Shown: positions 1 through 64,000 of the stretch, piece after piece
Layout of the letters: every line of letters begins with the position of its first letter
Position numbering within the stretch: position 1 is the stretch's first letter
NCBI GenBank assembly: GCA_035530515.1
Contig: DATKUO010000136.1
Span: forward strand, 5,758 to 69,757
Origin: Bacteroidales bacterium
Lineage (GTDB): Bacteria > Bacteroidota > Bacteroidia > Bacteroidales > VadinHA17
Direction: 5' to 3'
Length of the DNA stretch: 64,000 bases
Notes under the pieces: generated by a model
Databases searched by the model: none
What the model saw: only the letters and a program-made list of their open reading frames with translations
Told to the model about the DNA's origin: nothing
Program-made: the position numbers and the translations under genes

Positions 1-692
1 GCCGGATACTGTTCATTAAATCGCTTTAGATCCAGTTTTAATTGTTTTGAAACTGAAGCAGTGTATATCGTTGCCATCACAACACTTTTCCTTTTCGACA
101 ACAGAGTTAATACACTTTCGTCCACGTAATTGTCTATCAGTATAATAGATTTATTTGCTGATTTTATTATATCCGATACAAACTGATAGGCATCGAATAT
201 TTGTCCGTCAAAAAAAATTCCTTCATGAGGTGGTAAGCTTGTTTTAATATGAACATCAAATTCATTGACTTTCCCTTTTAAATAATTTACATCATTTTCA
301 ATCTTTTCAATACGATGACTAGTAGAATATCCATTTAAAAGGTATTCTTTTAATATTTTGTTTGCCCAAACTCTAAATTGAATCCCTCTCTGCGATTTAA
401 CTCTATATCCTATAGAAATTATCATATCTAAATTATAATGCTCGACCTGATATGATTTACCATCAGATGCAGTTGTCGCAAAATTTGCGACAACTGAAAG
501 AGAATGTAACTCTTCTTTGACAGCATTTGCAATATGTTTGCCAATTGTCTTAATATCTCTTTCAAACAATTGAGCAATTTGATGCCGGTTAAGCCAAACT
601 GTTTCATCCTTAACTCTTACTTCAATTTGAAAATCAGCATTGTCAGCAGCTTGATAAATAACTAGTTCGCCTTTATTAATATGCTTGTTCAT
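1..692 (-). CDS. RhuM-family (virulence_RhuM-like) DNA-binding protein; C-terminus runs off the window
   Basis: Not in the ORF track because it reaches the window edge. Manual translation from the ATG (complement of 690-692) gives MNKHINKGELVIYQAADNADFQIEVRVKDETVWLNRHQIAQLFERDIKTIGKHI...DGKSYQVEHYNLDMIISIGYRVKSQRGIQFRVWANKILKEYLLNG, the typical RhuM core. Confidence 0.65.
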   Translation of the reverse strand, partial: MNKHINKGELVIYQAADNADFQIEVRVKDETVWLNRHQIAQLFERDIKTIGKHIANAVKEELHSLSVVANFATTASDGKSYQVEHYNLDMIISIGYRVKSQRGIQFRVWANKILKEYLLNGYSTSHRIEKIENDVNYLKGKVNEFDVHIKTSLPPHEGIFFDGQIFDAYQFVSDIIKSANKSIILIDNYVDESVLTLLSKRKSVVMATIYTASVSKQLKLDLKRFNEQYP

Positions 693-722
693 AACTCGGA
701 AAATGTTTAAATGTACCCGACT

Positions 723-827
723 TCAGGTTGAACTGTCAAGTATTCCTTGTGGGTTGAGGTTGAGGTTGCCTATTTCGCCGAGGCGGTAGATTTTAGAGAG
801 GTTGGAGACTTGGATTACGGAGGACAT
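723..827 (-). pseudogene. 5' remnant of a polysaccharide ABC-transporter ATPase (Wzt/TagH-like)
   Basis: Manual translation gives MSSVIQVSNLSKIYRLGEIG, matching the N-terminus of Wzt/TagH ATPases. It then degenerates into a caacctc word repeat and stops after 34 codons. It lies where wzt is expected, downstream of wzm. Confidence 0.4.
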
Positions 828-831
828 TTAT

Positions 832-903
832 GAAGAAGTAGGTAGTAGGAAGTAAGAAGTAAATAGTATGTAGTATGTAGTATGTAGTATGTAGTATGTA
901 GTA
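832..903. repeat. Left inverted-repeat arm of four-helix-bundle cassette 1; contains the 7-nt tandem tagtatg x5 (864-898)
   Basis: The purine-rich agtaRgt words are the reverse complement of 1301-1350. For example, gtaagaagtaaatagtatgtag matches rc(1315-1336) = gtaagtagtaaatagtaagtag. Confidence 0.8.
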
Positions 904-916
904 AAAAAGGTTCTAA

Positions 917-1297
917 TCAGGTGGGGGTGCAAAATTTCTCCGGAGTGTTTATCATCGAGTTCAGCATTTTTGCAATTTCCTGATATCTTTCCAGAAGTGA
1001 ATTATGTACTTGTTCATCAATATATTTACTGTCTTTTGACATGTTAATCCAGACTTCTGTTTCAGCTTCTTCAGCAAGTGAATCAAGCAATTTACTTACA
1101 AATGATTTAGAATACTTTCTCTTAATCCACGCTTCTGCGATGTTCGCTGGCACTGATCTTGATGATCTTCTTATTTGATCGACAAGAGAATACTTTTCTT
1201 CCTTTAGAAAGATTTTTGTAATCTCAAAAATATCCATTGCTAAATCATATGATTTTTTATATACTATTAAATCTCTAAATCCCCTGTAATTCGGCAT
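917..1297 (-). CDS. Four-helix-bundle protein (23S rRNA intervening-sequence protein family, Avd-like)
   Basis: 126 aa with family hallmarks: Y..S..L...I......P..EKYSLVDQIRRSSRSVPANIAEA. Confidence 0.85.
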   Translation of the reverse strand: MPNYRGFRDLIVYKKSYDLAMDIFEITKIFLKEEKYSLVDQIRRSSRSVPANIAEAWIKRKYSKSFVSKLLDSLAEEAETEVWINMSKDSKYIDEQVHNSLLERYQEIAKMLNSMINTPEKFCTPT

Positions 1298-1300
1298 TAT

Positions 1301-1350
1301 CTTACTTTCTTATTCTACTTACTATTTACTACTTACTACTTACTATTCTT
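1301..1350. repeat. Right inverted-repeat arm of four-helix-bundle cassette 1
   Basis: The run cttactttcttattctacttactatttactacttactacttactattctt is complementary to 832-903. Confidence 0.8.
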
Positions 1351-1354
1351 AAAC

Positions 1355-2055
1355 TTAGACAGTATCAACGAACGTCTTCTCCGTTTTATTAAAAATAACT
1401 ATGCCTAAAACGAGAACAATCAAGGTAATAATTGCAGAATACCCGATGCTCCATGCGCTGAATTCACCTTTCCCCAGAAAACTATAACGAAAAGCTTCGA
1501 TGATGCCGGTCATTGGGTTGAGCTCAATGATATGTTTGTATTTTTCTGGTGCTGCACTAAGTGGATAAATAACTGTTGTGGTGTACATCAGTAATTGCAC
1601 CCCGAAAGTGACCAGGAATGCCAGATCACGGTATTTGGTGGTAAAATAAGCCTCGGGAAATAAACCTTACCAAAAATTTGTGAATTATCCTTAAAAACAG
1701 TACTTGTTTTAGTAAGGCAGTCTGCGAAGTAATTCCATGCAGTAATGCCTGCCAGATAAAACAGTGGCTGTGGAAGGCCATCAGTACTGATAGCCGCCAG
1801 ACTACCAAAGACAAAAGTGTAAATTATGGTGGTAAAAAGAGGCTGTATAAAAAACCAAAGCGGCCCCAGGATGGTTTGTTTGTAAAAGCTCACAAAGTCG
1901 CGCTTTACAAACATCGCCAACAAATCGCGGTAGCGCCAGACGTCTCTGAATTTAAGATCGAAAAGAGAGGAAGAACCTTCAATTACAAGATCCCATTCAT
2001 TATCAGGAGTTACGCGTTTAGTGTTTCGTGCTTCGTGTTCAAGGTTCGATTGCAT
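1355..2055 (-). pseudogene. wzm: ABC-2 polysaccharide/O-antigen export permease (Wzm-like) with an internal deletion plus frameshift
   Basis: Two ORFs (1588-2055 and 1355-1600) carry the N- and C-terminal parts. At the junction the sequence reads ...FGKVYFPRLIL, then in the next frame TTKYRDLAFLVTFGVQLLMYTTTVIYPLS. The roughly 75 aa of membrane helices normally found between these motifs are absent. Confidence 0.7.
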
Positions 2056-2150
2056 GCAATGTTATAGCGTTAAGTGTTATGACGTTATGCCTTCATTTAC
2101 ATCATCAGTTGGATTTGATTCGTAGTTGAAGGCTTGACTTTATTTAGAAC

Positions 2151-2552
2151 CTATTTACTTCTTGCCGGAAATTTTATTACAAAACCGACCAAAAATAATC
2201 CAGACAGGGCACCAACAAGATACCAGATAAAATCGAATGGGTTAAAAGTGCTGCCAAACAGCGCTCTGAAAAAATAGTTTTTTCTGAATAACTCTAATGT
2301 CGGAGTGTGAATTAACTGTGAAAATTCAATTATGCAGGTAATACAAAGGACAATTAGTGATATTTTTATTGGTTCGGCCTTAGGAAAACCCAGTGATGCC
2401 AAAACAATAAAAAATATAACGTAAATTACTCCTCCCAGATAATTGGTAACAAATTCACTGCCGCTGCCAGAATAAACTTTTGTTAATAACCCGATTGGTA
2501 TAAGGATTATTACCAGGGAGAGTTTAATGAAGGTTTGTTTTTTGATTTGCAT
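2151..2552 (-). CDS. Small polytopic membrane protein, DUF2809-like
   Basis: 133 aa with 4 predicted TM helices. The pattern YSG....F..NYLGGVIYV ... EFSQL ... G.TF...D...Y..GA matches the family. Confidence 0.45.
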   Translation of the reverse strand: MQIKKQTFIKLSLVIILIPIGLLTKVYSGSGSEFVTNYLGGVIYVIFFIVLASLGFPKAEPIKISLIVLCITCIIEFSQLIHTPTLELFRKNYFFRALFGSTFNPFDFIWYLVGALSGLFLVGFVIKFPARSK

Positions 2553-2772
2553 GAACTCTTAGTAATTGTCTATTAAGATAAAAGACAAAAGTATAAAGAC
2601 AAAAGTGAAGAAAAGGCACAGGGCGCATGGCGCATTGCGCATAGTATATCAATAATTGATTTAATAGTTAATTTCTTCCGCTTTGCACTGTGCTACATAG
2701 GGCGAAAGGCCTCACAATAGTTCAGAGCAGGAGAAGTACCCGAACGCATCAACTGAGCTGATAAATTTGTCA

Positions 2773-2967
2773 TCAGGCAAATTCGTATTCAACAGAATTA
2801 AGACTTCCCATTTTCTTTGATGCATCTATAACTTCGATAGCAACAATATTACCTGATTTATCATAATCAAAGATTATACCGGACTTGTCTTCGCCGCTCT
2901 CCGATATAGCTTCATCAGAAAACCGGAAATAAATTATATCGCTTTCTTTGTCATATTTTATCTTCAT
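2773..2967 (-). CDS. DUF2283-family small protein (antitoxin-like partner of DUF4258)
   Basis: 64 aa: MKIKYDKESDIIYFRFSD...IIFDYDKSGNIVAIEVIDASK. Confidence 0.65.
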   Translation of the reverse strand: MKIKYDKESDIIYFRFSDEAISESGEDKSGIIFDYDKSGNIVAIEVIDASKKMGSLNSVEYEFA

Positions 2968-3205
2968 GATATTTACTTATTTTGGATGTTTTATATGCTG
3001 TTATTACCAAATTTGGTTGTTTCAATGTATTTACAAAAATACGTATAAGAAAGTTTCTATCAAAGGTTAAAGCCTGATAAACAGCAATTTCTTTACCTTG
3101 TTTTAAAACAAGATCAGGTTTCTTCAAAACTGAATTTATTTCATCCACAATTATTCCCCTGAGTCTGATTTGCTCAAGACAGTGCTTTGAAATTATATAT
3201 TCCAT
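2951..3205 (-). CDS. DUF4258-family small protein (toxin-like)
   Basis: The start is moved to the internal ATG (MEYIISKHCLEQIRLRGIIVDEINSVL...). The upstream part of the track ORF translates word-repeat DNA. The gene overlaps the DUF2283 gene by 17 nt. Confidence 0.55.
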   Translation of the reverse strand: MEYIISKHCLEQIRLRGIIVDEINSVLKKPDLVLKQGKEIAVYQALTFDRNFLIRIFVNTLKQPNLVITAYKTSKISKYHEDKI

Positions 3206-3284
3206 TATCACTATTTCGTTAATAACCTTCTTAGAGCTGAGCGTTTTAAGAAGGCGCAGGGCGGAGAGCGGAGAGCGTTTAGTC

Positions 3285-3312
3285 AAGACAAAAGTCACAA
3301 GACAAAAGTAAA
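3285..3312. repeat. Left inverted-repeat arm of four-helix-bundle cassette 2 (aagacaaaag words)
   Basis: aagacaaaagtcacaagacaaaagtaaa is complementary to the cttttgtctt words at 3801-3858. A same-orientation copy lies at 2578-2606. Confidence 0.7.
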
Positions 3313-3327
3313 TTGGGTATTATGTGT

Positions 3328-3765
3328 TTATTCTCGTGATTTTTGGACGATGGAGCCGAGAATCTTTTTAAGCTCTCCAGACTCCTTTATTAAATAATCA
3401 AGATCAGAATTATTTACTTCTTGGACTGTCCTTTTTATTATTCTAAGCCAATAATTTGATTCTCTCATTTCTCTTAATGAAATCCGGACCTTATTAGTAA
3501 AGTCTGGTTTTGATGAGCCACCCTGAGCTTCCCTGCCCTGTCAAATAAGCTAAACTTCTTAAGACATAAGTAAAATATAAATCCTTTAACATTTTGATGC
3601 AATTTGACAGGGCGAGTAATTTGCTCCGGATGAACAGGCACTTTTTGATAATTGCGTCCGGATGGTTTTATTTTCAGGGGAATACGGCAGCGTTTTCAAA
3701 AATTCAATGACTTTTACTGCAAACTCAAAAAGCCTATCACATAAGTCATTCTTCTTATCTTCCAT
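3328..3765 (-). pseudogene. Four-helix-bundle (23S rRNA IVS protein family) gene interrupted by a small palindromic insertion
   Basis: Manual translation gives MEDKKNDLCDRLFEFAVKVIEFLKTLPYSPENKTIRTQLSKSACSSGANY, then about 80 nt containing stop codons. It resumes as EAQGGSSKPDFTNKVRISLREMRESNYWLRIIK...LKKILGSIVQKSRE*. Confidence 0.75.
3533..3615. mobile_element. MITE-like insertion with perfect 12-bp terminal inverted repeats
   Basis: gccctgtcaaat (3535-3546) and atttgacagggc (3602-3613) flank a 55-nt AT-rich core. The element sits exactly at the break in the four-helix-bundle reading frame. Confidence 0.6.
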
Positions 3766-3800
3766 AGTTTTTTTCGCCTTTTATCATTTAAATTCTCTAA

Positions 3801-3858
3801 ACTTTTGTCTTTCAGCTTTCTTCCTCCTTTTATCTTTTTACTTTTATCTTTTGTCTTT
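3801..3858. repeat. Right inverted-repeat arm of four-helix-bundle cassette 2
   Basis: acttttgtctttcag...tttttacttttatcttttgtcttta is the reverse complement of the aagacaaaag words at 3285-3312. Confidence 0.7.
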
Positions 3859-3859
3859 A

Positions 3860-6289
3860 TTACTCTTCCGTATAATACCCCTGCGTCTTATCTGAATAAC
3901 CATATCGGCCATAGTAACCCCTGTTGTAATAGTTGAGGCCATAGGAGTAACCATATCCCTGTGCATAACCATAGCGCATACCGTAACCGTAGTACCCGGT
4001 AAGACTTATGTCGTTTATTACAATGGCCATATTCTTAAGTTCGCCATGGTTGTTTAGCTGATCTATCAGTTCGAGTGTATTACGCGAGGAGTATCGCTGG
4101 CGTACTATAAACAGGTTAACGTCAACAAACCGGGCAAGTAAGAGAGCATCTGTAACTATAGCAACCGGAGGAGTATCAATAATTATATAATCATATTCTT
4201 TCTTAGCTCTTTCCATAAACTTTTTCATCAGTTCCGTCTCGATAAGTTCAGCAGGGTTTGGAGGTATGGGTCCGGATGGGGCGTAAAAAAGATTATCAAT
4301 CTGTGTTTTCTTAATTATCTCTTCATAATTACAGTTACCGCTGAGGTATGTGCTCATACCCGGACTATCGTCGAATTCAAAAACCCTGTTGATTCGTGGT
4401 TTCCTCAGGTCAAGCCCCACCAGAAGAACTCTTTTGCCAAGCATTGCTGTTATGGCTGCCAGGTTTACAGCAATAAATGTCTTACCCTCCATACTAATAG
4501 TTGATAAAACGGCGATAACCGATACTTCATTTTCCTTAACAAAATATTTTATCGCAGTCCGGACAGACCTGAACGACTCAGCAAGCGACGAACCGGGTTT
4601 TTCGACAACCAGTATCTCACTCTTCCCCTCTTTATGACTGATATATCCGATTACAGGAACTTTTGTCTTTCTCTCGATATCTTTTTTATCTATTACCTTA
4701 TCATTGAAAAAGTCAATCAGTGCAATTAATGCAGCAGGTAACATTAATCCCAGTATAAGGGCAATAATAATGTTATTCCTGGCTTTTGGTTTAATAAGTG
4801 CCGAACTGTAGAACGAAGCCGGGTCAATAATACGGTTGTCGGATACATTGGATGCCCTTGCAATACCCGATTCAGACCGTTTTTCGAGAAGATAGGTATA
4901 GACAGTATTGTTAAGATCGAAGACCCTCTGAATATTAATGAAATTCCTTTCCGTTGAAGGAAGTTTACTGATCTCAATCTCCACGCCGGATATTTTCCTG
5001 TCCGATTCAGCAATGATCTGCTTAAGTCCCGCGATCCCGTTTTTCACATTCTCCCTGAGAGCTTCTCTGGCCTCATCTGTTTGTTTATTGAGAAGAGCAT
5101 GAGCAGGCTGGTCACCACTTATGTTGAAACCGATCCTTTCCATCTCCTTCTGGTATGCAGAAAGCTCATTTACTAACCTTATGAGTACCGGGTCGGCTAT
5201 TCCCATTACCGAAGGGGAGAAAATCGCTCCTCCGGTATTCTTTATATTGAGATATTCAGACAGGTAGTTGTAGTACTGAAGCTGCAGATTAAATGAGGCT
5301 CTTTCATTCTCAAATTTCTCCAGCCTGTTCTGGATAAGCGAACCCTCCCTGCTTAGATCAACAAACCTGTTCTTCAATCTGAAACTTTCAAGTTTCTCTT
5401 CTGCTTTCGAGAGGGAGTCCGATATTATATTAAGCTGAGCATCAATAAATTTAATTGTGCTGTCGGCTGTCCGGTTTTTATTGTCGACACCATATCCTAT
5501 ATATTCTCTCATCAGTGTATTAAGATAATCGGCTTCCTGCCGGGGCACTGATCCTGAAACCGAAAGTGCAACGAGCGATGCATCCTTTTCGATAGGCGCC
5601 ACAGATAATTTGGCCCGGTATTCCGTAGCAAGAGCCCCGGGTTCTGTAAACCAGAAATAGTATCTGTTTGAGCCGTCTTCCAAACATACTGTGTCACCGG
5701 GAATCCTCTTTTCAATTGTGAAGTCAAAGCCAAATTCAGTAAAACGATCCCCAAAACTCATCTCGTCAACAAAATTCAGATCCCCATCGAGACTGATACG
5801 ATATTTTTCTTCAGACAGTATTTCTATATCGACCCTGAATCCTTTCGGCTCAACCTCAAGGGAATCATAAACCACCCTGAAGGGACATGTATTATACATC
5901 CTTGATTCAACTATCTTCCTTCTTCCGACACCCACATAAATCACATGAAAATCCTTCAGCTTTTCCATCACCGCATAATTGAGCCTGAATGATCTGAGGA
6001 TGCCCATCTCATTTATCAGGTTTTGTTGACTCTTGAAAATATCTCCTCCCGGCAGTATACTTGCAACATTACCGCTCATGTTGGCCATCTGATCATCTTT
6101 AATCAGCAGAGAAGATGATACAGTGTAGATCTTCTCTGAATACCTGTTTATCCCATAGGCCAGTGTCACAGCAATAAACAAGGTAATGGCAAACCAGTAC
6201 CAGTTGCTTATGAAAAGAGACAGATATCTCTTTATATCGATGTTTTCGTCTTCGGGGAAATTTGGTTGGGAGGGGTAGTTGGGGTCCAT
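3860..6289 (-). CDS. wzc: Polysaccharide co-polymerase / BY-kinase (Wzc/GumC-like tyrosine autokinase)
   Basis: 809 aa. It has an N-terminal Wzz-like domain with two TM segments and a long coiled coil. The C-terminal P-loop domain (SMEGKT, IIIDTPP) is followed by a Tyr-rich tail, GYYGYGMRYGYAQGYGYSYGLNYYNRGYYGRYGY. Confidence 0.85.
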   Translation of the reverse strand: MDPNYPSQPNFPEDENIDIKRYLSLFISNWYWFAITLFIAVTLAYGINRYSEKIYTVSSSLLIKDDQMANMSGNVASILPGGDIFKSQQNLINEMGILRSFRLNYAVMEKLKDFHVIYVGVGRRKIVESRMYNTCPFRVVYDSLEVEPKGFRVDIEILSEEKYRISLDGDLNFVDEMSFGDRFTEFGFDFTIEKRIPGDTVCLEDGSNRYYFWFTEPGALATEYRAKLSVAPIEKDASLVALSVSGSVPRQEADYLNTLMREYIGYGVDNKNRTADSTIKFIDAQLNIISDSLSKAEEKLESFRLKNRFVDLSREGSLIQNRLEKFENERASFNLQLQYYNYLSEYLNIKNTGGAIFSPSVMGIADPVLIRLVNELSAYQKEMERIGFNISGDQPAHALLNKQTDEAREALRENVKNGIAGLKQIIAESDRKISGVEIEISKLPSTERNFINIQRVFDLNNTVYTYLLEKRSESGIARASNVSDNRIIDPASFYSSALIKPKARNNIIIALILGLMLPAALIALIDFFNDKVIDKKDIERKTKVPVIGYISHKEGKSEILVVEKPGSSLAESFRSVRTAIKYFVKENEVSVIAVLSTISMEGKTFIAVNLAAITAMLGKRVLLVGLDLRKPRINRVFEFDDSPGMSTYLSGNCNYEEIIKKTQIDNLFYAPSGPIPPNPAELIETELMKKFMERAKKEYDYIIIDTPPVAIVTDALLLARFVDVNLFIVRQRYSSRNTLELIDQLNNHGELKNMAIVINDISLTGYYGYGMRYGYAQGYGYSYGLNYYNRGYYGRYGYSDKTQGYYTEE

Positions 6290-6296
6290 GGGGTAA

Positions 6297-6344
6297 GATG
6301 TTATGGCGTTATGATGTTATGGCGTTATGATGTTATGGCGTTTT
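6297..6344. repeat. 16-nt tandem repeat gatgttatggcgttat x3
   Basis: Copies at 6297-6312 and 6313-6328 are identical; the 6329-6344 copy differs at one position. The array lies between the wzc start and the four-helix-bundle stop, and the last copy overlaps the ORF end. Confidence 0.9.
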
Positions 6345-6713
6345 ATTGTTAGGCGGTATGGATTTGAAATATTTTGTGAGAGCGCTGAGTTTGTTGGAGA
6401 CTTTTTCAATTTGCTTTCGTATTTCAGTGTATTGATCTTCATTAATATATTTTAAGTCAAGGGATGCAATAGTTTGATTAAGTAATTCCATAAGACTTGA
6501 ATATGCTATTGTCATGAAATTTGATTTGTCTTTCCCTGTTGATCTATAGGAACCTTCGACAATGTTAGAAGAAACTGAAATTACTGACCTTCTCATCTGA
6601 TTAGTAATTCCAAATTTCTCGTCATCGGGAAATCCTTTGGTGATAGTATAAACCATTTTCGTTAATTCTCTGGAATCATTCCAAACCTCTAATTTTTCAA
6701 ACGAATATTTCAT
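6333..6713 (-). CDS. Four-helix-bundle protein (23S rRNA IVS protein family)
   Basis: 126 aa: MKYSFEKLEVWNDSRELTKMVYTITKGFPDDEKFGITNQMRRSVISVSSNIVEGS. Confidence 0.85.
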   Translation of the reverse strand: MKYSFEKLEVWNDSRELTKMVYTITKGFPDDEKFGITNQMRRSVISVSSNIVEGSYRSTGKDKSNFMTIAYSSLMELLNQTIASLDLKYINEDQYTEIRKQIEKVSNKLSALTKYFKSIPPNNKTP

Positions 6714-6801
6714 TTCAAGTGTTATGGCGTTATGTGTTATGTTTTGTCAGTTGGATTTGAAAACTTAAATCTTAACACTTTGCTCTTCGTTATTCATTTA
6801 A

Positions 6802-6898
6802 GGTGTGTAATAGAATAAACTATTCACTTGCAATACATATAATATTGAATGTCAAACTATTAATAAATATTGTTGCACAACTTATTTTATTACACACC
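6802..6898. repeat. 17-bp inverted repeat (1 mismatch) with a 63-nt loop at the 3' end of the AlbA_2 gene
   Basis: ggtgtgtaatagaataa (6802-6818) pairs with ttattttattacacacc (6882-6898). The right arm covers the stop codon and last codons of the 6882-8291 gene. Confidence 0.6.
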
Positions 6899-8291
6899 CT
6901 AAATAATACCCTCCTGTTTTTTTACTGCCCCGGCGTTCAATCAGATTCTTTTTAATCAAGATTCTGACATGCTTGTCCACAGTACTAAAGGGCATTTTTA
7001 ATTCCTGTGACAATAGGCTGGCATTTATTCCTTCGTGTTTTTTTATAGCCTGGTAAACAGATGTTTGTCCAGTATTTAATTCGCCATTTAATTCGCCATT
7101 TAATTCGCCATTTTTCAAATTATGATAATCCAAAGGCACTTTTGAAATAAAAATATCTTCTTCAGAAAACACAATTTTATCACTGCCCGAATAGGCTTTT
7201 GAATACTTATACACATTGCGAATCCCTGTACCTAACTCTTCGGACCGTCCCAATTGGGTGAACAATTGGGCTATATTTGGGTTTTTAGGAAAAGCCTGAA
7301 ATGTGTCGGGATAAAGCTGTCCATAAACATGGGGTTTATTGGCATTTTGAGTTTCTACTCTGTCTTTATAAATGATAAATGTAGATGGAAATGCATTTGT
7401 GTATTCGCGATGAATAAGCATATTGGCTATAATTTCACGAAATATTTTTTCTCTTAAAGATATCCGTTGGTCGCCTTCCAGGTAAAACTTATCCGGCAGA
7501 TGTTTTGCCACAAAATTCATTAATTTGTCATACGCTTCGATTAAATTGCATTGAATATTTTCACGGTCGTCGTAACGGTCCAAATCAACTTTTCGCAAAA
7601 CAGCATCTATCTTATAATGTGGAATAGCACTTTGAATCGTTTCAACTTTCCCAAACATCAATAAAGCCGCCATTGTAAAACCCTCAATGCCAGAGGCAAA
7701 ATCTTTTCTATAGAGGCCTGCTGTTCTATAAAATTCTTCGTTCGAAAGTTCGTTCCAAGGGTGATTTGCCCGGTTTATTTTGATAATTTTACGAACATGT
7801 TCCACTATTCCTGGTACAAAATCGGACTCAAATAAAAACGGATAAATAGTATTTTCGGAATAAAGCAAATTTTTTCGTGTATAAAGATTTTTGATTTGAG
7901 CATCGGCCTTTATCTCAAAATCGCCATCAGCGCTTCTGTCAAATACCTTTCCATTGCAGCGATGCACCTGCGAAGATATGGGCACAAAAACATGAATCAG
8001 CATTTTACCTTCATACTCAACAATTTTTGGCTCAATGAGAAACGACGGAAAGAGCTTTTGTTGATTGTTGCTCAAGTTGGCAATATTTTTACACAGGATC
8101 TCCACCGAATTTGGATTCACGCCTTCAATGGTTTTATCATCGCTTACACCCAACAAAATAGTCCCACCATTGCGATTTAGAAATGCGCACACAGAATCAA
8201 AAAAATTATCGGGGAGATGACAGGTTGCTTTCTTAAATTCGACAGAAATGCCTTCTCCTTGTTCTAATAACTGTTGGATGTTTACATTCAT
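6882..8291 (-). CDS. AlbA_2 (Schlafen-like) DNA-binding domain protein with HATPase_c_4-like and C-terminal wHTH regions ('RecG-like' putative regulator)
   Basis: 469 aa. The N-terminus reads E.E.VEFK....P..F...VCAFLNRNGGTILLGV.D...I.GV. The C-terminus reads KHVRILIKKNLIERRGSKKTGGYY. Confidence 0.6.
   Translation of the reverse strand: MNVNIQQLLEQGEGISVEFKKATCHLPDNFFDSVCAFLNRNGGTILLGVSDDKTIEGVNPNSVEILCKNIANLSNNQQKLFPSFLIEPKIVEYEGKMLIHVFVPISSQVHRCNGKVFDRSADGDFEIKADAQIKNLYTRKNLLYSENTIYPFLFESDFVPGIVEHVRKIIKINRANHPWNELSNEEFYRTAGLYRKDFASGIEGFTMAALLMFGKVETIQSAIPHYKIDAVLRKVDLDRYDDRENIQCNLIEAYDKLMNFVAKHLPDKFYLEGDQRISLREKIFREIIANMLIHREYTNAFPSTFIIYKDRVETQNANKPHVYGQLYPDTFQAFPKNPNIAQLFTQLGRSEELGTGIRNVYKYSKAYSGSDKIVFSEEDIFISKVPLDYHNLKNGELNGELNGELNTGQTSVYQAIKKHEGINASLLSQELKMPFSTVDKHVRILIKKNLIERRGSKKTGGYYLGCVIK
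7074..7109. repeat. In-frame 12-nt tandem repeat x3 inside the AlbA_2 gene
   Basis: atttaattcgcc occurs at 7074-7085, 7086-7097 and 7098-7109. It encodes the NGELNGELNGELN stretch of the protein. Confidence 0.9.
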
Positions 8292-8330
8292 AAAGTTTTG
8301 GGCGTTGGGCGTTATATGCGACTGCGTCGT

Positions 8331-8463
8331 GTTATGGAGTTATGGGGTTGTTGCGTTATGGCGTTATGGCGTTGTGGTGTAAGAAATTGGAATTTCATTT
8401 ACTAAAATGTGTCATTCTCCCAACATTCCTTCATAACAATATAACGACACAACAACATAACAA
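8331..8463. repeat. ORF-less long hairpin built from gttatggc / gccataac words
   Basis: The left arm is gttatggagttatggggttgttgcgttatggcgttatggcgttgtggtg. The right arm is cataacaatataacgacacaacaacataacaa, which is about 75-80 % complementary. The loop is about 50 nt, in the wza-to-AlbA_2 spacer. Confidence 0.65.
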
Positions 8464-8468
8464 TTTAT

Positions 8469-9257
8469 TTACTTTCCGAAATAATTAATGAGCAACAACG
8501 TCGTCGTAATGGCCGATAAAGTAGTTGTCAGTAAAAACGAAAATGTCGGCAGGTTCATGTTGAAGATCTTTTGACTTAAAGGCTCGACTATTACAACGTC
8601 ATTTGGAAGAAGAAAATATGCTTCTGAAGAAAGAATTTGCTTGTCCTGCAGATTTAGCCGGTAAGTTTTGGATCCATTATCCTGAGGGCGTATGACTAAT
8701 ACTCTGTTACGGTTACCGTAATCCCCCACACCTCCTGCCCGCCCGATTGCCTCTAGAACGGTAAGATAATTGTTGTAATTAATATATGAGCCCGGTGACC
8801 TTACTTCGCCAATTACAGTAAACTTAAAGCTCAGCAACTTACATTCTACAGTTGAATTATTAAATACCTTGTCGGCTGAGGTCTGTAGCAGTTTCCGCGT
8901 CTCTTCAAGTGTAAGTCCGCCAACTTTTATTGGTCCGACTGCCGGTAAAACTATGTTACCTTCAGAATTTACATCATAACCAAAAAGATATCCGCCAGAT
9001 TCGTTCTGACCGATTTGCGTTATACCCTGGTTTCTTGAGGATGAAAGAAAATCAACAATGGTCCCATCGGGCAACATTGCTTTTACAGTAATATACAGGA
9101 TGTCGCGGGGCTGGATTTTATAATCGGGAATCGACATTGTAAAGGTTTCCTGCCCGCCGGTTTCGGGTAGGTTATTGAGGTAGGCGAGTTTCTTTTGTGA
9201 TGTACAACCTGTCAACAGAAGCAGGATTGTGATTATGGAGAGGGCTTGAAATTTCAT
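8469..9257 (-). CDS. wza: Polysaccharide export outer-membrane lipoprotein (Wza-like; Poly_export + SLBB)
   Basis: 262 aa. It has a signal peptide with lipobox LLTGC and a Y.IQPRDILYITV motif, followed by an SLBB-like region. Confidence 0.8.
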   Translation of the reverse strand: MKFQALSIITILLLLTGCTSQKKLAYLNNLPETGGQETFTMSIPDYKIQPRDILYITVKAMLPDGTIVDFLSSSRNQGITQIGQNESGGYLFGYDVNSEGNIVLPAVGPIKVGGLTLEETRKLLQTSADKVFNNSTVECKLLSFKFTVIGEVRSPGSYINYNNYLTVLEAIGRAGGVGDYGNRNRVLVIRPQDNGSKTYRLNLQDKQILSSEAYFLLPNDVVIVEPLSQKIFNMNLPTFSFLLTTTLSAITTTLLLINYFGK

Positions 9258-9312
9258 AAGACTATGTTTCTGGTTTATCGTTTCGTGTTTTCCGTTTTAG
9301 GTAAGTCAATGC

Positions 9313-10776
9313 TTAAATAACGTTGACCTTTTTATTACTTATTTTACGTTCCAGATACAAATATGCAGCAGAGACGTAATATACTCCCAATCCCAGAATA
9401 AGAGATTCTGCAGGGAATTTAAATCTATTAGCATCATTGAGTACATTTGCATAGAAATTTATGACAGGGAAATACCATATAAAAGCATATAAAATAATCA
9501 ATTTATAACTTTTCGCTATCTCATTTCTTAAAATTATTATTAGTGAATGGAACAAAGATACAGCAAACACAGTTACAGAGATGAACAGGAAGAGAAACTT
9601 ATATAATTTAATTATTAAATCCGGCAACATGTTCAGATTCATTGACATATCTGCCGGAAGCGTTGGTGAAACATATTTGAAGGTATATAGAAATGAAAAG
9701 ATTTTCAATTTCAATAATTCGTGCCTGTTTTGAATAGCGATCTCCTTATAAAAAGGCTTTAATTTTTCCCCCAAAATATTAATGTTCTTCGAAGAATAGG
9801 AAAGGTTAAAGTAGCTTAATAAACCGGGTTCAGCTAACGAATAAAGAAAAAATCCATTGGCGGGTGGCTTGAAAAAATCATCAGCTTTTCTGATTACAGG
9901 AATATTCAATAAAGAAGCCTTTCTTATTCCCCGGCTCGTATCCTGTTCAGCCAATTTAGCTTTCGCATTCAGGAATATCTGAAGAACCTCTTTGTTCTCA
10001 TCAGTAACAACATTGTTTTCATTTATCGTGGCAGGAATTGCCCACCTCTGGCCCGCAATCTGCATCGGAAAGATATTATAAAAGCCTCTGCTTTGATAAT
10101 TATATAACGCCCATAAATTTAATACTAACAACGAACTTATTGTTACGATTGCCACACCGGGAAAGAGTATTCTAAATTTGTGAAAACCCTCATGGGATAA
10201 ATGTATTATAATAACTAATGCTAAAAGAATAAGAGGTACACCCAGTGCATTAAATCGTGCAAGTACCATTAAACCGGATAATAATCCTGCCAAAAAAATG
10301 TTTCTTCTTCTTCCATTTGAATAATACATTAAAACCTTATGAACCAACATTGTAAAAATAAACAATGAGAGAATTTCAGAAAGAATGTTATAAGCAAATG
10401 CTATAGTGCTAAGGTTTATTATACCAAATAACCCTGCAAAAAAAGCAATTTTATCATTAGCGATCAGGATAATAAAAATCCGATAAACATAAATTGCTGT
10501 AATAAAAACCAGCAGATACTGTAGAATCATCACAGGAAAAATAAAATTGGTCTCTCCGAAAATAAGCATTACAAGTCCAAGAAGTAAAGAATATAATGGT
10601 GATCTGTGGCTAAGATCAAATAAAGAGGCTCCGGGGATATGAAATATCTGCTTCGCAAGGTTTATATATGCTGAAGCATCTCCCTGTATAACAGGCTTAA
10701 AAACCAGTATGAAGGTAATACAAAGTATTCCGTTAATCAACAAAAAAAGATTAAAGGATAAAGGTTTAATTCTCAT
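9313..10776 (-). CDS. Polytopic membrane protein, GT-C (ArnT/PMT_2-like) glycosyltransferase candidate
   Basis: 487 aa with at least 10 TM helices. An early periplasmic-loop acidic motif (GDASAYINLAKQI) is present. It overlaps the upstream GT2 gene by 11 nt. Confidence 0.4.
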   Translation of the reverse strand: MRIKPLSFNLFLLINGILCITFILVFKPVIQGDASAYINLAKQIFHIPGASLFDLSHRSPLYSLLLGLVMLIFGETNFIFPVMILQYLLVFITAIYVYRIFIILIANDKIAFFAGLFGIINLSTIAFAYNILSEILSLFIFTMLVHKVLMYYSNGRRRNIFLAGLLSGLMVLARFNALGVPLILLALVIIIHLSHEGFHKFRILFPGVAIVTISSLLVLNLWALYNYQSRGFYNIFPMQIAGQRWAIPATINENNVVTDENKEVLQIFLNAKAKLAEQDTSRGIRKASLLNIPVIRKADDFFKPPANGFFLYSLAEPGLLSYFNLSYSSKNINILGEKLKPFYKEIAIQNRHELLKLKIFSFLYTFKYVSPTLPADMSMNLNMLPDLIIKLYKFLFLFISVTVFAVSLFHSLIIILRNEIAKSYKLIILYAFIWYFPVINFYANVLNDANRFKFPAESLILGLGVYYVSAAYLYLERKISNKKVNVI

Positions 10777-11701
10777 TCTCCTTTTTTTTAATAATATAAC
10801 CCGGCCTGTTTTTTACCTCACAAAGTATCCTCCAAATATACTCTCCAATTACACCTAGCGCAAATAGGATTAAACCTGAAAAAAAAGCAAAGAATGATGT
10901 AAATGGTGACCAGAATGAACTTTTGATACTATAAAACACCTCAAGCTTATCTATAACATTTATTGAAAAAGAAAAAACAGACAACAAGCTTATAATTATC
11001 AGAGAAAGACCAATATATTTAATAACTTTTATGGGAAACAGGGACGTCGGGTAAATCATGTCATTTAATAATTTCCTTTTCTTTTTTGAAGTCCACCGTG
11101 ACTTTTTAATATTACTTTTTACCCTCGCATATGGGAAAAAATATGGATTATATCCTAAATTCAATAATTCTGATACTATTGAAATGTTTGTCGGGTTAAT
11201 CTTGTCTAAAATATCTATTAATTCTCTATCTATCAGAAATGAATCTGCGCCACCATAGGGATATTTAATATCCGAGAGCCAGCTCAATATTTTATAGAAA
11301 AAATTCGTTGCTACTGCCCGGAAGAATCCATCATCGCGACTGATCCTATTTGGAATAATTACTTTTTGACCTTTTTCCCACAGACGATACATTTCCACAA
11401 TGGTTTCATATGGCTGTTGCTCATCGTCAGGGATTGGCATCGCACAATCCCCTTTACAAACACTAAGCCCTGCAAAAACAGCATAATGTGAGGTATAGTT
11501 TCTGGAAAGTTGAAATGCTCTCACATTAGTATTCCCCTTTTCAAGTTCGAGTGCTATTCTAAAAGAATTATCTTCTGATCCATCATCCACAATGATGAGT
11601 TCAAATGGAATATTATTGGCACCCAAAAGTTCGGTTAGTTTATTATAAACCAAACTAATCCTCTCTCCACTAAAATATGATAATAAAATTACACTTAACA
11701 T
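10766..11701 (-). CDS. GT2 glycosyltransferase with C-terminal TM helices (GtrB/ArnC-like polyprenyl-phosphate glycosyltransferase)
   Basis: 311 aa. It shows LSVILLSY, a DDGSEDNS (DxD-type) motif, and two C-terminal TM helices typical of GtrB/ArnC enzymes. Confidence 0.7.
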   Translation of the reverse strand: MLSVILLSYFSGERISLVYNKLTELLGANNIPFELIIVDDGSEDNSFRIALELEKGNTNVRAFQLSRNYTSHYAVFAGLSVCKGDCAMPIPDDEQQPYETIVEMYRLWEKGQKVIIPNRISRDDGFFRAVATNFFYKILSWLSDIKYPYGGADSFLIDRELIDILDKINPTNISIVSELLNLGYNPYFFPYARVKSNIKKSRWTSKKKRKLLNDMIYPTSLFPIKVIKYIGLSLIIISLLSVFSFSINVIDKLEVFYSIKSSFWSPFTSFFAFFSGLILFALGVIGEYIWRILCEVKNRPGYIIKKKENEN

Positions 11702-11755
11702 TACTTTATCAGGTGTTGACTAATTCAAATAAAAAACAGTGGAAAACAAATAATA

Positions 11756-12928
11756 CTAATTAAAGCTGTTTAATATGTTAACAATTGTTTTAACCTCATA
11801 ATCTGTCATCACAGGAGAGATTGGCAGGGATAAAACCTCTTTGTGGATCTGTTCGGTTACCGGCAAACTAATATTTTCAAATTCTATAAAAGCTTTTTGT
11901 TTATGAGGCGGTATAGGATAATGTATCAATGTCTGTATCCCTTTTTCTGTAAGATACTCCTGCAATTTATCTTTTTCAGGGTGGCGAATAGTAAAAAGGT
12001 GCCAGACATGGTCAAGGCGCAGGGTACTGGGCGCAGGGCTCAGGGCAGAATCTGATACAGCTGACTTCCGGGTCTCAGTTCCAAACTCTGAGCTATTTAA
12101 GCAAGGTAAAATAATTTCCGGGTGTTTGATATTATCAAGATAAAATTGTGCAATTTCACGTCTTCGCTGGTTTTCCTGATCAAGGTATTTGAGTTTTATT
12201 GATAAAAACCCTGCCTGGATCTCATCCATCCTGCTATTTAGACCCTTATACTCGTTTAAATACTTTATTTTGCTTCCATAATTAGCGATAGTACGTATTG
12301 CTTCAGCCAATCTTTCATCATTTGTAGTTACAGCCCCCGCATCGCCTAATGCTCCCAGATTTTTACCCGGATAAAAACTATTTCCTGCTGCATCGCCAAG
12401 TGATCCGGTTCTCTTTCCATTCCACAAAGCTCCAATAGCATGTGCATTGTCTTCAATAATCTTCAGGTCATGTAATTTAGCAATCTTCTCAAGTTCATAA
12501 GACCAACATGGCCTTCCATAGAGATGGACAATCATAATAGCACGAGTCCGGCTTGTTATATGCTGTTCAATCTGGGAAATATTGAGATTATATGTGCTGA
12601 TCTCCGGTTCCACAAGCACCGGCTTTAGCCGGTTTTCAGAAATTGAAAGTATTGTAGCTATATAAGTATTAGCTGGTACTATTACTTCATCTCCTTCCTT
12701 AAAAATCCCCAATTCAATATATGCTCTAAGGATTAACCGCAAAGAATCCAGACCATTAGCAACTCCTACAGCCCGATTCACTCCAATATAATTTGCAATT
12801 TTTTTTTCAAATTCATTTACCTTTTCTCCCAGTATATACCATCCTGAATCAATAACCTCATTTGCGACTCGTTTTAATTCTTGTCTGTATCGCATATTAA
12901 TTTTTTGGATATCAAGGAATTTAATCAT
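11756..12928 (-). CDS. DegT/DnrJ/EryC1-family PLP sugar aminotransferase (FdtB/QdtB-like) carrying an atypical insertion
   Basis: The start is moved to [14 protein letters not shown]... (ATG at 12928), overlapping the acetyltransferase stop by 8 nt. Family motifs include [13 protein letters not shown] and HVWHLFTIR...[13 protein letters not shown]. See the insertion finding. Confidence 0.8.
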
Positions 12929-13688
12929 GCTCAAGTGATTCTTGCCAAACAGAAAAATCCAGTCCTTCCCAAGGCATGCCTTTATCAAAATTATAAGGCC
13001 AGGGATAATGATTAACTCCATTAGTTAAAAAATCCCTGATATCACTAACCACTCTGCCTGGCGAACCAATACACACTGAAAAATCAGGAATATCATTTGT
13101 TACAACCGTAGAGGCCCCAATCAGACAATTTACACCTATTTCAATTCCAGGTAATATAACACAGTTAACTGCAATAGCAGTATAATCGCCAATTATAGGA
13201 GACCGCTTGTTATTAGAAGGAAGCGCGAAATCGTTTGTTAATATCGTTCCGGGGGATATCCATACAAAATTACCAATTATACTGTTTTCAACAATACATA
13301 CATTACTATGAATGCTGGCATATTTTCCTGTTTTTACATTACCATGCAATTCTGAATAATTTCCGATCCTGCTACCTTCCCCAATAGAGTTGCCTTCACG
13401 AAGCATAATCCGGTGACCTGTTGAAACTTTATCTCCGATAGTATTTCCATTATATATTATGGCATGACTTCTTATCAGGCAATCCTTGCCAATAATGGTC
13501 GTTGTGTTTGAATATTTTTCATTATAATAATAATCCTTAGAAGGTTCGCCAATTATGCAATCATTTGCAATTATTGTTCCATCATCTATTAAAGTATTAT
13601 CATAAATAACAGTATTATCACCAATCTTTACATTTTCACCAATATGAATATTATCCCCATTTAAATGGAATTTATTATTAAATTTCAT
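12921..13688 (-). CDS. Left-handed beta-helix (hexapeptide-repeat) sugar N-acetyltransferase (FdtC/QdtC-like)
   Basis: 255 aa with many [LIV]G..xx[LIV] hexapeptide repeats. It lies between the cupin isomerase and aminotransferase genes. Confidence 0.7.
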
Positions 13689-14098
13689 TTAGTATAGATT
13701 TTATAATTATCATAGTCCCTGATATAATCATCTTCACTATAAACAGATGAGGCTATAACCAAACAAACAGATCCTGAGGAGAAATCCTTTTCAGTTGCCC
13801 AGATTCCTGGTGGAATATAAAGTCCGGAGGATGGACTTTTCAATGCAATTATTTTCCTGTTTATACCATCGTCCATCTCAACATCAAAACTCCCACTTAC
13901 AGCAATTAATAACTGATGGCATGTTTTAAGTGCATGAGCCCCTCTTGATAAACCCCCAGGAATATCATAAATATAAAATACTCGCTTTATTTCAAAAGGA
14001 AAGTTCATCCCATTCTCCACAAAGGAGATATTTCCGGCTCTGTATTCAATACACGGTAACTTCAATAATACACAATCATCAATTGATGCTTTATTCAT
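13685..14098 (-). CDS. WxcM-like cupin (FdtA/QdtA-type dTDP-4-keto-6-deoxyhexose 3,4-isomerase), copy 2
   Basis: 137 aa: FPFEIKRVFYIYD.P....RG.HA.K.......A..GSF.V..DDG. There is a 4-nt ATGA overlap with both neighbours. Confidence 0.7.
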   Translation of the reverse strand: MNKASIDDCVLLKLPCIEYRAGNISFVENGMNFPFEIKRVFYIYDIPGGLSRGAHALKTCHQLLIAVSGSFDVEMDDGINRKIIALKSPSSGLYIPPGIWATEKDFSSGSVCLVIASSVYSEDDYIRDYDNYKIYTK

Positions 14099-14508
14099 TT
14101 CGTAATATAATACTGATAATTCCCGTAATCCCTTATATAATCACTTTCATCAAAACCAGAGGATGAAAGAACCATAGCTACTGAATTAGTGCTGAAATTT
14201 TCGATGTGACGCCATAATCCATTAGGCAGATAAAGTCCAAAATAAGCTCGATTAAGATGATACCCCTTTTCCTTTTTCCCATTATAAACCACTACATCAA
14301 AACTACCTGATAAGGCAACCACAAACTCATGTTGTTTTAAAAAAGCATGCCCTTCACGTCTTCCTCCTCCCGGGACATCGTAAACCCAATAAACACGCTT
14401 AATCTCAAATGGTATCAGGCTACCCTCTAAACAAGTAAGATTCCCTCGAACATCTACAATTTTTGGCAGATAAATGATATATGGTGATTTCAGCTCTATC
14501 ATTGCCAA
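14095..14508 (-). CDS. WxcM-like cupin (FdtA/QdtA-type isomerase), copy 1
   Basis: 137 aa and paralogous to the 13685-14098 gene: IPFEIKRVYWVYDVPGGGRREGHAF. Confidence 0.7.
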   Translation of the reverse strand: MAMIELKSPYIIYLPKIVDVRGNLTCLEGSLIPFEIKRVYWVYDVPGGGRREGHAFLKQHEFVVALSGSFDVVVYNGKKEKGYHLNRAYFGLYLPNGLWRHIENFSTNSVAMVLSSSGFDESDYIRDYGNYQYYITK

Positions 14509-14606
14509 TAAAAACTATTGCTTCAGCTTATTCATTTAAATTCAGGCAAGCTTTCGCCCCGTCAGTCATAGGATAAGGAGAAAGGGAAAAGGAGAAAGGG
14601 AAAAAT

Positions 14607-14635
14607 GCAAAGAGCATAGCGCCTGGCGCATTGCG
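14607..14635. repeat. Left inverted-repeat arm of four-helix-bundle cassette 4
   Basis: gcaaagagcatagcgcctggcg resembles rc(15014-15035) = gcaaagggcatagtgcaaggcg, matching at 18 of 22 positions. Confidence 0.7.
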
Positions 14636-14641
14636 AAAAAA

Positions 14642-15001
14642 TTAGCTTAGTGATTTCCTGAATAATGTAATCTTCCTTGACAAATGATCAAGATTTTCTT
14701 TATGGAATTCAAGAACATCCCTTGCAATATATTCAGACTCATAAAGAACAACTAGAATATTAACACATTCAAAAACTGACCTCCTGGAAATATTAAGAAA
14801 TTGCGCAAACTCCTTATCAGAAAATGATCCAGAACCCTCAGCAATATTGTTAGTTATACTCATAGTTGCAGCCCTAAGTTGCTCAGCAAACCTGTAAAGT
14901 TTTCTCTGCTCCAGATCATTCGCTATTACAAGCAGTGATTTGGTAACCTGAATCCCATTTTTCCAAATTTCAAAATCCTCAAACCTGAATACAGCTTTCA
15001 T
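14642..15001 (-). CDS. Four-helix-bundle protein (23S rRNA IVS protein family)
   Basis: 119 aa: FEIWKNGIQVTKSL......L....LYRFAEQLRAATMSITNNIAEGSG. Confidence 0.8.
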   Translation of the reverse strand: MKAVFRFEDFEIWKNGIQVTKSLLVIANDLEQRKLYRFAEQLRAATMSITNNIAEGSGSFSDKEFAQFLNISRRSVFECVNILVVLYESEYIARDVLEFHKENLDHLSRKITLFRKSLS

Positions 15002-15013
15002 AAATCATTTTTA

Positions 15014-15050
15014 CGCCTTGCACTATGCCCTTTGCGCCATGCGCCTTGCT
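15014..15050. repeat. Right inverted-repeat arm of four-helix-bundle cassette 4
   Basis: cgccttgcactatgccctttgcgccatgcgccttgct is complementary to 14607-14635. Confidence 0.7.
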
Positions 15051-15171
15051 GCCCGCAGGGCACGCTTCCGCCCCGTCAGTCACATCCCTGGAGAAGGCTA
15101 ACAAAGTCATTTGCAGAATGTTGGCAACAATTTTGGGAAAAACAAAACTGTTAGCTATATTAATATTTTAG

Positions 15172-15747
15172 TCATTCAGCTCTAGCAGAATGATGCAACA
15201 TAAGCAGGTTCTCTTCACTATTCCAAAGAGGAAGCAGGTCAGTTTGGTTTAGTTTCAGTAAATGAGTATCTGCTTCATGTGGATCAAGTACTATATAGCT
15301 GACTTTACGTCCGACTAGATTTTCAGCCTGTATAACTTTTCTGGCAAGATATTCCCGATCTATATCAGTACCAACCAGGATAAGATCTATTACCGGGCTA
15401 TCCTTTCCGCGAGCAAAATCACCTGTAAGGTAAACACATAATAGTTGGCCGATACGATGTATCACCTTATCAATTACACGATCAATACCAGTTTCTTTTA
15501 ATACTATATTATGAATATCTTTAAACAGAGGATGGTTCTGATTTGCCTGATAAATCTTCTTATTCCCATCTTTTAGAGAATGGAGCAATCCTGCATTTTC
15601 AAAGCGGTTGAGCTCAATTCGTATGGAGTTGGATGATTCACCAAATTCAGATTCAAGGCCGCGGAGATAAGCTTTTGTACGGCTGTTTAGAAAAAATTTC
15701 AGCAACAATTTGATCCTGGTCTGAGAAGTTATTAAAGTACCAATCAT
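15172..15747 (-). CDS. wHTH (ArsR-like) plus nucleotidyltransferase-like domain protein, putative regulator
   Basis: 191 aa. The N-terminus TRIKLLLKFFLNSRTKAYLRGLESEFGESSNSIRIELNRFENAGLL is wHTH-like. The C-terminus VYLTGDFARGKDSPVIDLILVG is NTase-like. Confidence 0.45.
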   Translation of the reverse strand: MIGTLITSQTRIKLLLKFFLNSRTKAYLRGLESEFGESSNSIRIELNRFENAGLLHSLKDGNKKIYQANQNHPLFKDIHNIVLKETGIDRVIDKVIHRIGQLLCVYLTGDFARGKDSPVIDLILVGTDIDREYLARKVIQAENLVGRKVSYIVLDPHEADTHLLKLNQTDLLPLWNSEENLLMLHHSARAE

Positions 15748-15833
15748 CCGGTCGGTTTAATGAGTAACAAATTTACTCGGTTTTTCCATAATTCCAAACT
15801 TCATTTAATATTTTATACTGTTTATATTCCATA

Positions 15834-15965
15834 GGATTGCTTCGTCATCACGCCATGCGTGATTCCTCGCAATGACACTGCAAGTAATTTAGGTTTGTTT
15901 TGGGCCAAAACCGCATATAGTTAAGTTAAACCGGTCATTGCGAGGAGTGAAACGACGAAGCAACC
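15834..15965. repeat. Nested palindromic repeat, copy A (unit1 15834-15876, unit2 15934-15965)
   Basis: Unit1 is ggattgcttcgtc-ATCACGCcatGCGTGAT-tcctcgcaatgac. Unit2, gtcattgcgaggagtgaaacgacgaagcaacc, is its inverted partner. The spacer holds the palindrome gttttgggccaaaac. Confidence 0.85.
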
Positions 15966-16052
15966 TCATAAACCATCCACATCATTAACCAGATCACGCC
16001 ATTCAGGATTAATCACCCTGAACACCGGTCGCCTCAAGCCGCAAGCCTGCAA

Positions 16053-17210
16053 TCACATCATTTGCCCGATTCTATCTGTCAGCTCATCAAGTGATACCAC
16101 ATCCATCGCTTTTCTGACAGGATATCCTTTTTCAACAGGTGATACTAAAAATGTATGTTCAGGTTTAAGATCATGGATTGCAGAAAAAGTACCTCTTGAC
16201 AGAGCAGGGGCCTTAGATGCTTTACATTCAATGGCAATAAGACCTCTGTGCAGTTGAACCAAAAAATCAATTTCAGAACCATGATTTGTTCTGTAGAAAC
16301 TAATATCCGTATTCGGGAAATGTCCCTTCAGGTTGGTCAGTACAATACCTTCCCACAAACTACCAAAAACCGGATGACCTGCCAACTGAATGAAATCTTT
16401 TAATCCCAATAATGCTGTTAAGATCCCGGCATCACTAATATACACTTTTGGTGTTTTAACAAGTCTCTTCCCTGTATTTACCAGATACGGGGGAACTATA
16501 TCAACCATAAATGTCGATTGCAAAATGTCAACATATGATTTAATGGTTGTATTGCTTACCCCAAGTGAGTTCCCCAATGACGAATAGTTAACTGTTTGTC
16601 CGTTATTATGAGCCAGCATCATCCAGAGCCTCCGTACTGACATTGGTGATGAGCCGGTCCATTGCATCAGGTCGCGCTCAATAAAAGCTGAAATGAAATT
16701 TTCCTTCCATTCCATTGAAACGGAATTGGTTTTCGCCAGGAATGATCCCGGAAATCCTCCCCTGACAAGATACTGTTCCAAATCACCATGGTGGTTTATT
16801 TCCTTCCACAGGAAAGGAGTCAGACGCTTATAAGAAATTCTTCCTGCAAGCGATTCAGAACTTTGTTTTAAAAGGTCTCTTGAGGCTGATCCCAGGATAA
16901 CAAAGCTGCTGTTCTTTCTCCATTCATCAACAAGGCTTCTTATCAACGGAAATATTTCAGGTTTTCTTTGTATCTCATCAAGACAAATTATCTTCTCTTT
17001 CTGTGATTGAAAGAACCATTCTGCCTCGTCCAATTTTTGAAGATCAGACTGTCGTTCAAGATCAAGGTAAATAAGTTCCCGATCACTATTAAGCAGATAC
17101 CTGATAAGAGTTGATTTACCGCATTGCCTTGGACCAACAACTGCTACAACAGGAAAATGGCTGAGACTCTCATTAATCTCTTTGGTTAACTTTCTTTTTA
17201 TTAGTTCCAT
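16053..17210 (-). CDS. AAA+ ATPase with DUF4143-type C-terminal domain (ATPase 1)
   Basis: 385 aa with Walker A GPRQCGKST and Walker B ICLDEIQ. The C-terminal region carries the E.DF / restriction-endonuclease-like pattern (GSEIDFLV...IAIECK). Confidence 0.8.
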   Translation of the reverse strand: MELIKRKLTKEINESLSHFPVVAVVGPRQCGKSTLIRYLLNSDRELIYLDLERQSDLQKLDEAEWFFQSQKEKIICLDEIQRKPEIFPLIRSLVDEWRKNSSFVILGSASRDLLKQSSESLAGRISYKRLTPFLWKEINHHGDLEQYLVRGGFPGSFLAKTNSVSMEWKENFISAFIERDLMQWTGSSPMSVRRLWMMLAHNNGQTVNYSSLGNSLGVSNTTIKSYVDILQSTFMVDIVPPYLVNTGKRLVKTPKVYISDAGILTALLGLKDFIQLAGHPVFGSLWEGIVLTNLKGHFPNTDISFYRTNHGSEIDFLVQLHRGLIAIECKASKAPALSRGTFSAIHDLKPEHTFLVSPVEKGYPVRKAMDVVSLDELTDRIGQMM

Positions 17211-17307
17211 TTTGCAATTAGATTACCGTACAAATTTAAATATATACTTTGAATATACACGGTTAATAAGTCGTATTTTTTATGGTTGATAGTTCAACTT
17301 CTCCGCC

Positions 17308-17404
17308 GTCATTGCAATGACCCTGCTCCCATATGATGTTTTATACAGTTTATGTACTATAGGATTGCTTCGTCATCACGCCATGCGTGATTCCTCGCAA
17401 TGAC
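17308..17404. repeat. Palindromic repeat units: mini-palindrome gtcattgcaatgac (17308-17321) and unit1 copy (17362-17404)
   Basis: 17362-17404 is identical over 43 nt to 15834-15876. A further 23 nt of left flank matches 15811-15833 with 4 mismatches. Confidence 0.9.
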
Positions 17405-17616
17405 GCTGCATGCAAGGGTATTCTGTTATGGGATTAAACAGAACATGATAAAGTCCGCCCCTTTTCTTCCCTGTGTCCAGCATCAAGTGTCCTTGTGTCT
17501 TGTTCCCTACACCCTGATCCCCCGCCATCAACATACCCCTATCGACACTCCGTCACTAACCACCCACCCCTTAATCAATATTTAACCAATTCCTCTAATA
17601 TTTTGTTTATAAGTTA

Positions 17617-17624
17617 TATATTTG
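17617..17624 (+). promoter_or_regulatory. Bacteroidota -7 promoter box TAnnTTTG
   Basis: tatatttg lies 75 nt upstream of the 17699 start. Confidence 0.35.
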
Positions 17625-17698
17625 TACTAAGTTAAATAATAAAATCATGGTGCAACTTATTTTAGAATAGTCGAGTCATTAATGAAACAGGTGGCAAT

Positions 17699-20530
17699 AT
17701 GAGAAAAATATTATCAATTTTATATTTACTAAGTTTACCTTTGGCATTAAATGCAGCATTGAATGGTGATGGCTTGACGTCAGGTACTGCATATTACGGG
17801 GTAATTAACAGTTCTATTTCATGGACTGCAGGAGGTTACCCTGGTGGAGTGATTTACGTAGGTCAAACTGGTACTGGCCTGAATGATTTAGAAGTTGGAT
17901 CTGGGGGTTCATTAACTATTGGCTCAGGTATCACAATAAAATTCTGCACTACTACTTCTGACCTATTAATTACCGGAACAGGAATCCTTAATGCCTCCGG
18001 GGTTACATTTACGAAGAACTTTCTAGCCAACTGGGGACATATATCCTTTCAGAGTATGACAACCACAAGTCCAGAATATTACCCCTCTGTTATAGACAAT
18101 TGTGTGATTGAGTATGGAAATAGTGGAACAGGTGGGTATGGTGGCGGAATAAACATATCCTTTACTTATGTCACTCTGTCAAATTCTATAATAAGGTATA
18201 ATACCGGTTACATTGGAGGAGGAATTACAATTAATCAAACCTCCTCAGGCTTTAGCCCTACTATAAACAATTGTTTGGTTCATGATAATACAGCAACTTA
18301 TGCAGGTGGAGGTATAATGGTTTGGAACAAGTCCGCTGCAAAGATTATTAACTGCATAGTAAGGAATAACACATGTACAAATACTGCAACCTATGGCGGA
18401 GGTGGCATATTTATTTATACAACCACAGGTGCAGCAAAAATTATAAACTGTACAATAGTAAATAATACAAGTTCTTTTAATGGTGATAATATTCATTTTC
18501 ACCAGGTTTCCGGGCTGAGTAATAATGCAAGTTTAATAAACTGTGTGGTTTGGAGCTCAAATAATAATTCAGTGTACATGCAGGGCACTCCTATAGCTGC
18601 CAACTTTATTAACTCAGCTGTTCAGAGAGTGTATGATGCTTCCTTAAATGAAATAACCATTGAAACAACATTCACAAGCAGTTTTAAGATAAACTCCACA
18701 AATGAAGGGTCAAGTCCAAGTGGTCCATATTTCACCAAAGATGATGGAACAGACTGGACTCTCCAATTTCGTTCACCCTGTCGCGACCTAGGATCAACAC
18801 CCAGTCCAACTGTACCTAACGATTATATCGGAAATCCCCGTATTGGACCTTATGATATCGGCGCTTTTGAAGTGCAATACAGCAGATGGAAAACAACCCC
18901 TACTGGAGATATTGCCACTTGGTCTGATCCACTTAACTGGGAACAAGGAATATATCCTGGAAGTGGAGGAACAGGTGATGTTGTTATCCCTCCTCTTGCT
19001 GGTTCCGCGGTAGCTCCAAATATTTCGGGCACAACAAACATAGCTTCAACCAAATATATGATTCTTGAACCCGGAGCAAAAGCGACATTTGGTACTCTTA
19101 CAAACAACGGAACCCTGAAACTTAATTCCACTTCTGCCGGCGATGCCTCTTTGATAGTTGACACTTATACAAAAGGCGGCGGGGCAACCGAAGAGATCCA
19201 ACTTTACCTTTCAGGTGGAGGGAGTGCTGTTCTTGGAGATTATAAATGGCATTATATATCAACTCCAGTTTCTTCTATCTCCACTGATGTATTTACAGCG
19301 GTTACTTTCGACCTGGCTCAGTTTGTCGAAAGTCGTCCTGCCCTTTCATTATTGCAGGGATGGGTTGCTTTTGATGGTTATGTTTATTCAACAGGAGAAT
19401 ATGAAGAAGAACCTTTCTACTTTCTTACCCCGGGCAAAGGGTATAATTTCTGGGATGGGGTAAATAATACGTTCACGTTTGGGGGGCAACTAAATACAGC
19501 AGATGTCGTTATGCCTATACCTTACAGTAATGAAATCCCAGATAAATTTGGATATAACCTCCTCGGAAACCCGTTTTCTTCAGGTTTGAACTGGGATGAT
19601 ATTGTGGACGGTGTTTACTTTACTTATCCTCCATCTACTAGCAAAGGTTTGTATTTTACAAAAGACAACACCCAGTGTACATATATCGGAGGTGTCGGTA
19701 CACCTGGTGGCACAACTGGTATCATTCCTCCAATGCAGGGATTTTTCACAAAGACATATTCTACCAATACAATTACCCTTCCTGCTGCAGCAAGAACCCA
19801 TGATGCTATTCCAGCAAGGTATAAAGGAAGTACTATAATCCCTCTTGTACGTCTTCTGTTAAAAAGAGACAGCGTAACATCAGATGAGACTGTTGTAAGA
19901 TTTGATGATGCGGCTAAGTCTTACCTCGATAATGATTTCGATGCTCCTAAGATGTTTATTTCAGATACAAGAACGTTAATATGGTCGTCCGGCGATGAAA
20001 CCAATTATGCCATAAATGGACTGCCATTCCCGGAAACACTTGTGGAAATACCAATCACAATTAATGTAACTAAAGATACAATACATACTATTTCTTCTAC
20101 CCAGCTACAGGGGCTGGATGATTATGATGTTACTCTCAGAGACAACTTAACCGGCTTACCACCAACTGACCTTAAAACAACACCTGTTATAACTTTTACT
20201 TCAGGTTTAGGTACAATAACCGACAGGTTTGTACTTAATATCAGCACATTAACCACCGGAACTGAATCTCCTGTTCATAAAAATAATATTTTCAATATAT
20301 TTACCGGTAACGGTCTTATTAACATCCAGACTATTGCAGATGATTGGGAAGGAAAAACAGGCTCTGTCAGGGTACTTGATCTTACAGGAAAAACTGTCTC
20401 CAACCTCCTGAATGCTGAGTTCCAAAAGAATTCTCTGACACAGGTTCAGGCTCCATCTGCAAAAGGATTGTATGTTGTAGAGATAAGAGCAGGGTTTATG
20501 AGATATGTGGGTAAGGTGGTAATAAAATAG
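17699..20530 (+). CDS. Secreted right-handed beta-helix protein with T9SS C-terminal sorting domain
   Basis: 943 aa with a signal peptide and repeated N.....GGG/NNT beta-helix rungs (res ~150-300). The C-terminal ~80 aa end ...GLYVVEIRAGFMRYVGKVVIK, typical of Por/T9SS CTDs. Confidence 0.75.
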   Translation: MRKILSILYLLSLPLALNAALNGDGLTSGTAYYGVINSSISWTAGGYPGGVIYVGQTGTGLNDLEVGSGGSLTIGSGITIKFCTTTSDLLITGTGILNASGVTFTKNFLANWGHISFQSMTTTSPEYYPSVIDNCVIEYGNSGTGGYGGGINISFTYVTLSNSIIRYNTGYIGGGITINQTSSGFSPTINNCLVHDNTATYAGGGIMVWNKSAAKIINCIVRNNTCTNTATYGGGGIFIYTTTGAAKIINCTIVNNTSSFNGDNIHFHQVSGLSNNASLINCVVWSSNNNSVYMQGTPIAANFINSAVQRVYDASLNEITIETTFTSSFKINSTNEGSSPSGPYFTKDDGTDWTLQFRSPCRDLGSTPSPTVPNDYIGNPRIGPYDIGAFEVQYSRWKTTPTGDIATWSDPLNWEQGIYPGSGGTGDVVIPPLAGSAVAPNISGTTNIASTKYMILEPGAKATFGTLTNNGTLKLNSTSAGDASLIVDTYTKGGGATEEIQLYLSGGGSAVLGDYKWHYISTPVSSISTDVFTAVTFDLAQFVESRPALSLLQGWVAFDGYVYSTGEYEEEPFYFLTPGKGYNFWDGVNNTFTFGGQLNTADVVMPIPYSNEIPDKFGYNLLGNPFSSGLNWDDIVDGVYFTYPPSTSKGLYFTKDNTQCTYIGGVGTPGGTTGIIPPMQGFFTKTYSTNTITLPAAARTHDAIPARYKGSTIIPLVRLLLKRDSVTSDETVVRFDDAAKSYLDNDFDAPKMFISDTRTLIWSSGDETNYAINGLPFPETLVEIPITINVTKDTIHTISSTQLQGLDDYDVTLRDNLTGLPPTDLKTTPVITFTSGLGTITDRFVLNISTLTTGTESPVHKNNIFNIFTGNGLINIQTIADDWEGKTGSVRVLDLTGKTVSNLLNAEFQKNSLTQVQAPSAKGLYVVEIRAGFMRYVGKVVIK

Positions 20531-20649
20531 GTGCAAGGGCACAAAGGCACAAAGGCATAACGGCTTTGAAAATTGTATATACACCCAGACCGTTGAGCCA
20601 TTGAGCTGTTGAGCCATTTATTAATATTTGTTAATTAATTTTTAAAAAG

Positions 20650-20657
20650 TATTTTTG
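20650..20657 (+). promoter_or_regulatory. Bacteroidota -7 promoter box TAnnTTTG for the small peptide gene
   Basis: tatttttg lies 39 nt upstream of the ATG at 20696. Confidence 0.45.
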
Positions 20658-20695
20658 TATCTTGATTGAAAATTATCTTCCTGCGCTTGAAGAGT

Positions 20696-20878
20696 ATGTA
20701 TAATAAAATATCATCCAAAAAATCATACATCAAACCTGAAGTTACCAGAGTTATTCTGGATAACTCAATTTCTTTGGTTATGATGACCGACATGCCCCCA
20801 AACCCGGTCCCCAGAGGCGATGGCAGCAAGAGTGCGGATCCTTTTGCCAGTCCGTTCGGGGATAAGCCGTTTGGGTAG
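20696..20878 (+). CDS. 60-aa peptide of unknown family (MYNKISSKKSYIKPEVTRVILDNSISLVMMTDMPPNPVPRGDGSKSADPFASPFGDKPFG)
   Basis: It has its own promoter box and a downstream hairpin. The start is set at the first ATG, whereas the track uses the upstream TTG at 20666. The C-terminal coding sequence recurs as remnants at 24956-24973 and 29485-29541. Confidence 0.5.
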   Translation: MYNKISSKKSYIKPEVTRVILDNSISLVMMTDMPPNPVPRGDGSKSADPFASPFGDKPFG

Positions 20879-21100
20879 GCAAAAGTTCAGGAAGTACTGT
20901 AAGTAATTAAATGAGTCTCTGTGAGGGGGCTCTTTCTTTATAAAAAGGTTGAAGGGAGTTGAAGGGTGTTTAAGAGGGTTGAGGTTCTTACCTGTTCGGT
21001 ATTTCAACTTCTTCAACCTTGTTCAACCTTCTTCAACATTTATTATGCTGTAAGCCGCAGGACCGAAAGACTGCATGGACCGCACGACCGAATGCCAGGG
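20879..21100 (+). repeat. R element copy 1, full context directly after the peptide gene
   Basis: It has a hairpin GAGTC..GGCTC (20913-20932) and a T/A run. A word hairpin follows, ggttgaagg words at 20947-20984 against ccttcaac words at 21004-21037. The tail is gaccg/gcatg words. Confidence 0.7.
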
Positions 21101-21130
21101 TCGGTAACAAAGCAACAGCAGTGAGTAATC

Positions 21131-21340
21131 CTAATCTATTAATTCAAACTGGTTCTTTACTTTAATATACCTGTTTGGTTTTACCGATTGTGGATATTCT
21201 ATTTTACTATAATCCTTATCAACAAATTCAATTATGGCACCATCAGATATACTTTCCATAATAGAAGGGTCGCGTGATATCTGTATGAGAAAATCAAATG
21301 TCAACCCAATATTTCTTTCTGTATATTCTTTATTATTCAT
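21131..21340 (-). CDS. Small protein, second gene of a 2-gene TA-like pair (family not assigned)
   Basis: 69 aa. It has a 4-nt overlap with the upstream 121-aa ORF. Confidence 0.4.
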   Translation of the reverse strand: MNNKEYTERNIGLTFDFLIQISRDPSIMESISDGAIIEFVDKDYSKIEYPQSVKPNRYIKVKNQFELID

Positions 21341-21702
21341 TTTCGCTTCTTCTTTAAATATTTCTCTTTATAAAACTCCCATCTATCCTTTAAATCCTGC
21401 TCTGCGTATAACAATGCATCTTCTATATTGTCGATCCCAATTGCTTTTTTTTCTTTTGAACCATTCGGATTCAGAACATCCCGATGAAAAAATCCGTGAG
21501 CACAATCATATCTTACAATCGCCACCCATTCACCAATCAATAATGTTTCGTACTGTACAACAATATCAGACACTCTTCCCTTTTCGATCGTGATTCTAAT
21601 TCTAAGTCGTTCATTATTTTGTTTATTTATAAACTTAAGAAATTCCTTTTCCACAGCTATCCGGTTAATCAGAAGAGAAAGTGTTTTTACAAAAGTAATC
21701 AA
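21337..21702 (-). CDS. Small protein with RYDxAHG..H motif (TumE/DUF6516-like?), first gene of a TA-like pair
   Basis: 121 aa with VAIVRYDCAHGFFHRDVLNP. There is no ATG, so the start is TTG and therefore uncertain. Confidence 0.35.
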   Translation of the reverse strand: MITFVKTLSLLINRIAVEKEFLKFINKQNNERLRIRITIEKGRVSDIVVQYETLLIGEWVAIVRYDCAHGFFHRDVLNPNGSKEKKAIGIDNIEDALLYAEQDLKDRWEFYKEKYLKKKRK

Positions 21703-21787
21703 TTTTGCAAATCAACCATTAATAACAGAAAATTTTGCCTTACACAAAACACGAATTAACTAGCAACTAATTTACATAATTCAGGAA

Positions 21788-21858
21788 AATCAGAGCCGGG
21801 AGGGGGCTCTTTTTGTTTTAGAACGGGCGCGGGGCGCACGGTGTGCGGTACGAGGGGA
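21788..21858 (+). repeat. R element copy 2 (short)
   Basis: aatcAGAGCCgggagggGGCTCTttttgtttta is followed by gggcgcggggcgcacggtgtgcggtacgagg words. Confidence 0.65.
21792..21819 (+). terminator. Hairpin plus T-run (R element core)
   Basis: The stem is AGAGCC/GGCTCT (6 bp, perfect), the loop is gggaggg, and ttttgtttt follows. Confidence 0.5.
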
Positions 21859-21942
21859 GTAGTATTTTGAATTTTCTTAAATAAACTCATTCTGGTTTAA
21901 TCCCGATTGTCTGATTATTGAACGAAAAGTACCTATAGAAAT

Positions 21943-22175
21943 TTCCGGGCAAAAACGTAAACTTAATAGAATCAGAGTCAGGGAGAGGGCTCTTTTTTTT
22001 TAAAAAATGGCGTCGGGCGTCAGGTATCGGGCATCTGGCACCATAAAAATAAATTCCTGACTCTTGAAACCAAGGGCATATATAATATAGTTCTTTCTGA
22101 TGCCTGATGCCTGATAGGCAAGGGCATGACCAGAAGACTGCACGACAGCATGACAGCGCGAAGTGCAAGACCCCA
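21943..22175 (+). repeat. R element copy 3 (long)
   Basis: A degraded peptide-3' remnant (ttccgggcaaaaacgtaaactt) comes first. Then follow the hairpin, T10/A6, and a word hairpin (22009-22042 against 22097-116). The tail is ggcaagggcatgacc...gcaagacc. Confidence 0.75.
21974..22001 (+). terminator. Hairpin plus T-run (R element core)
   Basis: The stem is AGAGTC/GGCTCT (one G-U), the loop is agggagag, and 10 T follow. Confidence 0.5.
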
Positions 22176-22237
22176 GGGCAGCAGGACAGTCTCATAAATG
22201 AACAATAGCCGCTTTTCAATATTTTTAAAAATAATTG

Positions 22238-22245
22238 TATATTTG
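22238..22245 (+). promoter_or_regulatory. Bacteroidota -7 promoter box
   Basis: tatatttg lies 22 nt upstream of the ATG at 22267. Confidence 0.45.
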
Positions 22246-22266
22246 ACTATAATTCAGATTGCCAAA

Positions 22267-22572
22267 ATGAATGAGATTCTGATAAACCGGTTAAACGATT
22301 TAAAGAGACTTTGTGAAATATACAAAGTCAGAACAATGTATGCTTTTGGTTCAGTCTGTACTGATAAATTCAATGAGAACAGCGATATTGACTTTTTGAT
22401 TTCTTTTGACAACCTCTCATTAGACCAATACACTGACAATTATTTTAATTTACATTACGAATTGCAGGATTTATTTGATCGTCGAATTGATTTGCTCACC
22501 GAAAACTCTCTTTCAAACCCCTTCTTTATCAAGGGTATTAATCAAACAAAACAGTTGATTTATGCAGCTTGA
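22267..22572 (+). CDS. mntA: MNT-type nucleotidyltransferase antitoxin (MntA-like)
   Basis: The GS..x..SD.D motif is present (AFGSVCTDKFNENSDIDFLI). The start is moved to the ATG at 22267, after the promoter box. Confidence 0.75.
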   Translation: MNEILINRLNDLKRLCEIYKVRTMYAFGSVCTDKFNENSDIDFLISFDNLSLDQYTDNYFNLHYELQDLFDRRIDLLTENSLSNPFFIKGINQTKQLIYAA

Positions 22573-22903
22573 AATACAAAAGCATCTGTTTGATATTAAA
22601 ACTTCAATAGATTCAATTAATGATTATCTTGGAGAGAATAGAGACTTTAACGAATATAAAATCAATAAACTATTAAAGCGAGCCATAGAGCGTGAATTAG
22701 AAATTATTGGAGAAGCAGCCGGACGTATCTTAAAAATAGATTCCAATTTCCCGATTGAAAATGCAAGAAAGATAGTTGATTTGCGAAATTGGGTAATTCA
22801 TGGTTACGACATAATTGATGATGTAATAATTTGGGGTATAATCTCTAAACAACTTCCGATTCTAAAAAATCAGGTTGAGATTTTATTAAAGGATGAAATA
22901 TAA
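22562..22903 (+). CDS. hepT: HepT/DUF86 HEPN-domain RNase toxin
   Basis: 113 aa with the Rx4HxY HEPN motif (RNWVIHGY). It overlaps the MNT gene by 11 nt. Confidence 0.75.
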   Translation: MQLEIQKHLFDIKTSIDSINDYLGENRDFNEYKINKLLKRAIERELEIIGEAAGRILKIDSNFPIENARKIVDLRNWVIHGYDIIDDVIIWGIISKQLPILKNQVEILLKDEI

Positions 22904-23018
22904 TAAGAGTCCTGGAGAGGGCTCTTTTTTTTTGGAAACGGGCGTACGGCGTGAGGCGCATGGTAATTTTAAATCGCCCCGAACCGCATGCCGCAAGCCG
23001 CATCCCCCACTGCAAGAC
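22904..23018 (+). repeat. R element copy 4
   Basis: It starts right after the hepT stop. The hairpin and T9 are followed by ggaaacgggcgtacggcgtgaggcgcatgg words and the tail ...ctgcaagac. Confidence 0.65.
22906..22933 (+). terminator. Hairpin plus T-run directly after hepT
   Basis: The stem is AGAGTC/GGCTCT (one G-U), the loop is ctggagag, and 9 T follow. Confidence 0.6.
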
Positions 23019-23031
23019 AGCTTTGTTCAGG

Positions 23032-23295
23032 TTAACAGCAATGCTCAAGTAAATTACCGGTATAAAGGCTATAAACCGGAAATATTAAATCCCAATTGCG
23101 ACCCCAAACCAAATTACCATTTTCGATTTTGAATTTTTTAAAATGGTTTATGTTATTGTACTTATCCCATTGCGGATGGGGATTTTCTTTTAAAAACGGT
23201 CCAAAATCTATAACCCTGAAAGTATTGTCGGAAAACTCTATTCTAACCTTGTAAGACTTAATGTGAGTAGCTCGGATAACTATAATCGTATTCAT
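23032..23295 (-). CDS. DUF2442-family small protein
   Basis: 87 aa: I..A.....Y.V.IEFSDN..RVIDF..FL. It is translationally coupled (ATGA) to the upstream DUF4160 gene. Confidence 0.6.
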   Translation of the reverse strand: MNTIIVIRATHIKSYKVRIEFSDNTFRVIDFGPFLKENPHPQWDKYNNINHFKKFKIENGNLVWGRNWDLIFPVYSLYTGNLLEHCC

Positions 23296-23599
23296 GGTTT
23301 TACTTTCTTTGTGATTTTTTCACTTTTGACTTTTTGCTTATAAACATAAAACTGAAGCCACTTGGTTACAATATGGTTGTGATACACTTTAAGAAAATTA
23401 ATGATATCCTGATGTTTATTGTCTGGTATTGGTTGTCGGCCTTTAACATTGGCAAATTCTAATGATATTAAAGCCCCATTGTCATAAATGAAAGTAACCT
23501 TGCTTTCATACTCGCCATACTGAACATGTACAGAATAGGTTCATGGTCATTGGCATAAAAGAGAAATATAAATCCAAAATACTCGTATATTTTTGGCAT
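23292..23599 (-). pseudogene. DUF4160-family gene with a frameshift
   Basis: MPKIYEYFGFIFLFYANDHEP continues only in another frame as ..VHVQYGEYESKVTFIYDNGALISLEFANVKGRQPIP... The length is 308 nt, which is not a multiple of 3. Confidence 0.6.
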
Positions 23600-23942
23600 G
23601 AGCTATAATTTTAAACAATCCTATTACCTAATATTCCTGTAAAAATTGGACTTAGCCTAATCGATCGGAAGCCTATTGTTGCAATAGCAAAGATAAAATT
23701 TATTTTTAAATAAGATTTTTGGAGAATTTTCTAATACGTACCGTAAAATAGCCAATTTGCCTGATGGCGGATGCGAGCTTATCCAATAAATCGGGATTCG
23801 GTTGGCTACACCGAGTTCACTTCGTTCGGTTTTTGTGTTAAGACAAGAAAGTGACTGGGGTGCAGGGCAGCGCCTCTTCAAAACGCTATGAAGGGAGGCG
23901 GGCTGCGTGAGGCGTCAGGCGTGGGGCGTCACATGTCATTGA

Positions 23943-24623
23943 CTAGCTCTCAAACAGAGAATTTTGTCCTCCTGTTAATAAATCAGATATTAATAATCGA
24001 AGTCGATTTTCAAATAAACCAATATCATGTCGGGTATCTACCCAGTGTATTTCTTCTAACTTATCTGAAGGAAAGCCATCAAGTATTTTTGATGCTTCTA
24101 TCGCGTTAATCCACAAATCCTTTTCTGCTGCTTCTTTCATAATTTCAGTCCAGCTAAAACTATAATTTAATGCAATATAAACTATGTCAACCACATCTTT
24201 AGCCGAATGCCGGCTTAATGCAGTAAGTTTATTAGACAGAATATTTGTAATTATATCTGTTTTGCTGAATAACGTGGTAAATATTGGAATTCCTGTCCGG
24301 TAGGGAATATCATTTACGAAATCTATTTTTAAAATACCTTCATTTTGATAAACGAATACCCTGGAAAAGCTATCGCTGGTAGCAGCAATTTCGATCTTTA
24401 TCTTTTCTTCTTTAATTGAATTGATAATTAATTCAACCTGATGTTCAAACCCGGAATTTTGATTTACAAAAAAATCTAAATAATCAGAGTACCGGTGATT
24501 TAAATATGCTCTGCTAAGAGTTGTTCCTCCGGTGAGATAAAAATCAACCGGAAGTTTTTCCATAATACGCAATACTTTATCCTGAATAGGGTATAGTATA
24601 TTTTGATAATAACTCTTTTGCAT
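23943..24623 (-). CDS. AbiEii/AbiGii-family nucleotidyltransferase toxin (DUF1814), short form
   Basis: 226 aa with FYLTGGTTLSRAYLNHRYSDYLDFF. Confidence 0.65.
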   Translation of the reverse strand: MQKSYYQNILYPIQDKVLRIMEKLPVDFYLTGGTTLSRAYLNHRYSDYLDFFVNQNSGFEHQVELIINSIKEEKIKIEIAATSDSFSRVFVYQNEGILKIDFVNDIPYRTGIPIFTTLFSKTDIITNILSNKLTALSRHSAKDVVDIVYIALNYSFSWTEIMKEAAEKDLWINAIEASKILDGFPSDKLEEIHWVDTRHDIGLFENRLRLLISDLLTGGQNSLFES

Positions 24624-24885
24624 CTTTATAATATGTTTGTCGCTGTTGAGGATAAAGTTTGCTGATTACGCTTTCTGAAAGCAGTAATGACAAATTATTA
24701 TAACCAAGAATCTCTATCAAATCATACCAGTTAAGGCTATTGAGCCCTCTGATCAATATCTGTTCGTCCTGAAATGCTTTATATGGATTTTTCATTATTT
24801 GTCTTATAAGTACCTGACGTTTTTCTGCCGGCAAATCCCAAAGCATTCCATTTAACTTTATTTCAATTGACTTTTCCATACTCAT
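24577..24885 (-). CDS. Small protein upstream of the AbiEii-like gene (putative antitoxin)
   Basis: 102 aa. It overlaps the downstream NTase ORF. The family was not recognised with confidence. Confidence 0.4.
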   Translation of the reverse strand: MSMEKSIEIKLNGMLWDLPAEKRQVLIRQIMKNPYKAFQDEQILIRGLNSLNWYDLIEILGYNNLSLLLSESVISKLYPQQRQTYYKDAKELLSKYTIPYSG

Positions 24886-24955
24886 GAATTATACAAAAGT
24901 ATGAATTTTTATATTACCCCTGTTATTATCAGAAAATTCTGATGGTAAAAGAAAT

Positions 24956-25095
24956 CTGAGTCCGTTCGGGTAAGAACATGAATTCGGGGATGTGAAGCAC
25001 TGGAGAGGGAGCTTTCTTGTTTAAAAAAATGGCGCCGGGCGTCAGACTATTTCACAGGGCAGGGCGTGTGGTTTGGTCGCCCCGCTTCGGCGGGA
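24956..25095 (+). repeat. R element copy 5
   Basis: The peptide-3' remnant ctgagtccgttcgggtaa (= ..SPFG*) comes first. A weak hairpin, tttcttgtttaaaaaaatggcgccgggcgtcag and ctatttcacagggcagggcgtgtggt follow. Confidence 0.6.
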
Positions 25096-25100
25096 ACCTT

Positions 25101-26140
25101 TTAGTAAAGAAACCCAAACATCCATAACGGAATTACATTTCCGTTTCCGAACTCTACGCTGTCTGATGCTATATAACGGTTGTCATATTTACTGCCTCTG
25201 GTTTTCTTTTCACCATTATTTTCATTTTCGACAACAAGTAATATTCCGTTATCAGTCAGGAGAGATCCATTAACAGGTATAGTCATCTTGTGGCTGTACG
25301 CAAGCTGATTTGCCAGAAAAGTCTCATTCACATTAATCCTGGAGGGATGTTTGCTTCCAATTGCAAATGGGATGTTTGTATTTTCAAGAAAGATTTTTGC
25401 AGGTTTTTGCATGCGGGAAATGCCATGGGCTTCGTGGTAGAGGTTCCTGATAAGCCCTGCATCGGCAAGGAACCCGAGATAGCTTATAATTGTATTACGT
25501 TCTAAATCCATAAGTCTGCTGAGCATTTTTATATTTGGAATGAATGGGGATTCCTCCGCAATGGCAAGGAGCATCTGTTTTATCTTATAACATTTCGCGA
25601 CATCAAATTTGCGCAGCAGGGGAAGTTCCGTATCGATAATTGTGTTAATGACCTCACTCAGCCGTATATAATATAGCTCTGGCACCTCTTTAAAAAACGG
25701 ATAGTAACCTGATCTGAGGTATCTTGAAAAATGTTGCAAGGGTTTCAGCTGAGCGGTAACGTCGCGCGAGATCCTGTGAAGATGATTTTAAGTGCCGGGA
25801 AATCGTCGTAGATATTTTTTATCTCCTGCGACCAATAGGGGTATTTGTGGACCTCATCAAGGAAAAGGATCTTCCCGCCCTGTTTTACGAACCTGTCAGT
25901 AAGGTCGGATAGTTTATTGCCTGAGAACCAAATATCATCAAGGCTTACATAAAGTACTGAAGGATCTGTTTCATAGTGTTTTTTGATATACTGAAGCATC
26001 AGAGTAGTTTTCCCTACACCACGGGCTCCCTTTATTCCGATGAGCCTTGCCTTCCAATTGATCTCATCAATGATCGTCCTGGTGAATCCGAGAGAAACGG
26101 GGATCAGCTTATTCCTGAATTTTTCAAAAATTCTTTCCAT
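25101..26140 (-). pseudogene. AAA ATPase (AAA_14/DUF4143-type, ATPase 2) disrupted by frameshifts and an internal deletion
   Basis: The N-terminal ORF (Walker A GARGVGKTT, Walker B LFLDEVH) ends ..IIFTGSRATLPLS*. DLARR is in a second frame and LKPLQHFSRYLRSGYYPFFKE in a third. The roughly 70 aa normally found between DLSRR and GYYPFF are missing. Confidence 0.65.
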
Positions 26141-26269
26141 TTTGCTTATTCATTTAAGCAAATATACTTATTTTTTGCTTATTCTACAAAGCATTTTAAT
26201 ATTTTCATGCCTCTTTTGTTAAAATATCTAACACATATTGATTATTATGTTAAGCAATTAAAATTATTT

Positions 26270-27142
26270 TTAGCTTAATTCCTCTACAATTCTTTCGACT
26301 GCAGTCCTGAAGAATTCTTTGCTCCAGATATCAAGTACCCGCACATCCGCTACAAAAGGAATAACCTCTTTCCTGGCTTCATCAATATTTAAAACATCTA
26401 TTGCATTCACAATAAGATCTTTCAATTTTACCAGAGATAAAGGCTTATCTCCTTCATAATGCCCCGATTGGCGCATTCGCTCCTCAAGGTGAGAAAGACT
26501 TAGTACAGGATAACCTGATGTATACCAAATAAAATCATACCAGTCACGTCCTTTAATACGGCTTTTCCATTTCCGGAATAAGAGAGCATGCACCTTACCG
26601 GCAAATAAAGATGGAAGGGTGTAAGAACGAACAGCAAACTGAACCGGGGTAAACACATATCTCATTTCAGTCCTGAAGCCCTGGGGAGGATTCGTATCAA
26701 CTTCCAGTTTCACTTTCAATATCGATTGCCGGTTTACCCCGGAAAGAATTTGTTCCGGCGCTTTAATTACGATCAGCTGATTATAGGTATTCCCCTTCAG
26801 AAATGCAGATTCAATATTAGTTGCAGCCGTTTTGTGTTTTACTTCGAAGGTTACCTCAAAGCCAAATGCTTCCAGTTCATTTTGCAACGCATTGGAATAT
26901 ATTGAAAAGTTAAACTCCTGAGATGGTTTTAATAAAGAAAAGTCAAGATCCTCCGAAAACCTGTCTAACCCATATAAAATCCGTAGTGATGTTCCTCCTA
27001 AGAAAGCTGCATGCTCAAAAAATTTGGCCCTCCAAAGGCCTAACAATGCCAGCGATTGCATTATTTCACGTACAGCATTTACCATTCCGGCTGTCGTTTT
27101 TGGCACCGGATCCGGAAGTATACTTTTTATCAGGCTATTCAT
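26270..27142 (-). CDS. abiEii: AbiEii/AbiGii-family nucleotidyltransferase toxin (type IV TA)
   Basis: LGGTSLRILYGLDRFSEDLDFSL is present. The start is moved to MNSLIK (ATG at 27142), giving an ATGA overlap with the abiEi stop. Confidence 0.8.
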   Translation of the reverse strand: MNSLIKSILPDPVPKTTAGMVNAVREIMQSLALLGLWRAKFFEHAAFLGGTSLRILYGLDRFSEDLDFSLLKPSQEFNFSIYSNALQNELEAFGFEVTFEVKHKTAATNIESAFLKGNTYNQLIVIKAPEQILSGVNRQSILKVKLEVDTNPPQGFRTEMRYVFTPVQFAVRSYTLPSLFAGKVHALLFRKWKSRIKGRDWYDFIWYTSGYPVLSLSHLEERMRQSGHYEGDKPLSLVKLKDLIVNAIDVLNIDEARKEVIPFVADVRVLDIWSKEFFRTAVERIVEELS

Positions 27143-27801
27143 AAACCTCCTCCAAACCGTTTTAGTAAATATTCCATAAGCCAAAGCACCTTACGTGTAG
27201 CATAAGCACGTTCAATAACACCAATTCTGTCAGTTCTGATCAAAGGTGCAAGTGTATCCTCATCAATCCGAAGATCAGCGAACAGATAGTCTGCGTATGA
27301 AGCTATTGAGGTTGGCCTAAAACGGCCGTCTGTCCATACCTTATCGGCAAGGGCTTTCAAGGGTTCAGCTATCAGCACACTGCCTCCGGGGTTATTATGC
27401 CTTACGAGGCAAGCCGAAAACCGCTTCCCGGTAAGCTGATTATATGAAAACCGGCCCACCGGTGTAAGGAATTCCCGTGAACGACCAGTAGCAATAGACG
27501 TAATTGTGGTAACCCGTTCCGGGATAAGACCGTACCAGGCCAAAGCATAGTCAATGCTAATGGCAGAGGGTCCATACACCAGATTTGCCAATGGTTCCAA
27601 CTCAAGGGAAGTCCGGCGCCAAACCTGTCCAAATACGTAAAGTCCTTTTCTTACACGGATAATATGCCCCCTCTTCAAAAGAACAGAAACCGTATCCCTG
27701 GGTTTACGATAATTTGAAAGAGTAAACATCAATTGAGAGTAGTCGAAAATTTCACCCTCAATTTTGTTTCGTATCTGCTCAATTGGTATCGTTTTTTGCA
27801 C
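27139..27801 (-). CDS. abiEi: AbiEi-family antitoxin / transcriptional regulator
   Basis: 220 aa with ...LLKRGHIIRVRKGLYVFG... It lies upstream of, and coupled to, the AbiEii gene. Confidence 0.75.
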   Translation of the reverse strand: MQKTIPIEQIRNKIEGEIFDYSQLMFTLSNYRKPRDTVSVLLKRGHIIRVRKGLYVFGQVWRRTSLELEPLANLVYGPSAISIDYALAWYGLIPERVTTITSIATGRSREFLTPVGRFSYNQLTGKRFSACLVRHNNPGGSVLIAEPLKALADKVWTDGRFRPTSIASYADYLFADLRIDEDTLAPLIRTDRIGVIERAYATRKVLWLMEYLLKRFGGGL

Positions 27802-27846
27802 CTTATGTCCAGCTTAATTGGACTTATCGTGCAAATATACGTGATT

Positions 27847-27977
27847 AAATAGAATCCGAGTCAGGGAGAGGGCTCTTTTTTGTTTAAAAAAAGGCGTCGG
27901 GCCACGGGCATCAGGCGTCAGGAACGGATAAGCAAGGGCATGACCGTATGACTGCATGACTGCATGACCGCAAGACC
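27847..27977 (+). repeat. R element copy 6
   Basis: aaatagaatccGAGTCagggagagGGCTCttttttgtttaaaaaaaggcgtcgggccacgggcatcaggcgtcagg is followed by the tail aagggcatgaccgtatgactgcatgactgcatgaccgcaagacc. Confidence 0.75.
27858..27885 (+). terminator. Hairpin plus T-run (R element core)
   Basis: The stem is GAGTC/GGCTC (one G-U), the loop is agggagag, and ttttttgttt follows. Confidence 0.45.
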
Positions 27978-28113
27978 AACAGACCTGCCTGGTTTTTTTT
28001 CATGGTATCTCTTTTCAATTGCCTTCGGACTTCGGCCAACAAAGTCGGCGAGCTCGCAAACGAAGTGAGCAAATCGTATCTGAAAAATATTTTTAAACAA
28101 GTAAATAATTATT

Positions 28114-28121
28114 TACCTTTG
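28114..28121 (+). promoter_or_regulatory. Bacteroidota -7 promoter box
   Basis: tacctttg lies 12 nt upstream of the ATG at 28133. Confidence 0.4.
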
Positions 28122-28132
28122 TACATAAATTC

Positions 28133-28183
28133 ATGAAGTGTGCTGAATTATGGAAAGGAAGATACACAAAGGTACAGGATTGA
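28133..28183 (+). pseudogene. hicA: Possible hicA toxin remnant (16 codons)
   Basis: MKCAELWKGRYTKVQD* begins like Bacteroidota HicA proteins (MKxxEL..). It sits 17 nt upstream of a HicB-like gene. Confidence 0.3.
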
Positions 28184-28200
28184 AATATAGATAGTCAGAT

Positions 28201-28644
28201 ATGGTTGTGAAAAAGAAGATTGTGGTTATTATTGAAAAGACTGATACGGGTTTCTCCGCCTTTACAACAGACTATTCTGTATATACAACGGGGTCTTCAA
28301 TGAATGAATTATTTTATAACATCAGGGAAGCATTTATTCTATATTTTGATGATGACAAATTTGATGATTCACGGATAATATATGAAATTGATTTTAGTCA
28401 ATTCTTTAAATATTATAAAGTTTTAAACTCCAAAGCTTTCGCAGGAAGGATTGGATTAAATCCAACATTATTATCCCAATATATAAGCGGTCGTAAAAAG
28501 CCTTCAGCATCACAAAGCCGAAGAATTCTTTATGGGATAAATAAGATAGGCCAGGAACTATCAGAAATGAATGTTATTTATGAAAGGAAGATGGAAGATC
28601 GGGTTAAGACTAAGAGAATTAGGGACTTAGGGACAGGGGCTTAG
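28201..28644 (+). CDS. hicB: HicB-family antitoxin with C-terminal HTH
   Basis: 147 aa. The N-terminus VVIIEKTDTGFSAFTTDYSVYTTGSSMNEL..I.EA has the HicB fold pattern. The C-terminus reads AGRIGLNPTLLSQYISGRKKPS. Confidence 0.65.
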   Translation: MVVKKKIVVIIEKTDTGFSAFTTDYSVYTTGSSMNELFYNIREAFILYFDDDKFDDSRIIYEIDFSQFFKYYKVLNSKAFAGRIGLNPTLLSQYISGRKKPSASQSRRILYGINKIGQELSEMNVIYERKMEDRVKTKRIRDLGTGA

Positions 28645-28838
28645 AGGAAGAAACGCATAAGCTCAGGCAAAACCCCAGGGACTTCAACAACTATATTAAA
28701 CAAAATCTTAGCTGGTCAAAACGGTTTGGCAAGATTAAGAGGAAAGACTTCTGGGATATTCTTGACGATAATACCATCCGGGCAGACAAAAATCTGGGTG
28801 AAAATACTATTGAAAAGTTCAAAACATTTGCTGAAACG

Positions 28839-29450
28839 ATGAAAAATAGTGAGGCAACTATGTTGCAAGAAATGACTGCCAACATATTTTTCAGGATTTG
28901 TGAAATATGTTATGATGCTAACGACTATTTTATTGGCAATGAAAAATCAATCTCTCCACGAGAAAAATATCTTAATATGGCTGATGGCCGTGATGCAGGT
29001 CTAAGAAATATTGATGGGGATTCTCCCAATGCATTTTATGAATGGTATCATAGTAAGGAAATATTGGGTGCCCATCCCTGGGAAATTTGCCGGGGTGGAA
29101 ATTCCACCCATATTTCGCTTTTTATTTCAGAAGTACAAAACAAATGGGCTATCCGTCTGGCAGGTTCAAGTATTGGCAGGGTTGAAGAAACCGTCAGAAT
29201 GGCTGTTGCCCTTTTTGAAAAGAAGATCCCTTTTATACTTCGCGATATGCAAGAAATTGTGAGTATGGTTACCGGTAATGACTTTATAGGGATTGTCCCT
29301 GATACTGTTTACCCCAGTTATTGCCACAGTTTATTCCCCAGAGAAGATAATATAATCGATTTTATGAATCTCGGATTTGATAAAAAAATGAATCCGAAAA
29401 TAATCGAAAAACCCCTGTGGTATCCGTTAGAAGAAATCTCAATGATTTAA
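28839..29450 (+). CDS. Hypothetical protein, probably 5'-truncated
   Basis: 203 aa from the first ATG. The same frame is open and protein-like back to 28621 (..DFNNYIKQNLSWSKRFGKIKRKDFWDILDDNTIRADKNLGENTIEKFKTFAET) with no ATG, and it overlaps the hicB end. Confidence 0.4.
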   Translation: MKNSEATMLQEMTANIFFRICEICYDANDYFIGNEKSISPREKYLNMADGRDAGLRNIDGDSPNAFYEWYHSKEILGAHPWEICRGGNSTHISLFISEVQNKWAIRLAGSSIGRVEETVRMAVALFEKKIPFILRDMQEIVSMVTGNDFIGIVPDTVYPSYCHSLFPREDNIIDFMNLGFDKKMNPKIIEKPLWYPLEEISMI

Positions 29451-29735
29451 AAAAGAACGTGCGACTGTACGGTGGTGCGGCAGCAACAAAGGAGCAGATG
29501 AGCCGTTTCAGGGTCCGTTTGGGGATGAGCCGTTCGGGTAAGAACGTGACTTAGCTAAATGGGAGTGCTGGAGGGCACTCTTTTTTGTTTAAAAAAAGGC
29601 GTCGGGCATCGGGCATCAGGCGTCAGGAACTGATAGGCAAGGGCACATATATAATATAGTTCTTCCTAAAGCCTGAAACCAGTCGCCTGTAGCCATTAAT
29701 AAATTTCCCTGAAACCTGTAGCCTGAAGCCTGAAT
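29451..29735 (+). repeat. R element copy 7 (long)
   Basis: It begins with a peptide-3' remnant translating ..GSNKGADEPFQGPFGDEPFG* (stop at 29539-41). Then come the hairpin, ttttttgtttaaaaaaaggcgtcgggcatcgggcatcaggcgtcagg, caagggcacatatataatatagttcttcc and gcctgaaRcc words. Confidence 0.75.
29563..29590 (+). terminator. Hairpin plus T-run (R element core, covarying stem)
   Basis: The stem is GAGTGC/GCACTC (6 bp, perfect) and the loop is tggagg. The stem sequence differs from other copies but pairing is kept. Confidence 0.5.
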
Positions 29736-29771
29736 AAATGCAATTTTGAATTAGTGCTGACTTGTGATTGA

Positions 29772-29807
29772 GGGATTGCGAGCCCCGCCCCGCGGGACGA
29801 AGCAATC
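29772..29807. repeat. Single degenerate unit of the palindromic repeat family
   Basis: ggattgcgag-CCCCGCcccGCGGG-acgaagcaatc. Confidence 0.55.
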
Positions 29808-29999
29808 TCCTGATCCCATCCACAGTATCTTGTATTATTTAATGGAGCAGTGCTCCAAACCCCGGTTCAGTAAATTTTACCTTATTTATTTCTACGCTAA
29901 CTACGAGAAAACTCTGAGACTGTGAATTAACTCCTGCCTTTCACCCAGGCCTTATTTCACAGGGCGAGGTGCGTGGTATGCGGCGCATACCTCAAGCCG

Positions 30000-31316
30000 C
30001 TAACAGCATGCTACCTCCGCAACAGAATATATAGGAAACGATCTGATTTGATCATATGATGAAAAGTTTTCGAGAGAAAAACGAATACCATAAGGTGTGT
30101 TTTTTTCTTTCAGGAAAAGATATAAACTCTGCATTGATCCTTTTGACCCGGATTTAACTTCAACCGGAATAATATCCTTATCTTTCTGAATAAGATAGTC
30201 TACCTCAGCGTTGCTGTTAAGAGCTTCCCGATGCCAATAAAACAGATCCATGTGATGGTAACATGATTGGGCCTTCAGCAATTCAAGACCAACAAACAAC
30301 TCTGCAATACTACCCTTATTAATAAGATTAAAACTTTCTTCAAATAACAGCTCCTGAATATTCAAACCCAACGACCGCTGAAAGAGACCGGTATCAAAAA
30401 TGAGCATTTTTCGCTTCTTAGAGTCAGATTCAGCTCCCGGAGGTATTCCGTTTGCTGACGAGTGAGTAACCGGAATTACAAGGCCTGCCATAATCAATAA
30501 ATCAAGCGCTTCTTTAATCTGCTTATGATTTGCCTCCGAAACCACTCCGGCATATTTAAATTTATTTCCAACTTGTTGAACAACTGAGTCAAAAACCTCA
30601 GCGATGCGTAACATTGGTACCCGTTTCCGGTATTTTGTAAAATCTGCTTTCAGTGAAATAATAAGATCATCCAATATCCGCTGGCATTCAGCCAGATTAT
30701 GACCCTGAACATAATAAGCAACTACTTCCGGCATTCCTCCAAGAATCAGGAATTTCTTAAAATATGCCAGAAGTTTCTGGTGAATGGCATCCTGTAACGG
30801 AAAATCAATTGATGCTCCCTTTTTTGCTTTTAAAAGGATGTGTTCTGCACATGCTGAAAGAAATTCGTTAAAAGAAAAAGGATAAACAAACATTGAACGG
30901 ATCCTGCCCACACCAAATGAAGGCAGATCTTCAAACACAAACTCAAGCAGAGAACCTGCCGCAATTAAATGCAATCCGGGTAATTTTTCATAGAAAAAGC
31001 GTAATGAAGATATTGCAGGCAAACAAGCCTGTATTTCATCGAAAAATAATAACGTCTTTCCTTCCTTAACAGGAATATTAAACATTATTGAGAGATTATC
31101 GCATAATGTCTGCGGCGATAAATCATCATTAAAAAGGCTATGCACTTTTTTCAGTTCCTCAAAATTGATTTCAAGGAAAAATTCAAAATGTTTTGAAAGT
31201 TCACGCACAGATGACGACTTACCAACCTGTCTGGCTCCTCTCAGAAGCAATGGTTTCCTTGACGGATCTCTGGTCCATGTTAAAAGCTCAGAATCTAATT
31301 CCCTTTTTAAATACAT
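30000..31316 (-). CDS. AAA+ ATPase with DUF4143-type C-terminal domain (ATPase 3)
   Basis: 438 aa with Walker A GARQVGKSS and Walker B LLFFDEIQ. The C-terminus has AEVDYLI...IPVEVKSG. Confidence 0.8.
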   Translation of the reverse strand: MYLKRELDSELLTWTRDPSRKPLLLRGARQVGKSSSVRELSKHFEFFLEINFEELKKVHSLFNDDLSPQTLCDNLSIMFNIPVKEGKTLLFFDEIQACLPAISSLRFFYEKLPGLHLIAAGSLLEFVFEDLPSFGVGRIRSMFVYPFSFNEFLSACAEHILLKAKKGASIDFPLQDAIHQKLLAYFKKFLILGGMPEVVAYYVQGHNLAECQRILDDLIISLKADFTKYRKRVPMLRIAEVFDSVVQQVGNKFKYAGVVSEANHKQIKEALDLLIMAGLVIPVTHSSANGIPPGAESDSKKRKMLIFDTGLFQRSLGLNIQELLFEESFNLINKGSIAELFVGLELLKAQSCYHHMDLFYWHREALNSNAEVDYLIQKDKDIIPVEVKSGSKGSMQSLYLFLKEKNTPYGIRFSLENFSSYDQIRSFPIYSVAEVACC

Positions 31317-31322
31317 TTTATG

Positions 31323-31405
31323 TTTTTCAAAAGCTATATCATAACATATTTCCCATTTTTCAAAAGCAATATTACAGCTATATTTCCATTTTTCAAAAGC
31401 AATAT
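31323..31405. repeat. Three spaced copies of (cca)tttttcaaaagcWatat, about 33-nt period, directly upstream of ATPase 3
   Basis: Copies lie at 31323-31339, 31353-31372 and 31386-31405, and the last two are identical over 20 nt. On the minus strand each reads ..gcttttgaaaaa.., a near match to the -7 box. Confidence 0.8.
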
Positions 31406-31508
31406 GCTAAAATGTGAGGAATGAGATTTAGAGGGTTCAAAGCGTAGTGGAGGGTTTTTAACCAGTATGCTGCGTGTTTCTACAAGCTCAACCTTTGTGC
31501 CTTGTACC

Positions 31509-32420
31509 TTAGATGCCAAACTCCCCGGTATCAATCCAATCCATCTCCAGGAGTGACCAGAAGTCGAGCGCCAGACGGTTAAGCACATATTCATACGGGA
31601 GCCATCCGTAACCCTTTTCGCCCCAGGTTTCACCCCAGGAGTTGCGTATCAATAATGCTCCTTTTGTCTCTTTGTCACACTTTGTATTTCTGATCTTCCG
31701 GTTGTCATCATAACCCATCGCAACAACCGCATGTCCCCATTGTGCAGATTCTCCCTTACAGGGATAGGGTATGTCGCCCGGCTTATCAGTGTCTTCAAAC
31801 GACTTAAAACCCCAGAAGCCGAACATGGACGGGATGCCTGCCTCAAGATATTTCTTTATGGAAGAGAGCACCTCCGCCGCTGGCAGGTCAGAGCCCTGCG
31901 GATCGTGACAGAAATATTTTACCGACTGGTAATTATCGGCCAATGAATAAACAAAGCTGCCGGGCTCCTTATCATAGTCCGCGACATTATATGGCCAGTA
32001 CTTTTCATCCGGCACTCCGCACAAAACCAGTGCACCCATTGTATCCCTGAGCCATGCGCCGGTGTCGCCGGTGACCTGCATAAGGTTTCTCGCGGCTTTA
32101 TACAAGAAGAGCCTTGAAGCTTCAATATGTTTTCCATACGCCCTTCTCTCAAAATACTCAACAATACCGACACCTGCATGGGCAGTACATGACCCGAGAC
32201 TAAGCTGATCTTCAACCGGAGAACACCACTCACTGAGATCAACCACAGTCTGCTGCTTGTGGTTTTTGGCTGTCAGACCCAGTCTTTTGTTAAAGACTTT
32301 AATTTCAGTGTTAGTGTTGGTATAATCGCGAAGGTCAGGCAGGGGAGAAAGCCATCCTGTTCCAACCTGATGGGAAAGACCGCCAATGCTTATTTTTTTG
32401 TTAAGTATGTTGTTATCCAT
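31509..32420 (-). CDS. Papain-family (C1) cysteine peptidase, no signal peptide
   Basis: 303 aa with catalytic Cys in DQLSLGSCTAHA, His in WGHAVVAMGYDD and Asn/Trp in IRNSWGETWGEKGYGWLPY. Confidence 0.8.
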   Translation of the reverse strand: MDNNILNKKISIGGLSHQVGTGWLSPLPDLRDYTNTNTEIKVFNKRLGLTAKNHKQQTVVDLSEWCSPVEDQLSLGSCTAHAGVGIVEYFERRAYGKHIEASRLFLYKAARNLMQVTGDTGAWLRDTMGALVLCGVPDEKYWPYNVADYDKEPGSFVYSLADNYQSVKYFCHDPQGSDLPAAEVLSSIKKYLEAGIPSMFGFWGFKSFEDTDKPGDIPYPCKGESAQWGHAVVAMGYDDNRKIRNTKCDKETKGALLIRNSWGETWGEKGYGWLPYEYVLNRLALDFWSLLEMDWIDTGEFGI

Positions 32421-32447
32421 AATATGACGTTTAAGATATTTCTTCCT

Positions 32448-33008
32448 CTAATTGTTTTTCTGTGCGGGAGCAATTTCCTTTAATGTCGTTCCGTCGCGGC
32501 CGGGAATAATTTCATAAAGCTTAAAGTATGTACCGGATTCATCAGTATCAGACATTCCCGTGCCTGTGAATGCCTGAGCGGCATAAGCACTTTTGGAAAG
32601 CATGGCTGCAATGGCCTCAAGGGTCTCTGAGAACATTGATTCACTGACCACCCCGTAAGAGGTAAGCGAGCTGTTCGTGAATGTCAGCTTAATATCATTT
32701 GAGCCTATGCCGGTTTTAAACTCCAGGTACTGGGGATTTGCAAGGTCCGGCAGATATACGACAGATGTTTTGACCGTATTATCCTTCTCCGCCCTGTATT
32801 CCACAAGGAGATAGGGTTTGAGGGTATAATAGCGTAGTCCCGTTTCATTCTTCAGATCAGGATCGGAGTAAAACTTTACCGTGGCACATCCTGCCATAAT
32901 AATAACGCTTCCAAAGAGAAGGAGAAGGATTATTAACTTTTTAACCGCTCCCGGGCGGAGGCCGTAAAGAACGGCCGTGTGTTTTTTTGTCATTGCTATT
33001 GGTTTCAT
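32448..33008 (-). CDS. Lipoprotein of unknown function, upstream partner of the C1 peptidase
   Basis: 186 aa with the signal/lipobox ...LLLFGSVIIMAGC. It lies 27 nt upstream of the peptidase gene on the same strand. Confidence 0.55.
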   Translation of the reverse strand: MKPIAMTKKHTAVLYGLRPGAVKKLIILLLLFGSVIIMAGCATVKFYSDPDLKNETGLRYYTLKPYLLVEYRAEKDNTVKTSVVYLPDLANPQYLEFKTGIGSNDIKLTFTNSSLTSYGVVSESMFSETLEAIAAMLSKSAYAAQAFTGTGMSDTDESGTYFKLYEIIPGRDGTTLKEIAPAQKNN

Positions 33009-33303
33009 GATTATCAGATAAGCCTTTCACAACTGCAAGTTAAGAAATTTCATTTATACATGCAAATAAAGAAAATTCTTAAAGTTGACTATCTCCGTGG
33101 CAAGCCCACGAGGAATTATTTGATTAAAGATCGCAGGGCGAAGGACACAGGACGTTTTCGTTTCGCGTTTGCCTTTGGCGAGCTCGGCGGAGTTTACCCC
33201 GCATGGCGGGGCTCCGTCTTGCGGTCGTGCGGTGTTGTTTTTTTCCTAAATTCACCTTATCTTCGTCTAATATTTTAGCTACAATAACTATAAATTTAAA
33301 CTA

Positions 33304-33636
33304 ATGATTAATATATTGGCCAATAGTGATTTTGTTTTAGATGTCTATAATCCTGCTGAAATTGCCAAAGGTATTGCTGAACGATTACGTAAACGAAGGC
33401 TTGAAATGAACCTTACGCAGCAAACCCTTGCAAAAAGGGCGGGTGTAAGCCTGGGTTCTCTCAAGCGTTTCGAGAATTATCATGAAATTTCACTTAAACA
33501 TCTTCTGATGATAGCAGTCGTTCTCGATGCTACTGAGGAATTCGCACTTCTCTTTTCACGCCGGCAGTTTGAAAATATTGATCAGGTTTTGGAATCATCT
33601 TCCATAAAACGCCAGAGAGGGAAACATAATGGCTGA
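33304..33636 (+). CDS. hipB: XRE-family HTH antitoxin (HipB-like)
   Basis: 110 aa with LRKRRLEMNLTQQTLAKRAGVSLGSLKRFE. It overlaps the hipA-like gene by 8 nt. Confidence 0.7.
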   Translation: MINILANSDFVLDVYNPAEIAKGIAERLRKRRLEMNLTQQTLAKRAGVSLGSLKRFENYHEISLKHLLMIAVVLDATEEFALLFSRRQFENIDQVLESSSIKRQRGKHNG

Positions 33637-34315
33637 AACAGTAAATTTGCTCAATGTATTATTTATTGATAACAGGAGGATTGGCAAACTGGCGCTTTCT
33701 CCTGACCGTCGTTGTTTGTTTGAGTATGATCCGGGCTGGATAGCAACAGGATTCTCTGTATCTCCCTTTTATCTTCCTTTGAAAAGCGGTCTTTTTACTG
33801 CAAGAGCAGAACCATTTGGAGGAATGTTTGGAGTTTTTGACGACAGCTTGCCAGATGGTTGGGGAAAACTACTTGTCGACCGCTGGTTGATAAGCAGAGG
33901 TATTAATCCTGCATCGATTTCTTTACTTGAACGGCTCAGCATTGTGGGGGAAAACGGTATGGGAGCGCTGGTATATCGTCCGGCTAAGGAGAGCAGTATT
34001 AATGAAGAAGTTCACCCTTTGAGTTTTTATGCACTTGAAGTCGAAAAAATCTTCAGACAAATGGTATTCAACATCCTGATTAGTAATAAGGACGATCATG
34101 CCAAAAACTTCTCTTTTATTTACATTAACGGATACTGGGCCGTTTCTCCCGCATATGATCTTCTTCCTTCTGATGGCTTTAATGGCAACCATTCTACAAC
34201 AGTAAATGGAAAAGGACAACCATCTCTTACAGATTGTGAAGAAGTAGCAAAGAACATCTCTCTACCCCTTAAAATAGCTGCAAGAATTATTGCAGAAGTA
34301 AAAGAGAATCTCTGA
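33629..34315 (+). CDS. hipA: HipA-family protein lacking the central kinase core (in-frame internal deletion; probably inactive)
   Basis: 228 aa against roughly 400-440 aa for the family. The N-terminal coupling domain (FDDSLPDGWG...GENGMGALVYRP) joins directly to the C-terminal segment (FNILISNKDDHAKNFSF...SPAYDLLP). No GAQxK-type ATP-binding loop is visible. Confidence 0.65.
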   Translation: MAETVNLLNVLFIDNRRIGKLALSPDRRCLFEYDPGWIATGFSVSPFYLPLKSGLFTARAEPFGGMFGVFDDSLPDGWGKLLVDRWLISRGINPASISLLERLSIVGENGMGALVYRPAKESSINEEVHPLSFYALEVEKIFRQMVFNILISNKDDHAKNFSFIYINGYWAVSPAYDLLPSDGFNGNHSTTVNGKGQPSLTDCEEVAKNISLPLKIAARIIAEVKENL

Positions 34316-34493
34316 AGTACTTAAGAACTCGTTTTCTCCTTCTCCACAAAAAGTTAAGCGCCGGTTGAGAAATTTTCGTATTATCTTATTTCTGCTCCTG
34401 GTGGGGGTATTTATTAATGCCAGTCCCTACCCTCACCCTGCGCTTTTGTACAGTTGTTACTTCATAGCGTAATACGATGATGCCGTTGTGCCC

Positions 34494-35045
34494 TTACATC
34501 TTCCTTAAAAACGCCTTCGGTATCTTGAGTATCAGATTCTTATCAAGACGATCAATACGAACCACAACACGGTTGTGATTTCCTATTTTTATGAGCTCAC
34601 CTGTCAATCCAATCAATGAACCACTGGTAACCTCAACTTTGTCACCCTGAGCAAATTTTTCTGAAGATATTTCTATTTCAGCATCGCTGTTGATAAGTAA
34701 TCTAAGATTATCGATCTGTTTCTCAGGGATAGATGCCGGTTGTCCCTCGAAAGTGACGAACTTAACCACGCCAAGCATTTTGTAAACCTTGGGGAAAAAT
34801 TTTCTTTTCGATTTTACAAATATATAAGATGAAAGGAGGGGCTTTTCAACCAGCTTCTTTCTGTCGCTCCACATCCTGTAAGTCTTCTGAAGAGGAAGGA
34901 AGGTCTTTATCCCCTCTTCAACAAGTCGTTGATAGACCAGCTTTTCCGCCCTGGGCCTGGTGTAAATTGCATACCATTTTTCTTCAGTATCATTGTTCTG
35001 AATTATATTTTTTTCCGCTGAAGTAAGGTTTTCTTGCGATATCAT
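34494..35045 (-). CDS. UpxY-family (NusG-like) transcription antiterminator
   Basis: 183 aa with WYAIYTRPRAEKLVYQRLVEEGIKTFLP...KPLLSSYIFVK and a KOW-like GDKVEVTSGSLIGLTGELIKI. Confidence 0.8.
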   Translation of the reverse strand: MISQENLTSAEKNIIQNNDTEEKWYAIYTRPRAEKLVYQRLVEEGIKTFLPLQKTYRMWSDRKKLVEKPLLSSYIFVKSKRKFFPKVYKMLGVVKFVTFEGQPASIPEKQIDNLRLLINSDAEIEISSEKFAQGDKVEVTSGSLIGLTGELIKIGNHNRVVVRIDRLDKNLILKIPKAFLRKM

Positions 35046-35067
35046 TTTTATCAGTCTAAAGCGATTT

Positions 35068-35075
35068 CAAAGATA
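35068..35075 (-). promoter_or_regulatory. Bacteroidota -7 promoter box for upxY
   Basis: The minus strand reads tatctttg, 23 nt upstream of the ATG at 35045. Confidence 0.45.
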
Positions 35076-35088
35076 ATTTATTTTTGCA

Positions 35089-35126
35089 TTTTTTGCCCCC
35101 CTTTATGTTGGATTGGGGGCAAAAAA
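35089..35126. terminator. Symmetric GC hairpin flanked by T6 and A6 (bidirectional terminator/insulator-like)
   Basis: ttttttGCCCCCctttatgttggattGGGGGCaaaaaa. Confidence 0.5.
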
Positions 35127-35142
35127 TTGGATTGGTAGCTAA

Positions 35143-35275
35143 GGATTGCTTCGTCCCGCTTTACGGGACTCGCAATGACGCTGCACATAATTAATTTCTG
35201 TTTTGTGAATGCACAGTACATTATTAAGTCCTGGGTCATTGCGAGGATCCGCCAACTGGCGGAGACGAAGCAATC
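35143..35275. repeat. Nested palindromic repeat, copy B (unit1 35143-35179, unit2 35235-35275)
   Basis: The units are ggattgcttcGTCCCGctttaCGGGACtcgcaatgac and gtcattgcgaggaTCCGCCaactGGCGGAgacgaagcaatc. The copy is preceded by ttggattggtagctaa, matching the last codons plus stop of the GIY-YIG gene at 40486-40500. Confidence 0.85.
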
Positions 35276-35373
35276 TGCTAGTACCATATCCGGATTATCT
35301 AATGATGATTTCCACATACCTCATGCCGCTTACCGCTTACCACTTTTATAAAATATCATAATGCAAATAGTCC

Positions 35374-35381
35374 TATATTTG
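35374..35381 (+). promoter_or_regulatory. Bacteroidota -7 promoter box
   Basis: tatatttg lies 23 nt upstream of the TTG start at 35404. Confidence 0.4.
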
Positions 35382-35403
35382 TTTATTAATAATCCATACT
35401 ATC

Positions 35404-37035
35404 TTGAGAAAACTTCTCCTCATATTCTCTCTTTTCAACATTTTCCTGATACTGAATACAAATCTCTGCGGCCAGGAGATCCCTCAGTCAGTATATAATA
35501 AAGGTATATATGATTTTCTTGATGAACTGGCAAATATTCATATAATAACTATTAATTCAGCTGTAAAACCATATTCAAGACTGTTTATCTCTCAAAGGCT
35601 GAAAGAAGCTGATAAAAAAAGAGAGCAACTAAACCAACGGCAGCAGAAAGAGCTCGATTTTTATCTTATGGATTTTAGGAAGGAGAATTTTGAGGAAGGC
35701 GTTAAAGGCATTATAGGCTTTAGAGGCTTTAAAAACGCAAAGATACAATTGCGCAGAGATCTGATTTATTATAAGGATTCAATTTTTTCACTGACAGTAA
35801 ATCCAATACTGGGAGGAGAGGTTTTTACCAACTCCTCTGGTAAAGCAACATACTGGCGCAACGGTGCAGAGTTACATGGATATATTCATAAGTGGGGGTT
35901 TTATGCTTCCCTGCGTGATAATCATGAGAATCCGTTACTGGGAAGATCCGCCTACCTTACTCAAAGAGAAGGAGGACATATTAAAGGCAGCACCGACTGG
36001 AGCGAGATGCAGGGGGGTGTTACATACTCATGGAAATGGGGTAATGCAGCTCTTGTTAAGGATAAGCTGCAATGGGGGAACAACTATAATGGAGCAAATA
36101 TCTTTGGTGGCAACAATCCTACGTTTGTACAGCTAAAATTACATATCTCCCCTGTTAAATGGTTTGACTTCAACTACTTCCATGGATGGCTCAACTCAAT
36201 GGTTGTTGATAGCGCTAATTCATACTGGGTTACTAATAGCTATGGTACTGACTACAGAGAGGTATATCACAAGAAATTTATTGCAGCCAACATGATCACC
36301 TTCACCCCAGTAAAATACCTTAATGTATCAGTTGGTAACAGTATTGTTTACAGCGATGAGAATATCAACCCTGCCTATCTCATTCCACTTTTCTTCTATA
36401 AGTCAGTAGACCATTCTCTAACCTCTGGAGTGGATAATATGAATTCACAAATGTTTATTGATATCAGCTCCCGTCAGATAAAGAACCTTCATCTCTATGC
36501 CACTATGTTTATTGATGAACTATCCGTTAGCAGGTTTACAGAAAAGGATGAATGGAACTTCTTCAGTTATAAAGCAGGATTTAGAATTACTGATCTTCCT
36601 CTTTCCAACCTGTCGTTCACTACAGAGTTCACTTACACCTACCCCCTCACTTTTCAACATTATGTCCCTACACTTACCTTTGAGACAAATGGTTTTAACC
36701 TCGGTCATTACCTTAGGGATAACTCAAGGGAGTGGTATATTGCTTTAGATTACCGTCCTGTCAGAACGCTTAATATTAATCTCTATTTCACTGATGCGAT
36801 ACGTGGTCCGGATTACACTGAGCTTGGCGTTCCCCGGGTAGGAAATCCGCCGTTAAATTCCGTGGAATGGCATAATGCCACAATAGGACTTAAGGCTTCT
36901 TATCAGGTTATAAATGACCTTTATACATGGTTTTCCTTCACTTCCTCTGATATTAGCGGAGACAGCAGGTGGGGTCCGGAGTATTTCTATGGGAAGAAGA
37001 GTACGGTGAATCTTGGGGTGAGTTTTGGGTTCTAA
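35404..37035 (+). CDS. Outer-membrane protein, capsule-assembly Wzi-like
   Basis: 543 aa with a signal peptide. The N-terminal helical pattern is YDFLDELANIHII...VKPYSRLFISQRL. The rest is beta-strand-rich and aromatic, ending ..VNLGVSFGF. Confidence 0.5.
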   Translation: MRKLLLIFSLFNIFLILNTNLCGQEIPQSVYNKGIYDFLDELANIHIITINSAVKPYSRLFISQRLKEADKKREQLNQRQQKELDFYLMDFRKENFEEGVKGIIGFRGFKNAKIQLRRDLIYYKDSIFSLTVNPILGGEVFTNSSGKATYWRNGAELHGYIHKWGFYASLRDNHENPLLGRSAYLTQREGGHIKGSTDWSEMQGGVTYSWKWGNAALVKDKLQWGNNYNGANIFGGNNPTFVQLKLHISPVKWFDFNYFHGWLNSMVVDSANSYWVTNSYGTDYREVYHKKFIAANMITFTPVKYLNVSVGNSIVYSDENINPAYLIPLFFYKSVDHSLTSGVDNMNSQMFIDISSRQIKNLHLYATMFIDELSVSRFTEKDEWNFFSYKAGFRITDLPLSNLSFTTEFTYTYPLTFQHYVPTLTFETNGFNLGHYLRDNSREWYIALDYRPVRTLNINLYFTDAIRGPDYTELGVPRVGNPPLNSVEWHNATIGLKASYQVINDLYTWFSFTSSDISGDSRWGPEYFYGKKSTVNLGVSFGF

Positions 37036-37156
37036 TATTAAAAGGGGGCTTGAGTGCAAAAAGCAACCATGCATACGATTATCCAGTCTTAGCTAAAGAG
37101 AATAATCAAATTTTTACTTACTTCACGATAGAATCCTATCCGCATGTTTAAACCAG

Positions 37157-38704
37157 ATGGAGAAAATTAAGTTCCGGGTTATTACACTTTTAGCTGATAT
37201 TGTAATTCTGACAATATCGTTTCTTGCTATGGTATGGACCAAACCGGCAAGCCTGAGGTTGTACCTGCCATCACATACTCCGTTTTTTCTGGCGCTGGCT
37301 TTAATGTGGATAATTGTTTCGCTGGCTAACGGGAAGATGCACCGTGGAAAGATTATCAACTTCACTACTCTCTTTACAAGGGTTCTGAGCAGTAATATTA
37401 TAGCTGTGGCAATTACAGCACTGGTAATGTATAGTATCAGGGACTATTTTTATTCCAGGACCATTGTCCTTGGGACTGCCCTGGTTGCAACTATGTTGGA
37501 GCTTCTTTTCGGATCAGTCTATATAGCTTATAAAAAGGCAGTTATACAGGATTATGAGGAGTACGAGAAGTATAAGAAATATAAAATACCCAGTGAATAT
37601 GATCTTGTAAAGGGGACTAACGGAAACGGAGTACATATTGCTGAGAAGGAGGATGTTAACCCCAGGATTATCAGTGCAATTGAAAAAGAGTGCGGAACAG
37701 AGATGACCCAGGCTATTTTAAAGATAGCCAGTAATAAGCTTACTGACTATACGGCTGTATTATCAACTACAACCATTTTTAATATCGATGGTCTTATTCA
37801 TGATAAATACGACTATATTATCAATCTTCACAAGATCAACGACATCAAAAAGCTCGATGAATTCCTGGATGCTGTTAACAACAAACTTGATCTGAAGAGT
37901 TATTTTTTCTGTTGTGTCGAGACAAAAGACCAAAGAAAAAAGAGGCTGTTAAAAAAGTATCCACCTGTTCTTAACTGGATCTACTATCTTCTTGATTTCA
38001 TAGTTAAACGGATCCTTCCTAAGCTTAAGATCACCAGGGGTTTATACATTTTTCTTACCCGTGGAAATAATGCTGTAATATCGCGGGCCGAGGCACTGGG
38101 CAGACTATCGAGGGCAGGATTCAGGATCAGACAAGAGTCATTTATCGGGAACCTGCTATGCATTGAAGCAGTAAAAAGCAGCAATCCAATTCAAAAAAAT
38201 GATAACATTTACGGTCCGTTGATTGCATTGCCAAGGATAGGAAAAGAGGGACAAGTAATAAAGGTATATAAGCTTCGCACAATGCACCCTTATTCTGAGT
38301 ATATACAAGATTATGTCTATAAGCTACATTATCTTCAGGATGGAGGTAAGTTCAAGCATGACTTCCGGATAACTTCCTGGGGAGCAGTATGTAGAAAAAT
38401 ATGGCTCGATGAACTCCCTATGCTTATCAATTTTTTTGAAGGAGACATGAAGCTTGTCGGAATCAGACCCCTCAGCAAACAATATTTTGAACTCTACAAA
38501 AAAGATGTTCAGGAGAGAAGAATAAAATATAAGCCCGGGCTGATTCCCCCCTTCTATGCTGATATGCCTGGCGATATTGAAGAGATACAGGCTTCCGAGT
38601 TGAAATATCTCGATTCGTTCGACAAACGTCCTTTTTTTACTGATTTTTGCTATTTCTGGAAATCGGGATGGAATATATTATTCAGGAAAGCAAGGAGTAA
38701 TTAA
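37157..38704 (+). CDS. Initiating sugar-phosphate transferase (Bac_transf / WbaP-like)
   Basis: 515 aa with N-terminal TM helices. The C-terminal domain reads PRIGKEGQVIKVYKLRTM...WLDELPMLINFFEGDMKLVGIRPL. Confidence 0.75.
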   Translation: MEKIKFRVITLLADIVILTISFLAMVWTKPASLRLYLPSHTPFFLALALMWIIVSLANGKMHRGKIINFTTLFTRVLSSNIIAVAITALVMYSIRDYFYSRTIVLGTALVATMLELLFGSVYIAYKKAVIQDYEEYEKYKKYKIPSEYDLVKGTNGNGVHIAEKEDVNPRIISAIEKECGTEMTQAILKIASNKLTDYTAVLSTTTIFNIDGLIHDKYDYIINLHKINDIKKLDEFLDAVNNKLDLKSYFFCCVETKDQRKKRLLKKYPPVLNWIYYLLDFIVKRILPKLKITRGLYIFLTRGNNAVISRAEALGRLSRAGFRIRQESFIGNLLCIEAVKSSNPIQKNDNIYGPLIALPRIGKEGQVIKVYKLRTMHPYSEYIQDYVYKLHYLQDGGKFKHDFRITSWGAVCRKIWLDELPMLINFFEGDMKLVGIRPLSKQYFELYKKDVQERRIKYKPGLIPPFYADMPGDIEEIQASELKYLDSFDKRPFFTDFCYFWKSGWNILFRKARSN

Positions 38705-38709
38705 ATAAA

Positions 38710-38745
38710 GGCGTCAGGCATCGGGCGTCGGGCATCAGGTGTCGG
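38710..38745. repeat. Left inverted-repeat arm of four-helix-bundle cassette 5 (ggcgtcRggcatc words)
   Basis: cgggcgtcgggcatcag resembles rc(39171-39195), which contains cgggcgtcaggcatcag, matching at 16 of 17 positions. Confidence 0.7.
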
Positions 38746-38850
38746 ACAAAAACAATTAACAGACAAATCGCTATAATTTCTTAAATTAGCATTGTTATCT
38801 CCAGGTGGAATTGCGGATAACGTTATATACTAATCTATAATCGCTGCAAA

Positions 38851-39204
38851 ATGGGAAACTTTAAAAAACTACATGTTTGGCAAAATGCCAAAGATCTTGC
38901 TGTTAATGTTTACAAATTAACAGATTCTGTATATTTTAATAAGGATTTTGGCCTAAAGGACCAGATTAGACGGTCATCAGTATCAATTTCATCAAATATT
39001 GCTGAGGGAGATAATCTGGATACAGATAAACAAAGCATAAAGCATTTCTATATCGCTCGTGGTTCAACAGCTGAACTGAGAACACAATTGATAATTTCTT
39101 TGGAAATCGGATATATCACTTTTGAACAATTTGAACGGTTAGAGCCAGAGTGTGATAAGATTTGTGCAATGCTGATGCCTGACGCCCGACGCCGCAAATT
39201 TTAA
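38851..39204 (+). CDS. Four-helix-bundle protein (23S rRNA IVS protein family)
   Basis: 117 aa: MGNFKKLHVWQNAKDLAVNVYKLT......DFGLKDQIRRSSVSISSNIAEG. Confidence 0.85.
   Translation: MGNFKKLHVWQNAKDLAVNVYKLTDSVYFNKDFGLKDQIRRSSVSISSNIAEGDNLDTDKQSIKHFYIARGSTAELRTQLIISLEIGYITFEQFERLEPECDKICAMLMPDARRRKF
39171..39195. repeat. Right inverted-repeat arm of cassette 5, inside the last codons of the ORF
   Basis: gctgatgcctgacgcccgacgccgc encodes ..MLMPDARRR. Confidence 0.7.
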
Positions 39205-39288
39205 CACAGCAGTTTCTCTTATCACTCAATAAGAATTGTATGATATTTAGTGATATTTCCTCATATTTTTTAATTATAAAAAAAACAA

Positions 39289-39296
39289 TATCTTTG
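39289..39296 (+). promoter_or_regulatory. Bacteroidota -7 promoter box
   Basis: tatctttg lies 23 nt upstream of the ATG at 39319. Confidence 0.45.
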
Positions 39297-39318
39297 CCGC
39301 ATATTAACAACATTTACC

Positions 39319-39696
39319 ATGGCGGAAAAGACAAGATACGCGGATAGTGAGCTTGAGGAGTTCAGAGAGATCATCCTCATGAAGCTGGATAAAGCCAGGA
39401 AAGATTATGAGATACTGAAGTCCAGCATAACACACGAAGAGAGCAATGATACTTTGGATACCTCTCCTACTTTCAAAGTACTGGAAGAGGGTGCAACAAC
39501 ATTATCGAAAGAAGAAGCAGGCAGGCTGGCTCAGCGTCAGCTTAAATTTATACAACACCTTCAGGGCGCTCTGATCAGGATTGAGAATAAGACATACGGA
39601 ATCTGTCGTGAGACCGGTCAGCTAATCTCAAAAGAGAGACTAAGAGCCGTGCCACATGCTACTCTCTGTATGGATGCCAAGATGAAACAAAAATAG
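39319..39696 (+). CDS. TraR/DksA-family C4 zinc-finger protein
   Basis: 125 aa with a coiled-coil N-terminus and C-terminal ..YGICRETGQLISKERLRAVPHATLCMDAK. Confidence 0.7.
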   Translation: MAEKTRYADSELEEFREIILMKLDKARKDYEILKSSITHEESNDTLDTSPTFKVLEEGATTLSKEEAGRLAQRQLKFIQHLQGALIRIENKTYGICRETGQLISKERLRAVPHATLCMDAKMKQK

Positions 39697-39903
39697 GTAC
39701 GAGGTTAAGGGTACGGGGTGCGAGGAAAAAATTAAACGAAAATAGAAGCTGCTTATTAAAATGAGCGGCTTTTTTGTTGTGTACCTAATCCGTGTTTTCT
39801 ACATGGGAGTTACAGATTGCTATTACTAACATTGAAGAGAATGTAGAAGATTCGATCATGTGGTTTCTTAAAAAAAGTTATATTGTTAAACTGAATTCCG
39901 GAT

Positions 39904-40269
39904 ATGAAATCATTTGCTTCCATAGTTGCATTTTTTCTGGTCATTTGCAGTTCAATAGCAGGTCAGATACCGGATTCTGTAAAATTCAAATCACTTCAAC
40001 CTTATTATTTTCACCTGACTTATCTGAAAGAAGACCCTGCTCTTATCATTGATGTCAGAGAATTTTTTGAGTACCGCGGTTCACGTCTGAGAGATGCAGT
40101 GAATATCCCCGCTTTTTCTAATCTCGAATTTTCTGCAGACACTATAAATAAAGAGTGTGCTCTCTTTTTATATTGTACCACAGATTACAGAAGTATCAGG
40201 GCTGCAAGATACTTTTATGATAAGGGTTTTCGTAAATTATATTCTCTCAAAGGGGGGATTGTGGCATAG
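39904..40269 (+). CDS. Exported single-domain rhodanese-like sulfurtransferase
   Basis: 121 aa with a signal peptide, IIDVREFFEYRGSRLRDAVNIP, and the active-site loop LYCTTDYRS. Confidence 0.65.
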   Translation: MKSFASIVAFFLVICSSIAGQIPDSVKFKSLQPYYFHLTYLKEDPALIIDVREFFEYRGSRLRDAVNIPAFSNLEFSADTINKECALFLYCTTDYRSIRAARYFYDKGFRKLYSLKGGIVA

Positions 40270-40350
40270 AGGAGAGAAGGAATGCCGGTGGAGAAGAAGA
40301 GGGTCAGGAGAAAGAAGTAATGTATTATGTATTTTGGACAATGGATTGAA

Positions 40351-40485
40351 GGATTGCTTCGTCCCGCAATGCAGGACTCGCAATGACCGGGGGCTTAATA
40401 ATGAGTAGTGCAATCCCAAAATAGAAATAGATTATCTGCAGCGTCATTGCGAGAATCCCAATGAAATTGGGAGGCGAAGCAATCC
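40351..40485. repeat. Nested palindromic repeat, copy C (unit1 40351-40387, unit2 40443-40485), inverted relative to copies A/B/D
   Basis: The units are ggattgcttcGTCCCGCaatGCAGGACtcgcaatgac and gtcattgcgagaaTCCCAATgaaATTGGGAggcgaagcaatcc. It ends at the base before the GIY-YIG stop codon. Confidence 0.85.
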
Positions 40486-40779
40486 TTAGCTACCATCCAG
40501 AGTCGAACTTAGGTCAAGCCACACTGGGTTATTTTCGTTAATTAATTGCACTTTTTTCTTCCTGGGCCCGGATTTGATTTGTTTTTCTCTAATAATGGCT
40601 TCACCAATTGTTTCGAAACTCTCAAAATAGACCAGTTTGCTGATATTATATCTTGCAGAGAAACTTTCAGAGTGTTTTTTCCTTTTATGTTGTGATATGC
40701 GCTGCAATAAATCACTAGTCACACCTGTGTAAAGAACTGTATTATTCTTATTTGTCAAAATATATACAAATCCCCTCAT
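40486..40779 (-). CDS. GIY-YIG nuclease-domain protein (COG2827/UPF0213-like)
   Basis: 97 aa: GFVYILTNKNNTVLYTGVTSDLLQRISQHK...LVYFE.F....EAI.REKQIK. Confidence 0.8.
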   Translation of the reverse strand: MRGFVYILTNKNNTVLYTGVTSDLLQRISQHKRKKHSESFSARYNISKLVYFESFETIGEAIIREKQIKSGPRKKKVQLINENNPVWLDLSSTLDGS

Positions 40780-40858
40780 TAATTACTGATTAGTAAAGGC
40801 TTACAGCTTTTATTGAGATCCCCGATTTTAAAGTTAAATCAATATATGATAAGTAAGC

Positions 40859-41458
40859 CTATCGATCCAATTGCTGTCTCACAATCTTCGCAATATACTT
40901 CCCAAGTATATCAAATTCAATATTGACAACTGTCCCCTTTTTGATCTGGTGAAAATTAGTTACCTCCCAGGTAAATGGAATTATTGCAACTTCAAATGAT
41001 GTGGGTTTTGAATTTACAACAGTAAGACTCACCCCATTAACAGATACTGATCCTTTTTCAACAGTGATATAGTCGTCCTGAACAGGTTCATATTCAAATG
41101 TATAGTACCAGCTTCCTCCTGCTTCCTTTACATTGGTGCATACTGCAACCTGATCAATATGGCCTTGTACCATATGCCCATCAAGACGGCCGTCAAGCCT
41201 TGTACTGCGTTCCAGGTTGACCTTGTCTCCGGGTTTCAATAATCCCAGGTTTGTCTTTTCAAGGGTTTCCTTTATTGCAGTCACAGTATATGTGCCTTTG
41301 TCTTTCCTGACAACAGTCAGACATACTCCGTTATGTGAGATACTCTGATCGATCTTCAGTTCATCAACAAATGAACATTTCATCGTTATATGAAGGTTAT
41401 CCTTCTCTTCTTCAAGATTTATAACCTTGGCTGATTCTTCTATGATTCCTGAGAACAT
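40859..41458 (-). CDS. ribE: Riboflavin synthase
   Basis: 199 aa with MFSGIIEE... and the duplicated lumazine-binding repeat (SISHNGVCLTV / SVSVNGVSLTV). Confidence 0.85.
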   Translation of the reverse strand: MFSGIIEESAKVINLEEEKDNLHITMKCSFVDELKIDQSISHNGVCLTVVRKDKGTYTVTAIKETLEKTNLGLLKPGDKVNLERSTRLDGRLDGHMVQGHIDQVAVCTNVKEAGGSWYYTFEYEPVQDDYITVEKGSVSVNGVSLTVVNSKPTSFEVAIIPFTWEVTNFHQIKKGTVVNIEFDILGKYIAKIVRQQLDR

Positions 41459-41486
41459 GAATTCTTTTATTAGTTTTTAATAAGCA

Positions 41487-41494
41487 CAAAAGTA
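41487..41494 (-). promoter_or_regulatory. Bacteroidota -7 promoter box for ribE
   Basis: The minus strand reads tacttttg, 29 nt upstream of the ATG at 41458. Confidence 0.4.
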
Positions 41495-41556
41495 GGGAAA
41501 TTTACCGTTTTCTTGACTACTGTAAAATAGTTTTGTGCTCAAACTCCTATATAATA

Positions 41557-41588
41557 CCCCCCTGCCCTGCTTAAGCGGGGCAGGGGGG
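41557..41588. terminator. 13-bp GC-rich hairpin overlapping the last codons of the 41571 gene
   Basis: CCCCCCTGCCCTGcttaagCGGGGCAGGGGGG, with the stop codon in the loop. There is no clear U-run, so terminator function is uncertain. Confidence 0.35.
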
Positions 41589-42011
41589 CAAATCGGTAGT
41601 CCAAATTATCTTCTTCCCAAACCCTAACCTGTTATCAGTCATTTTAATATAAGTCAGATTCACAATCCACAGATGTGTATCCATAAGTGCGGCAATCGGA
41701 AATCTCTTCAGGTATCCGCTTTTTGCCCTGGTAAGAAGATCGCCTTCCGGCTCGGTGACAATACCCTGAAACTGAATTCCCCTGATTTTGCCGACAACCA
41801 TCGTCTCAAGGACTACTGAGCCTGCAATCAGTGGATTCATTACAAACTCCTTACCATGACGTGTATCCTTATCTGTGGTAAAAACCAGGGAGTTCTCTTT
41901 TTCAAGATAAATATAAAAGCAATTTGCACACCATGATTCATTCTCTATCGTAGTGGCAATTGTCAGAACATGATGCTTCCGGAAAAAACGTATTACCCTG
42001 CTGTCAATCAT
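41571..42011 (-). CDS. Pyridoxamine-5'-phosphate-oxidase-like FMN-binding protein (YhbP-like)
   Basis: The start is moved to MIDSRVIRFFRKHHVLTIATT (ATG at 42011, 8-nt overlap with the ubiX stop). The split-barrel pattern ...IRGIQFQG....L......Y..RFP is present. Confidence 0.55.
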   Translation of the reverse strand: MIDSRVIRFFRKHHVLTIATTIENESWCANCFYIYLEKENSLVFTTDKDTRHGKEFVMNPLIAGSVVLETMVVGKIRGIQFQGIVTEPEGDLLTRAKSGYLKRFPIAALMDTHLWIVNLTYIKMTDNRLGFGKKIIWTTDLPPCPA

Positions 42012-42588
42012 TTTCCATCCATCTGAATGCGTTGCTGTCAAAACCGGCAAGATCGAGTATTCGGTCAACCACAGTCAAAACCAAATCATCTATTGTTTGT
42101 GGATTACTGTAAAAAGAAGGTGCTGCCGGACATATTATTGCTCCTGCCAGGGTGAGTGATTTCATATTATTAATATGTATCAGGCTGTAGGGTGCTTCTC
42201 TGGGGACAATTATCAATCGTCTTCTTTCCTTTAGCATCACATCAGCTGTGCGGGCAATCAGATCATCTGATGTCCCGTTTGCAATGCGTCCGGTAGTACC
42301 CATCGATGCAGGGCATATAATCATTGTGTCGTATTGAGAAGAACCTGATGCGAATGGAGCATAAAATGTATTATTGTTATATTCCTTCGCATGTGTTAAT
42401 GGCGAATATTTAGCCCCTGTTTCTGCCTTCCATATCTCTTTTGCGGTTTCGGAAAAAATCACTGCAACCTCTTCCGGGGGGGATTTCATTTGCTGAAGTT
42501 TCTCAAGCAGCTTTTTAGCATATATTGAACCACTGGCCCCGGTGACAGCAAGTACTATTTTTCTATTTCGTGGTTTTGAGTCTTCCAT
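42004..42588 (-). CDS. ubiX: Flavin prenyltransferase UbiX
   Basis: KIVLAVTGASGSIYAKKLLEKL ... MIICPASMGTTGRIANGTSDDLIARTADVMLKERRRLIIVPRE. The start is set at MEDSK; the track ORF starts 21 nt further upstream. Confidence 0.8.
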   Translation of the reverse strand: MEDSKPRNRKIVLAVTGASGSIYAKKLLEKLQQMKSPPEEVAVIFSETAKEIWKAETGAKYSPLTHAKEYNNNTFYAPFASGSSQYDTMIICPASMGTTGRIANGTSDDLIARTADVMLKERRRLIIVPREAPYSLIHINNMKSLTLAGAIICPAAPSFYSNPQTIDDLVLTVVDRILDLAGFDSNAFRWMEND

Positions 42589-42680
42589 TTTTATTACAAA
42601 GTGATGCAAAGATAGTTATTTCGGACCATTTCCGGGTTGCATGCCAGGCTGGTATTAAATGACGTTTGCATACGACTAAA

Positions 42681-43379
42681 TCATACACTTACATTCCCCT
42701 TTAACACTCTCTCTGTAAGAATTGCAATCCCGGTGGATGCTTTCTCCTTTATTACCTCTACTCTCCTGTTAACAGGAACAGCAACATCCTTAGGATCAAT
42801 GAGCCACAGAGATGCATTAGCAGGAGCAAAGTTGATAATTCCTGCTGCAGGATATACATTAAGTGACGATCCTACCACAACAAAGATATCCGCTTCGGAT
42901 GTTAGACTTACAGCTTCATCCATCATTGGTACATCTTCATGAAACCAGACAATATGAGGCCTTAGCTGGCTTCCCTTTTCACATGTATCCCCTTCATTAA
43001 TATCTTTATATCCTATATCATATACCAGATTATGATCCACCGTACTTCTTGCCTTGGTAAGCTCCCCATGAAGATATAATATATTTGAACTACCAGCTCT
43101 TTCATGAAGATCATCAATGTTTTGCGTAATGATCTGCACATTAAAATATTTTTCCAATGTGGCTAACCCTTTATGGCCATCGTTGGGTTCACAATCTGCC
43201 AGCTGCCTCCTCCGTTCGTTATAAAATCTCAGTACCAGTTCCCTGTTTTGCCGCCAGGCCATAGGTGTAGCAACCTCTGTTACATCATATTCCTCCCATA
43301 GCCCACCGGAATCCCTGAAAGTTTTAATCCCACTCTCTGAACTCATTCCGGCACCGGTAAGGATAATTAGCTTCTTCAT
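42681..43379 (-). CDS. cobB: NAD-dependent protein deacylase, Sir2 family
   Basis: 232 aa with ILTGAGMSSESGIKTFRDSGGLWE...ITQNIDDLHERAG...LHG. Confidence 0.85.
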   Translation of the reverse strand: MKKLIILTGAGMSSESGIKTFRDSGGLWEEYDVTEVATPMAWRQNRELVLRFYNERRRQLADCEPNDGHKGLATLEKYFNVQIITQNIDDLHERAGSSNILYLHGELTKARSTVDHNLVYDIGYKDINEGDTCEKGSQLRPHIVWFHEDVPMMDEAVSLTSEADIFVVVGSSLNVYPAAGIINFAPANASLWLIDPKDVAVPVNRRVEVIKEKASTGIAILTERVLKGNVSV

Positions 43380-43482
43380 TTATTAATAGTATTGAAAACT
43401 AACGTAAAGATAATTAATTATAACCTCAGTCATTAATCCTGATCCATATCAACGGATTAGAATGTTCTCTGTTGGGATTAAG

Positions 43483-43617
43483 GGATTGTTTCGTCCCGCT
43501 GCACGGGACTCGCAATGACACTGCAAGTAATAAAGGTATGTCTTTGGATCATCAGAGAATTATGTAAGATCCAAAGTCATTGCGAGGATCCGCCAGCAGG
43601 CGGAGACAAAGCAATCC
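43483..43617. repeat. Nested palindromic repeat, copy D (unit1 43483-43519, unit2 43576-43617)
   Basis: The units are ggattgtttcGTCCCGctgcaCGGGACtcgcaatgac and gtcattgcgaggaTCCGCCagcaGGCGGAgacaaagcaatcc. The spacer has a 9-bp perfect inverted repeat, ctttggatc/gatccaaag. Confidence 0.85.
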
Positions 43618-43657
43618 TTCACTCCAATTCTACCATTTATATTATTCCTAATTTTAC

Positions 43658-43665
43658 TATCTTTG
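43658..43665 (+). promoter_or_regulatory. Bacteroidota -7 promoter box for ileS
   Basis: tatctttg lies 46 nt upstream of the ATG at 43711. Confidence 0.45.
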
Positions 43666-43710
43666 TGCGAATTTTTTTCATAACACCAATAACAATAACT
43701 AATTGATCCA

Positions 43711-46700
43711 ATGGGGAAACGGTTTCCTGAATATAAAGGTCTTGATCTCTCGCAAGTAAACAAAGAGATCCTGAAAGTATGGGATGAAAATGATACTTTT
43801 CATAAAAGCATTCGTGAAGTAAACGGGAAAGGTGAGTTTGTGTTCTATGAGGGTCCACCTTCTGCTAACGGCATACCTGGTATTCACCATGTTATGGCCC
43901 GTACCATAAAGGATGCTATCTGCCGTTTTAAGACACAAAGTGGATATGAGGTAAAACGTAAAGCAGGATGGGATACCCATGGATTACCAGTTGAGCTTGG
44001 TGTGGAAAAATCTCTGGGCATCACAAAAGAAGATATTGGTACAAAAATATCGATTGAAGATTATAACAAAGCCTGCCGCACCGATGTAATGAAATACACC
44101 GACCTGTGGGAAGAGCTAACACGAAAAATGGGATACTGGGTCAACATGGACCATCCATACGTGACCTATGATAACCGCTATATAGAAACCTTATGGTGGC
44201 TGTTGAAACAACTATACTCAAAAGGATATCTATACCAGGGTTATACTATACAACCATATTCCCCTGCAGCCGGAACAGGATTAAGTTCACACGAACTTAA
44301 CCTGCCGGGATGCTACCGCGATATAAAAGACACAACCTGCATCGCTCTTTTTAAACTGATCAGGGATAATAAATCAGAATTCCTGTTTAATAATACCGAT
44401 ACTGCCGATGTACATATGATGGCTTGGACCACAACTCCCTGGACCCTCCCGTCAAACACCGCACTGGCCGTTGGAAAAGATATCGTATATATTAAAGTAC
44501 GAAGTTTCAATACCTATTCTGGCGATCCGATAACTGTAATCATTGCCAAAGAACTGCTTAATGCAATGTTTCCGGAATCGAATGCAGGACTTGATTTTTC
44601 AGAATATAAACCTGGTGATAAAAAGATACCTTTTAAAGTTCTCGATGAGTTCACTGGCTTGAAATTACAAGACATTAGCTATGAACAACTTATCGATTGG
44701 GTTAAGCCGGATGAAGGTGCGTTCAGGGTACTGACCGGCGATTTTGTCACAACCGAAGATGGTACAGGCATCGTACATATAGCTCCCACATTTGGAGCCG
44801 ACGACTACCGTGTTGCAAAAGAAAACGGAGTGCCTTCTCTTATTGTTAAGAGAAAAGATGGCTCTATGGGTCCGATGGTCAATAAACGTGGATATATGGT
44901 ACCTATTGCCGATCTTGACGAAATGTTTGTAAAACAGAGTGTTAATAAAATTACTTATAAAGGGTTTGAGGCTCGTCCGGTAAAAAATGAATATGCTGAC
45001 AACATTCCTGCAGATACTGAAACACTTGATGTCGATATTGCTGTCATGCTTAAACAGCAGGGTAAGGTATTCAGGATTGAGAAACAGGTTCACAGCTACC
45101 CTCATTGCTGGAGAACAGATAAACCGATCCTTTATTACCCACTCAATGCCTGGTTTATCCGTACAACAGCCTTCCGCGATCGCATGATCGAATTAAACAA
45201 TACCATTAACTGGAAACCTGCATCGACAGGGACAGGCAGATTTGGAAAGTGGCTCGAGAACCTTGTTGACTGGAACCTCTCACGTACCAGGTACTGGGGG
45301 ACTCCTCTTCCCATTTGGATAACCGAAGATAAAAAAGAGGAAAAATGTATTGGCTCCGCAGCGGAACTGAAATCTGAGATTGAAAAATCAATCAAAGCAG
45401 GCTTCATGAAGAAAAATCCTCTTGCAAAATTTACTGAAGGAGATAATTCACAGGAGAACTACGAAAATTTCGACCTGCACCGCCCGTTTGTTGATGATAT
45501 TTACCTTGTCAGCGATACAGGGGAAAAAATGTTCCGTGAGCCTGACCTTATAGATGGCTGGTTCGACTCAGGAGCAATGCCTTATGCCCAGGTACATTAT
45601 CCTTTTGAAAATAAAGATAATTTTAAAGAGATGTTCCCGGCTGATTATATTGCCGAAGGTGTTGATCAGACCAGGGGCTGGTTTTTTACACTTCATGCAA
45701 TTGCAACAATGATTTCAGACTCGGTTGCTTTCAAAAACATAATATCAAACGGTCTTGTCCTTGATAAGAACGGCAACAAAATGTCGAAGAGACTCGGAAA
45801 TGCAGTTGATGCTTTCTCCGCTATTGAAGAGAATGGATCTGATCCGTTGCGCTGGTATATGATAACCAACTCACAACCATGGGACAATCTTAAGTTCGAT
45901 TTTACAGGAGTGGATGAAGTTAAACGTAAGTTCTTCGGGACTCTCTACAATACCTATTCCTTCTTTTCACTCTATGCAAATGTTGACAATTTCAGGTATA
46001 CCGAAAAAGAAATCCCGGTCAATGAGAGACCTGAGATAGACCGCTGGATAATATCGTTGCTAAACTCACTGGTAAAAGAGGTCGGGAATTGTTATAATGA
46101 TTATGATCTGACCCGCGCAGGACGCGCTATCCAGGATTTTGTAACTGAAAACCTGAGTAATTGGTATGTTCGTCTCAACAGAAAACGTTACTGGGGAGGG
46201 GAATACGATAAGGATAAGCTTGCCGCATACCAGACGCTCTTTACCTGTCTTAAAACAGTTAGCCAGCTTGCCGCTCCAATAGCCCCATTCTATATGGACC
46301 GCCTGTTCCTCGATCTTAACAATACCACCGGCAAACATAAAGAAAGCTCTGTTCACCTTGTACTCTTCCCCGAATATGATGAATCTCTTATCGATATTGT
46401 TCTCGAAGAGAGGATGGATATTGCACAGAAAGTATCTTCAATGATCCTTGGATTACGCAGGAAAGTAAGCATTAAAGTCCGTCAGCCGCTGGCCAGGATA
46501 ATGGTTCCTGTTCCTGATAAATATTTCAGAAGTAAGTTTGAAGCAGTTAAAAATCTTATACTTGCCGAAGTCAATGTTAAACTGGTCGAGTATATTGACG
46601 ACACTTCAGCCATCCTGGTTAAGAAGATAAAACCCAATTTCAAGACACTAGGTCCAAGGTACGGTAAACTGATGAAAGAGATCAGCACTGCTATCTCTGC

Positions 46701-47148
46701 ACTAACAGCGCAGGAAATTGTTGCTTTTGAAACCAGCGGAAGTCATCCTGTTACCATCAATGGAGAAGAGGTAATTCTTACAACAGATGATGTTGAGATA
46801 GTATCTGAAGACATCCCCGGATGGCAGGTTGCCAACGAAGGCAAACTCACTGTTGCCCTTGATATTACGATCTCTGACGACCTTCGGTATGAGGGTATTG
46901 CCCGCGAGTTTGTCAACAGAATTCAAAATATCCGCAAAGAAAGCGGCTTCGATGTCACCGACAAAATAACTGTAAATATTGAAGATCATGAATTTGTCAG
47001 GGAAGCGGTTAAGAGACATGCATCATATATCGGCTCACAGACACTTTCTACGGAAGTTACCCTTTCAAAAAACATCTCAGGTGGCGGTGTGAGGGAAGTG
47101 GAGATTGATGAAGTTATCGTTAAGATCGAAATTAGGAGGAATAATTAA
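43711..47148 (+). CDS. ileS: Isoleucyl-tRNA synthetase (long, type-2 form)
   Basis: 1145 aa with the HIGH-type motif PSANGIPGIHHV, the KMSKS motif KMSKRLGN, and class-Ia editing/CP1 region patterns. Confidence 0.9.
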   Translation: MGKRFPEYKGLDLSQVNKEILKVWDENDTFHKSIREVNGKGEFVFYEGPPSANGIPGIHHVMARTIKDAICRFKTQSGYEVKRKAGWDTHGLPVELGVEKSLGITKEDIGTKISIEDYNKACRTDVMKYTDLWEELTRKMGYWVNMDHPYVTYDNRYIETLWWLLKQLYSKGYLYQGYTIQPYSPAAGTGLSSHELNLPGCYRDIKDTTCIALFKLIRDNKSEFLFNNTDTADVHMMAWTTTPWTLPSNTALAVGKDIVYIKVRSFNTYSGDPITVIIAKELLNAMFPESNAGLDFSEYKPGDKKIPFKVLDEFTGLKLQDISYEQLIDWVKPDEGAFRVLTGDFVTTEDGTGIVHIAPTFGADDYRVAKENGVPSLIVKRKDGSMGPMVNKRGYMVPIADLDEMFVKQSVNKITYKGFEARPVKNEYADNIPADTETLDVDIAVMLKQQGKVFRIEKQVHSYPHCWRTDKPILYYPLNAWFIRTTAFRDRMIELNNTINWKPASTGTGRFGKWLENLVDWNLSRTRYWGTPLPIWITEDKKEEKCIGSAAELKSEIEKSIKAGFMKKNPLAKFTEGDNSQENYENFDLHRPFVDDIYLVSDTGEKMFREPDLIDGWFDSGAMPYAQVHYPFENKDNFKEMFPADYIAEGVDQTRGWFFTLHAIATMISDSVAFKNIISNGLVLDKNGNKMSKRLGNAVDAFSAIEENGSDPLRWYMITNSQPWDNLKFDFTGVDEVKRKFFGTLYNTYSFFSLYANVDNFRYTEKEIPVNERPEIDRWIISLLNSLVKEVGNCYNDYDLTRAGRAIQDFVTENLSNWYVRLNRKRYWGGEYDKDKLAAYQTLFTCLKTVSQLAAPIAPFYMDRLFLDLNNTTGKHKESSVHLVLFPEYDESLIDIVLEERMDIAQKVSSMILGLRRKVSIKVRQPLARIMVPVPDKYFRSKFEAVKNLILAEVNVKLVEYIDDTSAILVKKIKPNFKTLGPRYGKLMKEISTAISALTAQEIVAFETSGSHPVTINGEEVILTTDDVEIVSEDIPGWQVANEGKLTVALDITISDDLRYEGIAREFVNRIQNIRKESGFDVTDKITVNIEDHEFVREAVKRHASYIGSQTLSTEVTLSKNISGGGVREVEIDEVIVKIEIRRNN

Positions 47149-47273
47149 CGGCACAACGTAATTTGGTTTTGCGAGCCCGACGAAGGAGGGCGTGGCAATC
47201 CCCAACTCCCATTAACCAATTAACCTATTTTACTTCCTGATTCCATTTCCACTTATTGCTAAAACAGTTTTAT

Positions 47274-47281
47274 TATATTTG
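47274..47281 (+). promoter_or_regulatory. Bacteroidota -7 promoter box
   Basis: tatatttg lies 18 nt upstream of the ATG at 47299. Confidence 0.45.
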
Positions 47282-47298
47282 TAGATAACATTTAAACT

Positions 47299-48240
47299 AT
47301 GAAACGTATTCTCGTCACCGGCGGTGCCGGATTTATCGGTTCCCACCTTTGTGAAAAGTTACTAAAAATGGGACATGAGGTGATCTGTCTCGACAACTAT
47401 TTCACAGGGTCAAAGATGAATATTGTCCATCTGCTTGATAATCCATTTTTTGAGGTGATCAGGCACGATGTTACCATGCCCCTTTTTGTTGAGACGGATG
47501 AGATTTATAATCTCGCCTGCCCGGCATCACCGATACATTATCAATACAATGGTATTAAAACAATAAAAACATCGGTGATGGGTGCTATAAACACTCTTGG
47601 TATGGCAAAAAGGACCAGGTCGAAGATCCTTCAGGCCTCAACCAGCGAAGTATATGGCGATCCTGAAGTGCATCCTCAACATGAAGGTTACCGGGGCAAT
47701 GTAAACACACTGGGACCCAGAGCCTGCTACGATGAAGGAAAAAGATGCGCCGAGACATTGTTTATGAACTACCACAATCAGAATAAGGTTCGTATAAAGA
47801 TCGCAAGGATATTTAATACATACGGGCCTCTGATGAATTCAAACGATGGCAGAGTAGTTTCCACCTTTATAGTTCAGGCACTGAAAGGAGAAGATATCAC
47901 AATCTTCGGCGACGGGTCACATACACGTAGCTTTCAGTATGTCGACGACCTTATCGATGGACTAATCCTCCTGATGGATACTCCTGATACCTTTACAGGA
48001 CCGGTAAACCTCGGAAATCCTGTTGAGGTTACTATTCGGTCTCTGGCTGATATGATTATTAAAATGACCGGCTCAAAATCAAAGATTGTCCATCTTCCTC
48101 TTCCGGAAGATGATCCACAACAACGTAAGCCTGATATTTCCCTTGCTATAAAAGAGTTAGGGTGGTCACCGAAGATTGGTACTGATATTGGTTTAGCGAA
48201 GACGGTGGCGTATTTCAGGAAGAAATTGAACCATGATTGA
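47299..48240 (+). CDS. UDP-glucuronate decarboxylase (UDP-xylose synthase-like SDR)
   Basis: 313 aa with [28 protein letters not shown] and catalytic YDEGKR. Confidence 0.8.
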
Positions 48241-50179
48241 CCGTCCCACCATAGAACGTATTCTTGATGCTGCACAGATCGTTGATGTTGTGCAGGAATT
48301 CGTTCCCCTAAAGAAAAGAGGGGTTAACTACCTGGGATTATGCCCTTTTCATAATGAGAAGACACCTTCATTCACTGTGTCGCCTGCAAAGGAGATATTC
48401 AAATGCTTTGGTTGCGGTAAGGTTGGCAACTCCGTCAATTTTGTAATGGAGCATGAGCACCTAACCTACCCTGAGGCGTTAAAATACCTGGCAAAGAAAT
48501 ATCATATTGAAGTTGTTGAGAAAGAACTTAGCCGGGAAGAGATTGATAAACAGAATGTGAGAGAGAGCCTGCTCGTTGTAACAACATATGCAGCACGTCA
48601 GTTTACTGAAAATCTCTTCCAGTCTGACGAGGGGATATCAGTTGGCCTTACCTATTTCAAAGAGAGGGGCTTCAGACAGGATACCCTTAAAAAATTTGAA
48701 GTTGGCTATAGTTTTTATAAACGTGATGGTTTTTCAAAAAAGGCCCTGGATGATGGATACAAAAAGGACTTTCTTGTCAAAACCGGATTGTCTATTCAGC
48801 ATGAAGATCGCATCTTCGACAGGTTCAGTAGCAGGGTCATGTTCCCGATTCACTCACTCTCCGGACAGGTGCTCGGCTTCGGCGGACGAATTCTTAAAGC
48901 AGACCCAAAAAGTGCAAAATACCTCAACTCACCCGAATCGGAGATATACCATAAGAGCAGAATACTTTATGGTATATACCAGGCACGGAAAGCAATAACA
49001 CAAGAAGACCGTTGTTATCTTGTTGAAGGTTACACCGATGTGATGTCGCTTCATGAAGCAACCATCGAAAATGTAGTTGCCTCATCAGGTACCTCTCTTA
49101 CTCAGGAGCAAGTAAGGCTGATAAGAAGATTTACGCAGAATATTACTATCCTTTACGATGGCGATCCTGCAGGAATAAAAGCCTCTATCCGCGGAATCGA
49201 TCTTGTGCTGGAAGAGGGAATGAATGTTAAAATAGTCCTTCTGCCCGAAGGTGAGGACCCCGATTCTTTTTCGAAGAAGATAAGCAATGAAGAGTTTATA
49301 AAATTCCTGAAAGAAAACGAAACAGATTTCATCCGCTTCAAGACACAACTTCTTCTATCGGAATCTAATAACGACCCGGTGAGGAAAGCAGACCTTATAC
49401 GCGATGTTGTTAAGTCGATTGCAGTGATTCCTGAAGCAATAACCAGAACAGTATATATTAAGGAGTGTAGCACCGTCCTTGAGGTATCCGAGCCGATTCT
49501 TTATCATGAAGTAAATAAATTGAGGCAACAGAAAAACTTTCAGGACAGAAATAAATATCCGGGTCCGGAAGATCTTCCTGTTCCTCCACCGATAACCATT
49601 AAGCCTGTACAAAGCGAGACTATTGCCAGGTATTCAGAAAAAGAGATAATACGTTTGCTCTTGAAATTCGGTAGTGCGGAATTTGAAAGGTCTATAGCTA
49701 AAGAAGATGGCAAAGAGGAGGTTCTGACAGTATCTGATTATGTTGTCAGGGAAATTATTACTGACGATCTTTCATTTGATGACAGGGTGTGTGCAAAAAT
49801 CTTTGCTGATTTCCGGTTTCATGTCGAGCAGGGGCTAATTGCGGGAGATAAACAATTTGTTAAGCATGAAGATCCGGAGATTTCAAGCCTTGCAGCCGAC
49901 CTGCTTGCCGATTCTCATGAACTAAGCAGGATATGGAAAGATAAACAAACCTATGTTGAAACAGAGGATATGAAACTTAAGGAGATAGTTGGCGATGCTG
50001 TCCTTAAATTCAAAAGCGATAAGATCATTATTAAAAGAAAAGAGATCATGGCTCTTCTCGAGGGAGCTGTTAAAGCCAACGATACTGAAAAAGTGTTACA
50101 GTTACAAAAGAGGTATGCTAATCTGAATATGATCCTTGGGTTAATATCAAGGAAACTGGGAAACAGGATATTATTGTAA
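48233..50179 (+). CDS. dnaG: DNA primase
   Basis: 648 aa with the zinc ribbon [26 protein letters not shown] and the Toprim motifs VEGYTDV...YDGDPAG. Confidence 0.9.
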
Positions 50180-50255
50180 TAATATATAATAGCCGGTACC
50201 CTTCAGGGAGCAAAAACAATTTTTTCATTTCAACTCCTTAATCCATATTTATTGC

Positions 50256-50263
50256 TAAATTTG
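50256..50263 (+). promoter_or_regulatory. Bacteroidota -7 promoter box
   Basis: taaatttg lies 20 nt upstream of the ATG at 50283. Confidence 0.45.
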
Positions 50264-50282
50264 TTATGATAATTAAAAAATT

Positions 50283-51185
50283 ATGAGAATACTCATCTCC
50301 AATCTGATAATAATTTTATTATTAGTATCATTTTCCTGTAAGCCCGGACCTGTGGAGAAAGATACATTTAAGCCGGTATTTTCAACCTATAAATCAGATT
50401 CCACAGGAAAATTGATCCCGGAAGAAAAAAATGAGATCTTTTATGGCATCCTCACTCCTGTTGAGGTATGCGCAATTTTTAATAGACTTGGAGTTCCTTA
50501 CGATAATGCCATCCTAAACCCTATTTCAAGAAGAGATGAATACCTGAGCAGCTCAAAAGCCTCTATAAATACAGGGATCTATGGTGTTGACTTCGGATAT
50601 CTTAAAATATTCGGTATCGGTCAGGAGTTAATCGACTATATGGTGACAATTCGTGAAATGAGCAATAAACTGGGTATCCCCGATCGCTTCCTTACTGAAC
50701 CAATCAGACAGATACAGGGAGATATGGCTGATCCTGATACAATTGCGATCATCATGAATACGGCTTTCTATAGTATGGAGAACCATCTTCGTACCGAAGG
50801 TAAGGAGAGTACTGCCGGACTAATGATAATGGGAGGATGGGTTGAAGCGCTCTTCATCGCTACCCAGCTTCTTTATGATCCTGATAATCCGGATCCGGAA
50901 GTAGTACAAAAGATTGCCGAACAAAAATATACCCTCACCTCTCTTTTCAGCTTCCTGAAAAATTATTACGACGACCCGGTTGTTGTCTATTATACTAAAA
51001 AACTTAAATTTCTTCAAAGCTATTTCGACACCTTCGATATCTATTTTAAAAAAGGTGATCTTGAAATTGACACAACAAAGCAGGTTTTACTTTCATCAGG
51101 CAGCGAGATGACAGTAACTGTCGAAACCCTTAATAATATCCGCGACTACGTCTTGAAACTCAGGACTGAGATGGTAACTCCATAA
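50283..51185 (+). CDS. Hypothetical lipoprotein
   Basis: 300 aa with a signal peptide and Cys (LLLVSFSC). No family was recognised. Confidence 0.5.
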   Translation: MRILISNLIIILLLVSFSCKPGPVEKDTFKPVFSTYKSDSTGKLIPEEKNEIFYGILTPVEVCAIFNRLGVPYDNAILNPISRRDEYLSSSKASINTGIYGVDFGYLKIFGIGQELIDYMVTIREMSNKLGIPDRFLTEPIRQIQGDMADPDTIAIIMNTAFYSMENHLRTEGKESTAGLMIMGGWVEALFIATQLLYDPDNPDPEVVQKIAEQKYTLTSLFSFLKNYYDDPVVVYYTKKLKFLQSYFDTFDIYFKKGDLEIDTTKQVLLSSGSEMTVTVETLNNIRDYVLKLRTEMVTP

Positions 51186-51209
51186 AGGCATCAGGCATCA
51201 GGCATCAGG
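51186..51209. repeat. 7-nt tandem aggcatc x3
   Basis: It lies directly after the 50283-51185 stop codon and uses the same word family as the R elements and cassette 5 arms. Confidence 0.85.
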
Positions 51210-51303
51210 GAAGGGGTGAGTTCGTGGGAGAATAATAGATTTATTAAGGGGATAAACGCAATCCATTGACCACAGAATTAAAATAATTTCAAATCCCCCG
51301 ACT

Positions 51304-54300
51304 ATGAAAGCTGCAAAACTCATTTCTATATTTTTAGTCTTTATTCTGGTAACCTCTTGTGGTTCAAAGAATAAGAAAATTGTCCGTTCAGCAAAAGGTC
51401 AGTCTACAGAAACTAATCTAGCCAATATCCCGCTCGATAAAGGGTTCTCTGAATATATTTCGGGATACACTTCAGGTATTATTCCTGCAAATGGTTCAAT
51501 CGAAATCCGTTTTACTCCCGGATTTGCAGAAAAGGCCGGAAAGTCAACTTCCGGATTATTTGTTTTTGAACCTTCAATTAAAGGCAAGACTGAATGGAAA
51601 GATGAAACAACACTTGTCTTCACACCCTCCAGGTTGCTCAGCCCTGGGAAAACCTATTCAGGTAGTCTGAACCTGAATAAAATTGGAGAGGTGAAAGAAC
51701 GACTAAAAGTTTTTCCATTAAAGATCCAGACGCTTCGAAAAGATTTCCGTGTTAATATCGGGGCTCTGGAGTGTACTTCAACAGAAGAAAACAGCTATAT
51801 CCTGCATGGGGAGGTCGTTACTGCTGATGTTATTGATCCACGTGAAGCCGAAGACTACCTCCTGGCAAAACTTGGCAAGAAAAAGATGGGAGTTACCTGG
51901 GACCATTCCGTTAACCTCAGCCATAAATTCACCGTTACCGGTATTGAAAGGACTGACAAGCTTCAGGAGCTTACACTGACATGGGACGGCAATTCAGTAG
52001 GAGTTAAGCAAAAAGGATCATCATCTCTAAACATCCCACCTGCAGATGATTTCAGCATACTTGATATAATTACCTTCCCGGAAGAAAGCCAGAGAATAGA
52101 TCTGATCTTTTCTGACCCCATCGAGCCATCGCAGGAAACAGATGGTTTGATTTATTTTTCTCCCTCTTCGGAAGTAATCATAAATATCAACTCTAATATC
52201 GTAAGCATCTTCCCCGAAACACGGTTGCTCGGCATTGTCGAACTTAGTATTGAATCATCTATAAAAAACAATATAGGCTCAACCCTCTCTTCAACGGTTA
52301 AGAAAGAATTTGACTTTTCTGCCCTGCCCCCGGGCATAAAACTGGAGGGAAATGGAATTATCCTTCCCTCTTCACAAAACCTTATCTTTCCTTTTAAAGC
52401 TGCTAATCTTAAAGCAGTCGACCTTAAGATAATCAAGATATTTGAGAACAACCTTCCTTATTTTCTCCAGGACTACGATATCAATGGCGGCTACTCTGTG
52501 AAAAAATTCGGAAGCCCTGTTTTCTCCGGAAGAGTTGATCTTGTTTCCGGATCAGGAAATAATAACAACTCATGGAACCTTTATACAATCGATCTGGCCG
52601 ACTATATCGATGTTGAGCCCGGGGTCCTTTACAAAGTATACCTGGGAATGAGAAGATCATATTCTCTTTTCCCATGTAACGGTACAGAGGAAGAGAGCAA
52701 TTATGAGGAACTGCTGCTGCAGGCAGAGGATCAGAGCCGTGAGCTTTGGGACGATCCTGATAATTATTATGAAGATAGTGAAGATGAAGTCTATTATTCC
52801 TTCGGATTCGACTGGAATGATCGCAATGACCCATGTAAAGATGCATATTTCAGTCCCAATAAAAGAGTTTCAAGAAATGTCCTGGCATCAAACTTCGGGC
52901 TGATAGCAAAAATGGGGGATGACAATATTATGCATCTCATGGTAAATGATCTTCTTACTGCAATGCCGGTAAATGAGGTTAAAGTTGATATTTATGACTA
53001 CCAGATGCAACTGATTATTTCGGGAATAACAAACCAGGATGGATCAGTAGCACTCTTTTGCCAGAAAAAACCATTCCTGGTGATTGCTACGAAAGATAAA
53101 GACCGTAATTACCTTAAAACCAACGATGGCTCTTCTCTGTCACTTAGCTCTTTCGATGTTACCGGTACCAGACCGGAAAATGGGATTAAAGCATTTATAT
53201 ATGGAGAAAGAGATGTATGGAGACCTGGAGATTCAATTTTCCTTTCCATCTTCATTAAAGATATGAAAAGCGATCTGCCTCCCGACCACCCCGTTCAATT
53301 CGAACTTATTAACCCTCTTGAACAGAGAGTGGATAACCAGGTGAAGAAACCTGAAGGGTACAACTTGCTGACTTTCAATACTAAAACATCATCAGATGCT
53401 GTCACAGGAAATTATAAAGCTCAATTCAGGATTGGGGGAGCAACATTTACAAAAAGAATACGGATTGAGACCATCAAGCCTAACAGGCTAAAAATAAACC
53501 TTAATTTCCCTGGTGAAATACTTGGCGGGTCAAATCCTGTTAGCAAAGGAGCCCTCAATGTAAAATGGCTTAACGGCGCTGTTGCAAAAAAACTAAAATC
53601 ATCTGTTGAATATATCCTGAAACATACGAAAACAGAATTTGAAAAATACAGACAATATATCTTTGATGACCCGGTAAAAGAATTCTATTCCGAATCTGTC
53701 AATATTTTTAACGATGCAGTTGATGAAAACGGTGATGCAGCTATCATTTTTGATCCGGAGAAAGAGAATCATGCTCCCGGTATGCTAAATGCCGTTTTCA
53801 CTGCCAGAGCATCCGAACCGGGTGGTGATGAAAGTATAACCCAGGCAACATATAAATATGCACCATATCCGGTGTTCGTAGGAATAAACCTCCCCGGACT
53901 TAAGGGAAAAAGCAGAATGCTTTTTACTGATGATGATAACGAGGTTAAAGTAGTTACTGTCGATGAAAATGGGAAACCATTGAACTCGGAGGTTGAAATA
54001 ATCATCTACAAAATATCTTACAGATGGTGGTGGGAATCAGACCAGGAAAATATTGCATACTATATTTCAAATAATATTTACAAACCGGTTATAAGAAAAA
54101 CTCTTCTTACACAGGATGGGGACGCTTCCTTCTCATTTAAGATTGATAGAAAAGAGTGGGGCCGATACCTGATAAGAGCAATAACACCTTCGGGCCATTC
54201 AACCGGGAAAATTTTACTTATCGACTGGCCATGGGAGTACGGGATGAAAGGAAACACAGATGGCGCTACTCTCCTTACTATCAATACCAATAAGGAAAAA

Positions 54301-56880
54301 TATAATCCGGGTAATGAAATAAATCTCTCTTTTCCCGCACCTGAAAATGCACGTGCTATTGTAACTCTTGAAAACTCAACCGGTGTTCTGGAGGAGATAC
54401 GTGTTAATACAGGTAAAGAAAATACCGTTGTAAAATTCAAAGCCAGACCTGAAATGGCACCCAATATATATGCATATGTGACTGTTATACAGCCTCATGC
54501 CCAGACTGTCAATGATATGCCGGTAAGGCTCTATGGTGTGGTGCCTGTTATGGTTGAGGATGCAGAAACACGGCTTTCACCCAAAATTGATATGTCAGGA
54601 GAAGTGCGATCGCAAAAACCGTTTGTAATTAAAATTAGCGAAAAAGCCAGGAAACCAATGACTTACACCCTGGCAGTAGTTGATGATGGATTACTTGATA
54701 TAACAGGATTCCGGACTCCAGATCCATGGAACTATTTCTATGCCCGGGAAGCCATGGGTGTTCAGACATGGGATCTCTATGACTTTGTCCTTGGAGCATT
54801 CGGAGGGACGCTTGACAGGATCTTTGCCATTGGCGGAGATGAAGCTGTTATAGATAAAGCAGCAAATAAAGCTCAGAGATTTATACCTGTTGTTAAGTTC
54901 ATTGGACCGTTTAATCTCACATCAGGGAAAACTAATATCCACACACTTACCCTTCCTCAATATACGGGATCAGTAAGGACAATGGTTATTGCAGGGAGCG
55001 ACAGGGCATTTGGGGCTGCTGAAAAAACTGTGCTGGTTAAGAATCCCCTGATGATACTGGTGACAGCTCCCCGGGTTGTTAGTCCGGGAGAAAAAGTGGC
55101 TCTGCCAATAACCCTCTTCATTCAAAAAGAAGGAATTAAAAATATCTCTGTAAAAGTCCAAACTAATGAACTGGTTGGTTTTGCAGAGAAAACAAAAAAT
55201 ATATCAGTTTCCGGAACAGGCGAAAAGGACATTGAATTTACTTTTATCGTAGGTGAAAAAACAGGGGTGGCAAAAATAAGTGTCACAGCAACAGGAGGAG
55301 GCGAGACAGCAACTTATAATATGGAAATTGAAGTAAGAAGCCCTAACCCACCTGAAACCCGTTCTGAACTTAAGGTTTTAAGGCAAGGCGAAAAATGGGA
55401 GACAACATTCAACCCATTTGGAATGGAAGGAACGAACTCAGCCCTTCTGGAAGTATCATCTCTTCCTTCTATTAATCTTGAAAAAAAGATGGATTACCTT
55501 CTCGAATACCCCCATGGCTGCTCTGAACAAATAATATCGGCAGCCTTTCCGCAATTATGGCTTAATGATTTAACCGGTAACGATACTGCGATAGCAGAGT
55601 CGGCATCGGCTAACATCACAATGGCTATTAATAAGCTCATTTCAAGACAGATGATCAATGGAGGCATCGCTCTGTGGCCGGGCTCTTCGCAGCCGGATAA
55701 CTGGGTTACATCATACGCCGGACATTTCATAACAGAAGCTGAAAGAAAAGGATTCAGTATCCCAGCGGGATTCAGACAAAGGTGGCTCGATTATCAGAAG
55801 AAGACAGCACAAGAGTGGCGCTTTGATACCAGGTTCAAACAATCTGCTAACGACCAGGCTTACAGACTCCTTACCCTGGCTCTCGCTGGTCAGCCTGAAA
55901 AAGGTGCTATGAACAGACTGAGGGAAACGCCAGAAATTCCTCAGTTATCACACTGGCTATTGGCAGCAGCATTTGCTATAACAGGTCGCCCGGAGGTGGC
56001 CAACAGCCTTCTCGACATGAGAGATACCGCAACCGAACAGGAGTACCAACATTACTATTATGGCAGTAAGATACGCGACAAAGCAATAATACTATATGCG
56101 CTTACCCTTCTGAAAAATGAAGAACAGGCACTACTCCTGCTGAAAGAGATATGTGACAACTTCAATACAAATAATTGGTACAGCACTCAATCTATTGCGT
56201 GGGGGTTGTTTTCATATATGAAATGGACAGAGATACTCTCCAGTGACATAAACAAAACCTCAAAAATTAAAATCACGCTGAACGGCGAGATCTCTGAACC
56301 GAAAATAGAGCCTAAAAAGATCTGGTCAAAGGATATAATTATGAAAACCGGGAAGAATTCACTCACCGTAGAAAACGGTTCCGAAAACCCACTCTATATC
56401 ACTATGTCCAGAAAAGGTATTCCTCTAATTTCTGATCTGTTAGCCGAAGAAAAAGGTTTGAGCATGAAAATCAATTTTGTCAACATGGAGCTGAGAGCTG
56501 TCGATCCGAAGAATCTCGAACAGGGATCTGATATAATGATGGCTGTAAAAGTTACAAACAACACCTTCACAAGAGTAGATAATATTGCTCTTACTGAGAT
56601 GGTCCCTTCGGGATGGGAGATTCAAAATACCAGGTTATTTGAAGCAAACTTTGGTATTAAGGAGAGTCGTTATGATTACCGCGACTTCAGAGACGACAGG
56701 GTAAATACCTATTTTGATTTAAATCAGGGTGAAAGCAAAACTTTCGTGTTGATAATCAATGCCGCTTATAAAGGCGAATTTTATCAGCCATCGGTTTGGT
56801 GCGAAGCAATGTATTTAGATAATTGTTACTCCAGGTATCCCGGGAGTCAGGTAAAAGTAACCAAACAGAAAATTGAATAG
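51304..56880 (+). CDS. Bacterial alpha-2-macroglobulin family lipoprotein (YfhM-like) with thioester motif
   Basis: 1858 aa with lipobox LVTSC, a long MG-domain array, and the thioester-type motif EYPHGCSEQ at about residue 1400. Confidence 0.85.
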   Translation: MKAAKLISIFLVFILVTSCGSKNKKIVRSAKGQSTETNLANIPLDKGFSEYISGYTSGIIPANGSIEIRFTPGFAEKAGKSTSGLFVFEPSIKGKTEWKDETTLVFTPSRLLSPGKTYSGSLNLNKIGEVKERLKVFPLKIQTLRKDFRVNIGALECTSTEENSYILHGEVVTADVIDPREAEDYLLAKLGKKKMGVTWDHSVNLSHKFTVTGIERTDKLQELTLTWDGNSVGVKQKGSSSLNIPPADDFSILDIITFPEESQRIDLIFSDPIEPSQETDGLIYFSPSSEVIININSNIVSIFPETRLLGIVELSIESSIKNNIGSTLSSTVKKEFDFSALPPGIKLEGNGIILPSSQNLIFPFKAANLKAVDLKIIKIFENNLPYFLQDYDINGGYSVKKFGSPVFSGRVDLVSGSGNNNNSWNLYTIDLADYIDVEPGVLYKVYLGMRRSYSLFPCNGTEEESNYEELLLQAEDQSRELWDDPDNYYEDSEDEVYYSFGFDWNDRNDPCKDAYFSPNKRVSRNVLASNFGLIAKMGDDNIMHLMVNDLLTAMPVNEVKVDIYDYQMQLIISGITNQDGSVALFCQKKPFLVIATKDKDRNYLKTNDGSSLSLSSFDVTGTRPENGIKAFIYGERDVWRPGDSIFLSIFIKDMKSDLPPDHPVQFELINPLEQRVDNQVKKPEGYNLLTFNTKTSSDAVTGNYKAQFRIGGATFTKRIRIETIKPNRLKINLNFPGEILGGSNPVSKGALNVKWLNGAVAKKLKSSVEYILKHTKTEFEKYRQYIFDDPVKEFYSESVNIFNDAVDENGDAAIIFDPEKENHAPGMLNAVFTARASEPGGDESITQATYKYAPYPVFVGINLPGLKGKSRMLFTDDDNEVKVVTVDENGKPLNSEVEIIIYKISYRWWWESDQENIAYYISNNIYKPVIRKTLLTQDGDASFSFKIDRKEWGRYLIRAITPSGHSTGKILLIDWPWEYGMKGNTDGATLLTINTNKEKYNPGNEINLSFPAPENARAIVTLENSTGVLEEIRVNTGKENTVVKFKARPEMAPNIYAYVTVIQPHAQTVNDMPVRLYGVVPVMVEDAETRLSPKIDMSGEVRSQKPFVIKISEKARKPMTYTLAVVDDGLLDITGFRTPDPWNYFYAREAMGVQTWDLYDFVLGAFGGTLDRIFAIGGDEAVIDKAANKAQRFIPVVKFIGPFNLTSGKTNIHTLTLPQYTGSVRTMVIAGSDRAFGAAEKTVLVKNPLMILVTAPRVVSPGEKVALPITLFIQKEGIKNISVKVQTNELVGFAEKTKNISVSGTGEKDIEFTFIVGEKTGVAKISVTATGGGETATYNMEIEVRSPNPPETRSELKVLRQGEKWETTFNPFGMEGTNSALLEVSSLPSINLEKKMDYLLEYPHGCSEQIISAAFPQLWLNDLTGNDTAIAESASANITMAINKLISRQMINGGIALWPGSSQPDNWVTSYAGHFITEAERKGFSIPAGFRQRWLDYQKKTAQEWRFDTRFKQSANDQAYRLLTLALAGQPEKGAMNRLRETPEIPQLSHWLLAAAFAITGRPEVANSLLDMRDTATEQEYQHYYYGSKIRDKAIILYALTLLKNEEQALLLLKEICDNFNTNNWYSTQSIAWGLFSYMKWTEILSSDINKTSKIKITLNGEISEPKIEPKKIWSKDIIMKTGKNSLTVENGSENPLYITMSRKGIPLISDLLAEEKGLSMKINFVNMELRAVDPKNLEQGSDIMMAVKVTNNTFTRVDNIALTEMVPSGWEIQNTRLFEANFGIKESRYDYRDFRDDRVNTYFDLNQGESKTFVLIINAAYKGEFYQPSVWCEAMYLDNCYSRYPGSQVKVTKQKIE

Positions 56881-59206
56881 AAAGCTTAAAATACTAATCA
56901 TAGTAACCGGGGTATTTGTTACACCTGTTTTGCTTTCACCAATACCAGCCTTCAGGGCGCCATTATCAACCGTAGTTGAGGCACGCGAAGGGAGCTTGCT
57001 GGGTGCCAGGATAGCTGATGACGGCCAGTGGCGATTTCCGTCTTTCGACCAAATGCCTGAAAAATTCGAAAAAGCTATTCTTACTTTTGAGGACCGCTAT
57101 TTTTATTACCATCCTGGAATAAACCCTGTTTCAATAGCACGGGCGCTGGTTAGTAATTTTAAAGCCGGAAAGATTGTAAGCGGAGGGAGCACAATAACAA
57201 TGCAGGTTGCGAGGATTTCGAGAGGGAACCCGCCACGTACCTATAGTGAGAAATTTGTAGAAATACTATCTGCTCTGAAGCTTGAATTACTCAGGTCAAA
57301 AAGGACTATACTCCTGATGTACGCGGCCAACGCTCCCTTCGGTGGAAATACTGTAGGGCTTGAAGCAGCAGCCTGGCGTTACACCGGCAAATCATCATCC
57401 GACCTTACCTGGGCGGAAGCTGCTGCCCTGGCTATTCTTCCAAACTCCCCGGCACTTGTATTTCCCGGAAGGAATCATGAGTTACTTAAAAGAAAACGCG
57501 ACGACCTGCTTAAACGACTTTATGAAAGAGAGTTTATTGATTCCTTAACACTTATACTGGCTATTGATGAACCACTTCCCGTAGAACCAAAGGCCTTGCC
57601 TTCCAAAGCTCCTCATCTTACTGATTATTTTTTCATAAGAAAAAGGGGCGAGATGATCATGACCACCATTGACCCCGATCTTCAGGAAAGAGCCACAGAA
57701 ATTATTAATAACCATCAAAGAGATCTTGCAGGAAATTACATATTTAATTCTGCATGTATAATAGTGGAGGTTGAAACCGGTAACGTATTGGCTTATGTGG
57801 GTAACAGCTCGCTTGAAGATGCTGCTGCACATGGAGGAGATGTAGATATTATACGCTCCCTCCGTAGCACCGGGAGTATTCTGAAACCTCTTCTATATGC
57901 AGGGATACAACAGACAGGCGATATTTTACCAAACTCACTCATTGCTGATGTTCCAACCCGATTCCCTGGCTTCACACCAAAAAACTTCGACCAGAGTTAC
58001 AGAGGAGCAGTAAATGCCGCTTCGGCCCTTTCTCAATCGCTTAATATACCTGCTGTTAAGATGCTACAGAAATATAACCCGGAAAAATTTCTTGATCTCC
58101 TTCATAAAACAGGATTCACAACTTTTAATAAATCAGTTGATTATTATGGTCTGTCGCTAATACTGGGTGGCGGGGAGACATCATTATGGGACCTTGCTGG
58201 TGTCTACGCCTCTCTCTCAAGGGTACTAAAGAACTATAACCTTGAAAAAAAATATTATTTAAATGATTATCATCCTCCTTTTCTTGTTCAACAAAAAGGG
58301 TTAATACCAGAGGAAACCGAAGATCCGGATCCTCCTCTTTCTGCTGCAGCAATCTGGCTGACTTATGAAGCCCTTCAGAATGTAAACAGGCCTGAAGGTG
58401 AAAGCGGCTGGCAATATTTCACCTCATCTCGCGATCTGGCATGGAAAACAGGTACCAGCTTTGGTTTCAGAGATGGATGGGCAGTTGGAACAACACCTGA
58501 CTATGTTGCAGGAGTATGGACAGGAAATGCTGACGGAGAAGGAAGGCCGGGACTAACAGGAATTTCTGCAGCTGCTCCAATATTATTCGACCTGGTCAAT
58601 ATAATGGGAACAACAAGATGGTTTAATACTCCATATGATGATATGACAATGATACGCGTCTGTAGCTTAAGCGGGTATAGGGCAGGACCAGATTGCCCTG
58701 AAACAATTGAAATACAAGCCTGTATAAATGGATTACGAAGTGAAGCCTGCCCTTATCACCAGATAGTTCATCTCAATAAAGCCAGAACACTCCGGGTAAC
58801 ATCTGACTGTGCTTTGTCATCTGATATTATCAATGTGTCATGGTTCGTTCTGCCCCCGGCAATGGAATATTTCTACAGGCAAAAACATCCCGGTTATAAG
58901 ACCCTTCCGCCTGTATCACCTGGTTGTTCCTTAAACAATGATATTTCCGCAATGGAGTTTATCTATCCCTCTCCTGGAATAAAAATATTCATCCCCCGCG
59001 ATCAAACAGGCATGTTAACAAGAGTGATCCCTGAAGTGATACACAGAAATCCTGCAAAAAAGATCTTCTGGCACCTCGATAATAAATATCTGGGTACAAC
59101 CCGGTTCATTCATCAGATTGAAATAACTGCCAAAACAGGTAATCACCTTATAACAGTAGTAGACGAGGACGGCAACACGGAAAGATGTGCTTTTACGATA
59201 ATTTAA
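56873..59206 (+). CDS. pbpC: Penicillin-binding protein 1C (transglycosylase + transpeptidase-like + C-terminal domain)
   Basis: 777 aa with a TTG start overlapping the A2M gene by 8 nt. The GT51 motifs FEDRYFYYHPGINP and GGSTITMQ are followed by SxxK (STGSILKP). Confidence 0.85.
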   Translation: MNRKLKILIIVTGVFVTPVLLSPIPAFRAPLSTVVEAREGSLLGARIADDGQWRFPSFDQMPEKFEKAILTFEDRYFYYHPGINPVSIARALVSNFKAGKIVSGGSTITMQVARISRGNPPRTYSEKFVEILSALKLELLRSKRTILLMYAANAPFGGNTVGLEAAAWRYTGKSSSDLTWAEAAALAILPNSPALVFPGRNHELLKRKRDDLLKRLYEREFIDSLTLILAIDEPLPVEPKALPSKAPHLTDYFFIRKRGEMIMTTIDPDLQERATEIINNHQRDLAGNYIFNSACIIVEVETGNVLAYVGNSSLEDAAAHGGDVDIIRSLRSTGSILKPLLYAGIQQTGDILPNSLIADVPTRFPGFTPKNFDQSYRGAVNAASALSQSLNIPAVKMLQKYNPEKFLDLLHKTGFTTFNKSVDYYGLSLILGGGETSLWDLAGVYASLSRVLKNYNLEKKYYLNDYHPPFLVQQKGLIPEETEDPDPPLSAAAIWLTYEALQNVNRPEGESGWQYFTSSRDLAWKTGTSFGFRDGWAVGTTPDYVAGVWTGNADGEGRPGLTGISAAAPILFDLVNIMGTTRWFNTPYDDMTMIRVCSLSGYRAGPDCPETIEIQACINGLRSEACPYHQIVHLNKARTLRVTSDCALSSDIINVSWFVLPPAMEYFYRQKHPGYKTLPPVSPGCSLNNDISAMEFIYPSPGIKIFIPRDQTGMLTRVIPEVIHRNPAKKIFWHLDNKYLGTTRFIHQIEITAKTGNHLITVVDEDGNTERCAFTII

Positions 59207-59295
59207 CCTCTTCTGTAAACTCCGGCATAGCGTTTTTTAAGATTATCTCTAAGTTTAACAGTTTTTGACTATTTTTATTGAAAATTTGAGGCGCG

Positions 59296-59514
59296 ATGAG
59301 CAACACTGTTAAAATTCTGCTTTTCAATAACGAAATTGAAGCAATGCTTCTTGATGAGATATTGACTGACAAGAAAATTCCGCATATTATACGTACATAC
59401 CACGACTCAGCTTATGACGGCTTATGGCAGTCCAGTTCTGGCTGGGGCCATATAGAAGCTTCGGAAGAATACAGAGAAGAAATATTGCAGATATATAACG
59501 AAATGTCAAATTAA
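59296..59514 (+). CDS. Small hypothetical protein
   Basis: 72 aa; no confident family assignment. Confidence 0.4.
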   Translation: MSNTVKILLFNNEIEAMLLDEILTDKKIPHIIRTYHDSAYDGLWQSSSGWGHIEASEEYREEILQIYNEMSN

Positions 59515-59575
59515 TCCATAGAATTGAACCAATTGCTTTTTTATGCTAAATGGATACACTTAAAATGCTCTGTAA

Positions 59576-60259
59576 ATGAATAACTTAAATGGCAAAAGAA
59601 AACCATTCCTGTTTACTTCGGAGTTTATTCATGCAATTCTTCCGGTAATTAAAAGCAGATATCTGTATATCGGCATCCTTTCCGTTTTTGCCGGAGCAGC
59701 ATTAAATTTCGCATCCCAGACTTACCTTCACAATTACATGAGTGAAGGTAAAACATTACCGATGTTGTCTGATCTTATTCTTGATAACCTGCCAGTTATT
59801 GATGTTGCACTGTTCTATGACATCTTCTGCCTGATTCCCATAATCCTTGTTTTTATATATTTTGTCCATAAAAAAGATTATAACAGGATTCCTCTTTTCT
59901 TATTAATGAGCGGGATTTTTTATATTGTGAGAGGTGTATTTATAGTTTTAACACCTTTTGGAAATCCCCCCATGTTTAATGGATCAGATTCTCTGTTTAA
60001 CGGATTTGCAAAATATGATCTGGGTGTTTATCCATCCGGACATACAGGAAATGTATTTTTATTGTTTCTCCTGGTTAAAAACAAAGGTTATAAATATCTT
60101 ATTTTTGCCTGTCTGATCCTGGTTATAGTTACTTTATTCCTGGCGCATGGCCATTATAGCATTGATATACTATCCGGTCTTTTCTTCGCCTATGCAATAA
60201 AATCCTTTGGCGAAAAACATCTTTCAATGTTCGACCTTGGGAACAAAGCAGTACCATAA
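59576..60259 (+). CDS. PAP2_C / sphingomyelin-synthase-like membrane protein
   Basis: 227 aa with about 6 TM helices and the motifs SGHTGNVF and HGHYSIDILSG. Confidence 0.55.
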   Translation: MNNLNGKRKPFLFTSEFIHAILPVIKSRYLYIGILSVFAGAALNFASQTYLHNYMSEGKTLPMLSDLILDNLPVIDVALFYDIFCLIPIILVFIYFVHKKDYNRIPLFLLMSGIFYIVRGVFIVLTPFGNPPMFNGSDSLFNGFAKYDLGVYPSGHTGNVFLLFLLVKNKGYKYLIFACLILVIVTLFLAHGHYSIDILSGLFFAYAIKSFGEKHLSMFDLGNKAVP

Positions 60260-60507
60260 CGATTTTCTTTATTAATACAGAACATATCTTTTCTGTTGGC
60301 TTCTTCACTCATACAGGAAGTCATCTTAACCTGATCCGCTGGGTAAGTCCGAGGCCTATTAAAGAGACTCTAATACCAGCTATAGGCTTTAAATATCCTT
60401 TCATGGATTAATCAAATCCGGCTCTCTCTATTTCAAGTAATTAGGTGCTTCCCGGAACTTCATGGATATTTATTACTTACAATGTGAAAATCTTCTGTAA
60501 ATTTGGC

Positions 60508-61416
60508 ATGACAATGCCTCATGTAGAAAATAAAAATAAACCCCTTTTTATTCTGAATCCGACTTCAGGAATGCCTCCCGTAAATTTCATTGTGTCAAAA
60601 GATCTTGATCGAAGGAAAAATGAGCTAACTTCCATAAAGTCCTTATCTATTGCTGATTCAGAAATTCTTGTTAAAGAAAATTTAGATAAGTTTAATATTT
60701 TTGTTGCTGCAGGTGGCGATGGCACCGTTCATACTGTGGCTTCGGAACTGGTTGACAGTAATAAGATTCTGGGAGTCCTTCCTCTTGGTTCCGGTAATGG
60801 CTTTGCAAAAGAATTTGGATTTAAACTGAACCTGCGATCACTTCTCTCCGATATTAAAAAAGCAAAAAGTGTTAAAATTGATGTTATTGAGATTAACGAT
60901 AATTTGTGTCTTAACGTAGCAGGTATTGGTCTCGATAGCTTTGTTGCACATTCATTTAATGACCTTAAATTACGAGGTTTCCTGCCTTATGTTATTTTGA
61001 CTTTCAAAACTTTCTTACAACTTCGTCCCTTTCATGTTAACATCATGTGTGACGGAGAAGAAATTGTCTCTGAAAAATTATTTGTACTCACCATTGCAAA
61101 CACCCGACAGTTCGGTAATAATGCTTTCATTGCCCCCGATGCCAGACCAAATGATGGAATAATTGACCTTGTATTAATAAAACCATTCCCAAAGATCTTA
61201 GGAGCACTCTTTATTATCAGACTTTTCACAAAAAATATAAACAAATCGAAATATGTCAGATACATAAAAACAGATAAAGAGATAGTTATACAAACTGATG
61301 AAACAAGATTCCATATCGATGGAGAGCCATTGAAAATATCCGGAAAGGTAGTTGTCAGGATCAAAAGGGAAGCTCTTAACGTTCTTAAAACTGCTCACAA
61401 TAAATTTATTACTTAA
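60508..61416 (+). CDS. DAGK_cat-family lipid kinase (YegS/LCB5-like)
   Basis: NPTSG..., AAGGDGTVHTV and GVLPLGSGNGFAKEF are present. The start is set at the ATG at 60508; a taaatttg box ends 3 nt upstream, so the true start may be the ATG at 60514. Confidence 0.7.
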   Translation: MTMPHVENKNKPLFILNPTSGMPPVNFIVSKDLDRRKNELTSIKSLSIADSEILVKENLDKFNIFVAAGGDGTVHTVASELVDSNKILGVLPLGSGNGFAKEFGFKLNLRSLLSDIKKAKSVKIDVIEINDNLCLNVAGIGLDSFVAHSFNDLKLRGFLPYVILTFKTFLQLRPFHVNIMCDGEEIVSEKLFVLTIANTRQFGNNAFIAPDARPNDGIIDLVLIKPFPKILGALFIIRLFTKNINKSKYVRYIKTDKEIVIQTDETRFHIDGEPLKISGKVVVRIKREALNVLKTAHNKFIT

Positions 61417-61453
61417 TTTTATTACCATAATATTATAATTAACATGTGAAATC

Positions 61454-62167
61454 ATGAAAACCTATAGCGTAACTATTTTTGCAGTAGTATTTTTTGGTCT
61501 TATCATATCAGGTTGTGGAGAGAAGAAGTCAGCCGTAACCGAAGAATCTCTTCTCGGAGAATGGTACACAATCAAGGGAGATGTGGAAGCGTACAGTTTC
61601 CTCAAAGATGAAAAAAATTATATTTTTGTAGGCACAGTGGGAATGCATCCGGTTATTTATGGAACATGGAAAATAGACAAAGGAATGTTTGTTATCACCA
61701 TAGATAACGGAACAACCACTGAATACTCCTTTGCTCTATCCAATGATACTCTTAGCCTAAATGATGGTGAAGAAATTTATACCCGCACGGCTCCTCTTGA
61801 AGCTAAATATCCTGAAGTACAGATACTGGTTGATATCTCTTCAGATTTTAGTGATTTGAAATTTTCTGCACCACAACCGGCTAATCTTAAATGGGGATAC
61901 TGGATTGATAGTACCAGTACGGCCAGGGAGTTTTATTTAAATGGTTATTCAATTTCAGTAACCAGTACCATTTCATCAGGCGACATTAAAAACATTTCTG
62001 ATTATCTTCAAGATTATGGCTATGAAACAGATACTTCGTTTATGTCAGAGATCTGCGATGGCTATTGGAATAACAATCAGATTGTTACGGTCTGTACAAG
62101 CATGGATCCTGAGGCAACGAACGATTCTATCTATATCAATATTACAAGCGGACTTGTTATTAAATAA
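61454..62167 (+). CDS. Hypothetical lipoprotein
   Basis: 237 aa with the signal/lipobox LIISGC. Confidence 0.5.
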   Translation: MKTYSVTIFAVVFFGLIISGCGEKKSAVTEESLLGEWYTIKGDVEAYSFLKDEKNYIFVGTVGMHPVIYGTWKIDKGMFVITIDNGTTTEYSFALSNDTLSLNDGEEIYTRTAPLEAKYPEVQILVDISSDFSDLKFSAPQPANLKWGYWIDSTSTAREFYLNGYSISVTSTISSGDIKNISDYLQDYGYETDTSFMSEICDGYWNNNQIVTVCTSMDPEATNDSIYINITSGLVIK

Positions 62168-62175
62168 TTCATCAT

Positions 62176-62409
62176 ATGAAAAACCTTATTCCATTCGACC
62201 TTATCCTGGCCCTGACAAAGGTATATGGACAAAATCCTGAAATCTATTTGATTCCTCAACCAGTAGAAATACAGCAAACCGCTGGTAAATATTTATTAAC
62301 CAGGTCATCCACTATTGGCTTTAATAATGCGGCTGGTAGTATAACAGCTGAAATGCTAGCACAGAAACTGAAGGAATTAATTTTTCACGTGCTATTTATT
62401 ACCCGATAA
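62176..62409 (+). pseudogene. N-terminal fragment resembling a GH20 beta-hexosaminidase
   Basis: 77 aa. The signal-like start is followed by IPQPVEIQQTAGKYLLTRSSTIGFNN....AEMLAQKL, the usual N-terminal domain opening of GH20 enzymes. The ORF then terminates early. Confidence 0.35.
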
Positions 62410-62437
62410 TACGGACCAGAATAAAAGACGAAAAAAA

Positions 62438-64000
62438 ATGACATCTCTACGAAAAACAAAGAGCATAATTACTCTTAGCTGTATTCTTCTTTTCAACTAC
62501 ACATTTACCCTTCAGGCTCAAAGCCTGTCCGAAATTGAATCTCACCGGGTTTCTCTGCCAAACGGATGGAGTTTGACACCTGTTGGAAATACTCTGCCTC
62601 TCGGTGATTTACCTCTTAATATTGCTCTTTCGCCTTCAAAGAAACTGGCAGCCATTACTAACAACGGGCAAAGTGATCAGACTATCCAGCTTGTAGATAT
62701 TGAAAAAGAAGTAATACTCGATTCAATCATTATAGGAAAAGCATGGTTGGGGATTACATTTTCAGATGATGGCAAATATTTGTATGCATCTGGCGGAAAT
62801 GACAATATTATAATCCGTTATGCAATAATAAATAACCACCTTGCAATATTTGACTCAATAAGAATTGGGAAACGCTGGCCTGAAAAAATATCTATTGCAG
62901 GACTGGCACTGGATGATGCTAAAAACAGACTGTATGTTGTAACTAAGGAGGATAACTCCCTCTATGTTATTGATATACAATCTAAAAAAGTACTGTCGCA
63001 ACATCCTTTGGGAGGAGAAGGTTATACCTGCATCTTATCTCCTGACCATAAAACCCTCTATATTTCTTGCTGGGGTGGTGATAAAATTGTTCTGTTTAAT
63101 ACCAATCAGCTGAAGATCACCGGTTCAATTGCCGTTGGCGATAATCCAAATGATTTATGCATTACAAAAAAAGGTGATTACCTGTTCGTAGCAAATGCAA
63201 ATGATAACACAGTATCAGTAATTGAAACACACCAAAAGAAAGTTATCGAGACACTCAATTCGGCTCTCTATCCTGATTCTCCTGCCGGATCAACAACAAA
63301 CAGTGTGGCCCTGAGTACCGACGATAAAACCCTTTTCATTGCCAATGCTGATAATAATTGCCTTGCGGTATTTGATGTGAGTATTCCAGGATCAGGAAAA
63401 AGCAGAGGATTTATACCAACCGCATGGTATCCAACCTGTGTGAGAATTGCAAAAAATAAAATTCTTGTAAGTAACGGAAAAGGATTATCCTCCCTGGCAA
63501 ATCCATTTGGCCCAAATCCTAATAGAAAAGGTGAAGAGGTAATTTACCAGGCCGGAGATAAGGAACATAAAATAAAGGAACAATATATCGGCGGCCTGTT
63601 CCGTGGAACCCTGAATATTCTGAATGCTCCTGATGATAGCCAGATGGCTCTCTACTCAAAGGCTGTATATAATAACACTCCTTATATCAAAAACAAAGAG
63701 CTGATTTCTGAAGGAGAAGCAAATAATCCTATACCACAGAAGGTAGGCGATCCTTCTCCAATTAAGTATATATTTTATGTCATCAAGGAAAATCGTACTT
63801 ACGACCAGGTACTGGGAGATATTCCTGAAGGTAATGGGGATACTAATCTTGTTCTCTTTGGCGAAAACATAACCCCGAACCAGCATGCCATTGCCCGTGA
63901 ATTTGTTTTATTTGACAATTTCTATGTTAATGGAGAGGTTAGCGCCGATGGCCATAACTGGACTATGGGTGCCTATGCTACAGATTTCCTGGAGAAGACA
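62438..64000 (+). CDS. YncE-like beta-propeller fused to a phosphoesterase (PLC/AcpA-family) domain; C-terminus off window
   Basis: Not in the ORF track; the frame is open from the ATG at 62438 to the window end. It has a signal peptide and repeated propeller-like segments (..DDGKYLYASGGNDN.., ..LYVVTKEDNSLYVID.., ..FVANANDNTVSVIE..). Then comes IKYIFYVIKENRTYDQVLGD...ADGHNWTMGAYATDF. Confidence 0.7.
   Translation, partial: MTSLRKTKSIITLSCILLFNYTFTLQAQSLSEIESHRVSLPNGWSLTPVGNTLPLGDLPLNIALSPSKKLAAITNNGQSDQTIQLVDIEKEVILDSIIIGKAWLGITFSDDGKYLYASGGNDNIIIRYAIINNHLAIFDSIRIGKRWPEKISIAGLALDDAKNRLYVVTKEDNSLYVIDIQSKKVLSQHPLGGEGYTCILSPDHKTLYISCWGGDKIVLFNTNQLKITGSIAVGDNPNDLCITKKGDYLFVANANDNTVSVIETHQKKVIETLNSALYPDSPAGSTTNSVALSTDDKTLFIANADNNCLAVFDVSIPGSGKSRGFIPTAWYPTCVRIAKNKILVSNGKGLSSLANPFGPNPNRKGEEVIYQAGDKEHKIKEQYIGGLFRGTLNILNAPDDSQMALYSKAVYNNTPYIKNKELISEGEANNPIPQKVGDPSPIKYIFYVIKENRTYDQVLGDIPEGNGDTNLVLFGENITPNQHAIAREFVLFDNFYVNGEVSADGHNWTMGAYATDFLEKT

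Follow-up and report, generated by a model that had tools for sequence, protein, structure and literature searches.

A Bacteroidales example of the Ssn system: a small GIY-YIG nuclease gene that adjoins bipartite hairpin repeats

The Ssn system and the ssn gene of the window

The GIY-YIG protein SsnA (NMV_0044; CDD cd10448) of Neisseria meningitidis, a bare domain of 94 aa, binds a hairpin repeat, the NTS, of sequence CGTCATTCCCGCGMAVGCGGGAATCYRG (Chenal et al. 2025, Nat Commun 16:2388, PMC11893778). The NTS has the frame C-GTC-ATTCCCGCG...CGCGGGAAT-C-Y-R-G, and SsnA binds it as single-stranded DNA (ssDNA) only, on just one of the two strands, and makes its cut a few nt upstream (PMC11893778). 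Cleavage requires the GTC that precedes the palindrome, binding depends most on the C that follows it, and extensions at the loop position are tolerated without loss of cleavage (PMC11893778). Cleavage is abolished in the SsnA mutants Y6A, Y17A, and E64A, double-stranded DNA is not cut by the characterised Ssn homologues, and SsnA does not interact with RNA (PMC11893778). SsnA lowers transformation by NTS-bearing DNA, and restriction of incoming ssDNA during transformation is the only Ssn function that has been demonstrated (PMC11893778). The homologues of N. elongata, N. wadsworthii, and Wolbachia bind and cut their own flanking repeats as ssDNA; in the published set 71% of the homologue genes had motifs nearby and 42% had them on both sides, and the gene was present in 81% of the genomes with more than 200 motifs (PMC11893778). 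The arrangement NTS-ssnA-NTS was likened by these authors to IS200/IS605 and to REP/RAYT and a spreading hypothesis was raised, while Bacteroidota are not mentioned in the main text of their paper (PMC11893778). Literature that pairs GIY-YIG with REP, RAYT, or MITE, or with COG2827/YhbQ, was also searched and nothing relevant was found, and a repeat association is not mentioned in the 2006 GIY-YIG phylogenomics paper.

The DNA analysed here is a stretch of 64,000 nt from a Bacteroidales MAG (the window). At 40486-40779 on the minus strand it carries a gene, ssn, for a 97-aa single-domain GIY-YIG nuclease, which was assigned to the Ssn (SsnA-like) family from its ORF, from Pfam, and from homology to SsnA. 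The protein matches the Pfam GIY-YIG family PF01541 over residues 3-74 with an E value of 2.5e-16 and no other domain was found in it. PADLOC and NCBIfam gave only weak matches under threshold, and the NCBIfam group I intron endonuclease model TIGR01453 scored 21.8 bits, which is under its cut-off of 56. The nearest solved structures are those of the UPF0213 proteins BH0048 (PDB 1ZG2) and EF2693 (PDB 1YWL), which are distant (profile E 4e-6 and 7e-3, respectively). A tblastn search of the window protein against PLSDB found one site, on an N. gonorrhoeae chromosome (51% identity, 93% coverage, E 3e-19), where the matched ORF is 94 aa long, as is the published SsnA, and has at least 16 NTS copies in the surrounding 3.3 kb, one of them 5 nt past the stop codon. 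This chromosome is filed in PLSDB as a plasmid.

The N. gonorrhoeae orthologue, being 94 aa long and flanked by NTS, was used in place of N. meningitidis SsnA as the partner for the homology test. Pairwise BLASTP gave 51% identity over 90 aa with an E value of 3e-29, and Y6, Y17, and E65 of the window protein pair in the alignment with Neisseria Y6, Y17, and E64 and are invariant among 18 homologues. The window protein is thus within the bounds of the Ssn family for length (at most 150 aa), for homology (E below 1e-10 and at least 75% coverage), and for the catalytic residues, and hairpin repeats lie within 500 bp of the gene as well as elsewhere in the window. Because of the homology to SsnA, the catalytic residues, the general coupling to repeats, and the kept YGTC...CY frame, the last two of which are described below, the 97-aa protein is, as judged from sequence, very probably an Ssn-family nuclease and the repeats are its cognate Ssn-related motifs (SRMs). 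The initial annotation of this DNA had proposed that the GIY-YIG protein recognises the hairpins, by analogy with REP elements and RAYT proteins. The first of these ideas is supported by the biochemistry on homologues and by the 51% identity to SsnA, and the analogy is one that the Ssn authors themselves had drawn (PMC11893778). The window gene and its repeats are therefore a Bacteroidales example of the published Ssn system and their association is already known; the idea was right but had been published before, and the locus does not change the picture of what kind of system this is.

The bipartite repeat and its doublets

The sequence GGATTGCTTCGTC, with up to two mismatches allowed, occurs 10 times in the window where 1.05 occurrences are expected, and none of 100 dinucleotide shuffles reached 10. 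Thus the repeat family that had been described initially, with four inverted doublets of about 135 bp and some single units, is real and its coordinates hold. Two of the units are within 135 nt of the ssn stop codon, both on the 3' side of the gene, which in the window is the only side with units, and the other eight are elsewhere in the window. The two near units make up doublet C. The unit that adjoins the stop codon is at 40443-40485, reads GTCATTGCGAG-AATCCCAATGAAATTGGGAGG-CGAAGCAATCC on the plus strand, and folds into a nested hairpin at -7.3 kcal/mol; it is followed by an asymmetric spacer at 40388-40442, which is kept among the doublets as seen in the alignment and in inverted pairs, and by the second SRM unit at 40351-40387, which has its GTC strand on the minus strand and folds at -8.0 kcal/mol. 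The ssn stop codon begins at the first base past doublet C, and so the early observation that this doublet ends at the base before the stop codon was correct.

The other doublets are A at 15834-15966, with units at 15834-15876 (GTC strand minus) and 15934-15966 (GTC strand plus), the latter with a mismatch in its foot; B at 35143-35276, with units at 35143-35179 (GTC strand minus) and 35235-35276 (GTC strand plus); and D at 43483-43617, with units at 43483-43519 (GTC strand minus) and 43576-43617 (GTC strand plus). In addition, a truncated doublet on the minus strand at 17362-17455, which is 78% identical to doublet A, has kept the left unit (17362-17404) and the spacer and lost the right unit. 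A single hybrid unit without GTC, ATTGCGAG-CCCCGCCCCGCGGG-ACGAAGCAATC, was also found on the plus strand; it had been placed initially at 29772-29807 and is indeed present, but at 29775-29808. Both of its ends resemble outer ends, as if it were a collapsed doublet. Last, a degenerate unit of the GATTGCCACGCCCTCCTTCGTCGGGCTCGCAA subtype is at 47168-47202 on the plus strand and the foot on its GTC side has decayed. The four doublets align over their whole length once doublet C is inverted, including the asymmetric spacer of about 55 nt (CTGCAAGTAAT...GTTTTGGGATTG...ATAAAGT), and doublet copies on two other Bacteroidales metagenome contigs align with the four in the window. Because of this full-length alignment and the copies on other contigs the doublet is, by its alignment, a composite repeat family of about 135 bp.

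When folded as ssDNA, 8 of the 10 window units have a nested hairpin in common, in which a foot of 5 bp, ATTGC/GCAAT, is joined through an internal loop to an upper hairpin of 5-7 bp that has a loop of 3-5 nt and a sequence that varies between copies. The initial annotation had described the mini-hairpins as self-complementary throughout, and this stands for the eight units that fold in this way but not for the right unit of doublet A, which is without an upper hairpin. The individual folding z-scores of the window units are modest, only -1.4 to -3.4. Rfam gave no match at the gathering threshold in the window and none up to an E value of 10 for 40300-40540.

The consensus of 673 units is R-GATTGC...GCAATGAC-R or, on the other strand, Y-GTC-ATTGC...GCAAT-C-Y. 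The latter has the frame of the NTS, including the GTC and the C that are critical there for cleavage and binding, respectively. The foot is found in compensatory variants, among them ATCGC/GCGAT, ATTAC/GTAAT, ACTGC/GCAGT, and ATTCC/GGAAT, and these support its pairing. Wobble-pair counts in the stems do not point clearly to either strand as the one that folds: among the foot mismatches 30 were G-T/T-G against 8 A-C/C-A, mostly one inherited variant at the outermost pair, and among the upper-stem mismatches 10 were G-T/T-G and 15 were A-C/C-A. The GTC strand was predicted to be the more stable one in 251 of 278 units, a result that comes largely from the common conserved part and hence is not independent evidence. 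Co-variation of repeat variants with the nucleases had also been put forward initially as a check. No clear signal of it was seen in this sample when foot variants were compared with protein clades, the difference in identity being 0.011, which was reached by 101 of 2000 permutations and is confounded by taxonomy.

The published degenerate SRM pattern, HGTCWYN(0-2)YYVSBRHN(0-5)WNVSBRGN(0-2)RNCYNB, has no match in the window and has a match within 500 nt of the gene in only 1 of the 78 homologue loci described below. This pattern is a search tool that was built from 29 genomes and not a family definition. Because of these two results, the Bacteroidales repeat class is not captured by the published SRM search and is not an SRM as operationally defined there. 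Since the pattern misses a whole repeat class, the number of Ssn genes without repeats has probably been put too high in the published counts. Conservation is confined to the foot and the flanking bases, the upper hairpins being of several interchangeable palindromic types, and this may be new. Such a repeat, in which the foot and flanks are conserved and the upper hairpin is exchanged, would be a natural specificity class and the counterpart of the published loop-extension experiment, and the bipartite repeat together with its enzyme is a candidate for a new enzyme/site pair for ssDNA tools.

Coupling and turnover of gene and repeat

The coupling was studied in a homologue set of 80 loci from species genomes, which span Bacteroidota, Chlorobiota, Ignavibacteria, Patescibacteria, Spirochaetota, Deferribacterales, Desulfobacterota, and Gammaproteobacteria; densities and flank counts were taken from 78 of these loci, from at least six phyla. 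The density of units in the 78 loci was 6.5/kb in the 100 nt upstream of the gene and 10.8/kb in the 50 nt downstream and was 0.02-0.06/kb beyond 2 kb, an enrichment near the ssn gene of more than 100-fold on both sides (within 100 nt compared to beyond 2 kb). The homologue loci have 323 units whereas shuffled sequence has 1. A unit was found within 500 nt in 86% of the loci and units on both sides in 60%, and most loci have GATTGCTTCG...CTCGCAATGAC or its complement directly after the stop codon and directly before the start codon. The flanking units take no single orientation relative to the gene, with 20, 11, 9, and 9 loci in the four classes. Many of the homologues are 109 aa long and have tails such as LRLPRPPSSGSQ before the stop codon; the tail is a translated repeat unit, and translation stops at the TGA within CGCAATGAC.

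A reciprocal sample was made of metagenome loci that were found by the neighbouring ribE protein and were thus selected for neither feature (80 orthologous loci, 386 kb). In these, the 14 ssn genes that are present all have their stop codon no more than 72 nt from a unit, and no more than 4 nt in 9 of them. Of the 38 unit clusters, 14 have an ssn gene or a fragment of one within 300 nt, where about one is expected by chance, as we estimate. The enrichment of adjacency, which had been put forward initially as a check, is thus seen in both samples, and the coupling of gene and repeat is far beyond chance and general across many phyla. The Ssn clade is centred on Bacteroidota, and the bipartite repeat is almost unchanged in Bacteroidota, Patescibacteria, Spirochaetota, Deferribacterota, Gammaproteobacteria, and phages.

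The units might also be nothing more than intrinsic terminators or stem-loops that stabilise mRNA, in which case it would be incidental that they adjoin the gene, and the fact that they are mostly intergenic and just past stop codons agrees with this. However, the units have no T-run, their flanking motifs of 10-11 nt are kept across at least six phyla, and they are enriched more than 100-fold around one gene family. Neither do they show an orientation bias relative to transcription, because in co-directional contexts, with crude ORF calls, 53 were sense and 51 antisense in phage contigs and the corresponding numbers in genomes were 57 and 67. Finally, SsnA does not interact with RNA (PMC11893778), and we consider this explanation very improbable. 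Since the crude ORF caller put many units inside ORFs, the orientation test is a weak one.

The phage contigs were found by the repeat pattern. Among 120 such phage-like contigs, for several of which portal proteins and DNA ligase confirm the phage-like nature, the ssn gene is present in only one and is frameshifted there, and no other protein family recurrently adjoins the repeats in these contigs. Thus the repeats can persist without a nearby gene, and these gene-less phage copies bear on the question whether Ssn acts on foreign DNA.

Traces of other ssn genes are found next to the doublets of the window. The last 16 codons and the stop codon of an ssn gene (VINPEWRDLVNDVDGL and stop) are at 15966-16016 on the minus strand; this remnant matches the C-terminus of the family, adjoins the right unit of doublet A, and was found by all 18 query proteins (tblastn E 0.002). 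Before doublet D, at 43432-43482 on the plus strand, there is a possible decayed C-terminal remnant (SVINPD...), the match being weak (tblastn E 0.005). Before doublet B, 16 nt at 35127-35142 on the plus strand match the last ssn codons and the stop codon (ttggattggtagctaa compared to ctggatggtagctaa). The initial annotation had read these 16 nt either as the footprint of a second nuclease gene or as a sign that the repeat includes the end of the gene. The footprint is present and the first reading gains support from the clearer remnants at 15966-16016 and 43432-43482. The second was ruled out as a general rule because upstream of GATTGC only positions -1 (R) and -2 (G) are conserved in the 673 units.

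The window gene itself lies between ribE and a rhodanese gene, and the interval from the ribE stop codon to the rhodanese stop codon was compared in related genomes. The site is empty in six loci (L210, L218, L223, L225, L231, and L263; 56-87 nt, without a unit), has a doublet and no gene in four (L207, L214, L216, and L219), and has the gene with one or more units in the window and in L217, L226, and L255. In L261 there is a 25-codon N-terminal ssn stump that is cut at AAGCAATC, a mimic of a unit end. One orthologous site is thus seen empty, with the doublet only, with gene and doublet, and with a gene stump, which means that both the doublet and the gene come and go. The ssn proteins at this site are 63-74% identical to that of the window, while those of the neighbouring ribE are 86-91% identical, and the right flank of the doublet is orthologous between the window and L207. 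Extra ssn copies exist, L048 has a tandem array, and Chryseobacterium species have one conserved ssn locus in common. The boundaries of insertion at the polymorphic site are not clean as the intergenic sequence is too diverged. A classical MITE has terminal inverted repeats and a target-site duplication; at the four window doublets inverted terminal units are present, no direct target-site duplication was visible, and the flanks continue as inverted, not direct, similarity.

This polymorphism and the remnants fit two ideas about how the system moves. The first is that the Ssn nuclease, like a RAYT protein, copies the 135-bp doublets to new sites, so that the repeats would be dependent non-autonomous elements. 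The Ssn authors raised the same hypothesis (PMC11893778). Other observations also speak for such copying: the doublets form a composite family of multiple copies whose asymmetric spacer is conserved, in the window and in other genomes; the ribE-rhodanese site is empty in six loci and has a doublet without a gene in four; and the ssn gene is located within clusters of repeats, which is also true of RAYT genes. On the other hand, the GIY-YIG domain is a hydrolytic nuclease for which, to our knowledge, no strand transfer or covalent intermediate is known, and neither a target-site duplication at the four doublets nor a clean insertion boundary at the polymorphic site was seen. Moreover, the sole function demonstrated is restriction of ssDNA during transformation (PMC11893778). 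We regard copying of the doublets by the nuclease as possible but rather doubtful.

The second idea is that ssn is a selfish homing gene that cuts at SRM clusters, is copied beside them, and then decays, the repeats being its landing pads. The doublet beside the window gene has a right flank orthologous to that of the doublet in the gene-less L207, ssn is less conserved at this one site than ribE is, and the remnants in the window, the stump in L261 that was cut at a mimic of a unit end, and the extra copies including the array in L048 look like the products of such a cycle; the stop codon is also 0-4 nt from a unit in most Bacteroidales copies. But the protein is without a DNA-binding domain of the kind that GIY-YIG homing endonucleases have, classical homing needs a double-strand break whereas double-stranded DNA is left uncut by the characterised homologues, the flanking units have no set orientation with respect to the gene, and the one conserved Chryseobacterium locus suggests vertical descent there. 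Homing of the gene in this way is in our judgement unlikely. A bare hydrolytic domain that leaves duplex DNA uncut agrees with neither transposition nor homing in the classical sense.

Proposed mechanism and comparison with known systems

By analogy with the characterised homologues, the window protein would bind the hairpin only as ssDNA and only on the strand GTCATTGC...GCAATC, and would cut this GTC strand a few nt 5' of GTC. Since the predicted cut is a few nt 5' of each GTC, in the 135-bp doublets both predicted cuts would fall in the spacer and on opposite strands. The 5-bp foot and the flanking bases would serve as the recognition module and the upper hairpin as a freely exchangeable structural insert, which fits the published tolerance of extensions at the loop position. 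The likely target would be motif-bearing ssDNA from transformation, conjugation, replication, or repair intermediates. Repeat clusters would then be rearrangement hot spots, which would explain how doublets and genes have been gained and lost at one site. That the gene and repeat form an actively mobile unit, in which Ssn cuts at ssDNA hairpins cause the doublets to spread and the gene to be gained and lost, is a tentative proposal to which we give a low probability. If it is true, the ribE-rhodanese site would capture a mobility mechanism that is based on a bare hydrolytic GIY-YIG domain. The bipartite repeat, the turnover at the ribE-rhodanese site, the decayed remnants that flank solo doublets, and the gene-less phage copies may all be new.

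REP/BIME elements with their RAYT proteins resemble the window system in that short dispersed palindromic units, often in inverted pairs (REPIN-like), flank the gene of a hairpin-recognising enzyme. The ssn gene is flanked by dispersed inverted palindromic units, which supports only that the system works like REP/RAYT and not that it is a member. RAYT is an HUH/Y1 transposase and the REP tag is GTAG, whereas in the window the tag is GTC and the enzyme is a GIY-YIG hydrolase. Membership was ruled out because the protein has GIY-YIG only and no HUH/Y1 (IS200-like) transposase. The Neisseria intergenic mosaic elements (RS units, dRS3 inverted repeats) have two inverted hairpin-forming repeats around a spacer of 50-150 bp, and this composite intergenic layout is like that of the 135-bp doublets; the sequences differ and the two are likened by description only. 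The TnpA protein of IS200/IS605 also recognises ssDNA hairpins and cleaves a short distance from the hairpin foot, but it has an HUH fold and works by covalent strand transfer, and in its element the gene lies between defined left and right ends.

The GIY-YIG homing endonucleases (I-TevI, Seg proteins) share the catalytic fold, and the presence/absence polymorphism and decayed copies of ssn resemble a homing cycle. These endonucleases have separate DNA-binding domains and cut double-stranded DNA. The window protein was ruled out as a member since it is a bare domain without a second domain and its TIGR01453 score is under the cut-off. The UPF0213 proteins BH0048 and EF2693 are also bare GIY-YIG domains of about 100 aa but are distant relatives only, and we know of no repeat association for UPF0213 proteins.

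The closest system is Ssn itself. Like SsnA, the window protein is a single GIY-YIG domain of about 95 aa, the two being 51% identical and having their catalytic residues in common, at matching positions; in both systems the gene is within clusters of hairpin repeats that far outnumber the genes, and the repeat has YGTC on its 5' side and CY on its 3' side. The window system differs in its host, a Bacteroidales MAG, and in that the unit in this Bacteroidales lineage usually adjoins the stop codon or itself provides the final codons along with the stop. It also differs in the build of the repeat, because the NTS is one stem of 8-9 bp (ATTCCCGCG) whereas in the window repeat a foot of 5 bp (ATTGC/GCAAT) and a variable upper hairpin have an internal loop between them.

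Protein tails, gene truncation and a possible unit collapse

Many Ssn homologues, P0003, P0005 and P0007 among them, are 109 aa long because their open reading frame runs on into the adjoining hairpin repeat. The C-terminal tail of these proteins, LRLPRPPSSGSQ followed directly by the stop codon, is the translated unit GGATCGCTTCGGCTCCC...TCGCAATGA, and the stop codon itself sits inside the repeat. Database tails of this type are encoded by the repeat and lie outside the enzyme fold. The corresponding place in the window is the degenerate unit at 47168-47202. In L261, one of the metagenome loci anchored on ribE, the neighbour of ssn in the window, the ssn gene (2049-2125) is cut off after about 25 codons, precisely at GTAACAAGCAATC. 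Since the GVTSN coding sequence of this gene resembles the repeat end CGAAGCAATC at the truncation point, the stump suggests a deletion between gene and repeat by way of a shared 8-mer. In the window, the single unit at 29775-29808 is without GTC and has two ends that both resemble outer (GCAATC) ends, as would be expected of a doublet that had collapsed through recombination between its two GCAAT arms.

Repeat units in phage-like contigs

Phage-like IMG/VR contigs (L085-L204) often carry the ssn repeat (GATTGCTTCG...CTCGCAATGAC), for example L099 (3339-12744), L191 and L087. Portal and ligase genes are present in several of these repeat-bearing contigs and the ssn gene itself was found in only one of the 120. 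The orientation of the units is uniform in some of them, as in L099, where all 8 units are on one strand.

Other repeats and small genes

In a second repeat family of the window, unrelated to the ssn units, heptamers or octamers resembling GGCGTCGGGCATCGGGCATCAGGCGTCAGG are strung together in runs (22000-22038, 23888-23926, 27884-27922, 29589-29627, 38701-38739 and 51178-51216), each placed closely behind a terminator-like GAGGGCTCTTTTTT sequence. Short tandem runs of a similar kind (GACGCACGACGCACG, GTGAGGAGTGAGG) are also present after ribE in the metagenome loci L225, L234, L209 and L263. At 6267-6368 and 8322-8399 of the window, about 2 kb apart, an 8-nt sequence (TGTTATGG/CGTTATGA) is repeated in tandem to form two arrays. 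The gene at 38851-39204, 1.3 kb from ssn, codes for a member, 117 aa long, of the 23S rRNA intervening-sequence protein family (PF05635), and is, besides ssn, another small gene that is often multi-copy in Bacteroidota.

Hairpins beside ssn homologues

Several full and partial ssn genes form a tandem array with a period of about 790-930 nt in a Prolixibacteraceae MAG (L048, 7544-12199), and no canonical unit was found near this array. The Neisseria ssnA locus (L285) was taken from N. gonorrhoeae chromosome records in PLSDB, where the 2.17-Mb chromosomes NZ_CP119140.1 and NZ_CP119142.1 are entered as plasmids. The ssn homologues of L042, L071 and L074 have other simple hairpins on their flanks that share the GTC...C frame, namely, GTCATGCTGAATTTAATTCAGCATC, GTCATTCCGGCCTTGAGCCGGAATC, which is like the Neisseria hairpin repeat NTS, and GTCATCCTGAATTTATTTCAGGATC; these loci suggest that Ssn-hairpin pairs comprise many specificity classes.
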